In this document: piece by piece, positions 1 to 64,000 of the stretch
Position numbering within the stretch: the first letter of the stretch is position 1
Layout of the letters: each line of letters opens with the position of its first letter
Assembly: GCA_965205015.1 (NCBI GenBank)
Contig: OZ242029.1
Span: 928,001 to 992,000 of the forward strand
DNA: 64,000 nt
Direction of reading: 5' to 3'
DNA from: Candidatus Poribacteria bacterium
GTDB lineage: Bacteria; Poribacteria; WGA-4E; WGA-3G
The notes under the pieces: generated by a model
The model's database searches: none
What the model saw: only the letters and a program-made list of their open reading frames with translations
What the model was told of the DNA's origin: nothing
Translations under genes and position numbers: made by a program

Positions 1-174
1 ACAGTTAAGAGCGGCTCCAGCTACTGCTCACAGAGCGAACTTACCGCCATTTTCGGCATAAATGACGATCCTATCATTGAGACAATCGAGGTAACGTGGC
101 CCAGCGGTGCCATCAGCACACGCAAGAACGTCACACCCAACCAACACATTCGTATTAAGGAAGGCACACCGTAA
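1..174 (+). CDS. C-terminal part of ASPIC/UnbV-domain (CRTAC1-like) protein, truncated at window edge
   Basis: Frame 1 reads TVKSGSSYCSQSELTAIFGI...IEVTWPSG...HIRIKEGTP*, the GSSY.SQ...FG...V.WPSG pattern of ASPIC/UnbV. Confidence 0.75.
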   Translation, partial: TVKSGSSYCSQSELTAIFGINDDPIIETIEVTWPSGAISTRKNVTPNQHIRIKEGTP

Positions 175-268
175 GTACGTTTCCTAAGGGAAATACGCAG
201 AAACACCCAAGCAAAAACCCCAAGCAAAAACACTTGCTCTCTACAGAAGACGTTATGGAGGAAACATC

Positions 269-1273
269 ATGAAATGCTTATGTTACGCATTCAGCACGTT
301 CCTTATCTTTGCGCCTGTCTCCACTGTTCTTGCAAAAGCTCCGAAAACTGCCAAAATCGTATTCAGATCCATGCGGGATGGCAACTCTGAGATTTATAGC
401 ATGAACCCAGATGGTTCTGATCAGAAAAACTTAACCCAGCACCGTGCCCAGGATATTGCGCCTGTCTGGTCGCCGACAGGTAGGCAGATTCTTTTCCAAT
501 CGGATCGAGACGGGATACCGGATCTCTACCTCATGGATCCAGATGGAACGAATGTGCGTCAGGTCTTCAAAAAATTAATAGGCAGAGAGTTCCCAACCTG
601 GTCGCCTGACGGAAAAGCACTCGCTTATCACCGATTTCACACATTCTCTATCTACACCGCCTCAATTGACGGAGAAGATGAGGCAAAACTTGCGGAGGGC
701 TTATGGCCTGAGTGGTCTCCCAACGGTGCTGAGATCGCCTTCGAGGCAGGTAAGTTTGTTTGGGGTGACAACGGCAATCTCAGATTTCTGGACGTCAGAA
801 TCGAGATTATCAATCTACAAACGCATGTACAAGAGAAACTTCTTCCGAAGAGTATTTGGATGTATGATCCTGCTTGGACCCCCGATAGTGCGCAGATAGC
901 CTTTACTTGGAACGGTAGGCAAGAGAACGGTTTTTTAGGGGGTAAGGTGGGGCTGCATACCACAGGTATCTATGTTGTGAACCGAGATGGGACCGGACTC
1001 AAGAAGGTTATTGATTCTGGAGAACACACTACAGTGTTTAACGCTACCTGGTCCCCGCTCGGGAATGAACTCATTTACAACGTTGACAATGATCAGGATC
1101 GTAGCCCCAGACAACTTTTCAAAGCCACTTTGGATGGTGGTGTTCCAGAGCAGCTCACACGCCGGGGTAATAACTCCAACGCCGATTGGTTCGATCCTGC
1201 GTTTGCGTTGCCGGTCTCGCCCCAACCGTCCCTTCTGACAACAACGTGGGGCAAACTCAAAACACAAGACTAA
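269..1273 (+). CDS. Secreted TolB-like PD40/WD40-like beta-propeller protein
   Basis: Signal peptide, repeated P.WSPDG motifs, GGAGG RBS, C-terminal LLTTTWGKLK tail. Confidence 0.85.
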   Translation: MKCLCYAFSTFLIFAPVSTVLAKAPKTAKIVFRSMRDGNSEIYSMNPDGSDQKNLTQHRAQDIAPVWSPTGRQILFQSDRDGIPDLYLMDPDGTNVRQVFKKLIGREFPTWSPDGKALAYHRFHTFSIYTASIDGEDEAKLAEGLWPEWSPNGAEIAFEAGKFVWGDNGNLRFLDVRIEIINLQTHVQEKLLPKSIWMYDPAWTPDSAQIAFTWNGRQENGFLGGKVGLHTTGIYVVNRDGTGLKKVIDSGEHTTVFNATWSPLGNELIYNVDNDQDRSPRQLFKATLDGGVPEQLTRRGNNSNADWFDPAFALPVSPQPSLLTTTWGKLKTQD

Positions 1274-1326
1274 TGTCATACAGAAATCGTTTCCTTCTCT
1301 ACAGAAACCTCCATGGAGGAAGTATC

Positions 1327-2313
1327 ATGAAATGCTTATGTTATGCGCTTAGCACGTTCCTTATCTTTGCGCCCCTCTCCGCTGTTATCGCAAAAGCCCC
1401 AGAAACCGCCAAAATCGTATTTACATCAAGGCGAGATGGGAACTTTGAGATTTATACCATGAATCCGGATGGATCCGATCAGATAAACTTAACACACCAC
1501 CGTAGCAAGGATACCTCGCCTGTCTGGTCGCCGACAGGTGAACAGATTCTCTTCACCTCGGATCGAGGCGGGATAGAGGAGCTCTACCTTATGGATCCAG
1601 ATGGAACGAATGTGCGCCAAGTTTTCAAAAAATTAATAGGCAGAGAATTCCCAACGTGGTCGCCTGACGGAAAAGCACTTGCTTATCACCGATTTCACAC
1701 GCTTTCTATCTACACCGCCTCAAGTGATGGAGAAGATGAGGAAGAACTTGCGGATGGCTTATGGCCCGCGTGGTCTGCCGATGGTTCTGAGATCGCTTTC
1801 ATGGCAGCTAAGTTCGCTTGGGCTGAAAACGGAAATCTCGGACTACCGAAGGTCAGGATCCAAATTATCAATCTACAAACGCATGTAGAAGAGGCACTTC
1901 TTCCGGAGGGGATAGGGATGTTTAACCCTGCCTGGGCACCCGATAGTACGCAGATAGCCTTTTCTTGGAGAGGTGTGCAAGAGAAAGGTAGAGGGATAGG
2001 GGGCACTATGGGTATCTATGTTGTGAACCGAGATGGGAGCGAACTCAGGAGGATTATTGATGCTGAAGATGGCATGGCAGCGTTTAACCCTACCTGGTCA
2101 CCAGATGGGAATGAACTCATTTACAACCAAGGGGTGGGTGGCGTCAGAGACCTCTTCAAAGTCGCTTTGGACGATGGTGTCCCAGAACAACTCACACACC
2201 GGCAGGGAGATAACTTCCGAGCGGATTGGTTCGATCCTGCGTTTGCGTTGCCGGTCTCACCCCAATCGTCCCTCTTAACAACGATATGGGGAAAACTCAA
2301 AACACAAGACTGA
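1327..2313 (+). CDS. TolB-like PD40 beta-propeller protein, tandem paralog of 269-1273
   Basis: Same N-terminus MKCLCYA after GGAGG RBS (ATG 1327); long identical stretches with upstream gene. Confidence 0.85.
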   Translation: MKCLCYALSTFLIFAPLSAVIAKAPETAKIVFTSRRDGNFEIYTMNPDGSDQINLTHHRSKDTSPVWSPTGEQILFTSDRGGIEELYLMDPDGTNVRQVFKKLIGREFPTWSPDGKALAYHRFHTLSIYTASSDGEDEEELADGLWPAWSADGSEIAFMAAKFAWAENGNLGLPKVRIQIINLQTHVEEALLPEGIGMFNPAWAPDSTQIAFSWRGVQEKGRGIGGTMGIYVVNRDGSELRRIIDAEDGMAAFNPTWSPDGNELIYNQGVGGVRDLFKVALDDGVPEQLTHRQGDNFRADWFDPAFALPVSPQSSLLTTIWGKLKTQD

Positions 2314-2324
2314 TTCAAACAATT

Positions 2325-3197
2325 TCATTCCTTAAGCCGCCCCCATACCGTCGCGAGCTTTCCTTGCGCGTCAACTGCGAGCGTGCCATCGGTCTCTGCA
2401 CCATTTTTACCCACCAGATGGTGGGCATTGCCTGATGTATCTGAGAACTCGCGTGTTCCCCTCGTTTCATCAAAATGCCACAACGCAACCGTTCTTGCGT
2501 CGGTCTTGAACTTTTTACGCGGCGTGAAACCCCATTTAGTGATATCGTAACGCGCAACCCTTGAAACGCGGACCTCATCAATATAGCCCGCAAAATGACC
2601 CCAAAAATTACCGTTCCAAAACTCAATTTCTTCTCCAAACCCTCCGATTGTAAAATCCTGTGGATGTCCGGCGGGTGAGATATCAGGGGCGAGAGGTATT
2701 CCCTGCGGTAAGACGCGTACTAACTCGTTAACGATGAGTGTCGTCTGTTTCTCTTCTGTCTGAAAGGCGATGTGATGCCATTGATTCGGAGGAAACTCTA
2801 CTATCATGCCAAGCCCCATCATAGGTAACGCTATTACAGCGTTCGGAGCGTTCTCTCCGCCAATATCAAAGTAAGCTTCACCTGTTAGTTTTAAAAATCT
2901 GTCGTGAGGATGGTTCACGATGTTCATCTTCACCTGTTGGCTGAGAATCACCGCGTGTATATGCTGGTCAGGCGGCGTGGTTGGATATATCCATGCTTCA
3001 AAGGTCCACTCATCTGCGCCTTTTGGCAAGAGGAGACCGAAGGTTTCAAAGTCCAAAACTGCATGGTCATCCACCCCATCAAGGACTAAACAGTTCCCAC
3101 CCGCAGGGGAAGGCGGTGGCATCGCTTCAGCACGCAACGGAATTAAAACCAGCAGAAAAAGACAAGCAAAAATTGACAGATTTCGTAGATTTTTCAT
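2325..3197 (-). CDS. Secreted LamG-like jellyroll (concanavalin A-like) domain protein
   Basis: LDGVDD, TFEAWIYP, QWHHIA, F.GYIDEVRVS motifs; signal peptide from Met 3197 with AGGAG RBS; GKLATVWGRLK tail. Confidence 0.8.
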   Translation of the reverse strand: MKNLRNLSIFACLFLLVLIPLRAEAMPPPSPAGGNCLVLDGVDDHAVLDFETFGLLLPKGADEWTFEAWIYPTTPPDQHIHAVILSQQVKMNIVNHPHDRFLKLTGEAYFDIGGENAPNAVIALPMMGLGMIVEFPPNQWHHIAFQTEEKQTTLIVNELVRVLPQGIPLAPDISPAGHPQDFTIGGFGEEIEFWNGNFWGHFAGYIDEVRVSRVARYDITKWGFTPRKKFKTDARTVALWHFDETRGTREFSDTSGNAHHLVGKNGAETDGTLAVDAQGKLATVWGRLKE

Positions 3198-3244
3198 CCT
3201 CGTAACTCTCCTTGATTTTAATTTAATGCTATCCCTCATTTGAG

Positions 3245-5191
3245 TCAATGGTTCCTTTTTTTAATCGCTTTCCACGTTTGCATGAGTTTCCCCATTAGGT
3301 CGACGCTCCGAGGAACTTCGACTGTGCCGTATACATCAACTGTTGTAAGTGGCTTAAAAGCATCATTACTGCCCCCAAAGATATAGATATTCCCATTTAC
3401 TACCTCAGTCCTATGTCCTGATCTGCGAGTCGGCATGTCCGGCTTCCGGGTCCAACGGTCAGTTTCAGGATCGTAAATCTCAACCGTTGAGAGATATATG
3501 AACCGATCATTGTCCCAAAAACCACCCCCTATTACGTAAATCTTTCCATCAATTACACTTGCCGTGTGCAGTGCTTTTGAGGTAGGCATTTCAGCTATTT
3601 CTGTCCACCGATTGTTCTTTGGATCATACACTTCAACACTGGAAAGAGAGGGACCTGGATGATTTGGAATCTGGGGCCATCCCACTCCACCTATGACATA
3701 AATCTTTCCATCCACAACGCTTACTGCCGGAATACCACGGGCATGATTCATACTTTTAACTTCTGCCCATGTATCAGTCGCTGGATCATAGACATCCACG
3801 CTATCCAAGCGTCCCTGTTTTTTGTTGGCTGCTGAACCACCAACGATATAAATCTTTCCATCTACGACACAAGCCCTGCCACTCCGCGGCACAGGCATGT
3901 CCGCTTTCTGGATCCATGTGTCGGTGCCTGGATCGTACATTTCTATAGTCGGGAGAAGTTTACCACCGTACCCCCAACCGGGACCACGCTGAAATTTCTT
4001 TGATGCTCCGCCACCAATGGCATAGATTTTCCCATCTACAACCAAAGTAGCTACGCCAGTCCGCGCTGTCGGCATATCCGCCTTTCGTTCCCATGTATCG
4101 GTTTCCGGGTCGTACATTTCGACCGTTGCAACGGATATGTCACCAAACTTGTCAACGTCACCACCGATTGCGAATACTTTCCCGTCCACGACACACGTCC
4201 CAAAGTTAAATCGGGGGGTTGGCATGTCTGCTCTCGGCATCCACTGTTTGGTAGCATTTTCCGGTGCGACAGATACCGAGGTTACATTAGAAACTTGGGT
4301 GCCAGTACGGCTGATTTTACCGGGAGTGGCATCCCGTCCGACCTGATTTCGCACAGCAGGTTTCGCTTCTATATCAAGGATAATCGGCGTATCGATGATT
4401 TCAATCGTCGGTTCAGACCGCGCTTCGAAACTATACGGTCTCTGGAAACGGGTGAGGTATCGGTTGCTCGCGCCGATAAGTAAAGCGATCAAAACCGCAG
4501 CTGCCCCCAAAGCCATCCATGGGAGAAAAGGTTTAGGAGCCGGAGTCGGTGTGGGTTCCATCTCAGCGACTTGTCGCATGACGTTCTCACCTAAACTCGC
4601 CGGTATTTGCACGCCACCGAAAACTTCTTGGATCATCAGTTCTTCGTCCGCTTGCAAACGCTCTCGTCCGCGACGAAGTCTACTTTTAATAGTGCCCACC
4701 GACACGCCTAAGAATTTCCCGATCTCTTTGGTCGTCATTTCACCGAGATAGTAGAGTGTCATGACCGTGCGTTCGCTCTCCGGAAGCTTCGCGAGCAGCT
4801 TTTTGACGAGTTCACGGCGATGCTCGGTGAGTTCTATTTCTCGCGCTTCCGATACATGATGTATATAAGAGGCTCTTTCGACTTCTTCCACAGGTGTGTC
4901 CTCCAGCGATTGCGTTGGGAGTCCTCTCTTCCGACTCCAATCAATGCAAAGCCTATCTGCGATGACATACAGCCATCCAGCAAACTGATTGTGATTCTTG
5001 AGCGTTGAGAGTTTTTTGTATGCTTGAAGGAAGGTGTCTTGGGTAATATCTTCAGCAATGTGAAAATCCCCGATCTTCCGCCATACGAGCGCGTGGACGC
5101 TTTTCTGGTATCTTTGGAGCAAGACACCAAATGCTTCATCATCTCCCGATAAGGTTCTCTGAATCAGTTGAACATCGTCTTCTCTCTCCAC
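3245..5191 (-). CDS. ECF-type sigma-70 factor fused via a transmembrane helix to a Kelch-repeat propeller
   Basis: Sigma region 2 (AEDITQDTFLQAY) and 4 (EIGKFLGVSVGTIKSRLRRGR); hydrophobic WMALGAAAVLIALLIG; six Kelch repeats (DGKIY.IGG...YDP.TD.W). Confidence 0.88.
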   Translation of the reverse strand: MEREDDVQLIQRTLSGDDEAFGVLLQRYQKSVHALVWRKIGDFHIAEDITQDTFLQAYKKLSTLKNHNQFAGWLYVIADRLCIDWSRKRGLPTQSLEDTPVEEVERASYIHHVSEAREIELTEHRRELVKKLLAKLPESERTVMTLYYLGEMTTKEIGKFLGVSVGTIKSRLRRGRERLQADEELMIQEVFGGVQIPASLGENVMRQVAEMEPTPTPAPKPFLPWMALGAAAVLIALLIGASNRYLTRFQRPYSFEARSEPTIEIIDTPIILDIEAKPAVRNQVGRDATPGKISRTGTQVSNVTSVSVAPENATKQWMPRADMPTPRFNFGTCVVDGKVFAIGGDVDKFGDISVATVEMYDPETDTWERKADMPTARTGVATLVVDGKIYAIGGGASKKFQRGPGWGYGGKLLPTIEMYDPGTDTWIQKADMPVPRSGRACVVDGKIYIVGGSAANKKQGRLDSVDVYDPATDTWAEVKSMNHARGIPAVSVVDGKIYVIGGVGWPQIPNHPGPSLSSVEVYDPKNNRWTEIAEMPTSKALHTASVIDGKIYVIGGGFWDNDRFIYLSTVEIYDPETDRWTRKPDMPTRRSGHRTEVVNGNIYIFGGSNDAFKPLTTVDVYGTVEVPRSVDLMGKLMQTWKAIKKRNH

Positions 5192-5408
5192 GAGATTCCC
5201 TCCTGACGAAAAGATGGCATTGTGTTCTATTCACTATGGTGAATTATCAAAATATGTAGACACCTTGTAGGGGTGTCCCTCGTGGGCACCCCCAAACTCA
5301 CCGTTCATAATGTCTAAGTAATTCTAAAATCTACCTTAAAAGACTGAATCCGATGTCAAGTCTTGTAAAATTAAGCAATGCGACACGTTTACACTCTCTA
5401 TTATTAAA

Positions 5409-5435
5409 GACGAATTTTGAGTCAGAAAAGATGCA
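5409..5435 (-). promoter_or_regulatory. Putative ECF-sigma promoter upstream of the sigma-Kelch gene
   Basis: Minus strand TGCATC-N17-CGTC; similar element at 47774-47810. Confidence 0.4.
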
Positions 5436-5603
5436 TTATAGAAAAAAATCAAACAATCTCGTGAATACTTGTGAACATCTTTAGAAAAGACGCACCCTTC
5501 CTGGTGGTTTGTCCAGTCTAAAATTGGGAATAACTCCGTTCGTAGTAGGGCAATTCATTGCCCGTCTTTAACGCTTTAGTACCAAATCGTCAAAAACCAT
5601 CTT

Positions 5604-5632
5604 TTGACAATTGAGGTTTTTTGTGGTATACT
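5604..5632 (+). promoter_or_regulatory. Sigma-70 promoter for the XRE-ImmA/DUF4411 pair
   Basis: TTGACA-17bp-TATACT with extended -10 TG. Confidence 0.7.
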
Positions 5633-5789
5633 TTAATTCCCTTTTTGAGTAGGATACGTTAAGTATATTTCGCAGTCACTGCAATTTATTCGTTTGCAAA
5701 TTATCGGAGTTTAACATCGCGCAATTTGAAAACATTTCAATTGATGATTTTACGACGAACTGGTCAACCGGTTTGTGGGGATACACATC

Positions 5790-6962
5790 ATGGCTAAATC
5801 TGTAAAAGCACTCATTACGCCGGAAGTTCTCAAGTGGGCGCGTGAAAAACGCATCAGATTAGAAATTGACTACGCGGCAAAAAAATTAAAGATAGACCCG
5901 GTACGCCTTGAGGCATGGGAAAATGGTACAGAGCAACCCACTATCTCGCAGTTAAAGAAAATTGCGAAACTCTATAAAACCCACATTTCTGTTTTCTATC
6001 TGCCAGAACCACCTATAGGTTTCCAATCACTTATAGACTATCGGGTCTTGCCAGAACCATCTGCTATTAATGAAGAACAGACGTATAAATTGAACGCTAA
6101 TATTATTGAGGCATTCGAAAGACGGGAAATGCTCATTGAATTTTACGAATTGTTAGAGGAGCCGATTCCTCAAGTAACGCTGAAAGTCAATGAAGGAGAA
6201 GAACCGGCGCAAGAAGCAGAAAAAATAACTGAATTTCTTGAGCTTAATAGAGCACAACTACAGGAAGCGAATGATCCATACGCCGCACTGAAATTTTGGA
6301 AACAAACTGTCGAAGCAAAAGGTATTCTGGTCTGTCATACTTCTGTAAACACACATCTTTCTGTTGAATTGAAAACAGTACGTGGGTTTTGCATTGCCCA
6401 GAGACCTTTTCCAATGATCGTATTAAACCCTAAAGACAGACCCTATGGACGTATTTTCACAATTATTCACGAACTCGTCCACATCGCTCTTGGGAAAAGT
6501 ATTATCCAAAATACTGGATTTAGAGGAATAGAAAATCCAGCCCTGAACCAGACCGAAGTCTTTTGCAACCGAGTGGCTGCTGAGGTTTTAGTCCCTGAAA
6601 ATGAGTTGTTAGAAATGGTAAAACTGCAAACCCTTGAAAAAGAACTATCCAGAATTTCCAAGCACTTTCATGTAAGTCCTGAAGTTATTATGCGGCGACT
6701 ACTAACACTTGACAGAATATCGCAACGACACTACGAAACGTACAGAAAATCTCAGCAAGAAAAGTATAAGGGGAAATCCGATCAAGCCGGCGGTATCCGG
6801 CCGTACCACAATCGACTTCTTAATACTTCTGGTGAGCATTTCGCAAGAACTGCTTTTACCACTTACTATGAGGAAAAAATCACAATCTCTGAATTAGCTT
6901 CGGTTTTCTCTAACTGTGATACAAAGCACCTCTTTGAAATTGAAAGTCATATCTCCGTATGA
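5790..6962 (+). CDS. XRE-family HTH fused to ImmA/IrrE (DUF955) zinc metallopeptidase
   Basis: N-terminal HTH (LEAWENG.EQPTISQLKKIA); RIFTIIHELVH (HExxH) and E.FCNRVAAEVL. Confidence 0.88.
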   Translation: MAKSVKALITPEVLKWAREKRIRLEIDYAAKKLKIDPVRLEAWENGTEQPTISQLKKIAKLYKTHISVFYLPEPPIGFQSLIDYRVLPEPSAINEEQTYKLNANIIEAFERREMLIEFYELLEEPIPQVTLKVNEGEEPAQEAEKITEFLELNRAQLQEANDPYAALKFWKQTVEAKGILVCHTSVNTHLSVELKTVRGFCIAQRPFPMIVLNPKDRPYGRIFTIIHELVHIALGKSIIQNTGFRGIENPALNQTEVFCNRVAAEVLVPENELLEMVKLQTLEKELSRISKHFHVSPEVIMRRLLTLDRISQRHYETYRKSQQEKYKGKSDQAGGIRPYHNRLLNTSGEHFARTAFTTYYEEKITISELASVFSNCDTKHLFEIESHISV

Positions 6963-7459
6963 ATTCACTCTTTAACCAAAACCAGACAATTTATAGTCTG
7001 GATGCAAGTTCACTAATTGATGCGTATCGTTTTCTGTACCCAATGGAAAACTTTCCTGCCTTGTGGCAGGAGTTTGAGAGACTTATAAAGAGCGATCGAC
7101 TCAAAATGTCCGAGTTGGCCTTTGAAGAAGCCATGCGAGATAAAGTCTTAGATGAATGGTGTCGTGAAAAAAGTTTGAAACCATATCTTGAATTGAAAAT
7201 TGATGAGGCAGATCAGAAGACCGTCCGCAGTATATTGTCAAAGTATCCGGGGATGTTAAATGTAAGAAAAGGCATATCAGGGGCAGATCCGTGGGTAGTA
7301 GCTTTGGCAGTGAGATTTCAAAACGTAGTTGCAGTAACTGAAGAAAAATTAACTGGAAATCTACAATACCCAAGAATTCCTGATGTATGTAAGGCTTCTA
7401 ATATTGAATGTGTTACGATAGCTGGTGTTATAAAAAAAGAAAACTGGGTTTTCTCTTAA
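6959..7459 (+). CDS. DUF4411-family PIN-domain protein (putative toxin)
   Basis: YSLDASSLIDA, ADPWVVALA, VTEE, RIPDVC motifs; ATGA overlap with upstream gene. Confidence 0.85.
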   Translation: MNSLFNQNQTIYSLDASSLIDAYRFLYPMENFPALWQEFERLIKSDRLKMSELAFEEAMRDKVLDEWCREKSLKPYLELKIDEADQKTVRSILSKYPGMLNVRKGISGADPWVVALAVRFQNVVAVTEEKLTGNLQYPRIPDVCKASNIECVTIAGVIKKENWVFS

Positions 7460-7617
7460 CCGTTATTCGTATAAAGAGAAAATACCTCCACCAAAAACTG
7501 AATATTCTATCGCCTTTCTGTCAATCCTGTCGATTACCATAGGAGCGAGTTAAAACTCGCGACTCGCCTCCAAAATCTACAGAAAACGGAACCCTCCTGA
7601 AGAATAGAATATCACAC

Positions 7618-7646
7618 TTGACCTAAAACTGAAAGTCTGTTATACT
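7618..7646 (+). promoter_or_regulatory. Sigma-70 promoter of DUF499/DUF1156 cassette
   Basis: TTGACC-17bp-TATACT with TG extension. Confidence 0.65.
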
Positions 7647-7691
7647 TCTAAAGTAAGAGTAGGAAAATTCGTAAAATGGAGGCTTAAGTAC

Positions 7692-10600
7692 GTGAGTTCG
7701 CAAAAACGCCCCAACCAACACGAACTTTTTAAAGCAACCAACATTTACCTTGATGCTATGCGCCCCTTTATTTTCCGTAACATGAAGAGAGTACCAAGTA
7801 TAGCAGCAGAAGATCGTATTGAAGACCCAGACGATGTCGAGATCGGTGATTTTCCACATCTCTTCAGACGGTACTGGCGATATGCCTTTGCACAACACTT
7901 TGATCCTGAGTGGGATGCTCGAAGTAGAATTAGCCTAATAAAAGAGGCCCGAAATCGAGTCTCACACCCAAGGACAAAGGACCTCTCCTTGGATTATACT
8001 TTGGCGCGTCTGGAAGATATTACCGACGTATTAGGAGCAATAAATGCACCAGATCAAGAGAGCGCGGTGAGAGCCATCCGTGATAAACTGGTCAACGAAT
8101 CTTCTATTGTACCAACGAAGAAAGAGCCAAAACCTACTCTCCAAGAATCAAACAAGAAACCGCCTCGAAGAAAAATATCCGACCTTACTCCGTGGCGCGA
8201 AGTCATTAGTCCCAACAGTGATGTCATCGATGGCATCTTCCGAAAATCAGAATTCGCAGCAGATCTCCAAGAGGTCTACAACGGAACAGCCAAAACAGAG
8301 GCATACGGCGAAACAGATGTCTTCTTCAATCAGACCTATATTACACCCGGCCTCCGTGGATTGTTAGTTAACACGCTTAGACGACTCGGTGGCAAAGGTG
8401 GGGACCCGGTTATCCAAATGAAAACCGGGTTTGGCGGAGGGAAAACTCATAGTCTCATCGCCTTATACCACCTCGTAACCAGTGCAAAAACCCTGATGGA
8501 TTTACCATCCGATGGAGAGTACGGGCGGCTGCGCTCAGAGATTCATGACATCATGCAGGAGGCAGAATGGGATCCAACATCCGATCTTAATGCCAAGGTT
8601 TCTGTGCTTGACGGCCTCTACTTGTCGACTACCGAAGCAGATACTACTAAAAGCGGGGATCCACTTAATACGCTCTGGGGCAGAATGGCAGATCAACTTG
8701 GTGGGCAAGACGCATACGATATCGTCAGTGAAGCCGCCCGGCAAGGCATCTCCCCCGGTGGAAAACAACTGGACGAACTTTTTGAGCATGTCGGTCCCTC
8801 CGTCATCCTTATTGATGAATTGATCGCCTACGTGCGCAATGTGCAAAGAGTCACCCGAGATAGCATCTATACCTTTATCCAAGCACTTACGCAGTCGGTA
8901 CGCCGATGTGAACACGTCGCTCTCGTGGTTACCTTAACAGAAAGCCAGAATCAAGCAGGCGACGAAGCAGGGAACGAGGCATTCCAGACGCTTGAAGAAA
9001 TTTTTGAACGTATTGAGGATGTTTGGGAACCTCTGGAAATTCATGAAGCATTTGAAGTGGTACGTCGACGATTATTCGGGAGTGATATAGACGAAGCAGA
9101 ACGCGACCGGACTTGTGAAGCTTACAGCAAAATGTACCGAAACGCACGTCGCGAATATCCCGATGATGTTAACAATCAACGTTACCTCCAGCGGATGAAG
9201 GAGTGTTATCCGATTCACCCAGAGATATTTGACCGTTTGTACCACGATTGGTCTGCAATCCCAGCATTCCAGCGTACCCGTGGTGTGTTGCGCATAATGG
9301 CTAATTGCGTTAGCCGCCTTTACCAGAAACAGGACCCTTCTCCGTTAATAATGCCTGCAAATCTTACTTTGGATGATTCAGCACTCGCCGATGAATTTGC
9401 CAAATTACTTGGTAGACAGGGTGGACAGTGGAATCCAGTTCTGACAGAAGTAGACAGCGATGGCTCTCTCACAGACCAAATTGACATGAATTCCGGCACA
9501 TTTCTTGATGTCGGCGGTGCTGCGCGTCGAGTCGCTCGCACCATTTTCCTTGGTAGTGCAACAGGGCGTGCTGTCAAAGGTATTACAATTCGTCAAATTC
9601 ATCTCGGAGTTGTTGAACCCGGACAAGGCGTTTCCGTTTATAACGATGCCCTCAACAGAATGACTGATAAACTTCATTTTCTCTATAATCTTGACGATAG
9701 ATATTACTTCCACACCCAAGAGAACGTCAACAAAGCCGCTAACGACCGCGCACGGGAGTACACCAAAGAACATATTTATAGTGAGATTGTCTCACGGTTG
9801 GAAAGAGCCATCGGACGCGATCCGAGCGTGCAAGTCTGTCCAATCTCGCCAAGTGCCGTCAAGGACTCTGAAACGATTCAGTACGTTATCCTCCACCCAC
9901 AGGCATCCCTACCGAGCCGGGAAAAGGAAACGGATATAGCAAGCGATACAGCACGCAAAATTCTCACATACAGCGCGGACGATGAGCGGCAGCGCACCTT
10001 CAGAAATACGTTGCTCTTCATCGCAGCACGGCAAGCCGATATCCGGGAACTCAGCAATTTCGTCAAAAACTACCTCGCTTGGAATTCTATCATGAACGGA
10101 GATGTCCTACACAGCGCACTCACCGATCTCGAAGGCACGAGGTTAGATCAAACCACAGAAAACCTCGAATCCGCTGAAGATGCGGTAACAACTGCAATCT
10201 TTAAGGCATACCGCTGGACACTCGCCCCCACTCAAGCAAACCCACAAAAGAACGCCTACGACTTCTCTATCGCTGACACAAAAGTTGACGATCGCAGAAT
10301 CATCAGTCGGCTCCGCGAGAAATTCATTGAGGACGACGCAGTTATAACAAAAATAGCCCTTGAAATCTTCGCTGCACAATTGCAGCAATACATCTGGAGC
10401 AGCGATGCCTATCAAGAGCACATCGGCTTAGACACGTTCTGGGAACTCATGGCACAAAACGTCTACATGCCACGGATGAGAGACCGAAGTGTGTTAGCAG
10501 CTTGCATTAGAGAGGGTGTGCAGGCAGGCACCTTCGGATACGCCAGTGCTTATGAGGAGGACGACTACCGTAACTTCCACTTTGAGGAACAGGTCGGCGG

Positions 10601-11003
10601 GCTTCGAGTCGTTGAAGGTAGCTCGGCTGTCCTCATAAACCCCGAGATGGGAAAACTCCTCAAGGAGGAAAAGGAAAAACAGAAGAAACCGGACGCTCCC
10701 GAATCAGCACCAGACACAAAACAGCAAACGGGAGATGCGCCAACCCCAGTTGTAGTCGAACCATCACAAGCACAGGGACCTACCCATGTCGTTGTTACCA
10801 AAGCCTTGCAGTTAGAATTACCCTTCATGGACGAAATAGAAACCTTACAGGACGAAATCGCTCGCACCCTCCAAGCCGATGGCGGAAATGTGAAAATTGA
10901 AATCACCGTTACTGCCAACAAATCGGACGGCTTTTCCGAAAACACCACCCGTGCCGTCAAGCAAAACAGCGAACATCTCAACGCCGAATTCAAGAGTGAT
11001 TAG
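7692..11003 (+). CDS. DUF499-family AAA+ ATPase with N-terminal Swt1-like HEPN domain
   Basis: RNRVSH (RxxxxH); PWREV, EFAADL, Walker A GFGGGKTH, Walker B ILIDE, YPIHPE, FQRTRGVLR. Confidence 0.88.
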   Translation: MSSQKRPNQHELFKATNIYLDAMRPFIFRNMKRVPSIAAEDRIEDPDDVEIGDFPHLFRRYWRYAFAQHFDPEWDARSRISLIKEARNRVSHPRTKDLSLDYTLARLEDITDVLGAINAPDQESAVRAIRDKLVNESSIVPTKKEPKPTLQESNKKPPRRKISDLTPWREVISPNSDVIDGIFRKSEFAADLQEVYNGTAKTEAYGETDVFFNQTYITPGLRGLLVNTLRRLGGKGGDPVIQMKTGFGGGKTHSLIALYHLVTSAKTLMDLPSDGEYGRLRSEIHDIMQEAEWDPTSDLNAKVSVLDGLYLSTTEADTTKSGDPLNTLWGRMADQLGGQDAYDIVSEAARQGISPGGKQLDELFEHVGPSVILIDELIAYVRNVQRVTRDSIYTFIQALTQSVRRCEHVALVVTLTESQNQAGDEAGNEAFQTLEEIFERIEDVWEPLEIHEAFEVVRRRLFGSDIDEAERDRTCEAYSKMYRNARREYPDDVNNQRYLQRMKECYPIHPEIFDRLYHDWSAIPAFQRTRGVLRIMANCVSRLYQKQDPSPLIMPANLTLDDSALADEFAKLLGRQGGQWNPVLTEVDSDGSLTDQIDMNSGTFLDVGGAARRVARTIFLGSATGRAVKGITIRQIHLGVVEPGQGVSVYNDALNRMTDKLHFLYNLDDRYYFHTQENVNKAANDRAREYTKEHIYSEIVSRLERAIGRDPSVQVCPISPSAVKDSETIQYVILHPQASLPSREKETDIASDTARKILTYSADDERQRTFRNTLLFIAARQADIRELSNFVKNYLAWNSIMNGDVLHSALTDLEGTRLDQTTENLESAEDAVTTAIFKAYRWTLAPTQANPQKNAYDFSIADTKVDDRRIISRLREKFIEDDAVITKIALEIFAAQLQQYIWSSDAYQEHIGLDTFWELMAQNVYMPRMRDRSVLAACIREGVQAGTFGYASAYEEDDYRNFHFEEQVGGLRVVEGSSAVLINPEMGKLLKEEKEKQKKPDAPESAPDTKQQTGDAPTPVVVEPSQAQGPTHVVVTKALQLELPFMDEIETLQDEIARTLQADGGNVKIEITVTANKSDGFSENTTRAVKQNSEHLNAEFKSD

Positions 11004-11089
11004 CAATCTCTCAAAACAATACGATTGATACATATAAATTTTACATAAACGCGAAGCCCTCACGCAAAACTGGAGAATTTACTTAAAAA

Positions 11090-13879
11090 ATGACAACTTA
11101 CCGAAAAAAACTCATCGAGGTCAATATCCCCCTCCAAGCCATTAACATAGAGTCTGCAAAAGACCCTTCACTAACGACGGATGGACACCCTTCAACCCTC
11201 CACCGGTATTGGGCACGCCGTCCGCTTGCCGCATGCCGCTCAGTCATCTTCGCCAGTATGGTGGACGATCCCTCCGAGTGCCCCGACGAATTCCCAACCG
11301 AACCCGAACAGAACGCCGAACGCACCCGACTTCACAATATCATTAAGAGGTTTGTCGTCTGGCAAAATAGCAACGACGAAAACCTCTTGGCAGAGACACG
11401 CTATGAAATCGCATATTCTGTCGCACGGAATAATGGCGAAAACTTGACCGCCTTTCGCACGAAATTTCGGAACGATCCAGAGGGAGTTCTACAATATTTA
11501 CGCGACCACTGTCCCTCTGTCTACGATCCATTTTGTGGCGGCGGCTCCATTCCTCTTGAGGCACAACGTTTGGGATTACGCGCCCGTGGCTCAGATTTAA
11601 ATCCGTTGCCCGTGCTTCTCACCAAAGCGATGATTGAACTGCCCCCGAAATTTCACAACCAAAAACCCGTCAATCCTGATGCCGATCCAATGGGGATGTT
11701 CACCGGCACAGGTAGACGGAAGCAGCGCGCCCCGTGGAAAGGTACCGCAGGTTTGGCAGACGATATCCGCTACTACGGTGCCTGGATGCGCGAGGAGGCA
11801 TACAAACGCATTGGGCACCTCTATCCAAAAGCACAGTTGCCGGATGGCACCTCTGCCACAGTGGTAGCGTGGTTGTGGGCGCGTACCATTCCGTGTATTA
11901 ACCCCGCCTGTAGTCTCCACATGCCATTGATTAAGACTTTCCAGTTGTGTGATAAAAAAGGGAATGAGCATTGGATAAGACCACTTGTTAATCGCGAATC
12001 GAATACAATCTCATTCGTGGTTCAACCCCACAATGAGGGTGTACAAAAGAATGGCACTGTGAAAAATGGGGCCTCTTGTATTGCTTGTGGTACTGCTGTC
12101 AAATGGCCTTATATCCGGGAACAAGGTAAAGCAGGTAAGATGAAAGAAATAATGACAGCAATAGTCGTGGAGAATGGCCCTAGTAAACTGTTCTTATCTC
12201 CCACTAACGATCACATCCAAATGCCATACTCTGTTAAGCCCAATTGGAGGCCGAGAGGAAAACTGCCAAGACAAGCAATAGGGTTTAGTCCGCAACTTTA
12301 TGGATTCATAAATTGGCATCAACTTTTCACTAATCGGCAAACTAACACACTAAATACTTTTGGGGATCTGCTGACCGAAGTCCGCAGTCAGGTTAGGCGA
12401 GATGGAGCAGAGGACAGATATGCGGATGTTGTTTGTACTCACCTGGCCCTTGTTTTTGGAAGGATGGTCGAGACTAGTTGTAGCTTCGCATGGTGGCAAT
12501 ATCCAAGAGTCCGCACAATTTTTACGGATAAGAAAATTCAGATGACCTGGGCTTTTGCCGAAGTCAATCCATTTTCCACTTCAACGCAAAACTGGATGAG
12601 CCAGGTGGAATTCGTTGCAGAGGTAATTGAGAACTTACCGGTTTTTGCTAATGAGGGTATGGTATATCAAGCAGACGCCTCCACCACAAAGCATACTACC
12701 GACGGACCAATTATCATTACTGATCCACCTTATTACAAGAATGTTGGATATGCAGACCTCTCAGACTTTTTCTACGTCTGGTTGAGGCCCTTGCTACGTG
12801 ATACCTATCCAGAGTTATTTGGGGGCATGATGACTCCAAAGGACGAAGAGATAACAGCGAGTCCTCGATTTGAAGATCCCATGCGACACTTTGAAGTATC
12901 GTTGAGTAAGGCGCTGCTACGACTGCGACAACACTGTTCCAAAAAATTTCCTTCCTCTATTTTCTACGCATACAAGCAGCAAGAAAAGGAAAGCGATGGT
13001 ATAACCTCCACTGGCTGGGACACAATGCTCACAGCTATTGTGTCCGCTGGTTTTCAGATAGTTGCTACTTGGCCCATGCGCACAGAACAAGCCAAAGGAC
13101 AGAAAACAGGCAAAAACGCACTTACATCTTCTATTGTTCTTGTTTGCCGTCCCCGTTTTGAAGATGCGCCTGCCATAACCCGTACCGAATTCCTACAAGA
13201 ACTGAAAAAAGAAATGCCACCCGCGCTTGATAAACTCACGCGCATCGCGAACATCAGACCTGTTGATCTCGCACAAGCCGCCATCGGACCAGGGATGGAG
13301 GTCTACTCCCGCTACAGCAAAGTGACACGAATCAGCGGTGAGATTGTGCCGATACGCGAGGTTCTCAAGGAAATTAATAGGGAAATCACTGCTTACCATG
13401 AAAAGGAGTCCGGTGAACTAGATTCCGAGAGTCAATTCTGCTTGACATGGTTGAAGCAACACGGCTACATGGAAGGTAGTTTCGGCGACGCTTCGGTATT
13501 GGCAACGGCACAGGATGTAGACATCGACACTATGCACAACAAGGTATTGCTCAGAGACCGTGGCAAGGTTCGGCTACTAAGAGGCGAAGAATACGCTGAA
13601 CGTGAAAATAGTGAAGAGATGACAGCCTGGGAGGGGTGTTTGCGGATGGTGTGGCATCTATCGGGTGTAGAAAGAAGTGGGGGCATTTCGGGATGCACCA
13701 CCGTTGCCCGTTCCATGCGCGATTACGAATCTGCAAAGCGTTTAGCAGGGATATTGTATACTTACTACGAACGCCGTGGCGATGCAGAAAGCGCGGCACA
13801 CTATAACAACCTCGTAACCCAGTGGCAGTACATCTCGCAATCCATGGGATCACCAGAACAGTTGACAGCCGATATTTGA
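11090..13879 (+). CDS. DUF1156-domain adenine-specific DNA methyltransferase
   Basis: KKLIEV, LH.YWARRPLAA, motif I DPFCGGGS, motif IV TDPPYY. Confidence 0.9.
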   Translation: MTTYRKKLIEVNIPLQAINIESAKDPSLTTDGHPSTLHRYWARRPLAACRSVIFASMVDDPSECPDEFPTEPEQNAERTRLHNIIKRFVVWQNSNDENLLAETRYEIAYSVARNNGENLTAFRTKFRNDPEGVLQYLRDHCPSVYDPFCGGGSIPLEAQRLGLRARGSDLNPLPVLLTKAMIELPPKFHNQKPVNPDADPMGMFTGTGRRKQRAPWKGTAGLADDIRYYGAWMREEAYKRIGHLYPKAQLPDGTSATVVAWLWARTIPCINPACSLHMPLIKTFQLCDKKGNEHWIRPLVNRESNTISFVVQPHNEGVQKNGTVKNGASCIACGTAVKWPYIREQGKAGKMKEIMTAIVVENGPSKLFLSPTNDHIQMPYSVKPNWRPRGKLPRQAIGFSPQLYGFINWHQLFTNRQTNTLNTFGDLLTEVRSQVRRDGAEDRYADVVCTHLALVFGRMVETSCSFAWWQYPRVRTIFTDKKIQMTWAFAEVNPFSTSTQNWMSQVEFVAEVIENLPVFANEGMVYQADASTTKHTTDGPIIITDPPYYKNVGYADLSDFFYVWLRPLLRDTYPELFGGMMTPKDEEITASPRFEDPMRHFEVSLSKALLRLRQHCSKKFPSSIFYAYKQQEKESDGITSTGWDTMLTAIVSAGFQIVATWPMRTEQAKGQKTGKNALTSSIVLVCRPRFEDAPAITRTEFLQELKKEMPPALDKLTRIANIRPVDLAQAAIGPGMEVYSRYSKVTRISGEIVPIREVLKEINREITAYHEKESGELDSESQFCLTWLKQHGYMEGSFGDASVLATAQDVDIDTMHNKVLLRDRGKVRLLRGEEYAERENSEEMTAWEGCLRMVWHLSGVERSGGISGCTTVARSMRDYESAKRLAGILYTYYERRGDAESAAHYNNLVTQWQYISQSMGSPEQLTADI

Positions 13880-14124
13880 CAGTAACGCAAGATGCCATCT
13901 TTGTAGCATAGGAAACCGTTGGTCTCCTGTGTCTTGTAGCATCATCTATTAGATTAGGTTTCCCGTGCGTGCGCAAACTAAAAGTTTACGCTACAAAACC
14001 CCGTGGATACTCAACTACTTTCAATGAAAAAGGGCCTCCTCAGGTTTCCCAAAATCTTGTCCGTAACAACTTGGACTTATCAAGTAGTGTTTTATTCGGT
14101 TTCAAATTGAAGGTAAGTCTGGTT

Positions 14125-14182
14125 TGTAGTAGCGCAATTCATTGCGCTATGTTGACGTGCGATGAATCGCACGACTACAAAC
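14125..14182. repeat. GTAG-type REP-like palindromic pair
   Basis: gtagtagcgcaattcattgcgc ... gtgcgatgaatcgcacgactac; related to gtagtagggcaattcattgccc at 5542. Confidence 0.55.
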
Positions 14183-14230
14183 CTACCCTAAAATCCTGTA
14201 AATCCTGATCCAGGCAATAGGAAATATCTC

Positions 14231-14608
14231 ATGCATGACAGAGTCACCCCTTACGTCCTACAATATCAACTCAAGCGTAACTTGCGTCCCTTTACGCGCG
14301 AGGAGATCCTACAATTGCCAACTCGACGCAGCGGCGTATACGTGTTATGGCGGAAAACCGGCACCGAGGGACGAAACGAGTGCCTCTACGTCGGAGAATC
14401 CAGAACCTGTGTGCGGAGGCGGTTGTTACAACATCATTCAAACGCACAGAATGATGGGCTCCATTCACAACTCCGAATGTTCAGGTCAATCGTCCAATTT
14501 TCAGTAGAATTCACAGAGGACGCCGAGGAGACGGTGTTTTTAGAAACCGAACTCATCCGTGAATGGAAACCGAAAACTAATCTGAAAATGAACCCCGACA
14601 AATCTTAA
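14231..14608 (+). CDS. GIY-YIG nuclease family protein
   Basis: SGVY...LYVGES...RRRLLQH...LETELI...P.TN catalytic pattern. Confidence 0.82.
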   Translation: MHDRVTPYVLQYQLKRNLRPFTREEILQLPTRRSGVYVLWRKTGTEGRNECLYVGESRTCVRRRLLQHHSNAQNDGLHSQLRMFRSIVQFSVEFTEDAEETVFLETELIREWKPKTNLKMNPDKS

Positions 14609-15030
14609 CACGTCCCTTCCCAATTGTCCCATTGCCACCTCAAAGAATCTTTGCTTGTGAGAGTTTTTGAAGAGTTCACACGCGATTCTTCTTAACCTCA
14701 ATCCGATAAGCAATGTTGGGTGAGGTTCCCGTGTTCCCCTTTCCTCTACCAGTGCAGTTTTCCAATCCTGCCTTTTCTTTTTACTGTATATGTATTGTAT
14801 CTACAGTATTATATCTTTTCCCAATCACCATCCAACACTTGTAAGAGCAATTCCCAAAGGCATTATATGTCTATTAGTTAGACAACGGACATAAGCCGAA
14901 AAATAAAACGTAAGCGGACCGACTAAAAACCGATATTCCCTTGACTCCCCGTCTGATGCATGATATACTTAAAATATGTTATGTTTACAAAAAGAATCAA
15001 GCTAACGTTATCAGCCTATGGAGAATCGTA

Positions 15031-15834
15031 ATGCAAGCACTTGAAAATCGTAATGTTTCCGAACCACGAGTATTAACCCCCTGGGAGCGGGATATCTCAG
15101 ACGCGCTGAGGCGTAAAGAAACCGAAAAATACCCCCTGAGCCAGTGGTATCTCGGCGCGCTCTATGCGTTGGATAACCCTTACAATCCAGATCGTATCGC
15201 TCAGGCAGCCCATTCCCTACGCGAACTTATCGAAAAACTCCCGCGAGTTGTTCATGGAAGCGATGTTCAAACAGACACGACCGACTTCAAAGGAATGCGA
15301 CGTAGTATAAACAATCGTATTTTAAAAGACAAAGAACGTTACTCTGAAGGCTGGAAAAACAAAAAGATCGACGCGCGTTTGGGCAAAATACTCAGGAAAA
15401 TTGAGAACTATTTTGAGCGTAACCAGCTGCCAACTCGTGACGAACAAATGCAGCAAGCAGTAGCAACTGTTGACCCGATGGTTAACTCCTTGGATAGTGA
15501 GATTCGAGAAAGGAAGCGAAAGCAGTTACACCGTTTATGGAAAAGATCTGAGATTTTGAATGTCTGTGAGAGTGAGATAAAAGGTAGGCGGACTCGACTA
15601 GGAACACTTTGCGATATGCTTCCAGACCATGCACCAAAGGTGATTAAATGCTTCGCTAAAATAGCTGCCAATACCATCTACGTTCGGACAGAAGAAGTAA
15701 AAGCCATCCTGAAAGCAGGACGTGAAAGTATGGACGAAAGTGTCCGAAATGATTTGGAACACCTCAAACAGTTGTTAGTCACAGTCCCCGATATGCAAAG
15801 CCTTGAAACCTTCGCACAAATGCTGCACGAATAG
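15031..15834 (+). pseudogene. Chimeric hypothetical ORF ending in an Rpn-like C-terminal tail
   Basis: Promoter TTGACT-17-TATACT at 14941-14969, GGAG RBS before ATG 15031; AAHSLRELIEKLP motif; last ~35 nt nearly identical to end of 16765-17400. Confidence 0.5.
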
Positions 15835-15857
15835 CAACACGCTGTAGGTGAAAAGGC

Positions 15858-16148
15858 ATGTCCACCCTACGAAAAAAAGAGGAAACTGAGATGGAGCTAA
15901 CCATTAAACTGACAACCGAACAAATTATTGATTTTATTCAACAACTACCAGGGGAAGAGAAGTTAACTGTGGTCCGCGCCCTTGCAAAAGAATCTCTGCC
16001 TCGCCGCACGGAACGGATGAAGTATCTTGAATCAAAGGTTCGAGAGGTATGCACCGAACGCGGGTTGGATTGGGATACTCTGACAGACGAAGAACGCCAA
16101 GATTTCATCAATGACGTTGTCCATGAGGACCGTGAATGCGGCCGATAG
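15858..16148 (+). CDS. Small hypothetical protein, probable antitoxin of a PIN-toxin pair
   Basis: 96-aa ORF overlapping a downstream truncated MRPIVVYDT start. Confidence 0.5.
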   Translation: MSTLRKKEETEMELTIKLTTEQIIDFIQQLPGEEKLTVVRALAKESLPRRTERMKYLESKVREVCTERGLDWDTLTDEERQDFINDVVHEDRECGR

Positions 16149-16210
16149 TTGTTTACGATACAAAAACAACTTTTGTTATAGCATCATCTGTGAGAATGTG
16201 GTATAATTGA
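16136..16210 (+). pseudogene. Truncated N-terminus of a PIN-family toxin
   Basis: ATG 16136 gives MRPIVVYDT then loses similarity and stops after 24 codons. Confidence 0.4.
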
Positions 16211-16291
16211 ATTATCCATTTTTGGGTGACACCGCGAAGCATGTCGGCACGTCCTGCCACCTGCTAAATCAAACTGGCACAGGAGCGTCTT

Positions 16292-16699
16292 ATGAAAACC
16301 GTGCTTGTTCTCTCAATACTTTTATGCACAATCGCGTCGCCTTTACGCGCCGAAACCTCTACGAGTACTATCGAAACCGATATTGCCGTGATGAAAACAG
16401 ATATCCAGAATCTAAACGGAAAAATTGAGAGCCTCGAAAAAAACTTCGATAAACGTTTCGAGAGCCTCGAAAAAAACTTTAACACACGCTTCGAGAGCCT
16501 CGAAAAAAACTTTGACAGACTCAACAACATCATCATTGCCTGCATCGGTATCCCTTTGGCGATTATAGCGATAGGTGCAACCGTATGGGGCATCTTAGCA
16601 CACAGGCGAAGCAGGAAAGAGCAAACACTCGAAAAGCAGATTGAAACCCTCACACAGGAAATCGAAACCCTCAAGCAACGGCAGATTGTCAGTCCCTAA
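16292..16699 (+). CDS. Small membrane-anchored coiled-coil protein with three 11-aa repeats
   Basis: Signal peptide; ESLEKNF.... x3 (33-bp DNA repeats gagagcctcgaaaaaaactt); TM helix. Confidence 0.7.
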   Translation: MKTVLVLSILLCTIASPLRAETSTSTIETDIAVMKTDIQNLNGKIESLEKNFDKRFESLEKNFNTRFESLEKNFDRLNNIIIACIGIPLAIIAIGATVWGILAHRRSRKEQTLEKQIETLTQEIETLKQRQIVSP

Positions 16700-16764
16700 C
16701 GCCGTCCCTTTCTCCCTCCGCAAGCGAGCGAATAGAGAGATTCCGCGACAGCACACGCACACCG

Positions 16765-17400
16765 ATGTGGGCACGGAACGCCCAATATCAAGGATACCTC
16801 GTCGGTGAATACCAAATGCCGGTTTACTCACATGTCATCTACTTTCACCCGAACGCAGGCAGGAATGACCCAGGCGGATACACCTATAGTTGGAACAACT
16901 ACGAACACATCAATCGCTATAAGGTCATACGGCTCATTGAAATAGAAGGACAGGCGATTTTAGAGATGCAGGCACCCGGACTCCTGCCCTTCACGCCGCT
17001 CATGAAACCGCCCACAGACATGGACTCAGAGCAGTGGGTGCAAGCGTGTATTGATGCGACGCGTGCAACGCCTGTCGATCAGCAAACACAAGCGGATTTA
17101 CTCCACGGGATCTCCGTCTTTGGCGGAATAGTCTATAACGCCGAGTTGCTTGAGCGACTCATACCGGAGGAACTTATGCAAGAATCTAAAACTTACCAAC
17201 GCCAACTCGAAAGAATGCGTAGAGAGGCTACCATTGAGAATACTCTCGAATTGCTGGTAGATCAATTCCACCCAGAGGCGGTGCGTGCCTTAACGCCTAT
17301 ACTCCAAAACATTGAGGATTTGCAACGGCTGAAGGAACTCCATCTCGCAGCAGCTCGGGTGCCGAACATCGAAACCTTCGCACAAATGCTGCATGAATAG
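16765..17400 (+). pseudogene. N-terminally truncated Rpn-family (recombination-promoting nuclease/putative transposase) protein
   Basis: PVYSHVIY, YKVIRL, GLLPFTPLM, MQESKTYQ and LQNIEDLQRLKEL motifs; PD-(D/E)XK N-terminus absent. Confidence 0.65.
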
Positions 17401-17466
17401 CAGCACAGGATAGCGGTGGGAACAGGGACCGCCCCTATTAACACCATAATGATATCGGAGAACATC

Positions 17467-18153
17467 ATGTTTGAACAAATGGAGATATTGGACAAAAACT
17501 TGCAAAAGGGAGTGGATCGGTGGTTTGAAAAAGACCTTCAACAACGGGGCAGGACGCAGGAAGAGATGCAGCAGATGACTCTCAACCGTCCGACAGAGCG
17601 GGAACCCGATTTTTTTATGATGATTATTGAAAGCTGTTTAAATCAAGGCTTTGACAAGTTGCTTGAGCGAACCTGTAAAGATCTCATTCAAAAATGGAAC
17701 CACGAAGGCGGGAAAAAAGACTTTGCTATTGGCGTTATCCTTGAAACGTTCAAAGGTCGAGGGCAACTTGATGACGATCACGTCCTAAAAACATATCTCC
17801 AAAATGTTGACGACTGGCAGGTCATTAAAAAGTTGATGTTACTTGCCGCCTTCATGGCGGATTGGATATTTACCTCATACACCGCACTCATTGAACGGGT
17901 TCTCAACAGTAAGGAACACACCAGAGAAGGCATCACCGGGGATATCCGCGCAGCAATCTACTTACAATTCGGTACTGATGCAGTAAAAAAGGTAGCCCCA
18001 GCCCTCGAAAGCATAGAGGATTTACAAGAACTTAAAGGGGTGTTCATCGCCGCCGCCAGAGCACCCAACCTTTTAACCTTCAGGCAAGCACATCCCGCCT
18101 TGCAAAACACTGAAAAAGTAGAAAAGTCTTCGCCTGCACAGCAGTCAGAATAG
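17467..18153 (+). CDS. Hypothetical protein with two Rpn C-terminal-like helical modules
   Basis: LQNVDDWQVIKKL..AA and LESIEDLQELK...AAA resemble the upstream Rpn tail; GGAG RBS. Confidence 0.55.
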   Translation: MFEQMEILDKNLQKGVDRWFEKDLQQRGRTQEEMQQMTLNRPTEREPDFFMMIIESCLNQGFDKLLERTCKDLIQKWNHEGGKKDFAIGVILETFKGRGQLDDDHVLKTYLQNVDDWQVIKKLMLLAAFMADWIFTSYTALIERVLNSKEHTREGITGDIRAAIYLQFGTDAVKKVAPALESIEDLQELKGVFIAAARAPNLLTFRQAHPALQNTEKVEKSSPAQQSE

Positions 18154-18160
18154 CGTAAAT

Positions 18161-18468
18161 ATGGACAACTACCGAAAAAACTCATTGAGGTCAATATCCC
18201 TCTCCAAGCCATTAACATAGAATCCGCAAAAGACGCTTCCCTCACACACGGGTATCCGTCTATGCTCGATCGCTATCGGGCACGCCGGCCCCTCACAGCG
18301 TGCCGCGCTGTCATCTTCGCCAGTATGGTAGACGATCCCTCCGAATGCAAAGACGAATTTCCAACCGAACCTGAACAGAACGCCGAGGAGACGATGTTTT
18401 TAGAAACCGAACTCATCCGTGAATGGAAACCGAAAACTAACCTGAAAATGAACCCTGATAAACCCTAA
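18161..18468 (+). pseudogene. Deletion chimera: DUF1156 methylase 5' end fused to GIY-YIG 3' end
   Basis: Diverged copy of 11090-11319 joined to copy of 14520-14608 at ACGCCGA; A-run one base shorter (frameshift). Confidence 0.88.
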
Positions 18469-18742
18469 CACAATACGCTAACCCGAAACCTGAAAATAAA
18501 GTGTGTAAAGTTTTCGGCATTCACGGTTCCCTGTTCTAAAAACACTGATACAATACGTTAATTACATTTTCACATTTGTTTTTTCACGGAGAGACGGCTT
18601 ATGGCCTCTTGGCAACCCACGTCACGTCTACGTCCGCAAAAACCTCCGTGAAGTCTCCGTGAAAGTCAGGAAGCCATCGGAGCATTTACACGAAGATATA
18701 CAATTATCCATCCAACATCAAGAAAATTTTAGGAGCCTTTCG

Positions 18743-19792
18743 ATGCATTTTCGACTTTTTGTCTTATTCATATTCATAACAGTGCTGCTTTCAGGTTGCG
18801 AGAAGGCGCGACAACTCGTTACGCCACAAAAGGTAACAGCCACGGGCACTTGTACAGACGGAACCCGCGTGTTGAAGGTCGGCTTTTATGCCCATTTCGC
18901 GCCCATTAGTTACAGTGCTAACGAAGACCCTGCTTCGGCTGCATTCAATACACATCTCGGTTACGAAGCCGATCTATTGACCGCACTTGAAGCGATGGAA
19001 GGGGCGGGTTTGACGTTTTCTCGAACGGCTATCGCCGAGTGGGAGGGTATTTGGCTAAAGTCTGCTGAATCCGCGTATGATATTATCGGAGGCGGCATTA
19101 CCATTCTCGAATCTCGGAGGCAAGACGCGACAGGTATGCCCCTCGTCACCTTTACATCTGGACATATCAAGTTTCGACAAACGCTTTTGGTTCGTGCTGA
19201 AGATGCGGAACGTCTCTCCACACATGTTGCCCTCAACAGTGAAGTCCGTGTTGGTGCCCTTCCCGGCACGACGGGGGAGGCGCGTTTACTTCAACTTACC
19301 GGGCTTGCTGATGCCGACGGTGTTCTGCTATCGGACACCCGGGTTGAGACTCGCGACGGGACTGTAATCGTCGACGGCACAGCGGCTTACACGATTACAG
19401 CCGCCGGTGCCTCTCCGAACTTGGCGGGTAGGCAACATCTCTATCCACCTACGGAAACCATGCCGCAGGTCATCTATCTCGGTGATGCCTTGGGGGAATC
19501 GGAGCTGCTTGAGGCGCTCGTCGCGGGTCGTATTGATGCGATTGCGAGGGGTGAGAGCGGTAATCAGGAGGCCGCGCACGCCTCACACGGTGAACTCGTC
19601 GTCACCGCCTTTGATGAGCAGGTAGAGTATGGCGGATTTACGCTCGCCCTCGAAGATGCCGATCTCGCCGCCTGCATTGATGAAAAACTTGACTATCTGA
19701 CAGATAACAAGAATATCGGTTACGGAGAATGGTTGCAGGATCCATTGGTATTCATGAAACGTGCCAAGCAGTGGAACGCCACAGTAGAATAG
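18743..19792 (+). CDS. Lipoprotein, ABC-type (family 3-like) substrate-binding protein
   Basis: Lipobox LLSGC; FAPISY, GYEADLL, GGITILESR, GRIDA. Confidence 0.75.
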   Translation: MHFRLFVLFIFITVLLSGCEKARQLVTPQKVTATGTCTDGTRVLKVGFYAHFAPISYSANEDPASAAFNTHLGYEADLLTALEAMEGAGLTFSRTAIAEWEGIWLKSAESAYDIIGGGITILESRRQDATGMPLVTFTSGHIKFRQTLLVRAEDAERLSTHVALNSEVRVGALPGTTGEARLLQLTGLADADGVLLSDTRVETRDGTVIVDGTAAYTITAAGASPNLAGRQHLYPPTETMPQVIYLGDALGESELLEALVAGRIDAIARGESGNQEAAHASHGELVVTAFDEQVEYGGFTLALEDADLAACIDEKLDYLTDNKNIGYGEWLQDPLVFMKRAKQWNATVE

Positions 19793-19931
19793 GCGATTAT
19801 ACTATATGGTAAATCTGACGGTTGACCGCTTATAAAAAACTTGACAGTAGAACCGAAATCGGTTAATATTGCCACATTAATGTCAGAACGAGTCCGATTC
19901 ACCTGATCGAACCGCAAGGTAAAATTAAAAA

Positions 19932-21089
19932 ATGAAAACCTATCGCGTTGCCATATTAGGATGTCGGAGCCGCGGCACCTCGGCAGCAAAAGCGTATCAC
20001 GCGCACCCACGCACTGAAATCGTGGCACTCTGCGACCTCGTCCAAGAACGGTTAGAGACGCTCGGCGACATCGTGAACGTCTCCGCACACTTCACCGACT
20101 TAGACGAGATGATTCGGCAGACAACACCCGATATTGTCGCAATCCCCACAGCAACAGAGGCACACTATCCGCTCTGTATGCGGGTCCTTGAACACGGCGT
20201 GAACATCGAGGTAGAGAAACCACTCTGTATCGATCTCGTTCAAGCCGATGAGGTACTGGCGAAAGCGAAAGCGAAAAACGCCCGCGTCGCTGTGCATCAT
20301 CAACGCCGCACGAGTCCATCGATGCAGGCAGTCGCCAAAGCCTTAAACGCAGGAAAAATCGGCGACCTACGCTACATCTACGCCAGTGGAAAAGGCTACT
20401 ACGCCGGTTACGGACTAATGAACATCGGAACGCACGTCGTCAACAACATGATGCGTTTCGGTGGGCACTGCCGGAGCGTCATGGCACAAGCAACGACGGG
20501 CGGACGTGCCATCGAACACGACGATGTCCTTCCTTCACCCGCTGGCATGGGGACAGTCGCAGGCGAATACGCCACAGCGACGCTCCAATTCGACGGAAAC
20601 GTCACCGGTACGCTCCTTCAGCACCGATTTCCGAAGGTAGACACCGATGCCTACGTCATGGAACTCTACGGCACTGAAGGGCGACTCTTCTGGTCGGAAT
20701 TGAAAGGTTCGTGGTGGCTCCCTACACCGCATTTCGTCCCTGACGGCACCCACGACCAATGGGAGACACTCGCCTCTATCTATCCAGACCATTTTGACCC
20801 CGACAAGGGCGCAAATGCCGATGATTACTGCTTCGTTGACGAATATGTGAAAGCATTGGATGAAAACCGAGAACATGAATCCAACGGCGAAGAGGGTCGC
20901 CATGTCATTGAGATTCTCATGGCAATCTTTGAGTCCGCCATCTACGGCACACGTGTGGAATTGCCCCAGAAAAACCGAGAGCATCCACTATTGCGATGGC
21001 GTACTGAAGCCGGTCTGGGTGAAATCAGGGATATGCCTCGCGATTACGGCACTTGGCTATCATTAGAAGACGAACGCCTCTACAAATAG
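19932..21089 (+). CDS. Gfo/Idh/MocA family oxidoreductase
   Basis: Rossmann VAILGC, EKPL, GTH motifs. Confidence 0.88.
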   Translation: MKTYRVAILGCRSRGTSAAKAYHAHPRTEIVALCDLVQERLETLGDIVNVSAHFTDLDEMIRQTTPDIVAIPTATEAHYPLCMRVLEHGVNIEVEKPLCIDLVQADEVLAKAKAKNARVAVHHQRRTSPSMQAVAKALNAGKIGDLRYIYASGKGYYAGYGLMNIGTHVVNNMMRFGGHCRSVMAQATTGGRAIEHDDVLPSPAGMGTVAGEYATATLQFDGNVTGTLLQHRFPKVDTDAYVMELYGTEGRLFWSELKGSWWLPTPHFVPDGTHDQWETLASIYPDHFDPDKGANADDYCFVDEYVKALDENREHESNGEEGRHVIEILMAIFESAIYGTRVELPQKNREHPLLRWRTEAGLGEIRDMPRDYGTWLSLEDERLYK

Positions 21090-21200
21090 CCGTCAGCCAT
21101 CAGCAATCAGCCGTCGGTAAAGCCGTTTTCAGTAAACTGAATGCCTCTTTCTGAGGGCTGAAAGCCGAAGGTTTCTGACAGCCACTTGAAGGACAAAACT

Positions 21201-22010
21201 ATGCCGAATCCTACGACGAATGCTGACAATCTATCACCGATCCCGCTCACAGAGGAACAACGTTTTCTCTTTGATACCCGCGGATGGCTCCTGTTTCCAG
21301 GTATACTCAGCGAAACCGAGATCAAAGAGATGCGCGAGTTCTGTTATCAACTCAAACAGGAACCCGAATCAATAATTCCCGAGCACCACCGCTCTCCCAT
21401 CGGCGGTCCTCTTGAGAGTCTAACCGATCATCCAGTTGTGCTCGGATTCATGAACGAATTCCTGACTTCAGGCTATGCCAATGAGGACTGCTACGGATTC
21501 CGATTGGAAGGCACGTTTCTAACAATCCGTCCGAATGGACACGACAACTTCAGTCCGCACGGTGGGCGCGGGATGCTCAACTTTCCCGGTAACTCACATA
21601 CCTATCACCTACACCACGACAGTGCACACAGTGGACTGACGCGCGTCGTCTGGGAACTCAACCCCGTTCAGAAAGGTGGGGGTGGAACGATGTTCCTCAC
21701 GGGGAGCCATAAAGGCGCATTTCCTGCTCCGAAGTCAACAGCAGATCGCAATTCCCCACTCTGGGAGGATTACACCTGTCCTGCCGGCTCCGTGCTTATC
21801 TTCACAGAGGCAATCACACATACCGGTGCAAGATGGACAGACGAAGAGATCGATCGCGTTGCGCTTTTCCACTGCTATAACACCGTTGGAAACAAATGGC
21901 ATAAATGGGAACCGCATCCGAAGCACGTCAAAGAGATGCCGTTCAAACGCCAAACGCTCTTCCGCCCAGTCCACTGTCAGGACAACACGCCAACCTTGGA
22001 TGCAGTGTAG
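21201..22010 (+). CDS. PhyH-like Fe(II)/2-oxoglutarate dioxygenase (HGG variant)
   Basis: FLFDTRGWL, PHGG, GSHK, AGSVLIFTEAITH. Confidence 0.8.
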   Translation: MPNPTTNADNLSPIPLTEEQRFLFDTRGWLLFPGILSETEIKEMREFCYQLKQEPESIIPEHHRSPIGGPLESLTDHPVVLGFMNEFLTSGYANEDCYGFRLEGTFLTIRPNGHDNFSPHGGRGMLNFPGNSHTYHLHHDSAHSGLTRVVWELNPVQKGGGGTMFLTGSHKGAFPAPKSTADRNSPLWEDYTCPAGSVLIFTEAITHTGARWTDEEIDRVALFHCYNTVGNKWHKWEPHPKHVKEMPFKRQTLFRPVHCQDNTPTLDAV

Positions 22011-22036
22011 TAAATAGTGTAGCGAAAGGATAAAAT

Positions 22037-23173
22037 ATGAAAATTACGAATGTGAAATCGTTTGCTTCAGCAGACGGCTATTTTTTTGTGAAAGTCGAAA
22101 CCGATGCGGGTATCTACGGTGTTGGTGAGGGCGGTCTCCGTCGCCGCTCCCTTGCCTTAGCCGAAGTCGTTCGCTCATTTGAACCGTTCCTCATCGGCGC
22201 AGATCCGTTCCGAATCGAACACCTATGGCAAGTGATGTTCCGTGGCGGCTTTTTCCCCGGCGGTGTCGTCCAATCCGCCGCAGTCAGTGCCGTAGACATC
22301 GCACTCTGGGACATCAAAGGAAAGGCACTGAATGTTCCCGTCTACGAACTTCTGGGCGGACGCACAAGAGACAAAGTCGTCTGCTACCCGCATAACGGCG
22401 GCGGATCAATTGATGCAATCATTGAAAGTTGCAGGCAAACCTACGAAGCCGGTTGGAAATTCGTCCGCTGGAGTGTGGTTGATCATTCTGACAGTGGAGG
22501 GACGTTTGAACCCAGACGCGCCATCCGAAACACCCTCAAGCAGGTGGAAGCCGTGCGTCAGGCATTCGGCGATGATCTCGAAATACTGATCGACGTGCAT
22601 ACCCGCCTCGATCCAGCAGACAGCCTCGATTTCTGTAACAAGGTCGCACAGTACAATCCATTTTTCATTGAGGATCCACTTCGCGCCGAGAACCCAGCGA
22701 GTCTCAGACGGCTTCGGCAGCAGACCTCGGTGCCTCTTGCCATCGGCGAGCAATTCGACAGCAAATGGACGTTCCGAGAAGTCATCGAAGAAGACCTCAT
22801 GGATTATTGCCGTGTTGATCTCTGCATCGCTGGTGGGTTAACAGAGGCACGTAAAATCGCTGGATGGTGTGAAACGCATTACATCTATATAGCACCACAC
22901 AATCCGTTGGGACCTGTATCCGCTGCAGCAGGACTGCATCTCTGTTTGTCATCCTCACTCGTCGGCGTGCAGGAACTCCCACGTGCCCCGATGTCTGCTC
23001 TAACCGATGCCTTTCCAGTTCAGGTGCCGTGGGAATCAGGCTATCTCCTACCACCTGAACGTCCGGGACTCGGCATCGAATTTAACGAAGACGCCCTTAC
23101 CGACGTCTCAACGCAAGAATACGGACCGCCTCACGGCTACCAACGCGATGACGGTGCCTACACGAATTGGTAA
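22037..23173 (+). CDS. Mandelate racemase/muconate lactonizing enzyme family (galactonate dehydratase-like)
   Basis: AVDIALWDIKGK, D.H, EDP, GE, PHN, PGLGIE. Confidence 0.88.
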   Translation: MKITNVKSFASADGYFFVKVETDAGIYGVGEGGLRRRSLALAEVVRSFEPFLIGADPFRIEHLWQVMFRGGFFPGGVVQSAAVSAVDIALWDIKGKALNVPVYELLGGRTRDKVVCYPHNGGGSIDAIIESCRQTYEAGWKFVRWSVVDHSDSGGTFEPRRAIRNTLKQVEAVRQAFGDDLEILIDVHTRLDPADSLDFCNKVAQYNPFFIEDPLRAENPASLRRLRQQTSVPLAIGEQFDSKWTFREVIEEDLMDYCRVDLCIAGGLTEARKIAGWCETHYIYIAPHNPLGPVSAAAGLHLCLSSSLVGVQELPRAPMSALTDAFPVQVPWESGYLLPPERPGLGIEFNEDALTDVSTQEYGPPHGYQRDDGAYTNW

Positions 23174-23360
23174 TACCAACCCCGGGAGGTGCGGTTAGAT
23201 GAAGTTTAAATAAATATTTCGGTAATCCTATCCCAAAAAAGACTTTGTAGGGGGTTTTTGCTTGGGTGTTTCCCCAGGTCTTGTGCCTGCCCACATATTA
23301 CCGAATTAAATTCTTAATCTTCATGAAACCGCACCACACCCCACAACGAAGGAGAATTGA

Positions 23361-24587
23361 ATGACAACTGCTGAAATCAAAGAGATGGCGACGGAATATA
23401 TCATTAATACTTACGGTGACAGAAGTCTCGCGTTCGTTAAAGGCGAGGGTCCCTATCTCTGGGATGCCGATGGTAAGAAATACCTCGACTTCCTCGGGGG
23501 ACTCGCCGTCAACGGATTAGGGCACTGCCATCCGAAGGTTGTCGCCGCCATTCGTGAACAAGCAGGCGAACTGCTGCACACATCCAATCTCTACTATATC
23601 CAACCGCAAGCAGAACTCGCGAAATTGCTTATCGACAACTCCGATATGGATCAGTGCTTCTTCTGTAATAGCGGTGCTGAAGCAAACGAAGCAGCAATTA
23701 AGTTAGCACGGAAATATGCCAAAGACGTAGATATAAGATCGCTGCGGCTTGATATATTTGAAGACGATGGAACCGATCCCTACGAAATCATTACGATGGA
23801 GAACTCGTTCCATGGACGGACGATGGCGACCATCACCGCCACCGCACAAACGAAATACCATGTCGGATTTGAGCCGATGCTCGAAGGCTTCAAATACGTC
23901 CCATTCGACGATCTGGAAGCAACCGAAGCCGCCATCAGTTCCAAAACCTGTGCCATTTTAGTCGAGCCGATTCAGTCCGAAGGCGGCGTTAATATCCCCA
24001 GCGATGGGTATCTCCAAGGATTACGAGAACTGTGTGACAAATATGAGCTCTTACTCATCTTCGATGAAGTCCAGACAGCAATGGGCAGATTAGGCACATT
24101 TTTCGGATACCAAAGCTACGGCGTTGTGCCAGATGTGATTACGATGGCAAAGGCGCTCGGTAGCGGTGTACCAATCGGTGCGATGTTGGCGAAACGACAC
24201 ATCGCAGAGAGTTTCGTCCCCGGTACGCACGCCGCAACATTCGGCGGAAATCCGTTAGTTACGGCGGCGGCATCTGCAACCGTCAGCACCATTCTGGAAG
24301 AAAACCTCGCCGTGAACGCCGTTAAAATGGGGAATTACCTCGCCGGTGGACTCATGGAACTAAAGGACAAGTACCCGATTAAAGAGGTACGAGGCAAAGG
24401 CTTACTCCGCGGCTTAGTCATGGACGTCGATGCGAAACCGCTCGCTGCGCAGTGTATTGAGAACGGACTGGTCACCATCTGCACCAACGATTATGTGCTT
24501 CGGTTCTTACCACCGCTCAATATCAACGCCGGGCACGTTGAGGAAGCCGTTAACATCGTCGAAAAATCGATGTCTGAAGTTCTCTAA
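23361..24587 (+). CDS. argD: Acetylornithine aminotransferase
   Basis: NSGAEANEAAIKLAR, SFHGRT, EPIQSEGG, FDEVQT, AKALGSG, TFGGNP. Confidence 0.9.
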   Translation: MTTAEIKEMATEYIINTYGDRSLAFVKGEGPYLWDADGKKYLDFLGGLAVNGLGHCHPKVVAAIREQAGELLHTSNLYYIQPQAELAKLLIDNSDMDQCFFCNSGAEANEAAIKLARKYAKDVDIRSLRLDIFEDDGTDPYEIITMENSFHGRTMATITATAQTKYHVGFEPMLEGFKYVPFDDLEATEAAISSKTCAILVEPIQSEGGVNIPSDGYLQGLRELCDKYELLLIFDEVQTAMGRLGTFFGYQSYGVVPDVITMAKALGSGVPIGAMLAKRHIAESFVPGTHAATFGGNPLVTAAASATVSTILEENLAVNAVKMGNYLAGGLMELKDKYPIKEVRGKGLLRGLVMDVDAKPLAAQCIENGLVTICTNDYVLRFLPPLNINAGHVEEAVNIVEKSMSEVL

Positions 24588-24588
24588 G

Positions 24589-25452
24589 ATGTCATATATC
24601 GAAAAGCGCAACGCCACCGCATGGACAACAACCTATGTGTTCTGTCTCCTTCTTGCAGTCGTCGGATGTACGGGTCGTACAACTACAATTGAATTGTCAC
24701 CCGCGACCCGTACGGAATTGGACGCTATCCTCAACACACTGCAAGCGAGATACGACCTGACCGGCTCCTTAAAGATCACCCGAATGATCGTAACGATTGA
24801 GGAGGATGACCGGCGTGAGGAACTTCGAGAACTATTGTGGTATAAAAAATCAGAGAACGGCGGGGAACTGCTCCACATCCAAGCACTCGGAGGAATGAAC
24901 GAAACACGCGGCATCGCAATTGCCAATCAGGATAAGAACCAATTCCTACTCCGTCTTGTAAACGAGCAGAAAGCCTACCTTGGACCATTATCGGACGGAG
25001 TTTTGCGCGAAATTTTCGGTGTCGATCTACGCGTGTCAGATGTATTGAGTGCGATTTTCGCCAATCCGTTCCTTGACGGACGCACTGCTGACTTCATATC
25101 TGTTGAAAGCTCAGGGGCAAAATTCACCATCAAGCGTGCCGGTGCGCAAACTGGATATGTGGAGACCATTACGCTCTTTATTCGCGACGGTGAACCACGA
25201 GTTACAGAATGGCATATCCACAATGAAAATGGCACGCTTGAACAACACGCCATTTTCGGCGATTACCGTGAGGTGAGCGGGATCCTCCGACCCCACAAGG
25301 TGGAAATCGAACGTCCAGTTGAACAAACGCGGGTCGCAGTGAAGATTGCCAAAGTCGAACTGAACGTCGAGATTAGTGACAGTAAGTTTGATCCCGAACC
25401 CTTTCTGGGCGAGGATGTTGAAATCATCCCCTTGTCAGAATTACGGGAGTAG
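24589..25452 (+). CDS. Lipoprotein, LolB/DUF4292-like
   Basis: Lipobox VVGC; sits directly before ispE, the usual lolB position. Confidence 0.5.
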   Translation: MSYIEKRNATAWTTTYVFCLLLAVVGCTGRTTTIELSPATRTELDAILNTLQARYDLTGSLKITRMIVTIEEDDRREELRELLWYKKSENGGELLHIQALGGMNETRGIAIANQDKNQFLLRLVNEQKAYLGPLSDGVLREIFGVDLRVSDVLSAIFANPFLDGRTADFISVESSGAKFTIKRAGAQTGYVETITLFIRDGEPRVTEWHIHNENGTLEQHAIFGDYREVSGILRPHKVEIERPVEQTRVAVKIAKVELNVEISDSKFDPEPFLGEDVEIIPLSELRE

Positions 25453-25464
25453 TGGACAAAAATC

Positions 25465-26343
25465 GTGCAAAAGATACGGGTTCGTGCTCACGCGAAAATT
25501 AACCTCTATCTGGATGTCGTAGGCAAACGCGAGGATGGCTATCACAACCTCGAAACGATCTTTCACTCTATCGGACTCCACGATGATGTCACCATCGAGA
25601 AAAAAGAGACGAAGGACATAACGGTTCGCTGTGAACATCCGGGGGTCCCCTGCGATTCGCGGAATCTGGCATATCAAGCGGCGCAGCTTCTCAGTGATGC
25701 GGTAGGCGGTATCAGTGGGATTGCAATTGACCTCCACAAACGGATCCCGGTCGCAGCTGGGCTGGCAGGTGGAAGCGCGAACGCCGCTGCCGTCCTCTAC
25801 GGCATGAACGAACTGTTCGGGCTAAATTTTACACAGGAAACCCTGATGCGTTTTGGCGGACAGTTGGGGGCAGATGTCCCGTTTTGCCTACACGGTGGCG
25901 CAGCCTTAGGACTCGGCATCGGCGACCTGTTAACGCGTCTCCCTGTCCTCTCCGATGTACCTCTGCTCCTTCTAAACCCCGGCATCGAAATTCCGACAGC
26001 AACTGTCTTTAAGAAATTGAATTTTTCCTTGACAACAGAAGAAAAAAGCAGTATAATTATAAGGACCTGTTTGGAGAAGAGCGATATCGCCGGTATCGGG
26101 AAAAACCTATACAACCGCCTTGAGGTCCCAGTTTTTTCCGAATATCCCGAAATTGCCGCGCTAAAAACCGAGTTATCTACGCAGACTGGGTCTTGTGGCG
26201 CGCTGATGTCGGGGAGCGGTGCTACGGTGTTCGCCGTGATGCAAAACGGGGACACAGCACGTCGGTGTGAGTCATACTTCAAAGACAGGGTCAGTTTTTG
26301 TACAACCACGGTAACCAGCCCCGTCGGTGTATCTGTATATTAA
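25465..26343 (+). CDS. ispE: 4-diphosphocytidyl-2-C-methyl-D-erythritol kinase
   Basis: AKINLYL, GYHNLET, IPVAAGLAGGS, GADVPF, MSGSG. Confidence 0.95.
   Translation: MQKIRVRAHAKINLYLDVVGKREDGYHNLETIFHSIGLHDDVTIEKKETKDITVRCEHPGVPCDSRNLAYQAAQLLSDAVGGISGIAIDLHKRIPVAAGLAGGSANAAAVLYGMNELFGLNFTQETLMRFGGQLGADVPFCLHGGAALGLGIGDLLTRLPVLSDVPLLLLNPGIEIPTATVFKKLNFSLTTEEKSSIIIRTCLEKSDIAGIGKNLYNRLEVPVFSEYPEIAALKTELSTQTGSCGALMSGSGATVFAVMQNGDTARRCESYFKDRVSFCTTTVTSPVGVSVY
26029..26057 (+). promoter_or_regulatory. Consensus sigma-70 promoter inside ispE, likely for tRNA-Gln/rplY
   Basis: TTGACA-17bp-TATAAT. Confidence 0.7.
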
Positions 26344-26350
26344 TGATTAA

Positions 26351-26422
26351 AGGGCGGTGGCCAAGCGGTAAGGCACAGGTCTTTGGAACCTGCATGCGTA
26401 GGTTCGAATCCTACCCGCCCTG
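26351..26422 (+). tRNA. tRNA-Gln(TTG), CCA not encoded
   Basis: Acceptor AGGGCGG/CCGCCCT, anticodon arm CAGGT-CTTTGGA-ACCTG, T arm GTAGG-TTCGAAT-CCTAC. Confidence 0.95.
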
Positions 26423-26557
26423 TCCCCTTTTAGGCACGGTTACCGAATCGCAGTATAACATCAGAAACCTTAGCACGTAATGAAATGGAGTGCGGATTTA
26501 AGAAAGGCACATCAAAGTTCAAACCTACCTCATTTAACCGCAAGGTATAATTAAAAG

Positions 26558-27235
26558 ATGCAACAAGCAAAATTAGAAGCGCAACAACGCAACACCTTTG
26601 GAAAGCAGAGCGCTCGGGACCTTCGGAAAGAAGGCGGGGTCCCTGCTGTGCTCTACGGTCGCGCACAAGACACTCTGGCGATCCAACTCAACGCGCGAAC
26701 CTTCAAACAATTCCTACGCACCTATGGTGAAAACGTCATCATTAATATGGAAGTCGGTGTTGGCGACACTGAAACTGTTATTATCAAAGAAATTCAGCGT
26801 CATCCGGTAGATAAACAGACCTTACTCCATGCGGATTTCATCAGAATCTCTCTGGATGAACCCGTGACATCCGCCGTGCCGGTAGTTATCGTAGGCAATC
26901 CACCCGGTGTTCAAGAGGGTGGAGTCCTTGAGATCCCCCTCCGCCAAGTGACCCTTCACTGTCTACCGATGCAAATGCCGAACGATATCACCATTGATGT
27001 CAGCCACTTGGAAATCGGTGACTCCATCACTGTCAGCGAATTAACCTTCGGCGAGGAAATCGACATCTTAGATGAACCAGAACGGACTATTGCGATGGTG
27101 AGCCAACCGCGCATCCAACTTGAGGATGAATTAACAGAGGCTGAAGAGGGTGAAGGAGAAGAGGAAGAAGCCGCTGAAGAACCTACGGAACCAGAAATTA
27201 TTTCCCGTAGGCGCGATGACAACGACGACGAATAA
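26558..27235 (+). CDS. rplY: 50S ribosomal protein L25 (Ctc form)
   Basis: R..GK..AR.LR..G.VPAVLYG, QRHP, HADF, acidic tail. Confidence 0.95.
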   Translation: MQQAKLEAQQRNTFGKQSARDLRKEGGVPAVLYGRAQDTLAIQLNARTFKQFLRTYGENVIINMEVGVGDTETVIIKEIQRHPVDKQTLLHADFIRISLDEPVTSAVPVVIVGNPPGVQEGGVLEIPLRQVTLHCLPMQMPNDITIDVSHLEIGDSITVSELTFGEEIDILDEPERTIAMVSQPRIQLEDELTEAEEGEGEEEEAAEEPTEPEIISRRRDDNDDE

Positions 27236-27257
27236 CGTTGTAAGGAACATTAGAAAA

Positions 27258-28394
27258 ATGGTTCGCGCGCTTTTTTTCAGCATCCTCACGTGGATTATCG
27301 CACTCAATGGGCATGCTCAAGAAAACGCCGTTCGCTTTATTGATGTCAATGGCGCAACCATCGCCGAAGTGCCTGCCCAACGCCAAGCGGAGCAGATTTA
27401 CCTCCCCGTTGACGCGGTCAGACAGGTTTTCGATCCTAACATGACGGATCAATACAATCATCCACGAAAACGACTTACCCTGAAAACCAAAGACACGCAA
27501 ATCCGTTTACACATCGGACACCCGATCGTCGGTATCGATCCGAGTGGACTGACACATACCCTTCCGGCTCCCCCAATAATCATCGCGCAACAGCCGATGT
27601 TGCCTATCGCTTTTTTTACCCAAATTCTACCAGATTTCTACAATCTCGAAGCCCTTTACAACTCCAACTTGAAAAGGGTCCAGCTGAGACCCAAGGGAAC
27701 ATGGACTTTCCTCGCCGGATCAGGTAATCCCGTGAATTGGGCAATTATCATTGACCCAGGACACGGGGGGGCAGATGACCGTGGATGCGAAAGTAGTACA
27801 GGTCTCCTTGAGAAAGACATTGTACTTGCACTCGCAAAACAACTTTCTTCGATCAGCAAAGCACAAGGCATACAGGTCTACCTCACACGCCAGACAGATA
27901 TGAAAAAGACGCACTTTGAGCGCATTCAGGTTGCAAAACGGAACCAAGGACAACTCTTTCTCAGTCTACACTGCAACGCATCTTTTTCACCACATGAAAA
28001 GGGAATTAAGATTTACCTCAACAGTCCCAAAGGGCAACTTCGATTCCCAAGTAACGTTCAGTCAGCACTTACAGGACAACGGTTAAATATCCTTGCGCAA
28101 GCCAATTTCCTAAAGCAGAGCCAAGACTTCGCACACGTACTGCAAACGGAATTGAATTTTCTAACGGAAACACCCGTCGAAATTACCGAACTCCCACTGG
28201 CAGTGTTATCCGAAACCTATATGCCAGCGGTCCTTTTGGAAGTCGGCTATCTCTCCAACGTGGAGGATTTAGAGAAACTCTCTAATTCTGAATACATTGC
28301 AGATCTTGCCAGAGCAATTGTCCGCGCTTTCCAACGATACATTTCTTCTATTAACCCACCTGTCCGATCAACAGCATTAGAACAAGAACAGTGA
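27258..28394 (+). CDS. N-acetylmuramoyl-L-alanine amidase (Amidase_3)
   Basis: IIIDPGHGG, EKD, FLSLHCNA, PAVLLEVGYLSN. Confidence 0.9.
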   Translation: MVRALFFSILTWIIALNGHAQENAVRFIDVNGATIAEVPAQRQAEQIYLPVDAVRQVFDPNMTDQYNHPRKRLTLKTKDTQIRLHIGHPIVGIDPSGLTHTLPAPPIIIAQQPMLPIAFFTQILPDFYNLEALYNSNLKRVQLRPKGTWTFLAGSGNPVNWAIIIDPGHGGADDRGCESSTGLLEKDIVLALAKQLSSISKAQGIQVYLTRQTDMKKTHFERIQVAKRNQGQLFLSLHCNASFSPHEKGIKIYLNSPKGQLRFPSNVQSALTGQRLNILAQANFLKQSQDFAHVLQTELNFLTETPVEITELPLAVLSETYMPAVLLEVGYLSNVEDLEKLSNSEYIADLARAIVRAFQRYISSINPPVRSTALEQEQ

Positions 28395-28571
28395 CACATC
28401 AATCGGTTCAGGACCGACCCCTACTCGCAGCCGACAGCCGATAGCCATTAAAACAAAAAACGCAGCCCGTAACGAAGTGGAGGGGTTTTTGATTGGGCAT
28501 TTCTTCAACTCGAACACAAAAACGCTCAAAGTCCGAAACATCGAAACTTATCCGCAAGGAAAATTAAAAAA

Positions 28572-29165
28572 GTGAAATATAACAGCAATGCAGGGTTTTC
28601 AAGACTTTTAGTGATATGGGGAATCACCTCGGTCCTCATCGCAGTTGGTCTCGGTGCGACGTTATTTCTGATTGAACGATCGAAGCAATCGGCGATTCCA
28701 ACAGCCCCGCCACCATTGCCTATCGCCGCGAATCCGTCAGACATACCACCACCACCACAAGAGATCAATCTCTTTCTTCTCGATACTTCTGCCCTGACGC
28801 TTGTCCCAGTTAAAACCGAACGACGACTCCATGCCGAATTTGCCAAACGCTTGAGCCAGATAGTTACAGCACTCATTCAGGAAACACCACCCAACTTTAG
28901 AAACACGATCCCGCGCGGAACAGTCCTCAACGAAGCCTACATTGATAGTCAACAAACCGCATACTTGGATTTTTCAAATCATCTCACCGATGGACATATC
29001 GGCGGGACGACAGCCGAACTTTTGACCATTACAGCAATTCTTAAAACCGTATTCGACGCATTTCCCGATGAAATTGAACAGGTTCAGATTTTAATTGATG
29101 GCGAGGAAGTGAAAACCCTCGCGGGACACCTGAATCTTTCACAGCCTTTACATCTGTTTCAATAA
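28572..29165 (+). CDS. GerMN domain protein
   Basis: AYLDFS, GG...E, VQILIDG...TLAGH; N-terminal TM. Confidence 0.85.
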   Translation: MKYNSNAGFSRLLVIWGITSVLIAVGLGATLFLIERSKQSAIPTAPPPLPIAANPSDIPPPPQEINLFLLDTSALTLVPVKTERRLHAEFAKRLSQIVTALIQETPPNFRNTIPRGTVLNEAYIDSQQTAYLDFSNHLTDGHIGGTTAELLTITAILKTVFDAFPDEIEQVQILIDGEEVKTLAGHLNLSQPLHLFQ

Positions 29166-29276
29166 GTGTCAAAAAAGTCTGAACTATGATTTATGTGATT
29201 ATCCGATAGGCATTGAAGGGCCCATCACCATAAGAATCAAACAAATCATAAAGACCCTGGGACTGAGGGCTATTCT

Positions 29277-29858
29277 ATGAACAAGAAACTAAAACTCATT
29301 GTTGGACTCGGCAATCCAGGAATACGCTACGAACGGACGAAACATAACGTCGGTTTTCGCGTGATTGACGCGCTCTACGAGAAATGCAGTAAAGGAGAGG
29401 TCCCCGCGCCGCATACATCAATTTGTAAATCACTCGTTAGACAGGCGACATGGCACGATCTATCAATTCTCCTTGCAAAACCGATGACCTATATGAACAA
29501 CAGTGGCACTGCTGTCGCGGCACTCATCAGACAGTTCGAGATTTCACACTCGGAATTGTGCGTCGTCTATGATGACATTCACTTAGACCTCGGTGTGCTT
29601 CGGATGCGGCAGAAAGGGAGCGATGGCGGTCAGAAGGGAATGAAGTCTATTATTCATCATTTGGGTACTACCGCATTTCCGCGCTTGCGTATCGGCATCG
29701 GCGCCCCCATCGGTGACTTAACGGATTATGTCCTTACGGATTTTACACAAGACGAAGAAATTGAGATAGCACATACCATCGACCGTGCTGTTGATGCCGT
29801 TGAAACCTTCGTCAAAGATGATATTCTTACAGCAATGAACCAATTCAACAGACGCTGA
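29277..29858 (+). CDS. pth: Peptidyl-tRNA hydrolase
   Basis: IVGLGNPG, HNVGF, KPMTYMNNSG, RLRIGIG. Confidence 0.95.
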   Translation: MNKKLKLIVGLGNPGIRYERTKHNVGFRVIDALYEKCSKGEVPAPHTSICKSLVRQATWHDLSILLAKPMTYMNNSGTAVAALIRQFEISHSELCVVYDDIHLDLGVLRMRQKGSDGGQKGMKSIIHHLGTTAFPRLRIGIGAPIGDLTDYVLTDFTQDEEIEIAHTIDRAVDAVETFVKDDILTAMNQFNRR

Positions 29859-29865
29859 ATGGGGG

Positions 29866-29954
29866 TCAGTTTCAGTTATCGGTTATCGGTTACAAGAGGT
29901 TTCTGTTAAACGAAACTTCTTAACTGAAAACCGAAGACCGACAACCGACAACTA
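29866..29954. repeat. Heptamer-armed palindromic intergenic repeat (family member)
   Basis: (ttatcgg)n arm, aagaggtttc...gaaacttctt core, (ccgacaa)n arm; relatives near 21090, 30961, 35678, 37425, 39330, 41832, 44790. Confidence 0.7.
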
Positions 29955-29977
29955 TTATCAAACCAAACAGGAAACTG

Positions 29978-30991
29978 ATGACACATCAAACATCCGCTTT
30001 GCCGACGGAAACCGATAAAACCAAAGTACAAACCGCCATTGACGCTGTGATAAAAGCCATGCAACTCTGCGAACAAGTGCAAGTTGAAATGGTGCCAACA
30101 GATGCCATCCAAAAGACAGACCGGAGTCCCGTAACTGTTGCCGATTTCGGATCGCAGGCACTGATATGCCAAGCAATCGGCGACGCTTTTCCCGACGATG
30201 TTATTGTCGCTGAGGAAAGCGCGCAGGCACTGAAAGAGAACGTAGCACTCTTAGAACGTGTCACAGGCTACGTGAACCGATTTTGCAGAGACACACCCCA
30301 CTCGACAGCGTCCGTCTGTGAATGGATTGATCTCGGAAGTGGTGAGGTTGGACCGAACTTCTGGACCCTTGACCCGATTGACGGCACGAAAGGTTTTCTC
30401 CGCCGCGATCAGTACGCAATCGCCTTGGCTTATATCGTCGATGGCACTGTTCAACTCGGCGTTTTAGGCTGCCCAAACTTGCCATACCGATTGAACGATG
30501 GAAGCGCAGAACATGGATGCCTCTTTGTCGCCATCCGCGGTGAAGGCACGCGGCTCTACACGAAAACTGGGGACTTCATCGAGCCAGTACACGTATCGGA
30601 AACGACCCATCGCTTCGCAGAAAGCGTCGAGTCCACGCACGGGGATAGTGATGCTCACAGTCGCATCGCGAATGCCCTCGGAATTACAGAATCACCTGTT
30701 CGCATGGACAGTCAAGCGAAGTACGGCATCGTTTCCCGTGGCGAAGCGTCGCTCTACATCCGTCTCCCAAACCCGGATTATCCGGATTACCGTGAATGCA
30801 TCTGGGACCACGCTGCAGGACTTATCGTCGTCGAAGAAGCAGGAGGGACGGTAACAGACGCGAACGGGAGTCCTCTCAACTTTTTGACAGGAAAACGGAT
30901 GCATGAGAATCGAGGTATCATCGCAACCAACGGAAAACTCCATCAACAGGTTTTAATGGCAGTCAGCCGTCAGCAGTCGGCAGTCGGTTAA
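29978..30991 (+). CDS. 3'(2'),5'-bisphosphate nucleotidase, HAL2/SAL-type inositol monophosphatase family
   Basis: SPVTVADF, WTLDPIDGTKGFLR, DSQAKY, IWDHAAG. Confidence 0.9.
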   Translation: MTHQTSALPTETDKTKVQTAIDAVIKAMQLCEQVQVEMVPTDAIQKTDRSPVTVADFGSQALICQAIGDAFPDDVIVAEESAQALKENVALLERVTGYVNRFCRDTPHSTASVCEWIDLGSGEVGPNFWTLDPIDGTKGFLRRDQYAIALAYIVDGTVQLGVLGCPNLPYRLNDGSAEHGCLFVAIRGEGTRLYTKTGDFIEPVHVSETTHRFAESVESTHGDSDAHSRIANALGITESPVRMDSQAKYGIVSRGEASLYIRLPNPDYPDYRECIWDHAAGLIVVEEAGGTVTDANGSPLNFLTGKRMHENRGIIATNGKLHQQVLMAVSRQQSAVG

Positions 30992-31214
30992 GAGGGGCTG
31001 GTGAACCAAAGTTTCCTTCGGGAATCCGAATTCCCCTACACTGAAAGTCGATGGTTTCCGCTAACCAATACACCGAAAACTATTATCGTAAAGTGAACAC
31101 TTTCTAAAACACAAAACCCCGTGCTACCGCTGGCGAGGTTTCTAACCTCGCCAACTCCTATGTGTTCATTTAATTGTAGGATCTACCATATAACAGGAGG
31201 CTAAAAATAAAAAC

Positions 31215-32180
31215 ATGAAAGCTGGGCAAATTGTTGCACCCCGTCAGATCGAAATTGTTGACATAGAACAACCCAACCTCGCCGATTATCCTGATGGCAC
31301 AGTGATGATAAAAACCGTCCATAGCGCCATCTGTGGGACCGATATGCCGTCGTTCGTCCTTGAACATCCAGCGGAGAGTTATCCGCTTGGACCGGGACTT
31401 TCAATTCACGAGGCAATCGGCATCGTTATAGAAAGCACATCCGACAAATTCAAGGCAGGAGACGAGGTCCTCGCGCTTCCCCGCTACGTCGGCGGACTTT
31501 CAGAGTACTTCCTATCGGATGAAAGTGTCACGTTGCCGTTGACAGATTTCCCGCGAAAGGACTGCATCCTGATGTCCCAACCGCTTGGAACCGTTGTTTG
31601 GGCATGCCGGAAACTGCCGAACCTCCTGAATCTCGACACCGTCGTTGTCGGACAGGGACCGATGGGACTCCTTTTTACACACATGCTGAGCAATCTTGGC
31701 GCGAAGACAGTAATTACGACAGATATCGTCGATTTCCGACTCGCAGTTTCCAAGAAGATGCATGCGACACACACAATTAACGCTGCTCAGGAAGATCCCG
31801 CCGCTGTCATTGAGGAAATTACGGAGGGCAGAATGGCGGATCTGGTGATTGAGGTCGTTGGGCACCAAACGGAAACCATCAACGAGTGTCTTCAACTCCT
31901 GAAGCGGGACGGAACACTCCTCGCCTTCGGCGTACCGGATGACCAAATTTACGATTTCCATTTCGCAGACTTCTTCCGGAAAAATATTAGATTCATCGGC
32001 TCTGTCGGACCGGATACCCCGAACGACTTCCCACTGGCGATGGACATGATTGCCCAAGGACGCCTCGATGTGTCACCCATTATTACACACCATCTCCCCT
32101 TTACAGAAGCACAACTCGGATTTGAGATGGCACTGAACCGAAAAGACGAGGCGATTAAGATCGTCTTCGACTATGAATAG
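31215..32180 (+). CDS. Zinc-binding (MDR) dehydrogenase
   Basis: ICGTD, HEAIG, GQGPMG. Confidence 0.85.
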   Translation: MKAGQIVAPRQIEIVDIEQPNLADYPDGTVMIKTVHSAICGTDMPSFVLEHPAESYPLGPGLSIHEAIGIVIESTSDKFKAGDEVLALPRYVGGLSEYFLSDESVTLPLTDFPRKDCILMSQPLGTVVWACRKLPNLLNLDTVVVGQGPMGLLFTHMLSNLGAKTVITTDIVDFRLAVSKKMHATHTINAAQEDPAAVIEEITEGRMADLVIEVVGHQTETINECLQLLKRDGTLLAFGVPDDQIYDFHFADFFRKNIRFIGSVGPDTPNDFPLAMDMIAQGRLDVSPIITHHLPFTEAQLGFEMALNRKDEAIKIVFDYE

Positions 32181-32201
32181 TTATCAGTTAACCGACGACT
32201 A

Positions 32202-33251
32202 TTACAGCGGCAATTCAACGGGACGTCCTTCACGGCTGGACTGGTAGATAGCGAGGATAATCTCAACGGCTTTGCGTCCCTCGCGTCCATCAACGAGATG
32301 CGAGGCATCGTGCTCAAGCCCATTAATGAGGTTTTCCATTTGTCGTCTATGATTGGCATGGTTAATGGCTCTGGGGTCGGATGCACCACCGCCGGTGTCT
32401 GTCCTTTGGGCGAATTTCTCACGGATCTCCGCATCTTCAGGCAGTTCTGGGTCGAATTCCCAAGTTACAATGTCCTCTTCTGCTAAGATGACAGTCCCTT
32501 TTGTGCCGGAGATTTCGGTTTTCTTGAGCATACCGGGAAAAGCGGCAGTTGTGCCCTCAATGACACCGAGTGCGCCGTTTTCAAATCGGAGCGCGGCGAC
32601 AGCGGCATCTTCGACCTCTATTCGTTCATGCGCTAAGGTATCGGTAAACGCTTGCACAGATTTAACGGGTCCCATAAAATACTGGAGCAGATCAATGGCG
32701 TGGATGGACTGGTTCATGAGAGCACCGCCGCCATCAAGATCCCACGTGCCTCGCCAGCCACCACTGTCGTAATACTCTTGGGAACGGTACCATTTGATGT
32801 AGGCATCGCCCAAAGTCAACTTGCCGAACCGACCGCTCTCAATTGTGGATTTAACGAGTTGTGTACTTTCAGTGAAACGGGAATTGAAGATAGCACAGAG
32901 CCGGACGCCCGATGCGTCGCACGCTTCAATAATCTGATCGCACCGCGGTAATGTGATTTCCAACGGTTTTTCAACGATGACGTGTTTACCGGCTTCCGCC
33001 GCGGCGACGGCGGGTTCCAAATGCGCACCGCTCGGCGTACAGACGCAGACGATATCAAGATCGTCCCGCTTGAGCATCTCCGCATAATCGGCGTAACTGT
33101 CAACGTTGTAACGATCAGTGAGCCGTTTGGCGTTTTCAGCATTTCGTGAACTGACTGCGACGAGTTGACCGTGTTCTAATTCAGAAATTGCGGCGGAATG
33201 AAAATCGGAAATCATTCCGCATCCAATAATACCAAATCCGTAAGTCTTCAT
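32202..33251 (-). CDS. Gfo/Idh/MocA family oxidoreductase
   Basis: GIIGCGMI, EKPL, GGGALMNQSIH. Confidence 0.9.
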   Translation of the reverse strand: MKTYGFGIIGCGMISDFHSAAISELEHGQLVAVSSRNAENAKRLTDRYNVDSYADYAEMLKRDDLDIVCVCTPSGAHLEPAVAAAEAGKHVIVEKPLEITLPRCDQIIEACDASGVRLCAIFNSRFTESTQLVKSTIESGRFGKLTLGDAYIKWYRSQEYYDSGGWRGTWDLDGGGALMNQSIHAIDLLQYFMGPVKSVQAFTDTLAHERIEVEDAAVAALRFENGALGVIEGTTAAFPGMLKKTEISGTKGTVILAEEDIVTWEFDPELPEDAEIREKFAQRTDTGGGASDPRAINHANHRRQMENLINGLEHDASHLVDGREGRKAVEIILAIYQSSREGRPVELPL

Positions 33252-33311
33252 ATTTTTAACTATCGTCCCTTGCTATACGATCCGACCATAGGTCAGATCA
33301 TTGGAAAAATT

Positions 33312-33947
33312 ATGACTTCCAGCGAAAACCAAATTACAGAAAATCCACCTACAGAAGAAGAAGCAGAGCAGACACCCGGCAACAGAGCTTTCAGAATTGT
33401 CTGTATGACCTTTTGTCTTGCAGTGACAGTGCTATTCCTCTGGGTCTGGCACCACCAAACCCAATTCAATGATCACTACCGGAAAGCAACCTTTCTGATG
33501 CGCAACGGCGAAGCAAAACAGGCGATTGAAGCGTATCAGAAGGCGATTAAAAACAAGGCGCGCACCATCTTTTTCACCAAAGAACCGTCGGTTTACAATA
33601 ACCTTGGACAAGCCTATCTATACGACGGGCAATATGCTCCCGCCGTTGAGAACTTTAAAAAAGTGATTGTGATGGCACCGAATATTGCTGAAGGCTATGT
33701 TAATTTGACGACTGCCCATCTCCGGCAGAACCTCCCGACCGACGCGCGTGAGATATGCCTACACGCCCTCCAAATTTTTCCGAAGACTGCCCTACTTCAT
33801 TACAACCTGGCGTGTGCTTACGCATTGACGGGTGAGTCCCAAAAAGCGGTAGACTCGCTCAGGCAGGCGATAGATATCAACCCTGACCTCAAAGCACTCG
33901 CACAACAAGAGGGCGCGCTTAAGGGCATCGTGTCTGAACTTCCTTAA
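33312..33947 (+). CDS. Membrane-anchored TPR protein
   Basis: TM helix then YNNLG, YNLACAYA TPR motifs. Confidence 0.8.
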   Translation: MTSSENQITENPPTEEEAEQTPGNRAFRIVCMTFCLAVTVLFLWVWHHQTQFNDHYRKATFLMRNGEAKQAIEAYQKAIKNKARTIFFTKEPSVYNNLGQAYLYDGQYAPAVENFKKVIVMAPNIAEGYVNLTTAHLRQNLPTDAREICLHALQIFPKTALLHYNLACAYALTGESQKAVDSLRQAIDINPDLKALAQQEGALKGIVSELP

Positions 33948-33974
33948 ATCGAGAGGACTACAGGCAGCACGTAC

Positions 33975-34763
33975 TTAAATCTTCAACTTACCCCATACCG
34001 TTGCCAATTTACCGCGGACAGAAACATCAAGCGTATCCTTGACGATTTTCTGGAGATCCGCCTTAGAAAGCGGATAGTTGGCTAACATCAACTCATCGAT
34101 ACGTCCTTGAAAGAAACGCGGACAACACCCATTATTCTCACCACCGAACCGTAAGGGTTTATCCGCCCTGCTTAAACCCGGTCCCTTTTGTGCGATAGCG
34201 GTGCCATCAGATTCTCCATTGATATAGAAACGGGCTTCCTTCCCATCCCAGACAATGGCAACATGGTTCCACTCTTTCGCCTTCACCTTGCCATCAGAAA
34301 TATGGTAGCCGGGACTACTGGTCTCGTAGAAATAGTAAGCGAGCTTCCCGTCACCCGGTTCAATCTGTAAATAGTAGGTGTTCTTGTAGAAGATGGTGAA
34401 TTTGTTTTCCTGTCCACCCGCTGGGAGTTCATCAGGATAAACCCACGCCATCATCGTAATCGCTTCATCGATATCGATCTCATCGGAGTGTGCGACCTCT
34501 ATGAAATCGGCTTTACCGACCTCGCCAGCCATTTGCACAGCATCCCCCGAAATACCTTCAGCCCACTTTATATTACCCGTGAATTCACCGACCAAGCCAG
34601 CAGTTTCATCTTTAGCCTGTTTCCCTTTACCTTCATCGAAATGCCAGACATATAACTTCTCACCGAGTTGTTTTACGTTGCCTTTTCCGCCTGCAGCATC
34701 CCCCACTCGACAGAAAAACAAACTAAGAAAGATGCACAGCAGCATCAGGACCTGAGCTTTCAT
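33975..34763 (-). CDS. Secreted LamG domain protein
   Basis: WHFDEG, TMMAWVYP, WNHVA, GRIDE; GKLATVWGKLK tail. Confidence 0.82.
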   Translation of the reverse strand: MKAQVLMLLCIFLSLFFCRVGDAAGGKGNVKQLGEKLYVWHFDEGKGKQAKDETAGLVGEFTGNIKWAEGISGDAVQMAGEVGKADFIEVAHSDEIDIDEAITMMAWVYPDELPAGGQENKFTIFYKNTYYLQIEPGDGKLAYYFYETSSPGYHISDGKVKAKEWNHVAIVWDGKEARFYINGESDGTAIAQKGPGLSRADKPLRFGGENNGCCPRFFQGRIDELMLANYPLSKADLQKIVKDTLDVSVRGKLATVWGKLKI

Positions 34764-34886
34764 ACGTAATTCCTCCTTGTAGGATGAACAGAAGGGCGGG
34801 TACAAGAACCCGCCCTACAGCAAAATTTGGCAATGGGCAGGCATTCCAGTCCTACCCCTATAACAGAGGGTATCTATCGGCTTCCT

Positions 34887-35657
34887 TTACATCTTCAACT
34901 TACCCCATGTTGTGGCAAGCTTGTCGTTAGGCGATACAGCAAAGTAAACGCCGTTTTCCATATCTTGGTTAATTTCATCAACGGTAAGCGCGCGGTTGTA
35001 GATAGCGACTTCATCGACCAAGCCAACCATGCCGTCCAACCCCGTCTGTGCCTTGCCGATGCGAAAAACTACCTCAATGCTGTTAATTTTACCCTTCGGT
35101 GGCTCGAATTCAACATCTAATTCGCCATCAATATATTGGCGAATCATACCGCCATCGTAGGTAGACGAGACGTGGTGCCACTTCTCCAAATCGGGCTTAA
35201 TGGTCTGTTTATTTCGTGAACCTTTCCATCCACCGATGTTAATCCACGTCTCAATTTGTGGGGATCCGGTAAACTGCGCGCTCCATTGGAGGCAATAGCC
35301 GCCGACGTTCGCCCCGCTCCTGCGTCCCATCAGGTTAGAGTCACCTTGAGATTCTTCAGGGAAAAACCACGCCTGAATGGTGATTTCATCGGTAATGTCA
35401 AGTTCCGGGACTGCGTCAACCTCTACAAACTGCTGGTTATCTTCAAGATGCACAGCACCCCCAATTTTGCCATCTTTCGACCAGACTGCCCCCTCAAAAG
35501 TGCCTTCGATGTTATTGCCACTTACATCTGTCACCTTGCCACCCTCGTCTTCGTCGAAAGTGAAGTACAACATAAGTGCCTTGTCATCGTTTATTGCCCA
35601 CGCATTGACACTAAGACTGAGTGCAATGAGGCAAAAAACTGTGATAATCGGTTTCAT
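34887..35657 (-). CDS. Secreted LamG domain protein
   Basis: YFTFDE, WHHV..TYDG, G.VDEVAIYNRAL; DKLATTWGKLK tail. Confidence 0.85.
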   Translation of the reverse strand: MKPIITVFCLIALSLSVNAWAINDDKALMLYFTFDEDEGGKVTDVSGNNIEGTFEGAVWSKDGKIGGAVHLEDNQQFVEVDAVPELDITDEITIQAWFFPEESQGDSNLMGRRSGANVGGYCLQWSAQFTGSPQIETWINIGGWKGSRNKQTIKPDLEKWHHVSSTYDGGMIRQYIDGELDVEFEPPKGKINSIEVVFRIGKAQTGLDGMVGLVDEVAIYNRALTVDEINQDMENGVYFAVSPNDKLATTWGKLKM

Positions 35658-35765
35658 AATAGCGAACTCCTTGTATTGGCTATCGGCTGTCGGCTGTCGG
35701 CTGTCGGCTGTCAGTGAAGAGGTCTTTTAGTAAAATCTACCTCTTTGCCGACTGCTGATGGCTAT

Positions 35766-37400
35766 TTAGAAAGAAGAAATCTGAATTTCCTTCGCCGTAA
35801 TAAACTCAAGCAGGGCAGGAACGCCTTCTTGGGTTTTCTGAATGCCACGCTGAATAGCCGGAATAATCTGGTCAGGTGTTTCGACACGTTCGCCGTAGCC
35901 ACCGAACGCCTTCGCCATATCTGCGTAGTGACCAGAGATGTCTGTGCTACGGAATTTTTCGGTAGACACAGGCATGATCGGAATCTCGATCGCCATAGAG
36001 AAATTGTTGAAAAGCACCGACAAAATCGGGATTCTTTCCCGAACAGCCGTCTCAAAATCCATCCCAGTAAAGCCGATAGCGGCATCACCCCAGACGTTAA
36101 CACAGAGTGCATCCGGTCTGGCGAGTTTCGCACCCATGGCGAGTCCGAGACCGTAACCGAGCTGCGTCGTCTTGCCCCAACCGATATAGGTGAGCGGCGC
36201 CACAGACTGCCAGAAGGGGGACATTTGGTCGCGCGGACTTCCCGCATCGTGCGTAATAATCGTGTTCTTGACATCGACAGTGTGCAGAAGATCCGAGATG
36301 ACGCGATACGGTGTCATCGGCACCTCATCCGAGGTGAGTTTCGCCTTCCACTGGTCAAGCCATTCCGCTTTAACCGCGCTAATTTCTCCAGTGACGGCAG
36401 CCGTTCGCTCTTCGGATGCCCCGTTAGAACGATCGCGGACGGCTTCTACCAAACCATCTAAAATCAAACCCGCATCGCCGACAAGAGCAGTCTCAACGGG
36501 AACGTCTTTGTTGATGTCCGCTGGATCTAATGTCGCGTGAATCACCCGTTTTCCATCGGGAATCCTGACCCCGAAGCCGGTTCGAGTGAAACTGCACCCG
36601 ATACCCAAAATCAGATCCGCTTTTTGGAGGAAGTGATGCACCGGTTTCGGGATCGCCCGTCCACCGGATCCCAATGCTAACGGATGGTCTTCCGGAAACG
36701 CACTTTTGCCCCCCAAACTCGTTGTTACGGGTGCCCCGAGCAGCTCCGCCAATTCTTTCAAAGAATCCCAAGCTTGGGCGTAATGCACACCTTGGCCCGC
36801 GTAGATGACAGGACACTCGGCATCCAGCAGCGCTTCTGCAGCGGTTTCAATCGACGCGCTGTCAGGTCCGTAGCGGACAGTGGGTACCGGTGCCGGATCA
36901 AAGGAATCAGAAATCTCTTCACCAAATAGATCCGAGGGGAACTCAACGAGTGCGGGGCGCGGTCTACCGTTCCGAACTTGGGTAAACGCACGCCGCATCG
37001 CCTCCGGAACAGCTTCAGGCATCGTGACCTGCTCACACGACTTCGTTACGTGCCGATAATTCAGAGCAGAATTGAAATTCGGCTGGATTTGTGTTACGCT
37101 CCGAGAATAGCCACCCGGCAAGACCACAATCGGTGCAGAGTCACCATAGGCTTGGGCGACACCGCCGAAGGCGTTTTCGGACCCGGGACCGCTCTGCATA
37201 CAGAACACGCCAATCTTTTCGCCAGAGGTTATCCGGCTCATCGCATCTGCCATGTGGAGTCCAATCCGTTCCTGTCTAACGATAATCGGACGGATGTCCA
37301 ATTTCGCCGCCGCTTCGATGATCGGGTTCACGGGATACGCAAACAGATATTCCACTCCCTCTGCTTTCAGAACTTTTGCAACTGCATCAACAACTTTCAT
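35766..37400 (-). CDS. Thiamine diphosphate-dependent enzyme (acetolactate synthase-like)
   Basis: RQER, GPG.EN, GDAAIG...NN ThDP motif. Confidence 0.88.
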   Translation of the reverse strand: MKVVDAVAKVLKAEGVEYLFAYPVNPIIEAAAKLDIRPIIVRQERIGLHMADAMSRITSGEKIGVFCMQSGPGSENAFGGVAQAYGDSAPIVVLPGGYSRSVTQIQPNFNSALNYRHVTKSCEQVTMPEAVPEAMRRAFTQVRNGRPRPALVEFPSDLFGEEISDSFDPAPVPTVRYGPDSASIETAAEALLDAECPVIYAGQGVHYAQAWDSLKELAELLGAPVTTSLGGKSAFPEDHPLALGSGGRAIPKPVHHFLQKADLILGIGCSFTRTGFGVRIPDGKRVIHATLDPADINKDVPVETALVGDAGLILDGLVEAVRDRSNGASEERTAAVTGEISAVKAEWLDQWKAKLTSDEVPMTPYRVISDLLHTVDVKNTIITHDAGSPRDQMSPFWQSVAPLTYIGWGKTTQLGYGLGLAMGAKLARPDALCVNVWGDAAIGFTGMDFETAVRERIPILSVLFNNFSMAIEIPIMPVSTEKFRSTDISGHYADMAKAFGGYGERVETPDQIIPAIQRGIQKTQEGVPALLEFITAKEIQISSF

Positions 37401-37504
37401 AATTTTTGAATGTTCCTTTTTTCGGGCTGTCGGCAGTCAGCAATCAGTCGTCGGTTAAGGGTTTGTGGCAGTCGCGTTTTGCGTGAATTCCACAAGCCTG
37501 CCTT

Positions 37505-37545
37505 TAACCGATAACCGATAACCGATAACCGATAACCGATAACTA
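37505..37545. repeat. Tandem heptamer (aaccgat)x5, arm of the palindromic repeat family
   Basis: taaccgataaccgataaccgataaccgataaccgataact. Confidence 0.85.
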
Positions 37546-38358
37546 TTTGGCATTAGGACTCGTAGGCACCCCGTCATCCATCACAAGTGGAAAATGGTCG
37601 CCTGCTAATTTATCACCATCATTGACGGTGACAAAGGGTTTCATCACATGGTTTCCGCTGGCGTCGTATAGCGTTTCGCCGGTCATATAATGCACCGCAA
37701 TCGCACGCCGAGGACTATCGCTCGCGTTGTCGTGCGACCCGTGCCATGTCAAGGAATGATGGTAATGGACATGACCTTTCGGCACCGGGCAAAGCTCCAC
37801 CCCCAATTCATACGCCTCAAAGCGATCCGGCATCGAATCGATGTCTTTAACGGAATGTAGGAACGCAATCTGATCGCCCCAATGATAGGAACCCGGAACC
37901 ATACGCATACATCCATTACTTTTATCAACATCATCCAACGCAACCCACGCACTTACCTGACTCGTTTTCGGGGTAAGGATTGGCCAATAGGGCGAATCCT
38001 GATGCCACATGTTGACACCACCGACTTTCGGCGGTTTGTACTGGATCTGATCGTGCCAGACGCGCAACTCCGTTGCTGACATCAGCTGTCCAACCTCTTC
38101 CACAATAATCGGATTGTGAACGAGTCGGTGATAGGCTGGACTCGCTTCCCAAATATTAACGACCTGCCAGACGGGACTCTCCTCTCTACCGCCAAGGTTG
38201 GCGATGTGTACCGGTTGGGGAACATCGGTTTTCTCGTAATCCTCAATAACGCGTGCCAATTCCGCGCGCAGCTCCTCAACCTGTTCATCACTTAACACAC
38301 GGTTACCGAGGAGAAAACCTTTTTCACGAAATGTGTCAACCTGGGTTTGATTGAGCAT
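37543..38358 (-). CDS. Phytanoyl-CoA dioxygenase (PhyH) family protein
   Basis: WHQD, WVALDD, GCM..VPGS, TWHGS, RRA. Confidence 0.9.
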   Translation of the reverse strand: MLNQTQVDTFREKGFLLGNRVLSDEQVEELRAELARVIEDYEKTDVPQPVHIANLGGREESPVWQVVNIWEASPAYHRLVHNPIIVEEVGQLMSATELRVWHDQIQYKPPKVGGVNMWHQDSPYWPILTPKTSQVSAWVALDDVDKSNGCMRMVPGSYHWGDQIAFLHSVKDIDSMPDRFEAYELGVELCPVPKGHVHYHHSLTWHGSHDNASDSPRRAIAVHYMTGETLYDASGNHVMKPFVTVNDGDKLAGDHFPLVMDDGVPTSPNAK

Positions 38359-38493
38359 ATTTTTTTAATTTTCCTTGCGGATAAGTAAAGTAGATTAGAA
38401 CTTTGACGTGCCTTTCTCTAGAGCCGCCCTCCACTACGTTACAGGCTTAGTTTTTGGAATTCACTTAATTCTCGTCGCGCTTATAGAAAATAT

Positions 38494-39306
38494 CTATATG
38501 TTAGCTTTCGTCGGCGCCCCATCATCCATTACAAGCGGAAAATGGTGACCCGCCAATTTATCACCACCCTTGACGGTAACAAAACGTTTCATAATGTGAG
38601 TGCCATCCACATCGTAAAGGGTTTCACCCGTCATATAATGCACCGCAATCGCACGCCGAGGACCCTCACTGGTGTTGTCATGCGATCCGTGCCACGTTAA
38701 GGCGTGATGATAATGGACATGCCCTTTTGGCACCGGGCAGAGTTCTACCTCCAATGCGTTACCTTCAAATTGATCCGGCATTGAATCGATGTCTGGGACC
38801 TCGCGCAAAAACGGCATCTGACTCCCCCAATGATAGGAGCCACGGACCATTCGCATACACCCGTTGCTTTCATCGACATCGTCCAACGCAACCCAAGCCG
38901 ATACCTGACTTGTTTTCGGGGTGAGAATACCCCACAACGGTGAGTCCTGATGCCAACGATTGACACCACCGACTTGCGGCGGCTTGTATTGGATCTGGTC
39001 ATGCCAAACACGCAACTCCGTCGCCGACATGAGCTGTCCGATCTCTTCCACAATCGTCGGGTTGTGAATCAGTCGGTGATAGGCAGAACTCGCTTCCCAA
39101 ATATTAACGATCTGCCAAACTGGACTCTCTTCCTTACCGCCGAGATTGGCGATACGCACCGGCTGTGGAACTTCGTCTTTCTCATAATCATCAATAACGC
39201 GTGCCAATTCTTCACGCAGCTCCTCAACCTGTTCATCACTTAAAACACGGTTACCGAGGAGAAAGCCTTTCTCACGAAATGTGTCAACCTGAGTTTGATT
39301 AAGCAT
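38494..39306 (-). CDS. PhyH family protein, tandem paralog
   Basis: Highly similar to 37543-38358. Confidence 0.9.
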   Translation of the reverse strand: MLNQTQVDTFREKGFLLGNRVLSDEQVEELREELARVIDDYEKDEVPQPVRIANLGGKEESPVWQIVNIWEASSAYHRLIHNPTIVEEIGQLMSATELRVWHDQIQYKPPQVGGVNRWHQDSPLWGILTPKTSQVSAWVALDDVDESNGCMRMVRGSYHWGSQMPFLREVPDIDSMPDQFEGNALEVELCPVPKGHVHYHHALTWHGSHDNTSEGPRRAIAVHYMTGETLYDVDGTHIMKRFVTVKGGDKLAGHHFPLVMDDGAPTKANI

Positions 39307-39466
39307 ATTTTTTTAATGTTCCTTTTTAGGGCTGTCAGTTTTCAGTTATCGGTTTTCAGTTAAGAGATATCCGTTTAACAAAAACCTCTTGTAACTGATA
39401 ACCGAAAGGTGTTTCGTAGAAAAACCGCACCAAAAACTGACAACTATTCCGCTATCATTTTTTCCT

Positions 39467-40501
39467 TTAGGCACCAACGATTCTATCTCTGAGTTCCACC
39501 CACTCTTCATCGCTGAGTTTTGGGGGCCATGCAATCCGTTCGCCAATCAGTGCGGAGCGATACGCCGCCATAATTAGATCAAACCCAAGCAGCGCATACT
39601 CTAACCTATTGCGATGCGGTTGATTTTCGTCATCAAGCCATGTCGCAACCGCCTGTGTAAAGTCGCGCTGTCCGAACTTGTCATCTTCGCCGAAGTGGGT
39701 TTCCTCAACAAAATGCTCTGCCATACCGTCAAACTGATAGCCCCATGAACCGTTTTCTCGCCACCACATTCTGCCTTTCGTCCCCCAAAAATCGAGGTTG
39801 CACCGCGGATTACTGCCAGGGAAATCAATGGTTCCGAACGCTGTCCGTGCGGACTCAAAAAAGACGCGGGCACCGTTCTCGAAGGTATAAATCGCCATTA
39901 AATCTTCCGGGCATTGCCGATGCGGAATGTGATAGGTTTCTGCCCCCTGAACAGCACCCCACACGTGCGTAATTGGAATGTCTTTAAGGGCAAATAACAC
40001 GACGTCCATCAAGTGCGTATCCATATCGGTAATGTCGCCCTCGGTGCAGGCACGAATGAAGTGTATGTCGCCGAGACTATCGTCAGCAAAAAACTCCAGA
40101 AGCTTCTCAGCGAAGGGCAGATATCGTCGTTGATGATTGACGATAATCTTCAAATCCGTCTTCTCATACGCCGCAGCGAGTGCCTCTGCCTCGCTGGGTC
40201 TGAGCGCAAGCGGTTTCTCTATCACCAATGCTTTAACACCCGCTTCAGCAGCAGGTTCTACCCAGATATGCCGTGGCACTGTCGGTTCTGTGACGGCATG
40301 GACAATATCGGGTTTCTCCTTTTCCAGCATCTCAACGTAATCTGTATACCCCGGGACGTTCAGTTCTTCCACCGCTGCTTTTAAACGTTCCTCGTCAATC
40401 TCGCAGATGGCAATTACCTTCATATTTTCGATACCTTCATAACGTCGGGCATGGTGTACACCCCGCCTTCCGCCAACGATCCCAGTTCGATACATCGCCA
40501 T
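39467..40501 (-). CDS. Gfo/Idh/MocA family oxidoreductase
   Basis: GIVGGRRG, EKPL, NHQRR. Confidence 0.85.
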   Translation of the reverse strand: MAMYRTGIVGGRRGVHHARRYEGIENMKVIAICEIDEERLKAAVEELNVPGYTDYVEMLEKEKPDIVHAVTEPTVPRHIWVEPAAEAGVKALVIEKPLALRPSEAEALAAAYEKTDLKIIVNHQRRYLPFAEKLLEFFADDSLGDIHFIRACTEGDITDMDTHLMDVVLFALKDIPITHVWGAVQGAETYHIPHRQCPEDLMAIYTFENGARVFFESARTAFGTIDFPGSNPRCNLDFWGTKGRMWWRENGSWGYQFDGMAEHFVEETHFGEDDKFGQRDFTQAVATWLDDENQPHRNRLEYALLGFDLIMAAYRSALIGERIAWPPKLSDEEWVELRDRIVGA

Positions 40502-40700
40502 AATGTGCCTCCTCGTTGAAGCGTGCAGTTCGCAGGTCTCCGAAATTTGCTATTATATTAGCACGCGCACAAATTTGTGTCAACCGTTTGATTTGGAAGT
40601 CCAGAAGCATTTTGTCGTCATGTTTCTCTATTGTCAAATTCGTGCGCTTGTGATACAATACAACGCATTAAAGCGAAAATACCTCTCACAGGAGCGCTAC

Positions 40701-41828
40701 ATGAAGATTGATAAGATTGAGTCGTTTTTTATCAGAAACGGCTACGTGATTCGGATTTATACAGATACAGGCATCAGCGGTGTGGGACAGACCGCGTGTT
40801 GGGGATATCCAGAAGCCGTTGATAGCATCATCAACACCTTTAAAAAACACCTCATCGGTCAAAATCCTCTGCGGATTGAGCATCACTGGCAATACCTCTA
40901 CCGCATGGGACCGTTTCGTGGGACGGCGTTGAGCGGTGCCATTAGTGCTGTGGACATCGCCTTATGGGACATCAAGGGCAAACATTTCGATGTACCGATC
41001 TGGGAACTGTTAGGTGGAAACTGTCGCGATAAAATTCGATTGCACCTCCTCGGCGGCGGAAGCACACCCGAAACGATGTACGAGGCAGCAAAAGCCGCTG
41101 TCGAAGAAGGCTTCACAGCACTCAAGTTTGACCCAGTGGTCGGCGGTTTCCAAGACATGACCGTCGATAGACTCGTCAAGACAGCCCGTGACATCGTCGC
41201 TGCTGCGCGTGAAGGCGGCGGACCCGATCTGGATCTGATTGTTGAAGTACACCGGAAACTGACACCGATGAACGGCATTGTCTTAGAATCCGCACTGGCA
41301 CCTTTCAACCTCTATTTCATCGAAGATCCAATTCAGATAGATACGATTACAACGCAAGCGGAATTAGCGAAACGGATGACAACCCCGCTCGCTATCGGCG
41401 AACGCAATGTAAGCATATGGGAATTCCGTGAACTCTTGGAAGCAGGCGGACCGCAATACGTTCGTCCGGATCTCGGTTTAGCAGGCGGTATAACACATTG
41501 CAAGAAAATCGCGGCACTTGCCGAAGCGTATCATAGTGCTGTCGTTACGCACAACTTCCTCGGACCCCTCATTACTGCCGCTTCGCTTCACTTAGACACA
41601 AGCATCCCGAACTTCATCACACAGGAATATACGAAAGGCGACGAATCCGAAGACTTCGCCGTATACAAAGTCGCGTATCAGCGAGAAGGCGGCTACATCC
41701 CGATCCCTGAAACTCCGGGCTTGGGCATCGAACTTGACGACAGTTTAATCGAGAAAAACCCGTATCAACCGATGAACACCGGCACGACCCCTTTGCGTGA
41801 AGACGGCTCTGTCGCTTATGCGGTATAA
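40701..41828 (+). CDS. Mandelate racemase/galactonate dehydratase-like enolase superfamily enzyme
   Basis: AVDIALWDIKGK, EVH, EDP, GER, THN; AGGAG RBS before ATG 40701. Confidence 0.87.
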   Translation: MKIDKIESFFIRNGYVIRIYTDTGISGVGQTACWGYPEAVDSIINTFKKHLIGQNPLRIEHHWQYLYRMGPFRGTALSGAISAVDIALWDIKGKHFDVPIWELLGGNCRDKIRLHLLGGGSTPETMYEAAKAAVEEGFTALKFDPVVGGFQDMTVDRLVKTARDIVAAAREGGGPDLDLIVEVHRKLTPMNGIVLESALAPFNLYFIEDPIQIDTITTQAELAKRMTTPLAIGERNVSIWEFRELLEAGGPQYVRPDLGLAGGITHCKKIAALAEAYHSAVVTHNFLGPLITAASLHLDTSIPNFITQEYTKGDESEDFAVYKVAYQREGGYIPIPETPGLGIELDDSLIEKNPYQPMNTGTTPLREDGSVAYAV

Positions 41829-41983
41829 AATAGTTTTCAGTTATCAGTTATCGGTGAAAGAGGGTGCCGATGACGGTAACATAACTTCAAAAGAAAGGAG
41901 CCGGTTGGAATTTGTCAGAAGACTCTCACATTACGGAAGACGTAACCGACAACTGACGACTGACAACTGACAACTACTAAAAA

Positions 41984-42784
41984 ATGAATGCTGATGAAAA
42001 ATATCTATTTGATCTGAACGGTTACCTCGTTGTCAAGAATGTGCTAACACCCGAAGAGGTAGCAATCGCCAACGAAGCAATCGATAGACATAGCGAGCAA
42101 GGACGCATCCGTCCACGCGAACAGGCACTCGACGGCGGCTCCGCGGAATTAAAAGGTGAGCAGGGCAGAGGCGAACTCGGCGGTATGCTCAATTGGGAGG
42201 AACCGTGGTGTAATCCGTTCCGACACATGCTTGCACACCCGACACTCGTCCCGTATCTGAATGTAATATTGGGAAAAGGGTTCCGGATGGATCATCAGAT
42301 GTTCCTGCTTTCAATGGACAAGGGTGCAGAGGGGCATACGTTCCATGGATCCTCCGGTCCTGGCTTCGATCCGAACCAATACTATATTTTCCGTGACGGA
42401 CGCATGCACAACGGCCTGACTGTCGCCACATTCCAATTGACGGATGTACCACCCGGAGTCGGTGGATTAATCGTTATACCCGGAAGCCATAAGAGCAACT
42501 ACCCGTGCCCGAAGAAGATGCGGCTCTACCAGGAACACCAAGAGCATATCCGACAGCTCGTCTGCAACGCCGGCGATGTCATGATTTTCACAGAGGCAGT
42601 AACACACGGAACACTGCCGTGGACTGCTGAGCATCCGCGGCGTTCTATCTTAACCCGGTATACCGCAGGCAACATGGCGTATGTCCCTGCCTATGAAATA
42701 CCGGAATGGGCGAATGAGCGACAGCGTGCTGTCATGGAACCCCCCTATCATTCACGATTAAATCGTCCCACCTTGGAGGTGTAG
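41984..42784 (+). CDS. PhyH-like dioxygenase (HGS variant)
   Basis: YLFDLNGY, FHGS, PGSHK, AGDV.IFTEAVTHG. Confidence 0.82.
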   Translation: MNADEKYLFDLNGYLVVKNVLTPEEVAIANEAIDRHSEQGRIRPREQALDGGSAELKGEQGRGELGGMLNWEEPWCNPFRHMLAHPTLVPYLNVILGKGFRMDHQMFLLSMDKGAEGHTFHGSSGPGFDPNQYYIFRDGRMHNGLTVATFQLTDVPPGVGGLIVIPGSHKSNYPCPKKMRLYQEHQEHIRQLVCNAGDVMIFTEAVTHGTLPWTAEHPRRSILTRYTAGNMAYVPAYEIPEWANERQRAVMEPPYHSRLNRPTLEV

Positions 42785-42892
42785 GAAGGTTTTTAATTGA
42801 TGGGATCCTGGCCTGCGCTCCGCTTACACGCAAGTTTCTGGTGAGGTCGCAACTGAAATCTCATGCTGTTCAACCATAAGGAAAATTAAAAA

Positions 42893-43693
42893 ATGAATGC
42901 TGATGAAAAATATCTATTCGATCTGAACGGTTATCTTATTATCAAGAACGTGCTAACACCTGAAGAGGTAGCACTCGCGAATGCAGCAATTGATAAACAT
43001 AGTGACCAAGCACGCATTCGTCCACGCGATCAGACGCTCGATGGCGGCTCCGCAGAACTGAAAGGCGAACAGGGGAGAGGTGAACTCGGCGGCATGCTCG
43101 GATGGGAAGAGCCGTGGTGTAATCCGTTCCGACACATGCTCGCGCATCCGACACTCGTCCCCTACCTGAACGAGATACTCGGAAAAGGCTTCCGTATGGA
43201 TCATCAGATGTTCCTGCTTTCAATGGACCAAGGCGCGGAGGGCTTCATTTTCCATGGATCTTCCGGTCCTGGCTTTGATCCGAACCAATACTATATTTTC
43301 CGCGATGGACGTATGCACAACGGTTTGACTGTTGTAACGTTCCAGTTAACCGATGTGCCACCGGGAGCAGGTGGGTTAATCGTTATACCCGGAAGCCATA
43401 AGAGCAACTATCCGTGTCCACAAAAGATGCGGCTTTACCAAGAACACCAGGAGCATATCCGACAGCTCGTCTGCAACGCCGGCGATGTAGCAATCTTCAC
43501 GGAGGCGGTGACACACGGAACGCTGCCGTGGACTGCTGAACATCCGCGGCGTTCTATCTTAACCCGTTACACCGCAGGTAATATGGCGTATGTCCCCGCC
43601 TATGAAATACCGGAATGGGCAAATGAACGCCAACGCGCTGTGATGGAACCCCCTTATCATTCGCGATTAAATCGTCCCGTATTAGAAACGTAG
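42893..43693 (+). CDS. PhyH-like dioxygenase (HGS variant), tandem paralog
   Basis: Near-identical protein to 41984-42784. Confidence 0.82.
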   Translation: MNADEKYLFDLNGYLIIKNVLTPEEVALANAAIDKHSDQARIRPRDQTLDGGSAELKGEQGRGELGGMLGWEEPWCNPFRHMLAHPTLVPYLNEILGKGFRMDHQMFLLSMDQGAEGFIFHGSSGPGFDPNQYYIFRDGRMHNGLTVVTFQLTDVPPGAGGLIVIPGSHKSNYPCPQKMRLYQEHQEHIRQLVCNAGDVAIFTEAVTHGTLPWTAEHPRRSILTRYTAGNMAYVPAYEIPEWANERQRAVMEPPYHSRLNRPVLET

Positions 43694-43708
43694 GAAGGAA
43701 TAGCTGAT

Positions 43709-44788
43709 ATGTCTACTTCAACGAGTGCAATCCTGGGTCTCATTTTTTTAGGACTCGCGAATGCCTCCGTTTTTTTAATGTTTAAGTTATGGGGTTACCC
43801 ATTCGACAAAGAGACACGGACGAGTGCCGCGCCCCCCTCCTTGATGCTGCTTCACCGGCTCATCGGCTATGCGTATGCGATACTCTATGTCTTTATGATG
43901 TGGCACATGGTGCCACGCTTGTGGAATTACCAAGTCGAGCTACCACCTCGAACCGTAGCACACCTGATGCTCGGTATCACCATCGGCGTGTTAATCCTCG
44001 TCAAGATTGCCATCCTTCGGTTTTTCCGGCACTTTGAGGAATCCATGCCGTATATCGGGACGACCCTGCTGATTTGCACCTATCTACTGATTGGATTGTC
44101 GGTGCCGTTTACATTCCGAGAAGCAGCATTGCGAACACAGACAATGGCATTCAGTGAAGAAGGTATCGCTCGAACCCGTAAGTTGCTTGAAACCGCCGGA
44201 TTGCCAGCCGAAGCACCGCTCGACCAACTCGCATCAAAGCGAAAATTGCGGGAGGGTCAACACGTCCTACAGCGTAAATGCGTTGTCTGTCACGATCTAC
44301 GCACCATTCTCGCAAAACCACGTATTCCGACGGACTGGGTCCGTCTCGTCAACCGCATGGCGATAAAACCGATGATCGGCGAACCCATTCACACAGAAGA
44401 GGAATGGACAGTCTCGGCGTATCTTATCGCGATTACACCGGATATTCAAACCTCGGCCCGGCAACAACGTCAAGAACAGATGCGCGCCGATGAGGCAAAG
44501 GCAGCCGCCCAAATTGCAACTTTCACGCTGGGAATAGATGCAGAAGCTGAAATGGATACAACGGATACAGCAGAAACCGACACCTATGACGCAGTAGAAG
44601 CGCAAGCCCTCTTTGAGGACAGATGCTCTCAATGTCATCCCATCACCGATATTGAAGACTATCCACCTCGCTCTGAAGAAGAGACAATCGAGCTCATAAC
44701 ACGGATGATAGAGATCGGGCTTTACCTTGAAGAGGAAGAGATTGCATTGATTACACGCTATATCAACGCACATTATTTGGAAGAGTAA
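43709..44788 (+). CDS. Membrane protein with two c-type heme motifs
   Basis: Four N-terminal TM helices with His residues; CVVCH and CSQCH. Confidence 0.75.
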   Translation: MSTSTSAILGLIFLGLANASVFLMFKLWGYPFDKETRTSAAPPSLMLLHRLIGYAYAILYVFMMWHMVPRLWNYQVELPPRTVAHLMLGITIGVLILVKIAILRFFRHFEESMPYIGTTLLICTYLLIGLSVPFTFREAALRTQTMAFSEEGIARTRKLLETAGLPAEAPLDQLASKRKLREGQHVLQRKCVVCHDLRTILAKPRIPTDWVRLVNRMAIKPMIGEPIHTEEEWTVSAYLIAITPDIQTSARQQRQEQMRADEAKAAAQIATFTLGIDAEAEMDTTDTAETDTYDAVEAQALFEDRCSQCHPITDIEDYPPRSEEETIELITRMIEIGLYLEEEEIALITRYINAHYLEE

Positions 44789-44916
44789 ATAGTTTGCAGT
44801 GCGGGTTGCTACGCAACCCTTTCAGTTTGCCTCACAGTGAGAGTTATCAGGCACAAGAAACTGCCCTTAAACGAAAATCTCTTAACTGGAAACTGAAGAC
44901 TGATAACTGTTAACTA

Positions 44917-45744
44917 CTATAACCGAATCTTCTTGAATTCCTCAATCTGTGCCGTAATCGCGCGTTCCGTCGGGAGACGCTCGGCACTTGACGCACCGTA
45001 GAACCCCACGACCCCTTCGGTATTCTCCAGAACGTAGGTTGCGTCCTCTGGCTCAGCGATCGGACCGCCGTGACAGATAACGAGAATCTCTGGGTTAACC
45101 CCTTTTGCGGCATCGTGAATGGCTTGCACCCGTTCGGCGGCATCCGCAAGCGTGAGAGCGGTTTGCGCACCGATAGACCCCTTCGTTGTCAACCCCATGT
45201 GTGCGACGAGGATATCCGCACCCGCATCCGCCATCTGCTCTGCCTCGGTTTCGTTGAAGGCATACGGCGTGGTGAGCATTCCCATCTGATGCGCCGTCCG
45301 AATCATCTCCACCTCAGGTCCGTATCCCATATCGGTCTCCTCGAGCAGCTGGCGAAACGTGCCGTCAATCAGACCCACCGTCGGGAAGTTTTGAACCCCA
45401 GAAAACCCGATCGCATCTATCTGACCTAAGAAGACATCCATCAAACGAAATGGATCCGTCCCACAGACCCCCGCGAGAACGGGTGTGTCCGGGACGACGG
45501 GTAGCACTTCGCTCGCCATCTCAACGACAATCTGGTTCGCATCGCCGTAGGGCATCATACCTGCCAGTGAACCCCTGCCCGCCATTCTGAATCTGCCAGA
45601 GTTATAGATAATAATCAAGTCAATACCACCCGCTGCTTCGCACTTTGCGGAGATACCCGTGCCAGCACCCGCTCCAATGATGGGCTTACCTGCGTCAATA
45701 TTGTTGCGCAGTTGCGCCAAAATTTCTTCGCGTTTGAATTTCAT
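44917..45744 (-). CDS. Phosphoenolpyruvate hydrolase-like TIM-barrel protein
   Basis: [40 protein letters not shown]. Confidence 0.88.
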
Positions 45745-45869
45745 GAGTCGTTATCCCTTGCGTATGATAATTAGATATAGTATACTACACCTATTATAGC
45801 AAAATATTAGATCGTGTGTAACATTTTTGATATCCTTCAGATTTCTATTCCTTCATAAAGGCAACACGC

Positions 45870-47570
45870 ATGACCTTATACCGTTTTTGGCGAGGTAGCG
45901 GTGGCACATCTGAAAATGCGCCTGCCGACTACTTCCTACATCGTTGTAAAAAGTTACGATATAGAAATTCAGTACGCCCTGGCTTGGTAAGCCTTTTTGT
46001 TGTATTCACAGGTATCTTTTGCCTTTCTGCAGAGGCTTACATAAAAGGCCCTTGGCTATGGATGATTGCCAAAGGTGCAGATATAGATAACGATCAGTTG
46101 GCTGTCGCAAGTAAGGGCACGGTCACTGAAAACCTTGTCGCCGCATACGGTGTAAACGAAGGAGATAGCGTAGGACAGTTGCAATGGACACGCGGGCGGA
46201 TTTTCCCAGAAATCGACTGCTTATTCTGGCAGTGGGGCTGCTACTCGGATAATGTTAACAGGGTCGTCAATAGGATAGGGTTGAGCAACGACCGGGGGTT
46301 GAATCGCCATTCTGCGTACGCTTTAATTAACATCCGCTCCTCGCGAGAACGCAGAAACGTCGCGATGGGGGTCGGGAGTGATGACGCTGTTAAAGTTTGG
46401 CTCAACGGTCAAGTGGTCCATATAAACAGGGTGGACAGAGCCACAACGGGCATTCAAGACCTATTTCGCGTCAATCTGAAAGTCGGGGACAACCTTCTCC
46501 TCGTTAAAGTAAGCGATAATCTATGGAATTGGGGGATGTTCTTCGATATCTATCTTGAGAAGGACGATTTTAGCACCGCTCTCCCTATGAGGACTTCCGA
46601 TACTTCCCTCGCTATACACCTGTTTCAAAAATACAGTGCCACGCTCCAAGATCCGGAGATTCAGAAAGTGTTTCCGACTGTATTGACGCGGTTTCAAGAA
46701 CCGGAGATACAAGCTCTTTTGACCCCTTTTACAATAAACACTGTTGCTGAGAATCCAGACATCCTCACACAGTTCGGTGTGTCGGAGAAAACGATAAGGT
46801 TCATTAAAGGAAATGCCGGTGTCCGCGCGATGCTCCGCGATCCAGACTTTCAAACGTTGTTGCAAAATCGGAATGCTTTATCAGAATTCGCGGCACTCGT
46901 TACTGGCGAGGAACTTACCGTTCTTCCTAAAGAACGCTCTTTAGCTGCAGATGTTGATGGAAACGGAGCTGTAAATATCCTGGACCTCGTGCGCATTGCA
47001 ACGCGCGTAGGTCGAACAGGTCCTGATCCTGCGGATGTGAACCGTGATGGCACCGTTAATATTCGTGATATTGTCTTGGCTGCAGCCTTAATGGGTACGG
47101 AAGCAGCCGCCCCTTCTGCTTTTGCTGGGATAGGAGCAGCCCCCAGTCACCCGCCCCTACGCCCTGAAGACATCCAACTTTGGCTGACACAAATCCAACG
47201 CGTTGACTTGCGCGATCCGACCTTCCAAAGAGGGGTAAGAGTCCTAAAGCACCTGATGGAGATGTTGACACCGAAAAAGACAGGACTTCTGCCCAATTAT
47301 CCCAATCCATTCAACCCTGAAACATGGATACCGTATCAACTCTCTAAACCTGCTGATGTTACAGTGACTATCTATGCCGCGAACGGCACTTTGGTCCGCA
47401 CCTTGGTGTTAGGACATCAACCCGCGGGTATATACCAGAACCGTAGTCGTGCAGCACACTGGGACGGCAAAAACGAATTCGGTGAGCCTGTAGCGAGTGG
47501 GGTCTATTTCTATACACTCAAGGTCTCTGGGGAATTCACTGCCACTCGCAAAATGTTCATACGGAAGTAG
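45870..47570 (+). CDS. Secreted protein with dockerin-like repeats and C-terminal FlgD-Ig/T9SS-like domain
   Basis: GSDDAVKVWLNG; DVDGNGAVNILD, DVNRDGTVNIRD; LLPNYPNPFNPETWIPY...SGVYFY. Confidence 0.8.
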   Translation: MTLYRFWRGSGGTSENAPADYFLHRCKKLRYRNSVRPGLVSLFVVFTGIFCLSAEAYIKGPWLWMIAKGADIDNDQLAVASKGTVTENLVAAYGVNEGDSVGQLQWTRGRIFPEIDCLFWQWGCYSDNVNRVVNRIGLSNDRGLNRHSAYALINIRSSRERRNVAMGVGSDDAVKVWLNGQVVHINRVDRATTGIQDLFRVNLKVGDNLLLVKVSDNLWNWGMFFDIYLEKDDFSTALPMRTSDTSLAIHLFQKYSATLQDPEIQKVFPTVLTRFQEPEIQALLTPFTINTVAENPDILTQFGVSEKTIRFIKGNAGVRAMLRDPDFQTLLQNRNALSEFAALVTGEELTVLPKERSLAADVDGNGAVNILDLVRIATRVGRTGPDPADVNRDGTVNIRDIVLAAALMGTEAAAPSAFAGIGAAPSHPPLRPEDIQLWLTQIQRVDLRDPTFQRGVRVLKHLMEMLTPKKTGLLPNYPNPFNPETWIPYQLSKPADVTVTIYAANGTLVRTLVLGHQPAGIYQNRSRAAHWDGKNEFGEPVASGVYFYTLKVSGEFTATRKMFIRK

Positions 47571-47999
47571 CGAGCAGCTGTCAGCGAAGGGCATCGTTTT
47601 GTCTGAGTCTCAGATTGACACAGATTACACAGATGAATGCGGATTCTCTTTCCTCTATAGGAGCAACTTTCCCCACGCGACCGTATCCCTGTATACACGT
47701 ATACACCTTTATCAGACCTTCTATGAAAAACGACTTGGCGTCACTAAACACACAAAATTCTTTTTTCCCGTGATGTAACGTTTTGCCTGAAAATTGTGTC
47801 TTTAATAGAGTAAGTTCAACTTAAGGATTCAGAGAAGTTCGAGACGGCATTTCTATCTATCGCTAATTTGATAACAGATATATTCCCACAGTATGCGTCT
47901 TGGTATTGTGTCTCACTTTCGTTCAATTGAATCTACACTAGGAACCAATTGCTTATACCGAGCTCGCGTTAATATATACCCAAAAAAGGGGACCCTCTC

Positions 48000-49988
48000 A
48001 TGAAAAATACACTGACTTTCATTTTAGTGATTGGACTGGCGATATGTGTTATTCCTCAAAACACCATCGCACAAGACCCACAGGATTTGTATTTACGGTA
48101 CTTACCCAAAGGTGTGAAAGCACGGCACGGCAAAGGTACGTTAACAGGACAGATCGCGAGTTCCGCTGATGGAAAACGTTTAGCCGTCGCGTGTAGCATC
48201 GGTATTTGGATGTATGACGTAGAAACGAGCAAAATACTTAATCTGCTGACAGGGCATACGGATTGGGTATGGAGCGTAGCGTTTAGCCCAGATGGGAAGA
48301 TGTTGGCAAGCACAAGTGAAGACCGCACCGTCCGTTTATGGAATGCACAGACAGGTGCTGAACTTCGGACGCTGCAAGGACATGAAGAATTTACCACAAG
48401 CGTAGCATTCAGTCCGGACGGGAAGATGCTGGCAAGTGGCAGTGTAGACGAGACCATCCGACTCTGGGATGTAACAACCGGCACAAATCTTCGGGTGCTG
48501 GCAGCGCATGAACATGGTGTCACAAGCGTAGCGTTTAGTCCGGATGGAGAGATACTGGCAAGTTCGGGTTCAGACAACACCGTGCGGCTGTGGGATGCAC
48601 AAACGGGAAATCCTGTTCGGACGCTAACAGGGAATCAGGGATATGTTTATACCGTAGTATTCAGTCCGGATGGGAAGATACTCGCGAGTGCCTGTCAGGA
48701 TCAAAGCGTGCGTTTGTGGAATGCACAGACGGGTGAGACGCTTCAGACGTTGACTGGGCATAGTGGTATTGTTGAAAATATCGCGTTCAGTCCGGATGGG
48801 AAGATACTCGCGAGTACAAGTACCGACAAGACCATCCGTCTATGGGATGTGCAGACAGGGACACAGCTGCGGGTGTTGTCCGGGCATGAATGGGGTAGCG
48901 AGCGCGTTATATTTAGCCCAGATGGGAAAACGCTGATGAGTGGTAGCACGGACGACACCGTGCGGCTGTGGGATGTGGAAACCGGTAAAGAACTTCGAAA
49001 GATAGTAGAGCATACGATGATGGATGTACATAGTCTGGCATTCAGTCCGGATGGAAAAACACTGGCTGGTGGCACTTGGGATAATACCGTTTATTTTTGG
49101 AATGCACAGACGGGGGAACCCCTTCCGCCGCTGGAAAGCGATATCTACCTTAGAGCAAACGTCGCCTTCAGTCCGGATGGAAAAACACTCGCAAGTAGCG
49201 GTTGGGACAAGACCGTGAAATTGTGGGATATAAAAACAGGTGCAGAACTGCCGCCGTTGGTGAAGCATGATACAGATGTCACAACCCTTGCCTTCAGTCC
49301 GGATGGAAAAACACTGGCGAGCGCAAGTCGTCAAAACACCATCTATTTGTGGGATAGGCAAACACGGAAACCTATACGTATGATGTCAAAACATCAAAAA
49401 TTGCCTACTCCCGAAGAGATACAAAAGCTGCGTGATCGAATGCTAAAAGGTGATAAGGAAGCAGCTCAAAAACTACGTAAAAGTCTACTCACGGCGTTAG
49501 ATCCCGAGGAACATGTCTATTACATAGCGTTCAGTCCGGACAGTTCACTGTTAGCAAGCGCGAGTGATGACGAGATTGTACGTGTATGGAATGTGCAGAC
49601 GGGTACCCTTCGTTTTATTTTAGACAAACACAGTGATTCTGTAAATTACGTCGCATTCAGTCCGGATGGAAAGATACTGGCGAGTTGCAGTACCGACCAG
49701 ACCGTGCGTTTCTGGAATTCAGGGTCTGGTGAACTGATTCGGACGATAGAAGCGCATCAGGGACATGTTTATAGCATCGCGTTCAGTCCGGATGGAAAGA
49801 TACTGGCAAGTTCGGGTTTGGACCAAGCTATTCGTCTGTGGGATGTGGAAACTGGCATACATCTTCGGACACTGGATGCACATCGGTCGGGTGTTCTTGA
49901 AATAGTGTTCAGTCCGGACGGAAAGACACTGGCGAGTACGAGTTGGAATAGTGTCGTGTTGTTGTGGGATCTCTTGGTTGATAATTAG
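48000..49988 (+). CDS. Secreted WD40-repeat protein
   Basis: Signal peptide; ~14 GH...VAFSPDG..LAS...D.TVRLWD repeats. Confidence 0.9.
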   Translation: MKNTLTFILVIGLAICVIPQNTIAQDPQDLYLRYLPKGVKARHGKGTLTGQIASSADGKRLAVACSIGIWMYDVETSKILNLLTGHTDWVWSVAFSPDGKMLASTSEDRTVRLWNAQTGAELRTLQGHEEFTTSVAFSPDGKMLASGSVDETIRLWDVTTGTNLRVLAAHEHGVTSVAFSPDGEILASSGSDNTVRLWDAQTGNPVRTLTGNQGYVYTVVFSPDGKILASACQDQSVRLWNAQTGETLQTLTGHSGIVENIAFSPDGKILASTSTDKTIRLWDVQTGTQLRVLSGHEWGSERVIFSPDGKTLMSGSTDDTVRLWDVETGKELRKIVEHTMMDVHSLAFSPDGKTLAGGTWDNTVYFWNAQTGEPLPPLESDIYLRANVAFSPDGKTLASSGWDKTVKLWDIKTGAELPPLVKHDTDVTTLAFSPDGKTLASASRQNTIYLWDRQTRKPIRMMSKHQKLPTPEEIQKLRDRMLKGDKEAAQKLRKSLLTALDPEEHVYYIAFSPDSSLLASASDDEIVRVWNVQTGTLRFILDKHSDSVNYVAFSPDGKILASCSTDQTVRFWNSGSGELIRTIEAHQGHVYSIAFSPDGKILASSGLDQAIRLWDVETGIHLRTLDAHRSGVLEIVFSPDGKTLASTSWNSVVLLWDLLVDN

Positions 49989-50022
49989 GAGTGGGCGGGT
50001 CCAGGGACCCGCTCTTACATTT

Positions 50023-51198
50023 TTACCGCCGGGCATGCTGCGATTCCGCGGGTGCGCGGTATTCAACATTGAGATGCGGTGTTTCCAATCTCACATGTCC
50101 TTGAAGGCGCGAAGTCAAACAACTCTCCAGAGCACCACTCACCAATAAGGTTCGTTCCGCTGGGTACGGTGCGATACCCGTCTCAAAAAGTTCCTCAATC
50201 TTGGCGATAAGACAGGCAGAATAGGTAACGTTCGGAGTTGGCGTTAAGAAGAATTGCGTGGACACTGGCACCGATTCGTTTTTCAACTGCGCAGCGAAGC
50301 AGTAATCCCGGACTGCACCGTTAAGCATCAAAAGTGTCGCCCTCAACCCATCGTTATATTCAAGGCAATAGGCGGACGGGTTCTCAACGAGCCGGTAGAT
50401 TTCACCATTACGGATCATATCCTGTGTTCTCCCGTCTTCATCCGTTAAACCGCACGGTGTATCGCTTCGGGAGAGCGCGGCTTCCAGCAGTTGATATGAC
50501 CAGCGTCCGTCCTCGCCTGCCTTCCAGACTTCCTCACCATCTATTAATTGGACAGCGGCGACCCCGGTCTCACCACCCTTTCGGCGTTCTATCATACATT
50601 GCATCGCCTCCAAGGCGTGATAATCCATAGGATCCGAGCCTCCAACGCCTACCATGAGCGCCTCCTCTATCTCACACGCTAACGGCAATTCCACATCTGG
50701 CAACCGCCATGTAACAGGTAGAGACGAACCCGCAAGCACCCCAAAACCGAGGCGGTGGCCATCGTCCACCATCTCCTTCGCTTTCTCAAAACTATAGGAG
50801 AGGTGCTTGTCGTTGAAGATAGGCACGGCACGTCCATCTTCCTCAAAGACCTTGACGCACTCTTTGAAAAACTCATAACGTGGATATAGCACCTGACTTT
50901 TTTCATTGGTAGGATAATCGCCGTGTTCACCGATCGAAAGCACCGCATCTACAGCAAGTTCATCGCCACCACACCGGAGTGCTTCGGCGATAGTGGGATA
51001 CACAGAAAATCCGAACTCTCTGGCACGGTCCAGGCTTTGGTCCCCCTCCGGCTTCTGGTCAACGAACAATGAGACGACTTTTATATCGGGACGATGCCAT
51101 CTGCCCTGTTTCGGGTAACCAACGAGAAAACGATCTGCAAAATGTTGCGCATGCGATAGGTAACGGTAGATAGTCGTGATAACTGCGATCCGCTTCAT
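50023..51198 (-). CDS. Conserved hypothetical protein (divergent oxidoreductase-like), paralog B
   Basis: Similar along its length to 51203-52396 (SH.QH..DRFL, GEHG.YP.N, DKHLS, AGSSLPVTWR); GGAGG RBS. Confidence 0.7.
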   Translation of the reverse strand: MKRIAVITTIYRYLSHAQHFADRFLVGYPKQGRWHRPDIKVVSLFVDQKPEGDQSLDRAREFGFSVYPTIAEALRCGGDELAVDAVLSIGEHGDYPTNEKSQVLYPRYEFFKECVKVFEEDGRAVPIFNDKHLSYSFEKAKEMVDDGHRLGFGVLAGSSLPVTWRLPDVELPLACEIEEALMVGVGGSDPMDYHALEAMQCMIERRKGGETGVAAVQLIDGEEVWKAGEDGRWSYQLLEAALSRSDTPCGLTDEDGRTQDMIRNGEIYRLVENPSAYCLEYNDGLRATLLMLNGAVRDYCFAAQLKNESVPVSTQFFLTPTPNVTYSACLIAKIEELFETGIAPYPAERTLLVSGALESCLTSRLQGHVRLETPHLNVEYRAPAESQHARR

Positions 51199-51202
51199 AG
51201 CC

Positions 51203-52396
51203 TCATGTCCTCCAGAAGGTTGAATCTTTTGTTGGCTGATATGCAATGTCCAAATGAGGGGTCTCCTGCTTCGTACTTTCGGCGAAGAGGCTATCAACCC
51301 CTGCTGCAACAAGTCCTGTCGTCAACAAGGTACGTTCAACGGGATAGGTTGCCTCACCCGTCAGGAACATCTTCTCGATATTGTTAACCAGCGGCGAAAA
51401 GAAGTTCGCCAACGTCGTCCGTGCGGGTGGCATCGGAAGATACATCTGTGTTGAAAGAATCTCGTCGCTTGATCCGATATAAGCGGCAAAATTGAAATCT
51501 TGCACCAAACCATTCATCAAGATCATGGTAGATTTAAGTCCGTCATTGTGTTCATACTGATACGCTATCGGGTCTTTCACAATCTCTTTTAACTCATCAA
51601 GATTTGGAAACGGATTGTTAAACCCAGAACGTGCCGGTGTAAGTGTATGACTCCGACAGAGCGCCGTCTCAAAGAGTTCTCGCGACCAGAGCTTAGTGTG
51701 ATGTGCTTCCCAGAACGCATCGCCGCGATACGCCTGTAGCCATTTGACACCACTTTCACCACCTTCGCGCCGTTCTACCATACACTGTAAGGTTTCCAAG
51801 GCGTGGAAGTCATAACTGTCCACACCCCCATAGCCGACACAGACTGCCTCAGAGATCGGTACACCGAGCGGCATGTCGATTGATGGTGTGCGCCACGTAA
51901 CCGGTAAGGACGAGCCTGCCATAAACGCAAAGCCCATAGACTCGGAGATATCGTACATCTCGCGCGCCCACTCCCAGTTCCATGAGAGATGTTTGTCGTT
52001 AAAGGTCGGCACGCCGCGCCCACTCTTTTCATAGACCTCAGCGATTTGCATGAAGTGTTCATAGCGTGGATAAAGACGTTGCCCCTTCTCGTTGGTGGGA
52101 TATTCGCCGTGTTCCCCGATAATCAGGACCCCGTCGACCGCAAGTTCTTCACCGCCGAGGGTGAGTGCCTCCGCAATTGTGGGGTAACCCTTCATTGTCG
52201 GGAAACGCTCCAGACGTTCACGACTGAGGTCATTGTCCTTGACCTGTTCGACGAAGAGAGAGACGAGATCCATCGGTGGGTGATGATGTCGGCTATTCCA
52301 TCCGTAACCTTCCAAGAACCGATCGACGATGTGCTGCGTGTGCGAGTATTTGTGATAAATCGTCGCAATTGCTGCGATTTTCGGTCGTTTTTCCAT
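51203..52396 (-). CDS. Conserved hypothetical protein (divergent oxidoreductase-like), paralog A
   Basis: Long ORF, AGGAG RBS, motifs shared with downstream paralog. Confidence 0.7.
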   Translation of the reverse strand: MEKRPKIAAIATIYHKYSHTQHIVDRFLEGYGWNSRHHHPPMDLVSLFVEQVKDNDLSRERLERFPTMKGYPTIAEALTLGGEELAVDGVLIIGEHGEYPTNEKGQRLYPRYEHFMQIAEVYEKSGRGVPTFNDKHLSWNWEWAREMYDISESMGFAFMAGSSLPVTWRTPSIDMPLGVPISEAVCVGYGGVDSYDFHALETLQCMVERREGGESGVKWLQAYRGDAFWEAHHTKLWSRELFETALCRSHTLTPARSGFNNPFPNLDELKEIVKDPIAYQYEHNDGLKSTMILMNGLVQDFNFAAYIGSSDEILSTQMYLPMPPARTTLANFFSPLVNNIEKMFLTGEATYPVERTLLTTGLVAAGVDSLFAESTKQETPHLDIAYQPTKDSTFWRT

Positions 52397-52552
52397 GCGC
52401 TCTCCTTTTTTTATTTTTCTACCGGTACATTACTTTTTATCTCCCTCTTTCTTGAGTTCTCCCCAGCGTCTCGGAAGTTTGTCTTGTGGGTTCACCGCCA
52501 GAAAACCGGGGTCATACGCCGCAACGCTCTGCTCCTTTTTTCAGAAACCTAT

Positions 52553-53083
52553 CTACGGCGAGGGTATCGTAGAATCGACATTCAGCGGTTTCTCTATTAG
52601 CACAACCGGTGCCTGACAACAATCGCAATTCCCCGGGGCAACTGCTCGGATGTAGCATATATCGCAGTAGTAATAGAGCTCGTGTATCACACCATCTTTG
52701 ACAGAATAAAACCGGATAACTTCCAATAGTTGCGTGTTGGGAAAGACGCGACCGTTGAGAATCAGATCTTTCTCATGGAGCTGTTCATCCACAAAGAGTG
52801 CCTCCGCCAGCGATGTCGGTAAAAGCGTATAGTATCCTTCATCCTCGGTCTTGACCCCGTATAGACGATCGCGGGTTTTAAAGAGTTCTACGGCATAGTG
52901 CGTGTGCATCTCCTCCGCCAAGCAGACGATTTTGCCTCGGAGTTCAACGTTTTGCGGTTTCTCTTTTGGTGTAGATTGCAAGCCAAAATCTGCTGCCTGA
53001 GGATCGGTTGCCGGTTTGGCACCACTCATCAGAAAAACCAGAATAACGAAAAATGGGGATAATCGTTTGAAATTACGCATCAC
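52553..53083 (-). CDS. Exported protein with C-terminal Cys-rich metal-binding motif
   Basis: Signal peptide; YYYCDIC...PGNCDCC. Confidence 0.65.
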   Translation of the reverse strand: MMRNFKRLSPFFVILVFLMSGAKPATDPQAADFGLQSTPKEKPQNVELRGKIVCLAEEMHTHYAVELFKTRDRLYGVKTEDEGYYTLLPTSLAEALFVDEQLHEKDLILNGRVFPNTQLLEVIRFYSVKDGVIHELYYYCDICYIRAVAPGNCDCCQAPVVLIEKPLNVDSTIPSP

Positions 53084-53124
53084 TTATCTCCTTTTCGGCT
53101 GTTACGGCACACGGCGTGTGCCTA

Positions 53125-54000
53125 CTACCTTACAGAAGTTGCCCACCGATTTGGACCAGGACCGGGCTGATGTTCATCACGAACGCGCTTAAATTCCTCA
53201 GGCGTCGTAACAACATCCTCGGGATGCAACCGACTCCGCGCGAGAAAGCCTGCTTCCGGTTGATAGCCGGTCGGTTTCGACGCATCTTGATAGCGGGAAT
53301 CAACACTCCATCGGACCTGGTGACTGACATTCGGAATGGAGCGGTGCGGGGTCAGATTGGTAAGTAGAAGTATGCTGCCAAACTTGACAGGGACCACTAC
53401 CGGATCAACTTCGGGCAATTCGTCCTGTGGAATTTCAAGATAGAAACGTTCAGAGTGACGATGCCGGAAAACACCATCCCGATGGGCATGCGGGATGACT
53501 TCCAAACATCCGTTCTCCACGGTAGCATCTATCAATGGAATCCAAATTGTGAGCTGCAAGACAGAATCGCATTTAGGTTCCATATAGCCAGCGTCCTGAT
53601 GCCACGGGACGAGCGTCCGATCGTGTTCAGGGAGTTTCGGACGCACCCGATATGCTGGGTGACACATAATCTCCGGTCCAACGAGCGACTCGGCAAGGTC
53701 AAGCAACTTCGGATGACTAAGTAGATCAAAGAGTGCCGGTCCCGTGTGTGCACCACTGAACACCTTCTGGAACACGACCGGCGACTGCGCCGTAATTTTT
53801 GCCAAACGGGTGTCAAACCCTTCCGTTTTGAATTCGGAGTCAATTTCACCGTCCGCGTAGAGTTCCGATGCGCCAGTGTCGACAATTTCCTCAAACTCTG
53901 CGATCAGTGGGTTCAGGTCGTCCGGTGCCAAGGCATCTTCGATGAGTAGATAGCCGTTTTCATTAAAATCGTGGATTTGCGAATTGGTTAATGCTTTCAT
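53125..54000 (-). CDS. PhyH family dioxygenase
   Basis: PWHQD, WIPL.DAT.ENGCL, TPHRS, RWS.D.RY. Confidence 0.88.
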   Translation of the reverse strand: MKALTNSQIHDFNENGYLLIEDALAPDDLNPLIAEFEEIVDTGASELYADGEIDSEFKTEGFDTRLAKITAQSPVVFQKVFSGAHTGPALFDLLSHPKLLDLAESLVGPEIMCHPAYRVRPKLPEHDRTLVPWHQDAGYMEPKCDSVLQLTIWIPLIDATVENGCLEVIPHAHRDGVFRHRHSERFYLEIPQDELPEVDPVVVPVKFGSILLLTNLTPHRSIPNVSHQVRWSVDSRYQDASKPTGYQPEAGFLARSRLHPEDVVTTPEEFKRVRDEHQPGPGPNRWATSVR

Positions 54001-54405
54001 AATTTTTATAAGAGGGTTTTGCTTTATTGCGTTGTTCTTCGTTGACGAACCCATTTTTGATGAAGTGTGAGTGCTGACATCTTTGACAGTTCATCGTCTG
54101 TGCCTCCTGAAGCCAGCGTTCTTTTTTTATGAGGATACCAGATCAATTGATATGCGTCAAGTGAAAAATTAGTTTGATTTTTTTGATATTTTTTTTAAAT
54201 TTGTTATTCTTTAGACGAATACAATTGGATGTGATATATTAGTGTTGGTTGGGGAAACACCCAAGCAAAAATGCCGTACTGTATCGTCGAAAAAAGACGT
54301 GAAACCCAATAATTTCTTAAAATTGAATGGTTCTAACAAAAAGTTAACGTTAACGGGAATTTGACTTGTAAAATCCTATTACACCGCTAAAAGGAGAAAA
54401 TTCTA

Positions 54406-56916
54406 ATGAAAAAAATGCTGCTTTCTATATTTCTAACGCATATTATCGTTTCAACACTTTTGCTATCAAACGCCTTTGCACAAGACGACACAACGTGGTA
54501 CCTACCCGAAGGTGCCAAAGCCCGGTTCGGTAAAGGTAGTGTGGCGGAGATAAAGTATTCCCCAGATGGTGCCCGTTTAGCAGTTGCGAGTGGTATCGGT
54601 ATTTGGCTTTATGATGCGGAGACCTATCAAGCGTTATCCCTACTCACAGGGCATACGCGTCCGGTTATTAGCGTAGCATTCAGTCCAGATGGGAAGATGC
54701 TTGCAAGTGGGAGTGAGGATCGCACGGTCCGTTTATGGGATGCGTTGACAGGTGAACAAAAACAGACACTCACAGGGCATGCGCATTGGGTCGCTAGTGT
54801 AGCGTTCAGTCCAGATGGGCAGACCCTCGCAAGTGGCAGTTGGGATAAGACGGTCCGTTTATGGGATGCGTTGACAGGTGAACACAAGCAAACACTCACA
54901 GGACATACGTATGCGGTCTATAGTGTAGCGTTCAGTCCAGATGGGCAGACCCTCGCAAGTGGCAGTGACGACACGGTCCATTTATGGGATGCGTTGACGG
55001 GTGAACAAAAACAGACACTCACAGGGCATATGCGTTCTTTGAGGAGCGTAGCGTTCAGTCCAGATGGGCAGACCCTCGCAAGTGGGGATTGGTACGGCGT
55101 GACCAATTTATGGGATGCGTTGACAGGTGAACACAAGCAAACAGCCACAGGTGGTCGGTGTTGGGTCGTTAGCGAAGTATCGTTCAGTCCGGATGGAGGG
55201 ACACTCGCAAGTGCGGGAGGTTTTGTGCGCGGTGCTATCGATTTATGGGATGCGTTGACAGGTGGATATAAGCAAACACTCACAGGGCATATAAGTACGG
55301 TCTATAGTGTAGCGTTCAGTCCCGATGGGCAAACCCTCGCAAGTAGTGCTGCGGATGGTACGATTCGTTTCTGGGATGCGTTGACAGGTGAACACAAGCA
55401 AACACTCACAGGACATACGTATGAGGTCTATAATGTAGCGTTCAGTCCAGATGGCAAGACGCTTGCAAGTACAAACTACACGACTATCCGTTTATGGGAT
55501 GCATTGACGGGTGAACAAAAACAGACACTCATAGGGGATATAAATTTTTTGGACACCGTAGCGTTCAGTCCCGATGGGCAAATCCTCGCAAGTGGGGATC
55601 GTAGTCGCATTGTGTTTTTGTGGGATGTGTTGACGGGTGAACGAAAACAAATACCCGCACCAATACTCACAGAGCATCTAAGTACGACCCGTAGTGTAGC
55701 GTTCAGTCCCGATGGGCAAACCCTCGCAAGTAGCAGTGGGGATAAGACGGTCCGTTTATGGGATGTGTTGACGGGTGAACAAAAACAGACACTCACAGGA
55801 CATACGCATGCGGTCCATAATGTAGCGTTCAGTCCCGATGGGCAAACCCTCGCAAGTGGCAGTGGGGATAAGACGGTCCGTTTATGGGATGTGTTGACGG
55901 GTGAACAAAAACAAATACTCACAGGGCATACAAGTTCGCTCCTTAGTGTAGCGTTCAGTCCCGATGGGCAAACCCTCGCAAGTGGCAGTGGGGATAAGAC
56001 GGTCCGTTTATGGGATGTGTTGACGGGTGAACAAAAGCAAACACTCACAGGGCATATAAGTACGGTCTATAGTGTAGCGTTCAGTCCCGATGGGCAAACC
56101 CTCGCAAGTAGCGGTTATGTTAGGATTCGTTTATGGGATGTGTTGACGGGTGAACCAAAACAAATACTCACAGGGCATACACGTACGGTCCTTAGTGTAG
56201 CGTTCAGTCCCGATGGGCAAACCCTCGCAAGTGGCAGTGAGGATGGCACTGTGCTTTTGTGGGATGTTACGCCTTTTTCCACAAAGCCTGATTCCGTGTA
56301 TCCTGTATGGGATGTAAATGAGGATGGTCAAATCAACATATTGGATTTGGTTGCTGTGGCACAAAACCTCGAAAAACCTTTAACAGTGAACCCACGGGCA
56401 GATGTGAACAGTGATAATAGTATCAATATTTTAGACTTAGTGCTTGTCTCGCAACATTTGGGCGGATCAACACGTGCTGCTCCTACAAGTATTGTCAGAT
56501 TAGATCTTGACCCGGTACGCGTTGAAGGGTGGTTAGCACTGGCGCGGATTGAAAACGACGGTTCTTTAGCATTCCGACAAGGTATAGCGAATCTGGAACG
56601 GCTTTTAGCATCGCTGATCCCGGAAGAAACAGGACTCTTGCCAAACTACCCCAATCCCTTCAACCCGGAAACGTGGATACCGTATCAGTTGGCAAAATTT
56701 ACAGCGGTTAGCATCTCTATTTATGCTGCCAATGGGCACTTGGTTCGGAGGTTAGACTTAGGGCATCAACCTGCGGGTTTATATAAATCACGTAGCCGTG
56801 CAGCGTATTGGGATGGTAAAAACGATCTCGGTGAGCCTATTGCGAGCGGCGTGTATTTCTATTCATTTACTGCTGGGGATTTCACCGCAACGCGGAAGAT
56901 GCTGATACGGAAATAG
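54406..56916 (+). CDS. Secreted WD40-repeat protein with dockerin-like and FlgD-Ig/T9SS-like C-terminal domains
   Basis: ~13 highly similar WD40 repeats; DVNEDGQINILD; LLPNYPNPFNPETWIPY. Confidence 0.9.
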   Translation: MKKMLLSIFLTHIIVSTLLLSNAFAQDDTTWYLPEGAKARFGKGSVAEIKYSPDGARLAVASGIGIWLYDAETYQALSLLTGHTRPVISVAFSPDGKMLASGSEDRTVRLWDALTGEQKQTLTGHAHWVASVAFSPDGQTLASGSWDKTVRLWDALTGEHKQTLTGHTYAVYSVAFSPDGQTLASGSDDTVHLWDALTGEQKQTLTGHMRSLRSVAFSPDGQTLASGDWYGVTNLWDALTGEHKQTATGGRCWVVSEVSFSPDGGTLASAGGFVRGAIDLWDALTGGYKQTLTGHISTVYSVAFSPDGQTLASSAADGTIRFWDALTGEHKQTLTGHTYEVYNVAFSPDGKTLASTNYTTIRLWDALTGEQKQTLIGDINFLDTVAFSPDGQILASGDRSRIVFLWDVLTGERKQIPAPILTEHLSTTRSVAFSPDGQTLASSSGDKTVRLWDVLTGEQKQTLTGHTHAVHNVAFSPDGQTLASGSGDKTVRLWDVLTGEQKQILTGHTSSLLSVAFSPDGQTLASGSGDKTVRLWDVLTGEQKQTLTGHISTVYSVAFSPDGQTLASSGYVRIRLWDVLTGEPKQILTGHTRTVLSVAFSPDGQTLASGSEDGTVLLWDVTPFSTKPDSVYPVWDVNEDGQINILDLVAVAQNLEKPLTVNPRADVNSDNSINILDLVLVSQHLGGSTRAAPTSIVRLDLDPVRVEGWLALARIENDGSLAFRQGIANLERLLASLIPEETGLLPNYPNPFNPETWIPYQLAKFTAVSISIYAANGHLVRRLDLGHQPAGLYKSRSRAAYWDGKNDLGEPIASGVYFYSFTAGDFTATRKMLIRK

Positions 56917-56934
56917 TATCATATGACCATAGGA

Positions 56935-57011
56935 GTGCTGGGATGCTGATGTCTATTAGCTTCCCAGCGATCACTGATGAGTGGAAATGATGTGCTTGCA
57001 GGCACATTTGC
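56935..57011 (-). ncRNA. Candidate small structured RNA (or operator array) inside the element's left end
   Basis: Three stems: ATGTGC/GCACAT, CACT/AGTG, GCTGGGA/TCCCAGC; immediately downstream of a near-consensus promoter. Confidence 0.4.
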
Positions 57012-57015
57012 TTGA

Positions 57016-57044
57016 AGTATAACAATACGGGTAAGGGGTGTCAA
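57016..57044 (-). promoter_or_regulatory. Near-consensus sigma-70 promoter pointing toward the left inverted repeat
   Basis: Minus strand TTGACA-17bp-TATACT with TG extension. Confidence 0.75.
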
Positions 57045-57052
57045 CCCTATTT

Positions 57053-57910
57053 TCAACGGATCTGCTCCTTTTTTACTAAGTTTTCATCCATGGTTTTGAG
57101 TTGATCCTCTGGAATGAGGTCGAGATATTGAGTAATAACGCGTCTCGAAAGTCGTGTAATCTGTGAGATTTCGTCAATATCTGCGGTCGCTCTGCGAACG
57201 ACTTTCACCGACTCATAATCCCGGATGTATCGGTCAACAGCCTCCTTGGAGTGCTTGGTCTTGGCAGCAATAGTTGGGGTGAGATACCCTTGAAGATAGA
57301 GGGTGATGATCTCTCTCTTGTGGGTAATCGCCCCCGATAGGTCGTGGATATTGCCCCGAGTGGGTAAGATGTCTCCTGTGGTTCTCTGCCATTCATTGAC
57401 GTAGTCCTGGACGACAGCATCACAGACATTGAGCAAAACTGCCAAGTCGAGTTGCGTCAATAAGGCGCCCTGGTCATAAGCTTGATGACACCAGCGGACC
57501 AAGCGATTGATCCGGAGTTGCCGGGAGGTAAACCCGTTGCGAAACGATTCAACATCCTCTGTAGCAAGATAGGTCAGGAGGATGGGTTTCATACGGGTCT
57601 TGATGATCGCTTTGCCTCTTTCTGGGTATTCATCAATCGGCACCGCCATCCAGACGAGTTGTCCATAGCGGAGGTATCGCTCCTCGGGGAGTTCGTCGCC
57701 CGTGGCAAGTTTCTCCAAAGGGAGGGTAATGACGAAATACTCCTCAACAGTCTTGAGGATATCCTCAACAATAGCAGTCGCAGTGACTTCGCCTTTATCA
57801 TACCCGTAGTCATTCAAAAAGCGATGGATGAGCAACTGTCGTAGGGATTTATCGTTGATGCGTCTGAACTTCTTCTCGTTGATTTGCGTGCGCGTCAAAG
57901 GCTTGCTCAT
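57053..57910 (-). CDS. DUF1670-like domain protein (second of pair)
   Basis: AYDQGALLTQLDLAVLL, PTRGNIHD, THKREII.LYL.G, HS.EAVDRYIRD. Confidence 0.8.
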   Translation of the reverse strand: MSKPLTRTQINEKKFRRINDKSLRQLLIHRFLNDYGYDKGEVTATAIVEDILKTVEEYFVITLPLEKLATGDELPEERYLRYGQLVWMAVPIDEYPERGKAIIKTRMKPILLTYLATEDVESFRNGFTSRQLRINRLVRWCHQAYDQGALLTQLDLAVLLNVCDAVVQDYVNEWQRTTGDILPTRGNIHDLSGAITHKREIITLYLQGYLTPTIAAKTKHSKEAVDRYIRDYESVKVVRRATADIDEISQITRLSRRVITQYLDLIPEDQLKTMDENLVKKEQIR

Positions 57911-58707
57911 CGGAGATCCCCCTTTTTTTCCTCCATGGGTTCGGGGTGAAGCAGCTGGGTCATGCGATCGGTGTCTTGGTATTGCTCATACAGCGAGAGA
58001 TACTCGCGAATGAGGCGGTCCGAGAGGTGGGTGATCAGGCGTATCTGTCCCCTCGGGAAGTCTTGGTGATGGAGCGTGGCGACCTGTGTGAAGTCTCTGA
58101 GGTAGCGGTAGATGGCGCGTTCGGAGTGGTTGGTCTTTTGCTCAATCTCGGTGAAGGTGTAGTCCTTGAAATACAAATCGAGAATCTGCGTCTTGTGAGA
58201 CAGTCCCGGTCCCATGTCGTGTTTCGCCCCGCGCGTCATGACGAAATACCCGTCCTGCTTCAAGGCGCGGATGTCGCGTTTGACGTTTGCCGGACTCGTG
58301 GTGAGTAAGATGGCTAAATCTTCATAACTCAGCAAGGCGTCTTGGTCATAAGCCTCTTTGGTCAATCGCAGGATGCGGTGGCGTCTGAGGCCTGCCAGAC
58401 CATAACTCGCTAAGACTTCGAAGTCTTCTTCGACCTCATTGAGCGTCAGTCGACAGGAGACTTTCTTCGCTAAAGCGATGTGTTTCCCTGCGGGTTCTTC
58501 GGCAGCGACCGCCTCGTAGCAGATCTGTCCTGAGGTAAGTTGGATATCGGCGTGTTGTTCGAAGTAGGTAGAAATCTGCTTATAGTAGGCTTCGGCCATT
58601 ATAGGTGCCAGATGAAAGTCTGCGGCGATCTTCTGAATGATAGCAGCTCTGGCGTTCTTGGATTCGAGGCGTTTGATACCGTAGGCGGTATCTTTCTTAG
58701 GATTCAT
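57907..58707 (-). CDS. DUF1670-like domain protein (first of pair)
   Basis: EAYDQDALLSYEDLAILL, TRGAKHDMGPG.SHK, HS.RAI.RYLRDF; GGAGG RBS before ATG 58707; ATGA coupling to partner. Confidence 0.8.
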   Translation of the reverse strand: MNPKKDTAYGIKRLESKNARAAIIQKIAADFHLAPIMAEAYYKQISTYFEQHADIQLTSGQICYEAVAAEEPAGKHIALAKKVSCRLTLNEVEEDFEVLASYGLAGLRRHRILRLTKEAYDQDALLSYEDLAILLTTSPANVKRDIRALKQDGYFVMTRGAKHDMGPGLSHKTQILDLYFKDYTFTEIEQKTNHSERAIYRYLRDFTQVATLHHQDFPRGQIRLITHLSDRLIREYLSLYEQYQDTDRMTQLLHPEPMEEKKGDLR

Positions 58708-58774
58708 AGTGACCTCCATGAGGTGAGTCTTGGTGATGAAAATACATCTACCTGTTAGGTGAACTCATACTATC

Positions 58775-58803
58775 AGTATAAATCCTATGGTCATTTGATA
58801 CAA
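58775..58803 (-). promoter_or_regulatory. Promoter of DUF1670 operon overlapping the right inverted repeat
   Basis: Minus strand TTGTAT-17bp-TATACT; the IR fills the spacer and part of the -35. Confidence 0.55.
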
Positions 58804-58954
58804 ACTATAAGTAGATACAAAGTGTATTTGTCGTCTATTATATTTATTTTCTCCGAGTGCCCGGTAGGTCGCTCGGACAGTAGTCTGCTCGTTAGGTTTC
58901 ACTGTGTTTAACCCAACCTGCTTAATTGACAACTATGGTGCGGTTAGATGAAGT

Positions 58955-59380
58955 TTAAAAATTAACTTGGACCAATTCAACCAGAATGCCATCTGGGTCC
59001 CTCGCGCACGCAACGCCCACTGCGTCCGGTGCGCCTATAGGTTCAGACAGAAATTCAACACCGTTCTGTTTTAAGGCTTCGACGGTTCCCTGAATATCTT
59101 CTACAAAAAAGGTAAGCCAGCGGACACCCGCTGCGAATTCACCCGTGGGTGTCGGCGGAGGCGATTCAATATCCATGAGTTTGATAAGTGTGTTACCGGC
59201 TTTAAGCCGGACCTGACGAAAACCTGTCGGCGCAAGCCCTACACCGCGGGCAAGGTCATCTGGAATTTCCAACTCCAGCACGATCTCCAGCCCCAATTTG
59301 TTGTGATAGAAGTCCAGCGAGGCTTCAAAGTCGCTACAGGTAATAGCAATGTCAATAGTGGGATGCGATAGGTTTAGCAC
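58955..59380 (-). CDS. VOC/glyoxalase family protein
   Basis: SLDFY...LGL, F.VEDI, RDPDGILVEL. Confidence 0.88.
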   Translation of the reverse strand: MLNLSHPTIDIAITCSDFEASLDFYHNKLGLEIVLELEIPDDLARGVGLAPTGFRQVRLKAGNTLIKLMDIESPPPTPTGEFAAGVRWLTFFVEDIQGTVEALKQNGVEFLSEPIGAPDAVGVACARDPDGILVELVQVNF

Positions 59381-59386
59381 GAATTT

Positions 59387-61219
59387 CTAACCTCCAGTCA
59401 GAACGAAGATTGCTTCTCGAAATTGACCGAGTGGACGTGTGTCATAGGTAATGTCCACTGGAACGACAATTCTCTTTCCCAAAGCGTCACGACGTATCGG
59501 TATTGGAACGGAAAAATCGATGTGACCATCTGATCGCGCTGGAATCGTTGCTTCCGCCGGGGGAAGCTCCATATTCCATGCGCTCGGAAGAATCGGTTGG
59601 GCAATTGCCGTACATGGTTCAGACGAATGATTCGTTATCTCCACGCTTAGCTGTGCCGTTTCCCCAAGTGCGATCTCCTGTTCATAAGGATAACACCGGA
59701 TCCAATGTTCATCCATGCCGTAATTGGCGTGGTCCCAAGGGAAAAGGGCAGTATAGCATTTTTCACGTTCGGCAAGTATGTCCAGCATACACTGAATCTC
59801 AGCGTCAGTAAAATCAAAGGCTGGATCGACATGACAATTAAAGATATGCGTCGGTTCGAGCTGCTGAATACGCCGCAGACATTTCTCGTAACCGACATCT
59901 TTGCCGAGCAAATTCCGATTTCCGGAACAATAGTCGTCTATTCCCGCCATTGTGAAGGAGTCACCTGCAAAAAACATCCGAACACCGCGTCCCTCAACGA
60001 GAAGTCCACCGTGATAATAGGTCTGTCCCGGGAAATGGTATGCCGTCATTGTGAACTCATTCCACTGCCAAGAGTCCGCATCACGGGTAATGCGATCCAC
60101 TCGGGTAACCGAAGGTGAAATACAGGGAAGCCGGAAACCGATTGGATTTGTGATGACACGTGCGACAACCGAATCCGTTATCGTTTCACACGGGAAAGTT
60201 GTCTGAAATTCAGGGATAGCATCAACGTGATCGTCGTGGTAGTGCGTCACCCAAAACTGGGTGACCTCTGAAATTTCGCCGTCTGCTTGCAGCTGTTGGA
60301 TCTGTTTGATAACATTCGGTGAGCCGCAATCCATCACGAATGCTTCACCGTTTTCGGAAATAATCATCCACGTTGTGCCGAAATGACGCAGGAATTCGGG
60401 GGGTGGCTTGCCTTCTCGGATAGGCATGTGTCCCGCGCGTCCCTCAAATTCAGCAAAGAGTTTCGGGAAATAGTGCCGGAGGGCGGAGATTGAGACGTAT
60501 CTATCGTAACAGTGTGCTAACTGCTGTAGGAGCGAATCGATTGCCCTGTCTGGGTTGTTCATAACAACACCGTGCGTGGGAATAAGTGCCGTTGGCGATA
60601 CCCGACGGACTTTCTCAAGACTCCCAGTGAGTTCATCGCGTGCACCGAGAAATCCGTGATAGTCGCTCGTTTGCTGTCCTTTTTGTAAACTGTAGAGTTC
60701 CCACAACTGCCCCTCGTCATAAATGAGATCGCCGGAGAAGGCGAATCGCTCCCCATCAACATCAACGAGATAAGTGACGCTTCCATCGGTATGCCCTGGT
60801 GTTTCAAGGACTGTCAAGGCTGCCGGACCCCATTCAAACTGCACACCGTCGGCATACGTATCCGTCCCAGGGACAGCATTGGCGAGCATGAGATTGTGAG
60901 GGTGATAATTATAGAGATGCCATCGATATTGCGGATCGTTCCAAAAGGTCTCAACCTCGCCAAACCACGCCGCCTCTTTCGCTGGAACGCCGACGCGAAC
61001 ATTATCAGGCATTCGGAAGCCTGCAGTGTTATCTCGATGGTGATGCGTAAACAGAATCTGTTCAACGTCAGTGATCCCGATTTCCGCGAGTGTGGTACAG
61101 AGAGTAGTGCCACTCGGATCAATGAGGAGTGCGCGGCCGCCATCCCGGAGAATACCTGTGTTGACATGCCCGTGATGAACGTATAGGTGATGGCTGAGTT
61201 GAGAAAAGCGAGATTGCAC
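59387..61219 (-). CDS. Tandem MBL-fold metallo-hydrolase
   Basis: THHHRD/TPGHT/FSGD and THYHDDH/PGQT/FAGD; likely GTG start 61219 after AAGGA. Confidence 0.82.
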   Translation of the reverse strand: MQSRFSQLSHHLYVHHGHVNTGILRDGGRALLIDPSGTTLCTTLAEIGITDVEQILFTHHHRDNTAGFRMPDNVRVGVPAKEAAWFGEVETFWNDPQYRWHLYNYHPHNLMLANAVPGTDTYADGVQFEWGPAALTVLETPGHTDGSVTYLVDVDGERFAFSGDLIYDEGQLWELYSLQKGQQTSDYHGFLGARDELTGSLEKVRRVSPTALIPTHGVVMNNPDRAIDSLLQQLAHCYDRYVSISALRHYFPKLFAEFEGRAGHMPIREGKPPPEFLRHFGTTWMIISENGEAFVMDCGSPNVIKQIQQLQADGEISEVTQFWVTHYHDDHVDAIPEFQTTFPCETITDSVVARVITNPIGFRLPCISPSVTRVDRITRDADSWQWNEFTMTAYHFPGQTYYHGGLLVEGRGVRMFFAGDSFTMAGIDDYCSGNRNLLGKDVGYEKCLRRIQQLEPTHIFNCHVDPAFDFTDAEIQCMLDILAEREKCYTALFPWDHANYGMDEHWIRCYPYEQEIALGETAQLSVEITNHSSEPCTAIAQPILPSAWNMELPPAEATIPARSDGHIDFSVPIPIRRDALGKRIVVPVDITYDTRPLGQFREAIFVLTGG

Positions 61220-61223
61220 TGTA

Positions 61224-61490
61224 TCAAAAATCCTTATAGGCGACTGAACGGTGCCGAATTCGGGAAACTTCAATCGTTTGCGTTTGTCTGTCAAAGGTAT
61301 AGATAATCCGGTATATATCAGCAACTCGTAAACTAAACTGCCCTCTGTATCTACCTTTTAGTGCCCTATGTGGATATGTTTCGCAAATGTCACATAACCG
61401 CTCAAGTTTGTTGAGAACTTGCGCTTGAATGTTCGTACTCAAACGTCGCAGATCCCGTCTTGCATTTGAGGTCAGTCTCAATTCATACAT
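61224..61490 (-). CDS. RelE/ParE family toxin
   Basis: MYELRLT..ARRDLRRL...LKG....SLRV..YRIIY....I.HRS.AY. Confidence 0.85.
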   Translation of the reverse strand: MYELRLTSNARRDLRRLSTNIQAQVLNKLERLCDICETYPHRALKGRYRGQFSLRVADIYRIIYTFDRQTQTIEVSRIRHRSVAYKDF

Positions 61491-62182
61491 TTCAAGTTTA
61501 TTCCAAGTTCTTTGGCAACCTCCTCAAGCGTAAACATCTTACCGCCAGATTTTATGTACGCTTCTTCTCGTTTGAGTTCTTCAATGAATTCAGGACGCAA
61601 TTCCAGTCCTTCGTCCGGGTCATAATCATAATCCTCAAGAAACTGCTCAAGTTCCAGATAGCAGACAAAAAACTCCCAGAATTCCGAGCGTACCTGTGTT
61701 ATGATTTCACTTGTTTGTCCCATATTTATTAACTTAACGAGTCGTTCCCGTGAGGCAAAAAGTTTTAGATTTGTGACGCTATCTACAAAAGCACGGAAGT
61801 CAGTAATTGACAACTCGGTAACCTTTATTTCTGGCTGCGGGTCGGTGAGGAGTGCTCCACCCATTTTTCGGGCGATGCGTCCGTCGGGCGATGTCTTCCG
61901 AACTGATTCAACTTTAGCTACACGGTGTCTCAGATGGACGAATATATCTTGGGTCTCCAATACGGAAAGGACATAATTCTCGTGATATTCCAACCCGAAT
62001 GCTAAACCACAGTAACCGTTGAAAAATTCACGGAACTCGCGTTCAAGTGATTCGTGGGAATTATCCGTCGCAAGTAATGCAATTAGTTTTTCACGAGATG
62101 TAAAGAGCAAACCATCTACAATTTGTTCACGGAGCCAATCACGAAACTGCTCCGGTGTCATGTCCCTTATTTCTCTTATCAT
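61478..62182 (-). CDS. Putative antitoxin, long and internally duplicated
   Basis: C-terminal DPDEGLELRPEF...TLEEVAKELG antitoxin-like tail overlapping relE start; GGAG RBS before ATG 62182. Confidence 0.6.
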   Translation of the reverse strand: MIREIRDMTPEQFRDWLREQIVDGLLFTSREKLIALLATDNSHESLEREFREFFNGYCGLAFGLEYHENYVLSVLETQDIFVHLRHRVAKVESVRKTSPDGRIARKMGGALLTDPQPEIKVTELSITDFRAFVDSVTNLKLFASRERLVKLINMGQTSEIITQVRSEFWEFFVCYLELEQFLEDYDYDPDEGLELRPEFIEELKREEAYIKSGGKMFTLEEVAKELGINLKCMN

Positions 62183-62267
62183 TTTGGGTTCTCCCGTTAT
62201 ACAAAAACGGCAGGTGCGACCTGAAACCTTTCGGCTAAAGTCCGAATGTGTGTGACCGTGCCAAAGG

Positions 62268-63656
62268 CTATGCTTCTGCGAATTGTGGTCTGCCGAGGGC
62301 ATCCGTTCTGCCTTGGCGTTTATAGTGAGGCAAGTGTCCACCTGCATCCGCCAAGATCCGCTCTTTTGCAAGGGCGATCCGATCGGCACCTTGGTCAGCG
62401 ATGTTATGCTGACAGGCGACATCTGCTTCAAGGTCAAAGAGCCGGACATCCTGATCGAAGTCGACGCTGGAGAAATACCAACTCCTCGCATCCTTATACC
62501 AAACGGAGTTGACATAGCGACAGGTCAGGTATTCGCGCGACGTCCAACCGCCTTCCCCTTCAACGATCGGAAGCAAACTCTGTCCTTGAATCTCGCCAGC
62601 GGGTTCAACCTGGCTTGCTGCCATAACGGTGGCAGGCACATCAAGCGTATAAACGAATTCATCGCAAGTTGTGCCAGCGTTTACGCCAGACGGGTGACTC
62701 ACCATCATAGGAATATCCATCGTGCCGGGGTACATAAAGTTCGCCGGTTTTCCAGTGGCTTTGTCCGGATTCTCTGCGAAGTTCGTGCCGTGGTCTGCGA
62801 GGAAAATGATGAGTGTGTTCTCACGTAGTCCAAGCCGATCAATGGTATCTACCAACCTGCCAAACCAAGTATCCACAAGCGTTACCAAGCCAGCGTAGTT
62901 GGCTTTAACGCTCGGCAACCGTTCCTCAAGTTCCGCATCGTTGAGTGAACCGTAGGGGAGGTTGAGACAGATAGGTTCGCGGTCTTCGCGCTTACCGTAG
63001 AGATCGTAGTAGTGGATGGGTGCTTCCCACGTTTCGTGGGGCGTGAAACTATCTACATAAAGATAAAACGGCGTATTCTGATGATTGTGTTCAACGAATT
63101 CAATTGCGGAGCGGAATAACCTCGCAGCGTGCCACATCTCCTCTGGACGTTCAGGCTGGACGTTCACAATATGGGCACGGATACGTTCCGGATTGCCTCG
63201 ATAGCGGGACACCAGCGCAGGATCGGCGTGAGCAGCCCCGCGGTACCTGTCTTCGGCTTGACCTCTGACGAATTCCCACTGTCGGAATCCACGCGTGAAA
63301 TTCATGCCCGGCACAAAATAGTGTGGTACATCGGCGAAGAAGCCGGTATGATACCCGTTCTGGACAAGCGATTCAGCAATCGCGGGTTCATCGGAAGACA
63401 TGGGCTGCCAACCCGGAGTATAAACGTTGTCCCAGGGCACAGGGGTATAGGCACTGAATGGATAGGCACGTCTACCGGTGTGTAAAGTGCGGCGCGTTGG
63501 GATCGTCGGTAAGCATTCTGGGTGCGCGTTCGTAAATCTGACGCTCTGTTCGGCAAATCTCGCTAAATTTGGCGTATGGATCCAATCGTTGCCATAAGGA
63601 CTGAGATATGCGGTTCGTAATGTATCCGAAACAACGACGACTATGTTCCAACTCAT
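62268..63656 (-). CDS. Sulfatase-like hydrolase (alkaline phosphatase superfamily)
   Basis: SDTLR, TPNL, TIPTR, PHE, ADHG motifs. Confidence 0.85.
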   Translation of the reverse strand: MSWNIVVVVSDTLRTAYLSPYGNDWIHTPNLARFAEQSVRFTNAHPECLPTIPTRRTLHTGRRAYPFSAYTPVPWDNVYTPGWQPMSSDEPAIAESLVQNGYHTGFFADVPHYFVPGMNFTRGFRQWEFVRGQAEDRYRGAAHADPALVSRYRGNPERIRAHIVNVQPERPEEMWHAARLFRSAIEFVEHNHQNTPFYLYVDSFTPHETWEAPIHYYDLYGKREDREPICLNLPYGSLNDAELEERLPSVKANYAGLVTLVDTWFGRLVDTIDRLGLRENTLIIFLADHGTNFAENPDKATGKPANFMYPGTMDIPMMVSHPSGVNAGTTCDEFVYTLDVPATVMAASQVEPAGEIQGQSLLPIVEGEGGWTSREYLTCRYVNSVWYKDARSWYFSSVDFDQDVRLFDLEADVACQHNIADQGADRIALAKERILADAGGHLPHYKRQGRTDALGRPQFAEA

Positions 63657-63740
63657 TTTTTAATTTTCCTTGCGGTTCGGTTAGGTGAGTTCTGGTTAAT
63701 TAGTTCTTTTCCGTAGATCCGCCTTCCACTATGTTCCAAG

Positions 63741-64000
63741 CTACACGCTTTGGTTATTGGTAGATGCGGAATAATCGAAAACGAGGACATCCTCAACAAG
63801 TGGGCGGATGTGTTCGCCCGCGACTTGGCGGTGAAAGGGGTGTGGCAGATACGCGTCACGTGCCGCTTCGTCTGTAAAACGCACGATAAAACCGTATGCG
63901 TATCCCTGGCTTTTACCTTCAGGACTGTTGTTCGTGCCAGCAGTTATGGATTCAATGCCGGGAATTTCATCAGCCATTCCCAATAGGGCATTGGACAAAG
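63741..64000 (-). CDS. Dabb (stress-responsive A/B barrel) family protein, 5' truncated by window
   Basis: IPGI...G.NNSPE....GY..GF...F.....RDAYLPHP.H...VFDY. Confidence 0.85.
   Translation of the reverse strand, partial: LSNALLGMADEIPGIESITAGTNNSPEGKSQGYAYGFIVRFTDEAARDAYLPHPFHRQVAGEHIRPLVEDVLVFDYSASTNNQSV

What the first reader, a model, noticed from the sequence alone, without database searches (positions are those of the whole stretch)
56916..58801. Inverted-repeat-bounded element encoding only two DUF1670-like proteins: candidate undescribed mobile element family
Seen: a 19-bp inverted repeat (GTATCAtATGACCATAGGA / GTATCAaATGACCATAGGA, one mismatch) closely brackets two translationally coupled paralogous ORFs. 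The left repeat starts at the last base of the WD40 gene's stop codon. Neither protein shows a DDE, Y1/HUH, Tyr- or Ser-recombinase motif that I can recognise. Both carry HTH-like segments and conserved TRG..HD, HK and HS...RY..D residues that could form a catalytic site. Known: DUF1670 is a domain of unknown function. Inference: the pair is a heteromeric transposase/recombinase of an unclassified type acting on these ends. I see no clear target-site duplication (flanks ...GGAAATA | AAACTAT...).
Basis: partly seen in the sequence, partly recalled or inferred. Interest (0 to 1): 0.9.

Follow-up and report, generated by a model that had tools for sequence, protein, structure and literature searches.

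The report
Insertion sequence targeting secretion-tag gene ends
This is a real, recently active jumping gene of an undescribed family whose only two genes encode proteins of unknown function, and it lands with base-pair precision at the very end of genes carrying a type IX secretion tag without damaging them.

Summary
A 19-nt inverted repeat (1 mismatch) brackets two 4-nt-overlapping ORFs on the minus strand, and both are Pfam DUF1670 (E about 1e-60).

Comparison with 80 Poribacteria loci and 80 metagenome loci shows a genuine insertion sequence:
- up to 17 copies per genome among the kept loci, some 100% identical at different flanks;
- patchy presence, in 33 of 120 genomes of the phylum sample;
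- syntenic empty sites in related species;
- both ORFs under purifying selection (dN/dS about 0.1).

The true ends are 56913-58808 (1896 bp), slightly wider than reported.

The element always sits in one orientation at the last codon or stop of genes ending in a T9SS type A sorting domain. It supplies A+TAG, so the host protein is unchanged.

The two proteins model as multi-helix-turn-helix DNA binders. No DDE, HUH, serine or tyrosine recombinase signature or fold was recognised. No larger element with the same ends was seen in the three genomes checked.

Most likely the DUF1670 pair is the transposition machinery of a new IS family. Whether it catalyses DNA breakage itself is not shown. No open paper mentions DUF1670.

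The parts
56913..58808 (-). The whole insertion sequence (1896 bp). Its genes lie on the minus strand.
   Evidence: Ends were defined by where copies with different flanks stop being alike. The 7-mer ATAGTTT sits before the ORF-proximal repeat in 78 of 78 copies. TAT follows the ORF-distal repeat in 76 of 78.
56911..56912 (.). Left copy of the 2-bp target duplication (AA, the first two bases of the last Lys codon of the WD40 gene)
   Evidence: the flanking dinucleotide is the same on both sides in 75 of 78 Poribacteria/window copies and 43 of 52 metagenome copies. It varies as AA, CG or TA (host-gene strand; printed as TT, CG, TA in the locus orientation) with the target.
58809..58810 (.). Right copy of the 2-bp target duplication (AA). 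It is followed by GTAG, the rest of the original Lys codon plus the original stop.
   Evidence: The reconstructed pre-insertion end, CGG AAG TAG, equals the end of the unoccupied paralog at 47556-47570.
56913..56934 (.). ORF-distal terminal inverted repeat (ATAG + TATCATATGACCATAGGA). Its first four bases complete the host's last codon and give its TAG stop.
   Evidence: The core repeat is conserved in 77 of 81 Poribacteria/window copies and found at both ends in 57 of 80 metagenome loci.
58783..58808 (.). ORF-proximal terminal inverted repeat (19-nt arm plus the 7-nt tip AAACTAT on the + strand)
57907..58719 (-). ORF-A, a DUF1670 protein of 270 aa as listed. The likely true start is the second ATG at 58707, 5 nt after GGAGG (inference).
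   Evidence: PF07900, E 7.5e-60; conserved GGAGG before the ATG; median dN/dS 0.103 over 55 pairs; orthologs 59-68% identical in the 4 metagenome loci compared.
57053..57910 (-). ORF-B, a DUF1670 protein of 285 aa. Its start overlaps the stop of ORF-A by 4 nt.
   Evidence: PF07900, E 1.1e-61; median dN/dS 0.091 over 55 pairs; model pLDDT 85.6.
57016..57044 (-). Outward-facing sigma-70-like promoter (TTGACA, 17 nt, TG-TATACT) downstream of ORF-B. It reads across the ORF-distal end into the host gene, antisense.
   Evidence: 11 of 12 consensus positions; present at the same place in 25 of 25 diverse Poribacteria copies; not seen in the metagenome set (3 of 75).
56644..56912 (+). Target: the T9SS type A sorting domain coding end of the 836-aa WD40 protein gene (54406-56916)
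   Evidence: TIGR04183, 31.1 bits (cut-off 23); 10 of 10 other right flanks pass the same model.

Best explanation
This is an autonomous insertion sequence of a family not yet classified. The elements are about 1.8-2.1 kb, with imperfect terminal inverted repeats, a 2-bp target duplication and two overlapping paralogous DUF1670 genes.

Shown:
- It is multi-copy, recently mobile and absent from syntenic sites in relatives.
- Both genes are kept by purifying selection.
- It inserts in one orientation at a fixed point at the 3' end of genes that end in a T9SS type A sorting domain: after the second base of the last Lys or Arg codon, or of the stop codon.
- It brings its own A+TAG, so the host protein is unchanged.

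Inferred: the two DUF1670 proteins form a hetero-oligomer of multi-helix-turn-helix DNA binders. This complex recognises the terminal and subterminal repeats and a similar motif (GTATCAA / ATCAGCAT-like) in the sorting-domain coding end. It then cuts the target with a 2-nt stagger at a set distance from that motif. On this reading the proteins are the transposase itself, of a catalytic type not yet recognised, with the invariant His-Lys, His and Tyr residues as candidates.
For: Copy number and recent movement:
- 123 relatives were found in species-representative genomes. The best 80 were kept, from 22 assemblies, with up to 17 in one assembly.
- Copies inside one genome are up to 100% identical while their flanks differ. 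Examples: 4 of 4 copies identical with 4 different flanks on each side; 6 copies with 15 of 15 pairs at 99% or more.

Presence and absence:
- PF07900 is in 33 of 120 sampled genomes of the phylum, with 1-22 matches each.
- The site of L007 is empty at the syntenic place in 4 related genomes.

Ends:
- 77 of 81 copies have both ends.
- The left 5-mer varies (TACTT 45, TATTT 23, CACTT 6, others 4) while the right one is TATTT in 76 of 78. The flanking dinucleotide matches on both sides in 75 of 78.

Same design elsewhere, in a clade with about 60% protein identity from unrelated metagenomes:
- 18 of 21 loci examined have the two ORFs.
- 57 of 80 have both ends.
- A pairs with A and B with B.
- The dinucleotide is the same on both sides in 43 of 52, with the matching pairs being TT/TT, CG/CG or TA/TA in the locus orientation.

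Target:
- 10 of 10 tested right flanks pass TIGR04183 at 35.8-62.8 bits (cut-off 23), ending at profile position 70-71 of 72.
- 76 of 78 Poribacteria/window flanks read ...K-stop.

Selection: median dN/dS is 0.103 (ORF-A) and 0.091 (ORF-B), 55 pairs each.

No larger master element: in 3 genomes the matches to the end motif that pair up lie about 1.9-2.0 kb apart, apart from one 386-bp pair; some matches stand alone.

Association of the two proteins:
- Fused double (about 520-540 aa) and triple (about 930-950 aa) DUF1670 proteins exist, and one copy has A fused to B (564 aa).
- Complex prediction gave weak support: score 0.34, best of 3 controls 0.01. That mark was reached by 58 of 80 solved complexes and 2 of 110 mismatched pairs, but at 0.60 or under by only 7 of the 80 and by both mismatches that passed. 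The runs agree in at least 39% of contacts and the partner's pLDDT is at least 69.
Against: No catalytic domain is recognised:
- Pfam at E up to 1 lists only DUF1670 and sub-threshold helix-turn-helix families.
- NCBIfam, PHROGs and a PDB sequence search give nothing above threshold.
- The full model is helices plus one beta hairpin. Foldseek found no PDB match at E 0.001 or better. The best wide-search Z is 6.1, and all such hits are winged-helix or helix-turn-helix pieces of residues 126-282.
- The N-terminal 127 residues modelled alone reach only pLDDT 66.7, with best Z 3.8.

The invariant His and Tyr residues lie in helices of a helix-turn-helix module, so they could be DNA contacts.

The complex prediction is only weak support.

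No empty site at base-pair resolution from the same species was found, and no circle or excision junction in reads.

The window's own copy lies in a 4.96-kb stretch (WD40 gene plus element) that 5 relatives lack as a whole. For this copy, therefore, no element-only empty site is known.
Confidence: 0.55

Rival explanations
1. The element is mobile, but the DUF1670 proteins only bind DNA. They would choose the ends and the target and regulate expression. Strand breakage and joining would be done by an unlinked host enzyme, such as a Xer-type or other recombinase or a topoisomerase. CTX-type elements that borrow XerCD are the analogy; that comparison is recalled, not tested.
For: The models show only winged-helix and helix-turn-helix modules plus a small helical N-terminal part with one hairpin. 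No catalytic family appears in Pfam, NCBIfam, PHROGs or PDB sequences. The strict site and orientation specificity, and the rebuilding of the host gene's end, resemble site-specific integration.
Against: Both genes are kept intact in most copies. Of the 77 copies with both ends, 13 have at least one ORF broken or shortened and one has the two fused. dN/dS is about 0.1.

The family spans many phyla, including Archaea, according to the atlas clusters and the Methanosarcina control. A single host partner would therefore have to be universal.

The duplicated dinucleotide follows the target (AA, CG or TA on the host-gene strand). That fits staggered target cleavage better than a fixed crossover core.

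No candidate host enzyme was tested here.
Confidence: 0.3
2. The same element and proteins, but the chemistry is conservative site-specific recombination through a circular form, with a 2-bp crossover as in serine recombinases, rather than transposition with target duplication.
For: Joined head to tail, the two ends form a near-palindrome around the dinucleotide. Ends abutted with a 12-nt spacer occur in 4 loci: L077, L156, L168 and L178. In the Poribacteria clade a complete outward promoter at the ORF-distal end would drive both genes only in a circle or tandem. Insertion is orientation-specific.
Against: No resolvase or integrase family or fold was found. Of the 4 abutted ends, only L178's upstream part is recognisably another, diverged copy; no similarity beyond the end motif itself was found for L156, L168 or L077. 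These are therefore neighbouring or second insertions, or short remnants, not shown circles. The dinucleotide differs between sites (AA, CG or TA on the host-gene strand). That needs the element to carry over the dinucleotide of its last site. No circle junction appeared in the contigs laid.
Confidence: 0.12
3. This is not a mobile element. It would be a two-gene regulator cassette that belongs to T9SS cargo genes and was copied along with them by gene-family expansion.
For: The pair always lies next to a sorting-domain gene end. The sorting-domain coding end is itself present in 35 or more copies in each of 5 genomes.
Against: Likeness between copies stops sharply at the terminal repeats while the sequence beyond them differs. 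Copies 100% identical sit beside sorting-domain ends that are only about 70-77% alike. Syntenic sites are empty in relatives. Most sorting-domain genes have no cassette. A 2-bp duplication flanks each copy.
Confidence: 0.02

Closest known systems
IS630 / Tc1-mariner insertion sequences (features recalled, not from a call)
   Same: Small elements with terminal inverted repeats, a 2-bp target duplication and sequence-specific targets. The transposase N-terminus is made of paired helix-turn-helix motifs. DUF1670 gives weak sub-threshold hits to HTH_29, HTH_23 and HTH_28 and weak fold rows to Pax paired domains.
   Different: No DDE family was found by Pfam at E up to 1, and the model has only one beta hairpin. 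There are two paralogous genes instead of one. The duplicated dinucleotide is AA, CG or TA according to the target, not always TA. The target is a roughly 70-residue domain's coding end, not a 4-nt site.
Tn7 with TnsD at attTn7 (recalled)
   Same: A DNA-binding protein reads the conserved coding 3' end of a host gene. Insertion occurs at a fixed distance and in one orientation, leaving the host protein intact.
   Different: Tn7 is large and uses the TnsA, TnsB and TnsC enzymes, with a 5-bp duplication and a single-copy target downstream of the gene. Here the element is 1.9 kb with two genes of unknown type. It inserts inside the last codon and rebuilds it, and it has dozens of targets per genome.
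IS1202 family, aimed at dif/pdif sites (PMC10132070; only the search listing and the start of the abstract were seen)
   Same: Target-specific insertion sequences found in one orientation at a fixed distance from a recognised site, recently raised to a new family.
   Different: [quoted passage not shown] I did not read what their transposase is. The target and the proteins here are different.
IS110 / IS1111 elements with bridge or seeker RNA (bioRxiv 10.1101/2024.04.26.591405; listing and start of abstract only)
   Same: Strict target choice, a sizeable non-coding region, and in IS1111 subterminal repeats. In the Poribacteria clade the non-coding end here holds a conserved promoter.
   Different: There is no DEDD transposase. 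No conserved RNA structure was found in the non-coding end (alifold energy -0.7) and there is no Rfam match. A target duplication is present.
Integrative elements that rebuild the 3' end of a tRNA gene (recalled)
   Same: The element carries a copy of the end of its target, so the host gene stays whole after insertion.
   Different: Those use tyrosine integrases and long identical cores. Here only A+TAG is supplied, the shared core is 2 bp, and no integrase is encoded.

Membership tests
Pfam PF07900 (DUF1670) | Match to the family HMM above the gathering score | tested here: met
   208.4 and 202.5 bits against a cut-off of 25, covering profile positions 4-220 and 13-220 of 220
Insertion sequence (general definition) | Terminal inverted repeats at the limits of the repeated unit | tested here: met
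   77 of 81 Poribacteria/window copies and 57 of 80 metagenome loci have both ends
Insertion sequence (general definition) | Several copies per genome at different sites, with presence/absence between relatives | tested here: met
   Up to 17 kept loci in one assembly. 100% identical copies with distinct flanks. Syntenic empty sites in 4 genomes. Present in 33 of 120 genomes.
Insertion sequence (general definition) | Short target-site duplication | tested here: met
   A 2-bp dinucleotide is equal on both sides in 75 of 78 and 43 of 52 copies and varies with the target
Insertion sequence (general definition) | Encodes its own transposase | not testable with these tools
   The element has only the two DUF1670 genes, and no larger element with the same ends was seen in 3 genomes. 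Catalysis cannot be shown by computation.
IS630 / Tc1-mariner | DDE (DD34E-type) catalytic domain | tested here: not met
   No DDE family in Pfam at E up to 1. The model has only two strands. By fold search, absence is inconclusive.
IS630 / Tc1-mariner | TA target duplication | tested here: not met
   The duplicated dinucleotide is AA in the window and in most copies, CG or TA in subgroups
Serine recombinase elements (IS607-like) | Resolvase-type catalytic domain | tested here: not met
   No such family in Pfam or NCBIfam. By fold search, inconclusive.
Tyrosine recombinase / integrase elements | Integrase catalytic domain with the R-K-H-R-H/W-Y set | tested here: not met
   No integrase family in Pfam or NCBIfam. 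A vaccinia topoisomerase IB row at Z 4.9, rmsd 4.9 is within noise, so by fold search this is inconclusive.
IS110 / IS1111 | DEDD transposase and a structured guide RNA in the non-coding end | tested here: not met
   No such protein family, no Rfam match, and no consensus structure in 25 aligned non-coding ends. An unstructured or novel RNA is not excluded.
T9SS type A sorting domain (TIGR04183), for the target gene | HMM match above the cut-off at the C-terminus | tested here: met
   Window gene: 31.1 bits against a cut-off of 23. 10 of 10 other right flanks: 35.8-62.8 bits, ending at profile position 70-71 of 72.

The most novel reading that the evidence does not exclude
DUF1670 proteins are a new class of DNA transposase with no relation to DDE, HUH, serine or tyrosine enzymes. 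They would work as an A/B hetero-oligomer built almost wholly of helix-turn-helix modules, with a catalytic centre formed by the invariant His-Lys, His and Tyr residues. Their family (1021 clusters at 50% identity across many bacterial phyla and methanogenic archaea) would be a large unrecognised group of insertion sequences. One branch of it has evolved to read the coding end of the T9SS sorting domain and insert there without harming the gene.
Probability: 0.4. Interest if true: 0.95.

Novelty: new variant of a known kind. Interest (0 to 1): 0.85.

Why it matters
- It gives a domain of unknown function a concrete biological role. The family has 1021 clusters at 50% identity. All 30 nearest atlas clusters carry PF07900, and their commonest phyla include Bacteroidota, Chloroflexota, Planctomycetota and a methanogen phylum.
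- If the two proteins carry out catalysis, they are a new kind of transposase. Every bacterial insertion sequence family I can recall uses one of a few known enzyme classes.
- The target choice is unusual and useful. Insertion is base-exact and orientation-fixed at the end of a conserved secretion tag, and it leaves the host protein unchanged. This is a natural safe-landing strategy and a possible tool for tagging or tracking T9SS cargo genes.
- These elements break metagenome assemblies. Many homologs sit on contigs of about 1.8-2.3 kb. Genome annotation currently calls them hypothetical or DUF1670 proteins.
- In the Poribacteria clade an outward promoter points antisense into the cargo gene. 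The element may therefore also alter expression of secreted proteins in sponge symbionts.

Tried and rejected
Tools that gave no answer:
- Whole-genome search of the window's own genome: none is held.
- The listing of cluster members: the database was switched off, so organism names of distant relatives could not be read.

Literature. 'DUF1670' and 'PF07900' each return 0 papers. Five further searches found no description of such an element: Poribacteria + insertion sequence; ISNCY/Methanosarcina; T9SS + insertion sequence, twice; new IS family. Only open full texts were searched. Supplements were closed and ISfinder itself could not be consulted, so an entry there cannot be excluded.

Sequence searches without result:
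- tblastn against plasmids: no match.
- Rfam on 56500-59200: no match.
- Consensus RNA structure of 25 non-coding ends: essentially none.

Sequencing runs. No RNA holder is listed. Contigs of 4 runs laid on 55900-59800 cover the element and its right junction. They show no joint that skips the element and no circle junction. These are contigs only, so this says nothing about rare forms.

Empty sites:
- For the window copy there is no element-only empty site. In 5 relatives the whole of 54003-58967 is missing.
- The flanks of L002 have no orthologs in 5 genomes, only paralogous sorting-domain and gene-family hits.
- A try at base-exact empty sites for L068 in 5 genomes was not resolved.
- The syntenic empty sites for L007 have diverged spacers. 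They show absence of the element, not the exact joint.

Fold searches. There is no PDB match for the whole model. The N-terminal domain alone gave a low-confidence model (pLDDT 66.7) and a best Z of 3.8. This neither assigns a fold nor shows a new one.

Readings rejected:
- A 5-bp target duplication TAYTT, because the left copy varies while the right is fixed.
- The abutted ends as circle junctions.
- A guide RNA as in IS110.

Reach to distant relatives:
- The scan with P0138 found nothing.
- The scan with P0279 worked.
- The more distant DUF1670 branches (about 40% identity; Archaea) could not be fetched. Whether they have repeats and which targets they use remains untested.

Full report
1. 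THE OBSERVATION

The window holds a 19-nt inverted repeat with arms at 56916-56934 and 58783-58801, 95% complementary. A search for the arm with up to 3 mismatches finds only these two places in 64 kb. The expected number is 0.02, and 0 of 100 shuffles gave two.

Between the arms lie two minus-strand ORFs, 57907-58719 (270 aa, here ORF-A) and 57053-57910 (285 aa, ORF-B). They overlap by 4 nt. Both are Pfam DUF1670, at 202.5 and 208.4 bits against a cut-off of 25. They are 29% identical to each other (E 1e-26). NCBIfam and PHROGs add nothing above threshold.

The left arm starts at the G of the TAG of an 836-aa WD40 protein gene (54406-56916). The last part of that gene is a T9SS type A sorting domain (TIGR04183, 31.1 bits, cut-off 23).

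2. IS IT MOBILE?

A search of 5.8 billion proteins gave 1517 relatives of ORF-B. The 120 best are 78-94% identical. Several distinct ones lie on the same multi-megabase contigs, and many lie on contigs of about 1.9-2.1 kb, as collapsed repeats do.

A scan of species-representative genomes found 123 coding relatives. The best 80 were kept. They come from 22 assemblies, and 79 of the 80 records are titled Poribacteria. Up to 17 come from one assembly.

Copies inside a genome can be 100% identical over the whole unit while all their flanks differ. For example, 4 of 4 copies are identical in one chromosome, with 4 distinct left and 4 distinct right flanks. In another genome 15 of 15 pairs are at least 99% identical.

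The Pfam family is present in 33 of 120 sampled genomes of the phylum, with 1 to 22 matches (two per element), and in 1 of 14 control genomes, Methanosarcina acetivorans.

For one copy (L007) the syntenic place in four related genomes holds the same two neighbour genes side by side, without the 1.9-kb unit.

Both ORFs are under purifying selection between lineages. Median dN/dS is 0.103 for A and 0.091 for B, 55 pairs each. Of the 77 copies with both ends, 13 have at least one ORF broken or shortened and one has A fused to B (564 aa).

This is a recently active insertion sequence.

3. EXACT ENDS AND TARGET

The following is written in the orientation of the ORFs. Every copy has a variable 5-mer, then ATAGTTT, then the repeat arm; at the far end comes the other arm, then TATTT.
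- The left 5-mer varies even among near-identical copies: TACTT 45, TATTT 23, CACTT 6, others 4.
- The right 5-mer is TATTT in 76 of 78. The other two have a degenerate end.
- The 7-mer is ATAGTTT in 78 of 78 (the same picture appears).

Unoccupied sorting-domain gene ends read ...TA(Y)TT directly followed by the coding sequence.

So the first three letters on the right (TAT) belong to the element, the left 5-mer belongs to the target, and only the last two letters are shared: a 2-bp duplication.

In window coordinates the element is 56913-58808 (1896 bp), with AA at 56911-56912 and at 58809-58810. Removing it restores ...CGG AAG TAG. That is exactly how a second, unoccupied sorting-domain gene in the same window ends (47295-47570).

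The host gene now reads AA+A TAG. The Lys codon and a stop are rebuilt from element bases.

4. THE SAME DESIGN IN OTHER ORGANISMS

A protein 59% identical to ORF-B (P0279) brought in 80 loci from unrelated metagenomes.
- 18 of 21 loci examined have two adjacent ORFs of about 280 and 280-330 aa.
- The upstream ORF is 59-68% identical to ORF-A and the downstream one 58-61% identical to ORF-B.
- 57 of 80 loci show both ends with the same repeat core. Most of the rest are contigs cut at or in the element.
- Unit length is 1759-2093 bp.

Of 52 copies with enough flank, the right 5-mer is TATTT in 36, TATTA in 7, TATCG in 5, and other in 4. The dinucleotide at positions 4-5 equals that on the left in 43.

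Read on the strand of the host gene, the duplicated dinucleotide falls into three groups:
- AA, the start of a final Lys codon;
- CG, the start of a final Arg codon, giving tails such as ...KKLIIMR-stop;
- TA, the start of the stop codon itself, giving tails such as ...RKIIKL-stop-stop.

In each case the element's A+TAG leaves the protein unchanged. The insertion point keeps its distance from the conserved Arg/Lys-Lys of the tail rather than following the stop codon. This suggests measurement from a recognised DNA motif.

By eye, 71 of 78 Poribacteria/window flanks and 46 of 52 metagenome flanks show the typical tail. All 10 flanks that I tested by HMM (8 metagenome, 2 Poribacteria) pass TIGR04183 at 35.8-62.8 bits, ending at profile position 70-71 of 72.

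Orientation is always the same: the element's genes converge on the host gene. The sorting-domain coding end is present in at least 35-41 copies in each of 5 genomes, so targets are plentiful.

5. OTHER ANATOMY

The ORF-proximal end carries two subterminal ATGAGTTA-like repeats and a GGAGG before the second ATG of ORF-A. The other end holds the reverse motif (ACTCAT) and an ATCAGCAT-like stretch that resembles the sorting-domain coding end. The repeat core GTATCAA is itself found in many targets. These are plausible protein-binding sites shared by the ends and the target. That is inference.

In the Poribacteria clade a strong sigma-70-like promoter lies downstream of ORF-B. It points outward across the end into the host gene, antisense. 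In the window it is at 57044..57016 and matches 11 of 12 consensus positions. It is present in 25 of 25 diverse copies. It is not seen in the metagenome clade (3 of 75).

It could drive the two genes only in a circular or tandem form, or it could act on the host gene. Neither is shown.

Ends abutted with a 12-nt spacer occur in four loci. Only in L178 is the upstream part recognisably another, diverged copy. No similarity beyond the end motif was found for the other three. I therefore read them as second insertions beside a resident copy or as short remnants, not as circles.

In three genomes the matches to the end motif that pair up lie 1.9-2.0 kb apart, apart from one 386-bp derivative. Some matches stand alone. 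No larger element with the same ends was seen.

6. WHAT THE PROTEINS ARE

The family is large: 1021 clusters at 50% identity with E up to 0.001. All 30 nearest atlas clusters carry PF07900. Their commonest phyla include Bacteroidota, Chloroflexota, Planctomycetota, Ignavibacteriota and a methanogen phylum.

Double and triple fusions exist.

In 79 aligned sequences H197, H220 and Y228 (ORF-B numbering) are invariant, and R139, P183, G186, D190, G192 and K198 are nearly so.

The AlphaFold model of ORF-B (pLDDT 85.6) has three parts: an N-terminal helical part with one beta hairpin; a winged helix (about residues 128-192); and two helix-turn-helix-like modules (about 195-281).
- Foldseek finds no PDB match at E 0.001 or better.
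- The wide structural search tops out at Z 6.1, with winged-helix or helix-turn-helix pieces only. The Topo VI-A/Spo11 winged helix is among the tied rows, which I do not take as meaningful.
- The N-terminal 127 residues alone give pLDDT 66.7 and a best Z of 3.8.
- A profile search of PDB sequences gives nothing usable.

With only two strands in the whole model, the usual nuclease and transposase folds (RNase H-like DDE, HUH, PD-(D/E)xK) seem unlikely. That is inference from secondary structure, not a test.

The A+B complex prediction gave weak support: score 0.34, best of 3 controls 0.01. That mark was reached by 58 of 80 solved complexes and 2 of 110 mismatched pairs, but at 0.60 or under by only 7 of the 80 and by both mismatches that passed. 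The runs agree in at least 39% of contacts and the partner's pLDDT is at least 69.

7. MECHANISM

Shown:
- mobility;
- the ends;
- the 2-bp duplication;
- target and orientation specificity;
- rebuilding of the host gene's end;
- selection on both genes.

Inferred:
- A and B act together, based on translational coupling, the fusions, co-inheritance as A/B pairs down to 60% identity, and the weak complex score.
- They bind the ends and the target motif.
- They are the transposase.

The main rival is that they only bind DNA and a host enzyme does the chemistry. A sub-rival is conservative recombination through a circle. A non-mobile regulator cassette is excluded in practice.

8. COMPARISON AND NOVELTY

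By architecture this is an insertion sequence. The nearest working analogies are:
- IS630/Tc1 (2-bp duplication, helix-turn-helix DNA binding; recalled);
- Tn7/TnsD (reads a gene's coding end and inserts at a set distance; recalled);
- IS1202 (a site- and orientation-specific family; start of abstract only);
- tRNA-rebuilding integrative elements (recalled).

It fails the defining protein features of IS630, serine, tyrosine and IS110 elements at the sequence level. No open paper mentions DUF1670 or PF07900, and five further searches found no description. ISfinder and paper supplements could not be consulted.

I rate it a new variant of a known kind. If the proteins are catalytic it would be a new enzyme class.

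9. THE WINDOW'S OWN COPY

Five related genomes have the dioxygenase-like gene (53125-54054) and the VOC-type gene (58955-59380) only 12-135 bp apart. They lack the whole of 54003-58967, that is, the WD40 gene plus the element. For this copy the insertion is therefore inferred from the family pattern and from the paralog at 47295-47570, not from an orthologous empty site. Contigs of four public runs carry the same right junction and show no alternative joint.

Noticed in passing
window 54003-58967: The whole stretch (upstream spacer, the 836-aa WD40/T9SS-tail gene and the element) is absent in 5 related genomes. There the flanking dioxygenase-like and VOC-type genes lie 12-135 bp apart. How the WD40 gene arrived is not explained.
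   Followed up: partly
window 47295-47570: A second gene end with a T9SS-type tail, 74% identical over 90 aa to the occupied one. It ends ...CGG AAG TAG and has no element: an unoccupied paralogous target in the same window.
   Followed up: yes
L194 (G040:C1:2139015-2139403): A 386-390-bp unit with both terminal repeats (24-33 nt like the full element) but an unrelated interior. It again starts at the stop of a gene ending ...RKMLIAK: a MITE-like derivative. Its far tip is degenerate.
   Followed up: partly
L013 about 60-135: A sorting-domain gene end preceded by TATTT + ATAGTTT + GTATCAA but with no element. It looks like a deletion between the GTATCA of the ORF-proximal end and the GTATCA of the target, or a footprint.
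   Followed up: no
L077 3103-3139, L156 1541-1577, L168 638-674, L178 341-377: A right-end-like 13-mer abuts a left end with a 12-nt spacer. Only in L178 is the upstream part a diverged copy's last 100 bp. This suggests repeated insertion at an occupied target.
   Followed up: partly
L027/L028; L039/L045/L040; L019/L022: Copies in one genome share one flank but not the other, as expected if recombination between copies rearranged the chromosome, or from assembly joins at repeats.
   Followed up: no
L139 and L178 right flanks: A subgroup of about 1775 bp is followed by TGTAG and a GC-rich palindromic sequence instead of a sorting-domain end, so some lineages use another target.
   Followed up: no
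proteins P0132, P0134, P0137, P0141 (about 930-950 aa) and P0187, P0234, P0245, P0255 (about 520-545 aa): Single proteins with three or two DUF1670 stretches. These are natural fusions of the module.
   Followed up: no
window 61224-61490 (-): An 88-aa ORF that by eye resembles a small type II toxin of the ParE/RelE kind, overlapping the start of the next ORF. It was not tested with any family search.
   Followed up: no
window 54600-56400 (-): Long antisense ORFs with repeated sequence inside the WD40 gene. They are a mechanical consequence of the WD40 repeats, not genes.
   Followed up: no

Follow-up and report, generated by a model that had tools for sequence, protein, structure and literature searches.

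A conserved outward promoter and a candidate regulatory leader at the right end of a DUF1670 insertion element of Poribacteria

Introduction

What is the function of the short stretch of DNA that separates the last gene of a two-gene DUF1670 element of Poribacteria from the end of this element? A preliminary description of the locus had noticed there a strong promoter directed out of the element and, behind it, a structured segment for which it considered the role of a guide, scaffold or regulatory RNA. Outward promoters and RNAs encoded in element ends are already known in insertion sequences; what is new here is the context of the DUF1670 family, and the literature searched yielded no paper on 'DUF1670' or 'PF07900'. 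We analysed the element in its window, i.e., the whole 64-kb stretch of DNA under study, and compared it with related elements in other genomes and in metagenomes.

Results

The DUF1670 element and its insertion site

The element comprises 1896 bp (56913..58808, minus strand) and reads, in gene orientation, 5'-ATAG TATCATATGACC ... GGTCATTTGATAC AAACTAT-3'. Its boundaries were derived from 104 distinct ORF1-side junctions, 75 distinct gene-side flanks and one orthologous empty site. The right (ORF2-side) inverted repeat of 19 nt (56916..56934) is 95% complementary to its partner, the subterminal left (ORF1-side) repeat (58783..58801), and the 18-nt pattern of the inverted repeats occurs twice in the window vs. 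0.06 occurrences expected. Outside the left repeat lies a terminal extension, AAACTAT (58802..58808, plus strand), which is conserved in all subfamilies. The minus strand of the element carries two paralogous DUF1670 (PF07900) genes overlapping by 4 nt, ORF1 (57907..58719, 270 aa, E 7.5e-60) and ORF2 (57053..57910, 285 aa, E 1.1e-61). It has the characteristics of a mobile element, being present in many copies at different positions, with defined ends and with an orthologous site that is empty.

The gene that the element abuts in the window (54406..56916, plus strand) encodes a WD40-repeat protein with a C-terminal T9SS type A sorting domain (TIGR04183, 32.7 bits vs. a cut-off of 23). The same model scored over its cut-off in four of the four flanks tested, and in our own reading of the translations for 78 copies the sorting-domain tail ...FYxLxAGDFTATRKMLIxK* ends 69 of the 75 distinct gene-side flanks. 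The host gene always converges on the ORF2 end, i.e., there is a single orientation of insertion. At the gene-side junction, AAATA followed by G is present in 74-75 of the 75 distinct flanks, while on the ORF1 side 95 of the 104 distinct junctions continue after ...AAACTAT with AAR and a stop codon (AAGTAA 36, AAATAA 21, AAATAG 18, AAGTAG 10, AAGTGA 7, AAATGA 3). Since AAR is followed there by all three stop codons, the distal six letters represent the target's own last Lys codon and stop; in the window these are the displaced AAG TAG of the WD40/T9SS gene (58809..58814, plus strand), recognised by junction comparison. The element-borne A+TAG (56913..56916, plus strand) completes the Lys codon (AAA) and provides the present stop codon of the gene. 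The AA of the target's terminal Lys codon (56911..56912) is repeated at 58809-58810 and may be either a 2-bp duplication or the beginning of an element that starts at 56911 and makes no duplication, the two readings being indistinguishable because AA is invariant on both sides. As read from these junctions, the element enters the terminal Lys codon or the position just before it, makes a 2-bp AA repeat or no repeat at all, and supplies A+TAG. The orthologous empty site CTGAAGTAATTT in genome G003 agrees with this to the base.

A TA target duplication was considered and rejected: the distal junction retains the target's own AAR and stop, TGA included, and the TGA found there in 10 of the 104 junctions means that TA is not duplicated. 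AAATA as a requirement of the target proved void, as those letters are element-borne. The element thus lacks the TA duplication of the IS630/Tc1-mariner group, and the Pfam search revealed no DDE family that would correspond to its DDE/D transposase. No joined-end junction (circle or tandem) was present among the loci scanned, where the sole repeat-like remnant was 13 nt long and lay beside locus L077. In contigs of three DNA runs, neither a joint across the element nor an empty site was present; a second copy of the element in these contigs shares 56894-56970 with the window and differs beyond. A search for an empty site by synteny around the window found none.

Distribution of the element and the nature of its proteins

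A scan of one genome per species returned 123 relatives of ORF2; the best 80 of these 123 loci all belong to Poribacteria-type metagenome-assembled genomes, often with many loci per genome. The family is present in 39 of 150 sampled genomes of the phylum. No relatives on plasmids were found, and other Poribacteria subfamilies of DUF1670 were met only as truncated copies. The right-end tail behind ORF2 occurs in 20, 9, 11, 9 and 8 copies in five genomes, in step with the gene copy numbers. Small tail-only derivatives were rejected, as tail counts follow gene counts and partial tails are rearranged copies. Clustered at 50% identity, the DUF1670 family as a whole (E up to 0.001) comprises 1021 clusters, of which some contain two or three fused copies.

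In the Pfam search (E up to 0.01), both proteins gave only DUF1670 and sub-threshold helix-turn-helix (HTH) families, and neither the PDB sequences nor NCBIfam contained a match. The AlphaFold model of ORF2 (pLDDT 86) consists largely of helices and has roughly three HTH-type modules beyond residue 128. A Foldseek search with this model returned nothing at E up to 0.001 (best E 0.36), a wide VIA structure search recovered HTH domains only (Z up to 6.6), and the Atlas yielded HTH clusters at 0.82 or lower. As far as the models and profiles reach, nothing but HTH domains can be recognised in either DUF1670 protein, in particular no catalytic fold.

A conserved promoter directed out of the ORF2-side end

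The sigma-70-type promoter, TTGACA-17-TATACT with an extended -10, which the preliminary description had placed 8 nt past the second DUF1670 stop codon, was recovered by the promoter scan exactly there, at 57016..57044 on the minus strand (-35 TTGACA at 57044-57039, TG at 57024-57023, -10 TATACT at 57021-57016). It matches 11 of 12 consensus letters with a spacer of 17 nt and the TG in place, and 8 nt separate its -35 from the ORF2 stop TGA (57055-57053). Three sites in the whole window reach 11/12, two of them with TG, vs. random expectations of 0.90 and 0.03, respectively (means of 60 first-order Markov sequences). The second 11/12 site with TG, at 5604 on the plus strand, is intergenic, lies 170 nt upstream of a gene and has hexamers identical to those of the element promoter; since this is an ordinary gene promoter, the element promoter looks like the host's own strong promoter type.

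To compare the promoter between copies, we used 47 distinct right ends from 78 Poribacteria copies and the window. The -10 is TATACT in 44 of the 47, and the TG is present in all 47. The -35 is TTGACA in 35, and 11 of the remaining 12 are one letter off; the -35 of locus L051 is not scorable, as its extracted tail starts within it. The spacer has 17 nt in 29 right ends, 18 nt in 17 and 16 nt in one, so that near-consensus hexamers 16-18 nt apart with a TG define this site as a sigma-70 promoter with an extended -10. Mean column conservation reaches 0.94 in the -35 and 0.98 in the -10 vs. 0.73 in the spacer. Hexamers, TG and spacing are thus kept while the sequence of the spacer drifts, which indicates selection on promoter function. 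Judged by this pattern, the promoter is very probably a real and selected feature of the element.

Transcription would start near 57009 on the minus strand. The copies fall into two classes by how far the -10 lies from the terminal GATAC of the right repeat, a reference point three letters inside the element end: a short class that includes the window (99-103 nt) and a long class (131-136 nt). The terminator scan detected no terminator-like site between the -10 and the element end, so that the transcript would cross the inverted repeat into the flank, antisense to the WD40 gene, which was the first alternative of the preliminary description. The genes themselves appear to be only weakly served: the candidate promoter of ORF1 (TTGTAT-17-TATACT, 58775..58803, minus strand), which overlaps the left repeat, scores 8/12 and is under the scan threshold. 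In AT-rich relatives, promoter-like sites have scores of only 9-10 and partly overlap conserved codons. One rearranged copy, L175, located at the end of a sorting-domain gene, lacks the promoter but has retained its left end and the final 113 nt of its tail; from this single case, the promoter is possibly not needed in cis.

The tail does not behave as a target guide

If the tail encoded a guide, parts of it should match the insertion sites. We compared each tail with its own flank by local alignment on both strands against 300 shuffles and obtained a match at p<0.01 in one of 13 Poribacteria representatives, the window itself, and in none of 24 sister loci. The lone match is the 9-mer ATCAGCATC, which the window has in common between stem 3 (see below) and the flank. 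A weight matrix of 24 target letters, under which true sites have a median of 27 bits, revealed no recurrent target-like site in seven representative elements.

Furthermore, a metagenome scan with one protein, 60% identical, as the query gave 60 loci at 44-77% identity to it. Wherever the contig suffices, these loci keep both genes, the terminal repeat, the left extension YTTATAGTTW and the sorting-domain target; a strict target pattern accepts 32 of the 45 candidate metagenome ends, and several others are close. The tails of these relatives are unrelated to that of the window and in 11 loci comprise only 23-56 nt. Unrelated or very short tails combined with the same target indicate that the choice of target is independent of the tail. 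The guide role that had been considered for the tail, with variable loops or arms matching insertion targets, is therefore not supported by these comparisons; target choice probably lies in the parts shared by all subfamilies, namely the two multi-HTH DUF1670 proteins and the repeats.

The leader folds better than chance and is constrained

Behind the predicted start, the three stem-loops announced before the inverted repeat were all borne out by their coordinates and by folding. On the minus strand, stem-loop 1 (ATGTGC-N6-GCACAT, 56990..57007, with 57007-57002 paired to 56995-56990) follows the predicted start directly; stem-loop 2 (CACT-N4-AGTG, 56972..56983, 56983-56980 with 56975-56972) is poorly conserved; and stem-loop 3 (56937..56968, 56968-56962 with 56943-56937) has seven outer pairs and an imperfect inner helix, and is extendable to 14 pairs. 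The absence of an evident ORF likewise held up among relatives, where neither a start codon nor a frame is conserved: the ATG of some is absent in others, and the tails differ by indels. Rfam 15 has no match in 56913-57050; its three matches, at E 2.6-5.4, are none of them in the tail.

The minus-strand fold of 56935-57009 has an energy of -25.4 kcal/mol and a z of -4.17, and the plus-strand fold reaches -33.8 kcal/mol with a z of -5.09; in both cases, 0 of 200 shuffles were as good. The better pairing of the plus strand, which the preliminary description had pointed out from G-U wobbles, is thus true of this copy, but across the tails the picture is mixed. The opposite strand is lower in energy in 39 of 46 tails, while the mean fold z is -2.7 for the coding strand vs. 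-2.0 for its complement. The wobble asymmetry favours the coding strand in helix C (99% vs. 81%) and in outer stem 3 (88% vs. 77%), and the opposite strand in inner stem 3 (94% vs. 71%) and in helix B (96% vs. 87%). The asymmetry of G.U vs. A.C pairs names no strand for the leader structures.

These data bear on the idea that the plus-strand structures are what matters, serving as a new 3' end (a stabilising stem or a terminator) for the host mRNA and stopping read-through into the element. The lower absolute energy of the plus strand in the window and in most tails would agree with it, as would the 94% of opposite-strand cells paired in inner stem 3 and the fact that the element removes the host gene's own terminator. 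Yet no U-run follows the plus-strand hairpins and the scan found no terminator there, the plus strand is no better once composition is corrected for, helix C and outer stem 3 favour the coding strand, and the conserved minus-strand promoter would be left unexplained. Among the readings weighed here, we regard this one as the least probable.

To estimate the constraint on the leader, we compared it with the four-fold sites of ORF2 on 505 informative pairs of long-class copies. Identity is 0.60 at the four-fold sites, while the region of the first hairpin, the middle, stem 3 and the repeat reach 0.78, 0.75, 0.83 and 0.95, respectively; in the most divergent group, the four-fold value of 0.41 is to be compared with 0.63, 0.57, 0.72 and 0.85 in the same order, the non-coding identities in both sets being possibly somewhat inflated since their columns were aligned. 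The leader changes more slowly than the four-fold sites of ORF2, thus indicating that it is under purifying selection. Conservation of this kind, at the level of sequence, fits a specifically bound RNA or DNA, i.e., something beyond a passive leader.

Covariation gave little in the window's own subfamily, where its power is low: the stems are conserved as sequence, and robust covariation is lacking, an outcome that the preliminary description had listed as speaking against its proposal. For the window-clade tails, the RNAalifold consensus amounts to no more than -0.44 kcal/mol and contains no compensated pair. At this low divergence, six hand-drawn helices were paired in 82.0% of cells vs. 80.0% in shuffles, and double changes occurred in 7 pairs; shuffles gave 6.2, and 185 of the 500 attained the observed number. 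Among the short-class tails, stem 1 is invariant in 10 of 10 and stem 3 never varies, while stem 2 is not kept, its second pair being A-T in only five of the ten. By eye, the tail also seemed able to pair with the leader of ORF1, but this pairing is not conserved from one class to the other and was dropped. Two facts do appear to speak for structure as such. Both the short and the long class have a hairpin immediately behind the start but build it from different partners, and helix B has undergone a double change in the rearranged copies L174 and L175, which have GCAGC/GCTGC where others have GCATC/GATGC. What had been suggested as a functional RNA is thus non-coding, folded beyond chance and under purifying selection, while the guide part of the suggestion is not supported.

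Conservation as sequence rather than by covariation, together with the lack of a strand preference in either the mean z or the wobble bias, would also suit palindromic sites in duplex DNA, bound by the multi-HTH DUF1670 proteins, with the promoter tolerated or arising as a by-product. The predicted three or so HTH modules per protein, a GATG-N6-CATC palindrome in the left end, a second copy of the repeat motif in one clade, and the promoterless 113 nt retained by L175 all point in the same direction. Against such DNA sites, hexamers, TG and spacing kept in 47 of 47 tails over a drifting spacer are a mark of selection on promoter function, the two classes rebuild the hairpin behind the start with different partners, and the structure of the sister clade (see below) keeps its pairing through a complete turnover of sequence. 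Hence we hold it to be distinctly unlikely that the hairpins are DNA sites and nothing else.

A sister clade carries a different structured module in the same place

In nine metagenome loci, a conserved fold lies in the interval from a promoter-like site to the repeat. In the alignment, read by eye, TTGnnn-16/17-TAnnnT precedes the fold by 10-12 nt in each of the nine, and a 9-of-12 scan placed a site 189-204 nt from the end in four of the eight loci that reach the repeat. Two helices of the fold are paired in 93.3% of cells vs. 80.0% in shuffles. Double changes affect 9 of 15 pairs, and as many arose in 3 of 500 shuffles; in slid controls, pairing does not exceed 54%. These changes also alter the encoded amino acids where the fold overlaps a reading frame. 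A third, long hairpin turns over completely in sequence, has its G.U pairs on the coding strand and is followed in several members by a T-run, which makes it terminator-like; a discrete small RNA would then result in this clade, and read-out would be blocked.

Rfam gave only one match to 12 sister loci, at E 0.86. A covariance model of the fold, R1, found only its nine training loci among 100 sources and none in the window, and homology between the tail of the window and the sister-clade fold was rejected on this ground. Beyond the training loci, R1 gave just one match, to locus L156 at E 0.23. As different clades fill it with different structured modules, the interval between ORF2 and the right repeat can be regarded as a variable slot.

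Discussion

In this work, we compared the right end of a DUF1670 element with its relatives and asked what its promoter and leader may do. We see about an even chance that they represent an outward promoter ('Pout') combined with a clade-specific regulatory leader of the right end, not a target guide. The promoter would transcribe a hairpin-rich non-coding leader of about 95 nt, and the transcript would run on over the inverted repeat, where no terminator is present. In an integrated copy, the tail-to-tail placement of the genes and the displacement of the host terminator imply that this transcript would be antisense to the 3' end of the T9SS gene and would oppose read-through. Were the ends joined, in an excised circle or in a head-to-tail pair, they would read ...GATACTAT(TT)ATAGTTTG..., and the two DUF1670 genes, otherwise weakly promoted, would then come under the strong promoter. 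The leader would act as a clade-specific module of regulation or expression, probably also containing subterminal sequence bound by protein. Promoter firing, the antisense or read-through role, the joined-end role and the joined-end intermediate itself are what we infer from comparison of sequences.

Promoters pointing outward from the ends of insertion sequences are represented by pOUT of IS10, which also makes a stem-loop RNA, and by the junction promoters of the circle-forming IS911, IS2 and IS30. The DUF1670 promoter resembles these in that it lies in one end, points outward, and could act on neighbouring DNA and, after joining of the ends, also on the transposase genes. It differs in being complete, 99-136 nt from the end and 3' of the genes, rather than split across the junction. 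Unlike in IS10, the leader RNA would not be antisense to the element's own mRNA, and in contrast to the circle-forming elements, the loci scanned contain no joined-end form of the DUF1670 element.

Insertion at a fixed distance and in a fixed orientation to a conserved host sequence, such that the gene is not inactivated, is known from Tn7 at attTn7. Members of the IS1202 family are placed next to dif sites in a comparable manner, at a fixed distance and orientation to host sequence and with the gene left active (PMC10132070). The DUF1670 element differs from both in that it targets a coding motif present in many copies, namely the final codons of T9SS type A sorting domains, and in that the element itself restores the Lys codon and the stop.

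More demanding is the comparison with elements that encode an RNA acting in transposition. The IS1111/IS110 elements with their seekRNA or bridge RNA are similar in several respects: the non-coding region lies downstream of the genes, as in IS1111 (PMC11187229, PMC11208160), the repeats are subterminal and one end has an extension, and insertion is oriented, causes minimal or no duplication and takes place within a conserved coding motif (PMC11187229). The RNA of these elements is reported to match both strands of the target (PMC11187229). The DUF1670 tail, in contrast, has no target-matching segments, and members of the family share one target whatever their non-coding region. Moreover, the DUF1670 element has a complete internal promoter and multi-HTH proteins in place of DEDD transposases: Pfam gave DUF1670 and sub-threshold HTH families only, NCBIfam gave nothing, and fold searches gave HTH only, so that no RuvC-like DEDD enzyme was recognised. 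The omega RNA or reRNA of the IS200/IS605 group (TnpB, IscB) offers a second parallel, with a structured 3' region after the last gene and a transcript that would run over the right end into the flank (bioRxiv 10.1101/2023.03.14.532601). Here the differences are that the DUF1670 element has neither a TnpB/IscB nuclease nor an HUH transposase and does have inverted repeats; it contains just two DUF1670 genes, and no Rfam match covers 56913-57050.

By analogy with these systems, the leader could be a dedicated functional RNA, a scaffold or cofactor acting with the DUF1670 proteins in excision or integration, modelled on the RNA from the 3' non-coding region of IS1111 or on the omega RNA of IS605 with its flank-derived 3' part. 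The IS1111-like architecture just described (a downstream non-coding region, subterminal repeats, an extension at one end and oriented insertion into a coding motif) is in its favour, as are proteins with HTH domains only and no recognisable catalytic fold, and the purifying selection on the leader. The nine sister-clade loci add a covarying fold in the same position, which overrides the overlapped amino-acid sequence and has its G.U pairs on the coding strand, and a further point is the double change of helix B in L174 and L175. Nevertheless, all subfamilies use one target despite unrelated tails, and in the 11 loci where a tail of 23-56 nt is accompanied by an ORF1 leader of about 55-60 nt there is no room for such an RNA. 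Matches between tail and target do not recur on either strand, the window clade lacks robust covariation and gives RNAalifold almost nothing, and the asymmetry of G.U vs. A.C points to different strands from helix to helix. On balance, we consider a dedicated RNA of this kind unlikely.

A bolder version would make the DUF1670 pair a new type of recombinase with no known catalytic fold and the right-end RNA its bound cofactor. The promoter-driven RNA of the long-tailed clades, including that of the window, would then aid the synapsis of the ends or strand exchange, and its read-through part, being antisense to the codons of the sorting domain, could help to find the ends of paralogous genes. 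This version is a long shot; if true, it would constitute a third independent system of RNA-assisted transposition after IS110/IS1111 and IS605.

Conclusions

As its junctions indicate, the DUF1670 element inserts with single-base precision into the terminal codon of genes with a T9SS sorting domain, and it repairs both this codon and the stop. Returning to the reading that we prefer, an outward promoter with a regulatory leader, the promoter and the tail are the only non-coding parts of the element besides the repeats and thus offer a natural handle on its expression and control. Should the RNA of the tail turn out to be a cofactor, the element would provide a new RNA-assisted recombination system with a compact pair of proteins. 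Since the host genes that it faces have lost their terminators, the promoter may alter the expression of dozens of genes for secreted proteins in these sponge symbionts.

Protein motifs and a second promoter with the same hexamers

In ORF2, the second of the two paralogous DUF1670 proteins of the element (56913–58808, minus strand), residues 183–228 carry the nearly invariant LPxRGxxHDxGxxxTHK together with H...DRY (alignment A1). These two motifs are grouped around the linker that joins two HTH modules, and the strongly conserved polar residues are confined to them. Being the sole residues of this kind in the alignment, they are candidates for the chemistry of a protein without a known catalytic fold. 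The family search also returned long DUF1670 proteins, both the group of P0132, P0134, P0137 and P0141 (930–952 aa, three matched stretches) and further proteins of about 520–545 aa with two matched stretches, all of which are fusions of tandem paralogues.

The TTGACA-17-TATACT promoter with TG, found at the right end of the element (57016–57044, minus strand), has an ordinary intergenic equivalent in the window at 5604–5632 (plus strand), 170 nt upstream of the gene 5775–6962, and the hexamers of the two are identical.

A structured motif in the sister clade

A covarying multi-helix motif was found at the ORF2 3′ end in nine loci of a sister DUF1670 clade from metagenomes (L114, L116, L117, L121, L134, L137, L141, L144 and L166; for instance, L117:1990–2182). 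It has an invariant loop, CTCTGCTGRRGAGCAA, with the motif ATGCCTTAAAAAACC further on, and has no counterpart in Rfam 15. The reading frame is extended at its C-terminus, and the motif overlaps this extension.

Rearranged copies and the supply of insertion sites

At one related locus (L175:1180–2623), located at the end of a sorting-domain gene, the left end of the element and the last 113 nt of the tail (the non-coding right end behind ORF2) are retained, while the DUF1670 genes are replaced by a 371-aa YhgA-like putative transposase on the opposite strand (PF04754, E 1.7e-30). The same 113-nt remnant at L174:825–2373 adjoins genes that look like those of the IS607 type, as their translations read as a TnpB-like protein (474 aa) and a resolvase-like protein (153 aa). 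At L077:2104–2140, a full element is abutted at its left end by a 13-nt right-repeat copy (GGTTATTTGATAC) with TA after it, perhaps what remains of two elements once arranged head to tail.

The genes 53125–54054 and 58955–59380 have orthologues that are directly adjacent in five related genomes. Since what lies between them in the window (54055–58954), with the WD40/T9SS gene (54406–56916, plus strand) and the element, is missing there, this gene may have been gained or lost as a single block with its passenger. The sorting-domain coding region, of roughly 270 nt, is repeated 35–63 times per genome at 66–77% DNA identity (G001–G006), and each genome therefore offers the element dozens of potential insertion sites.
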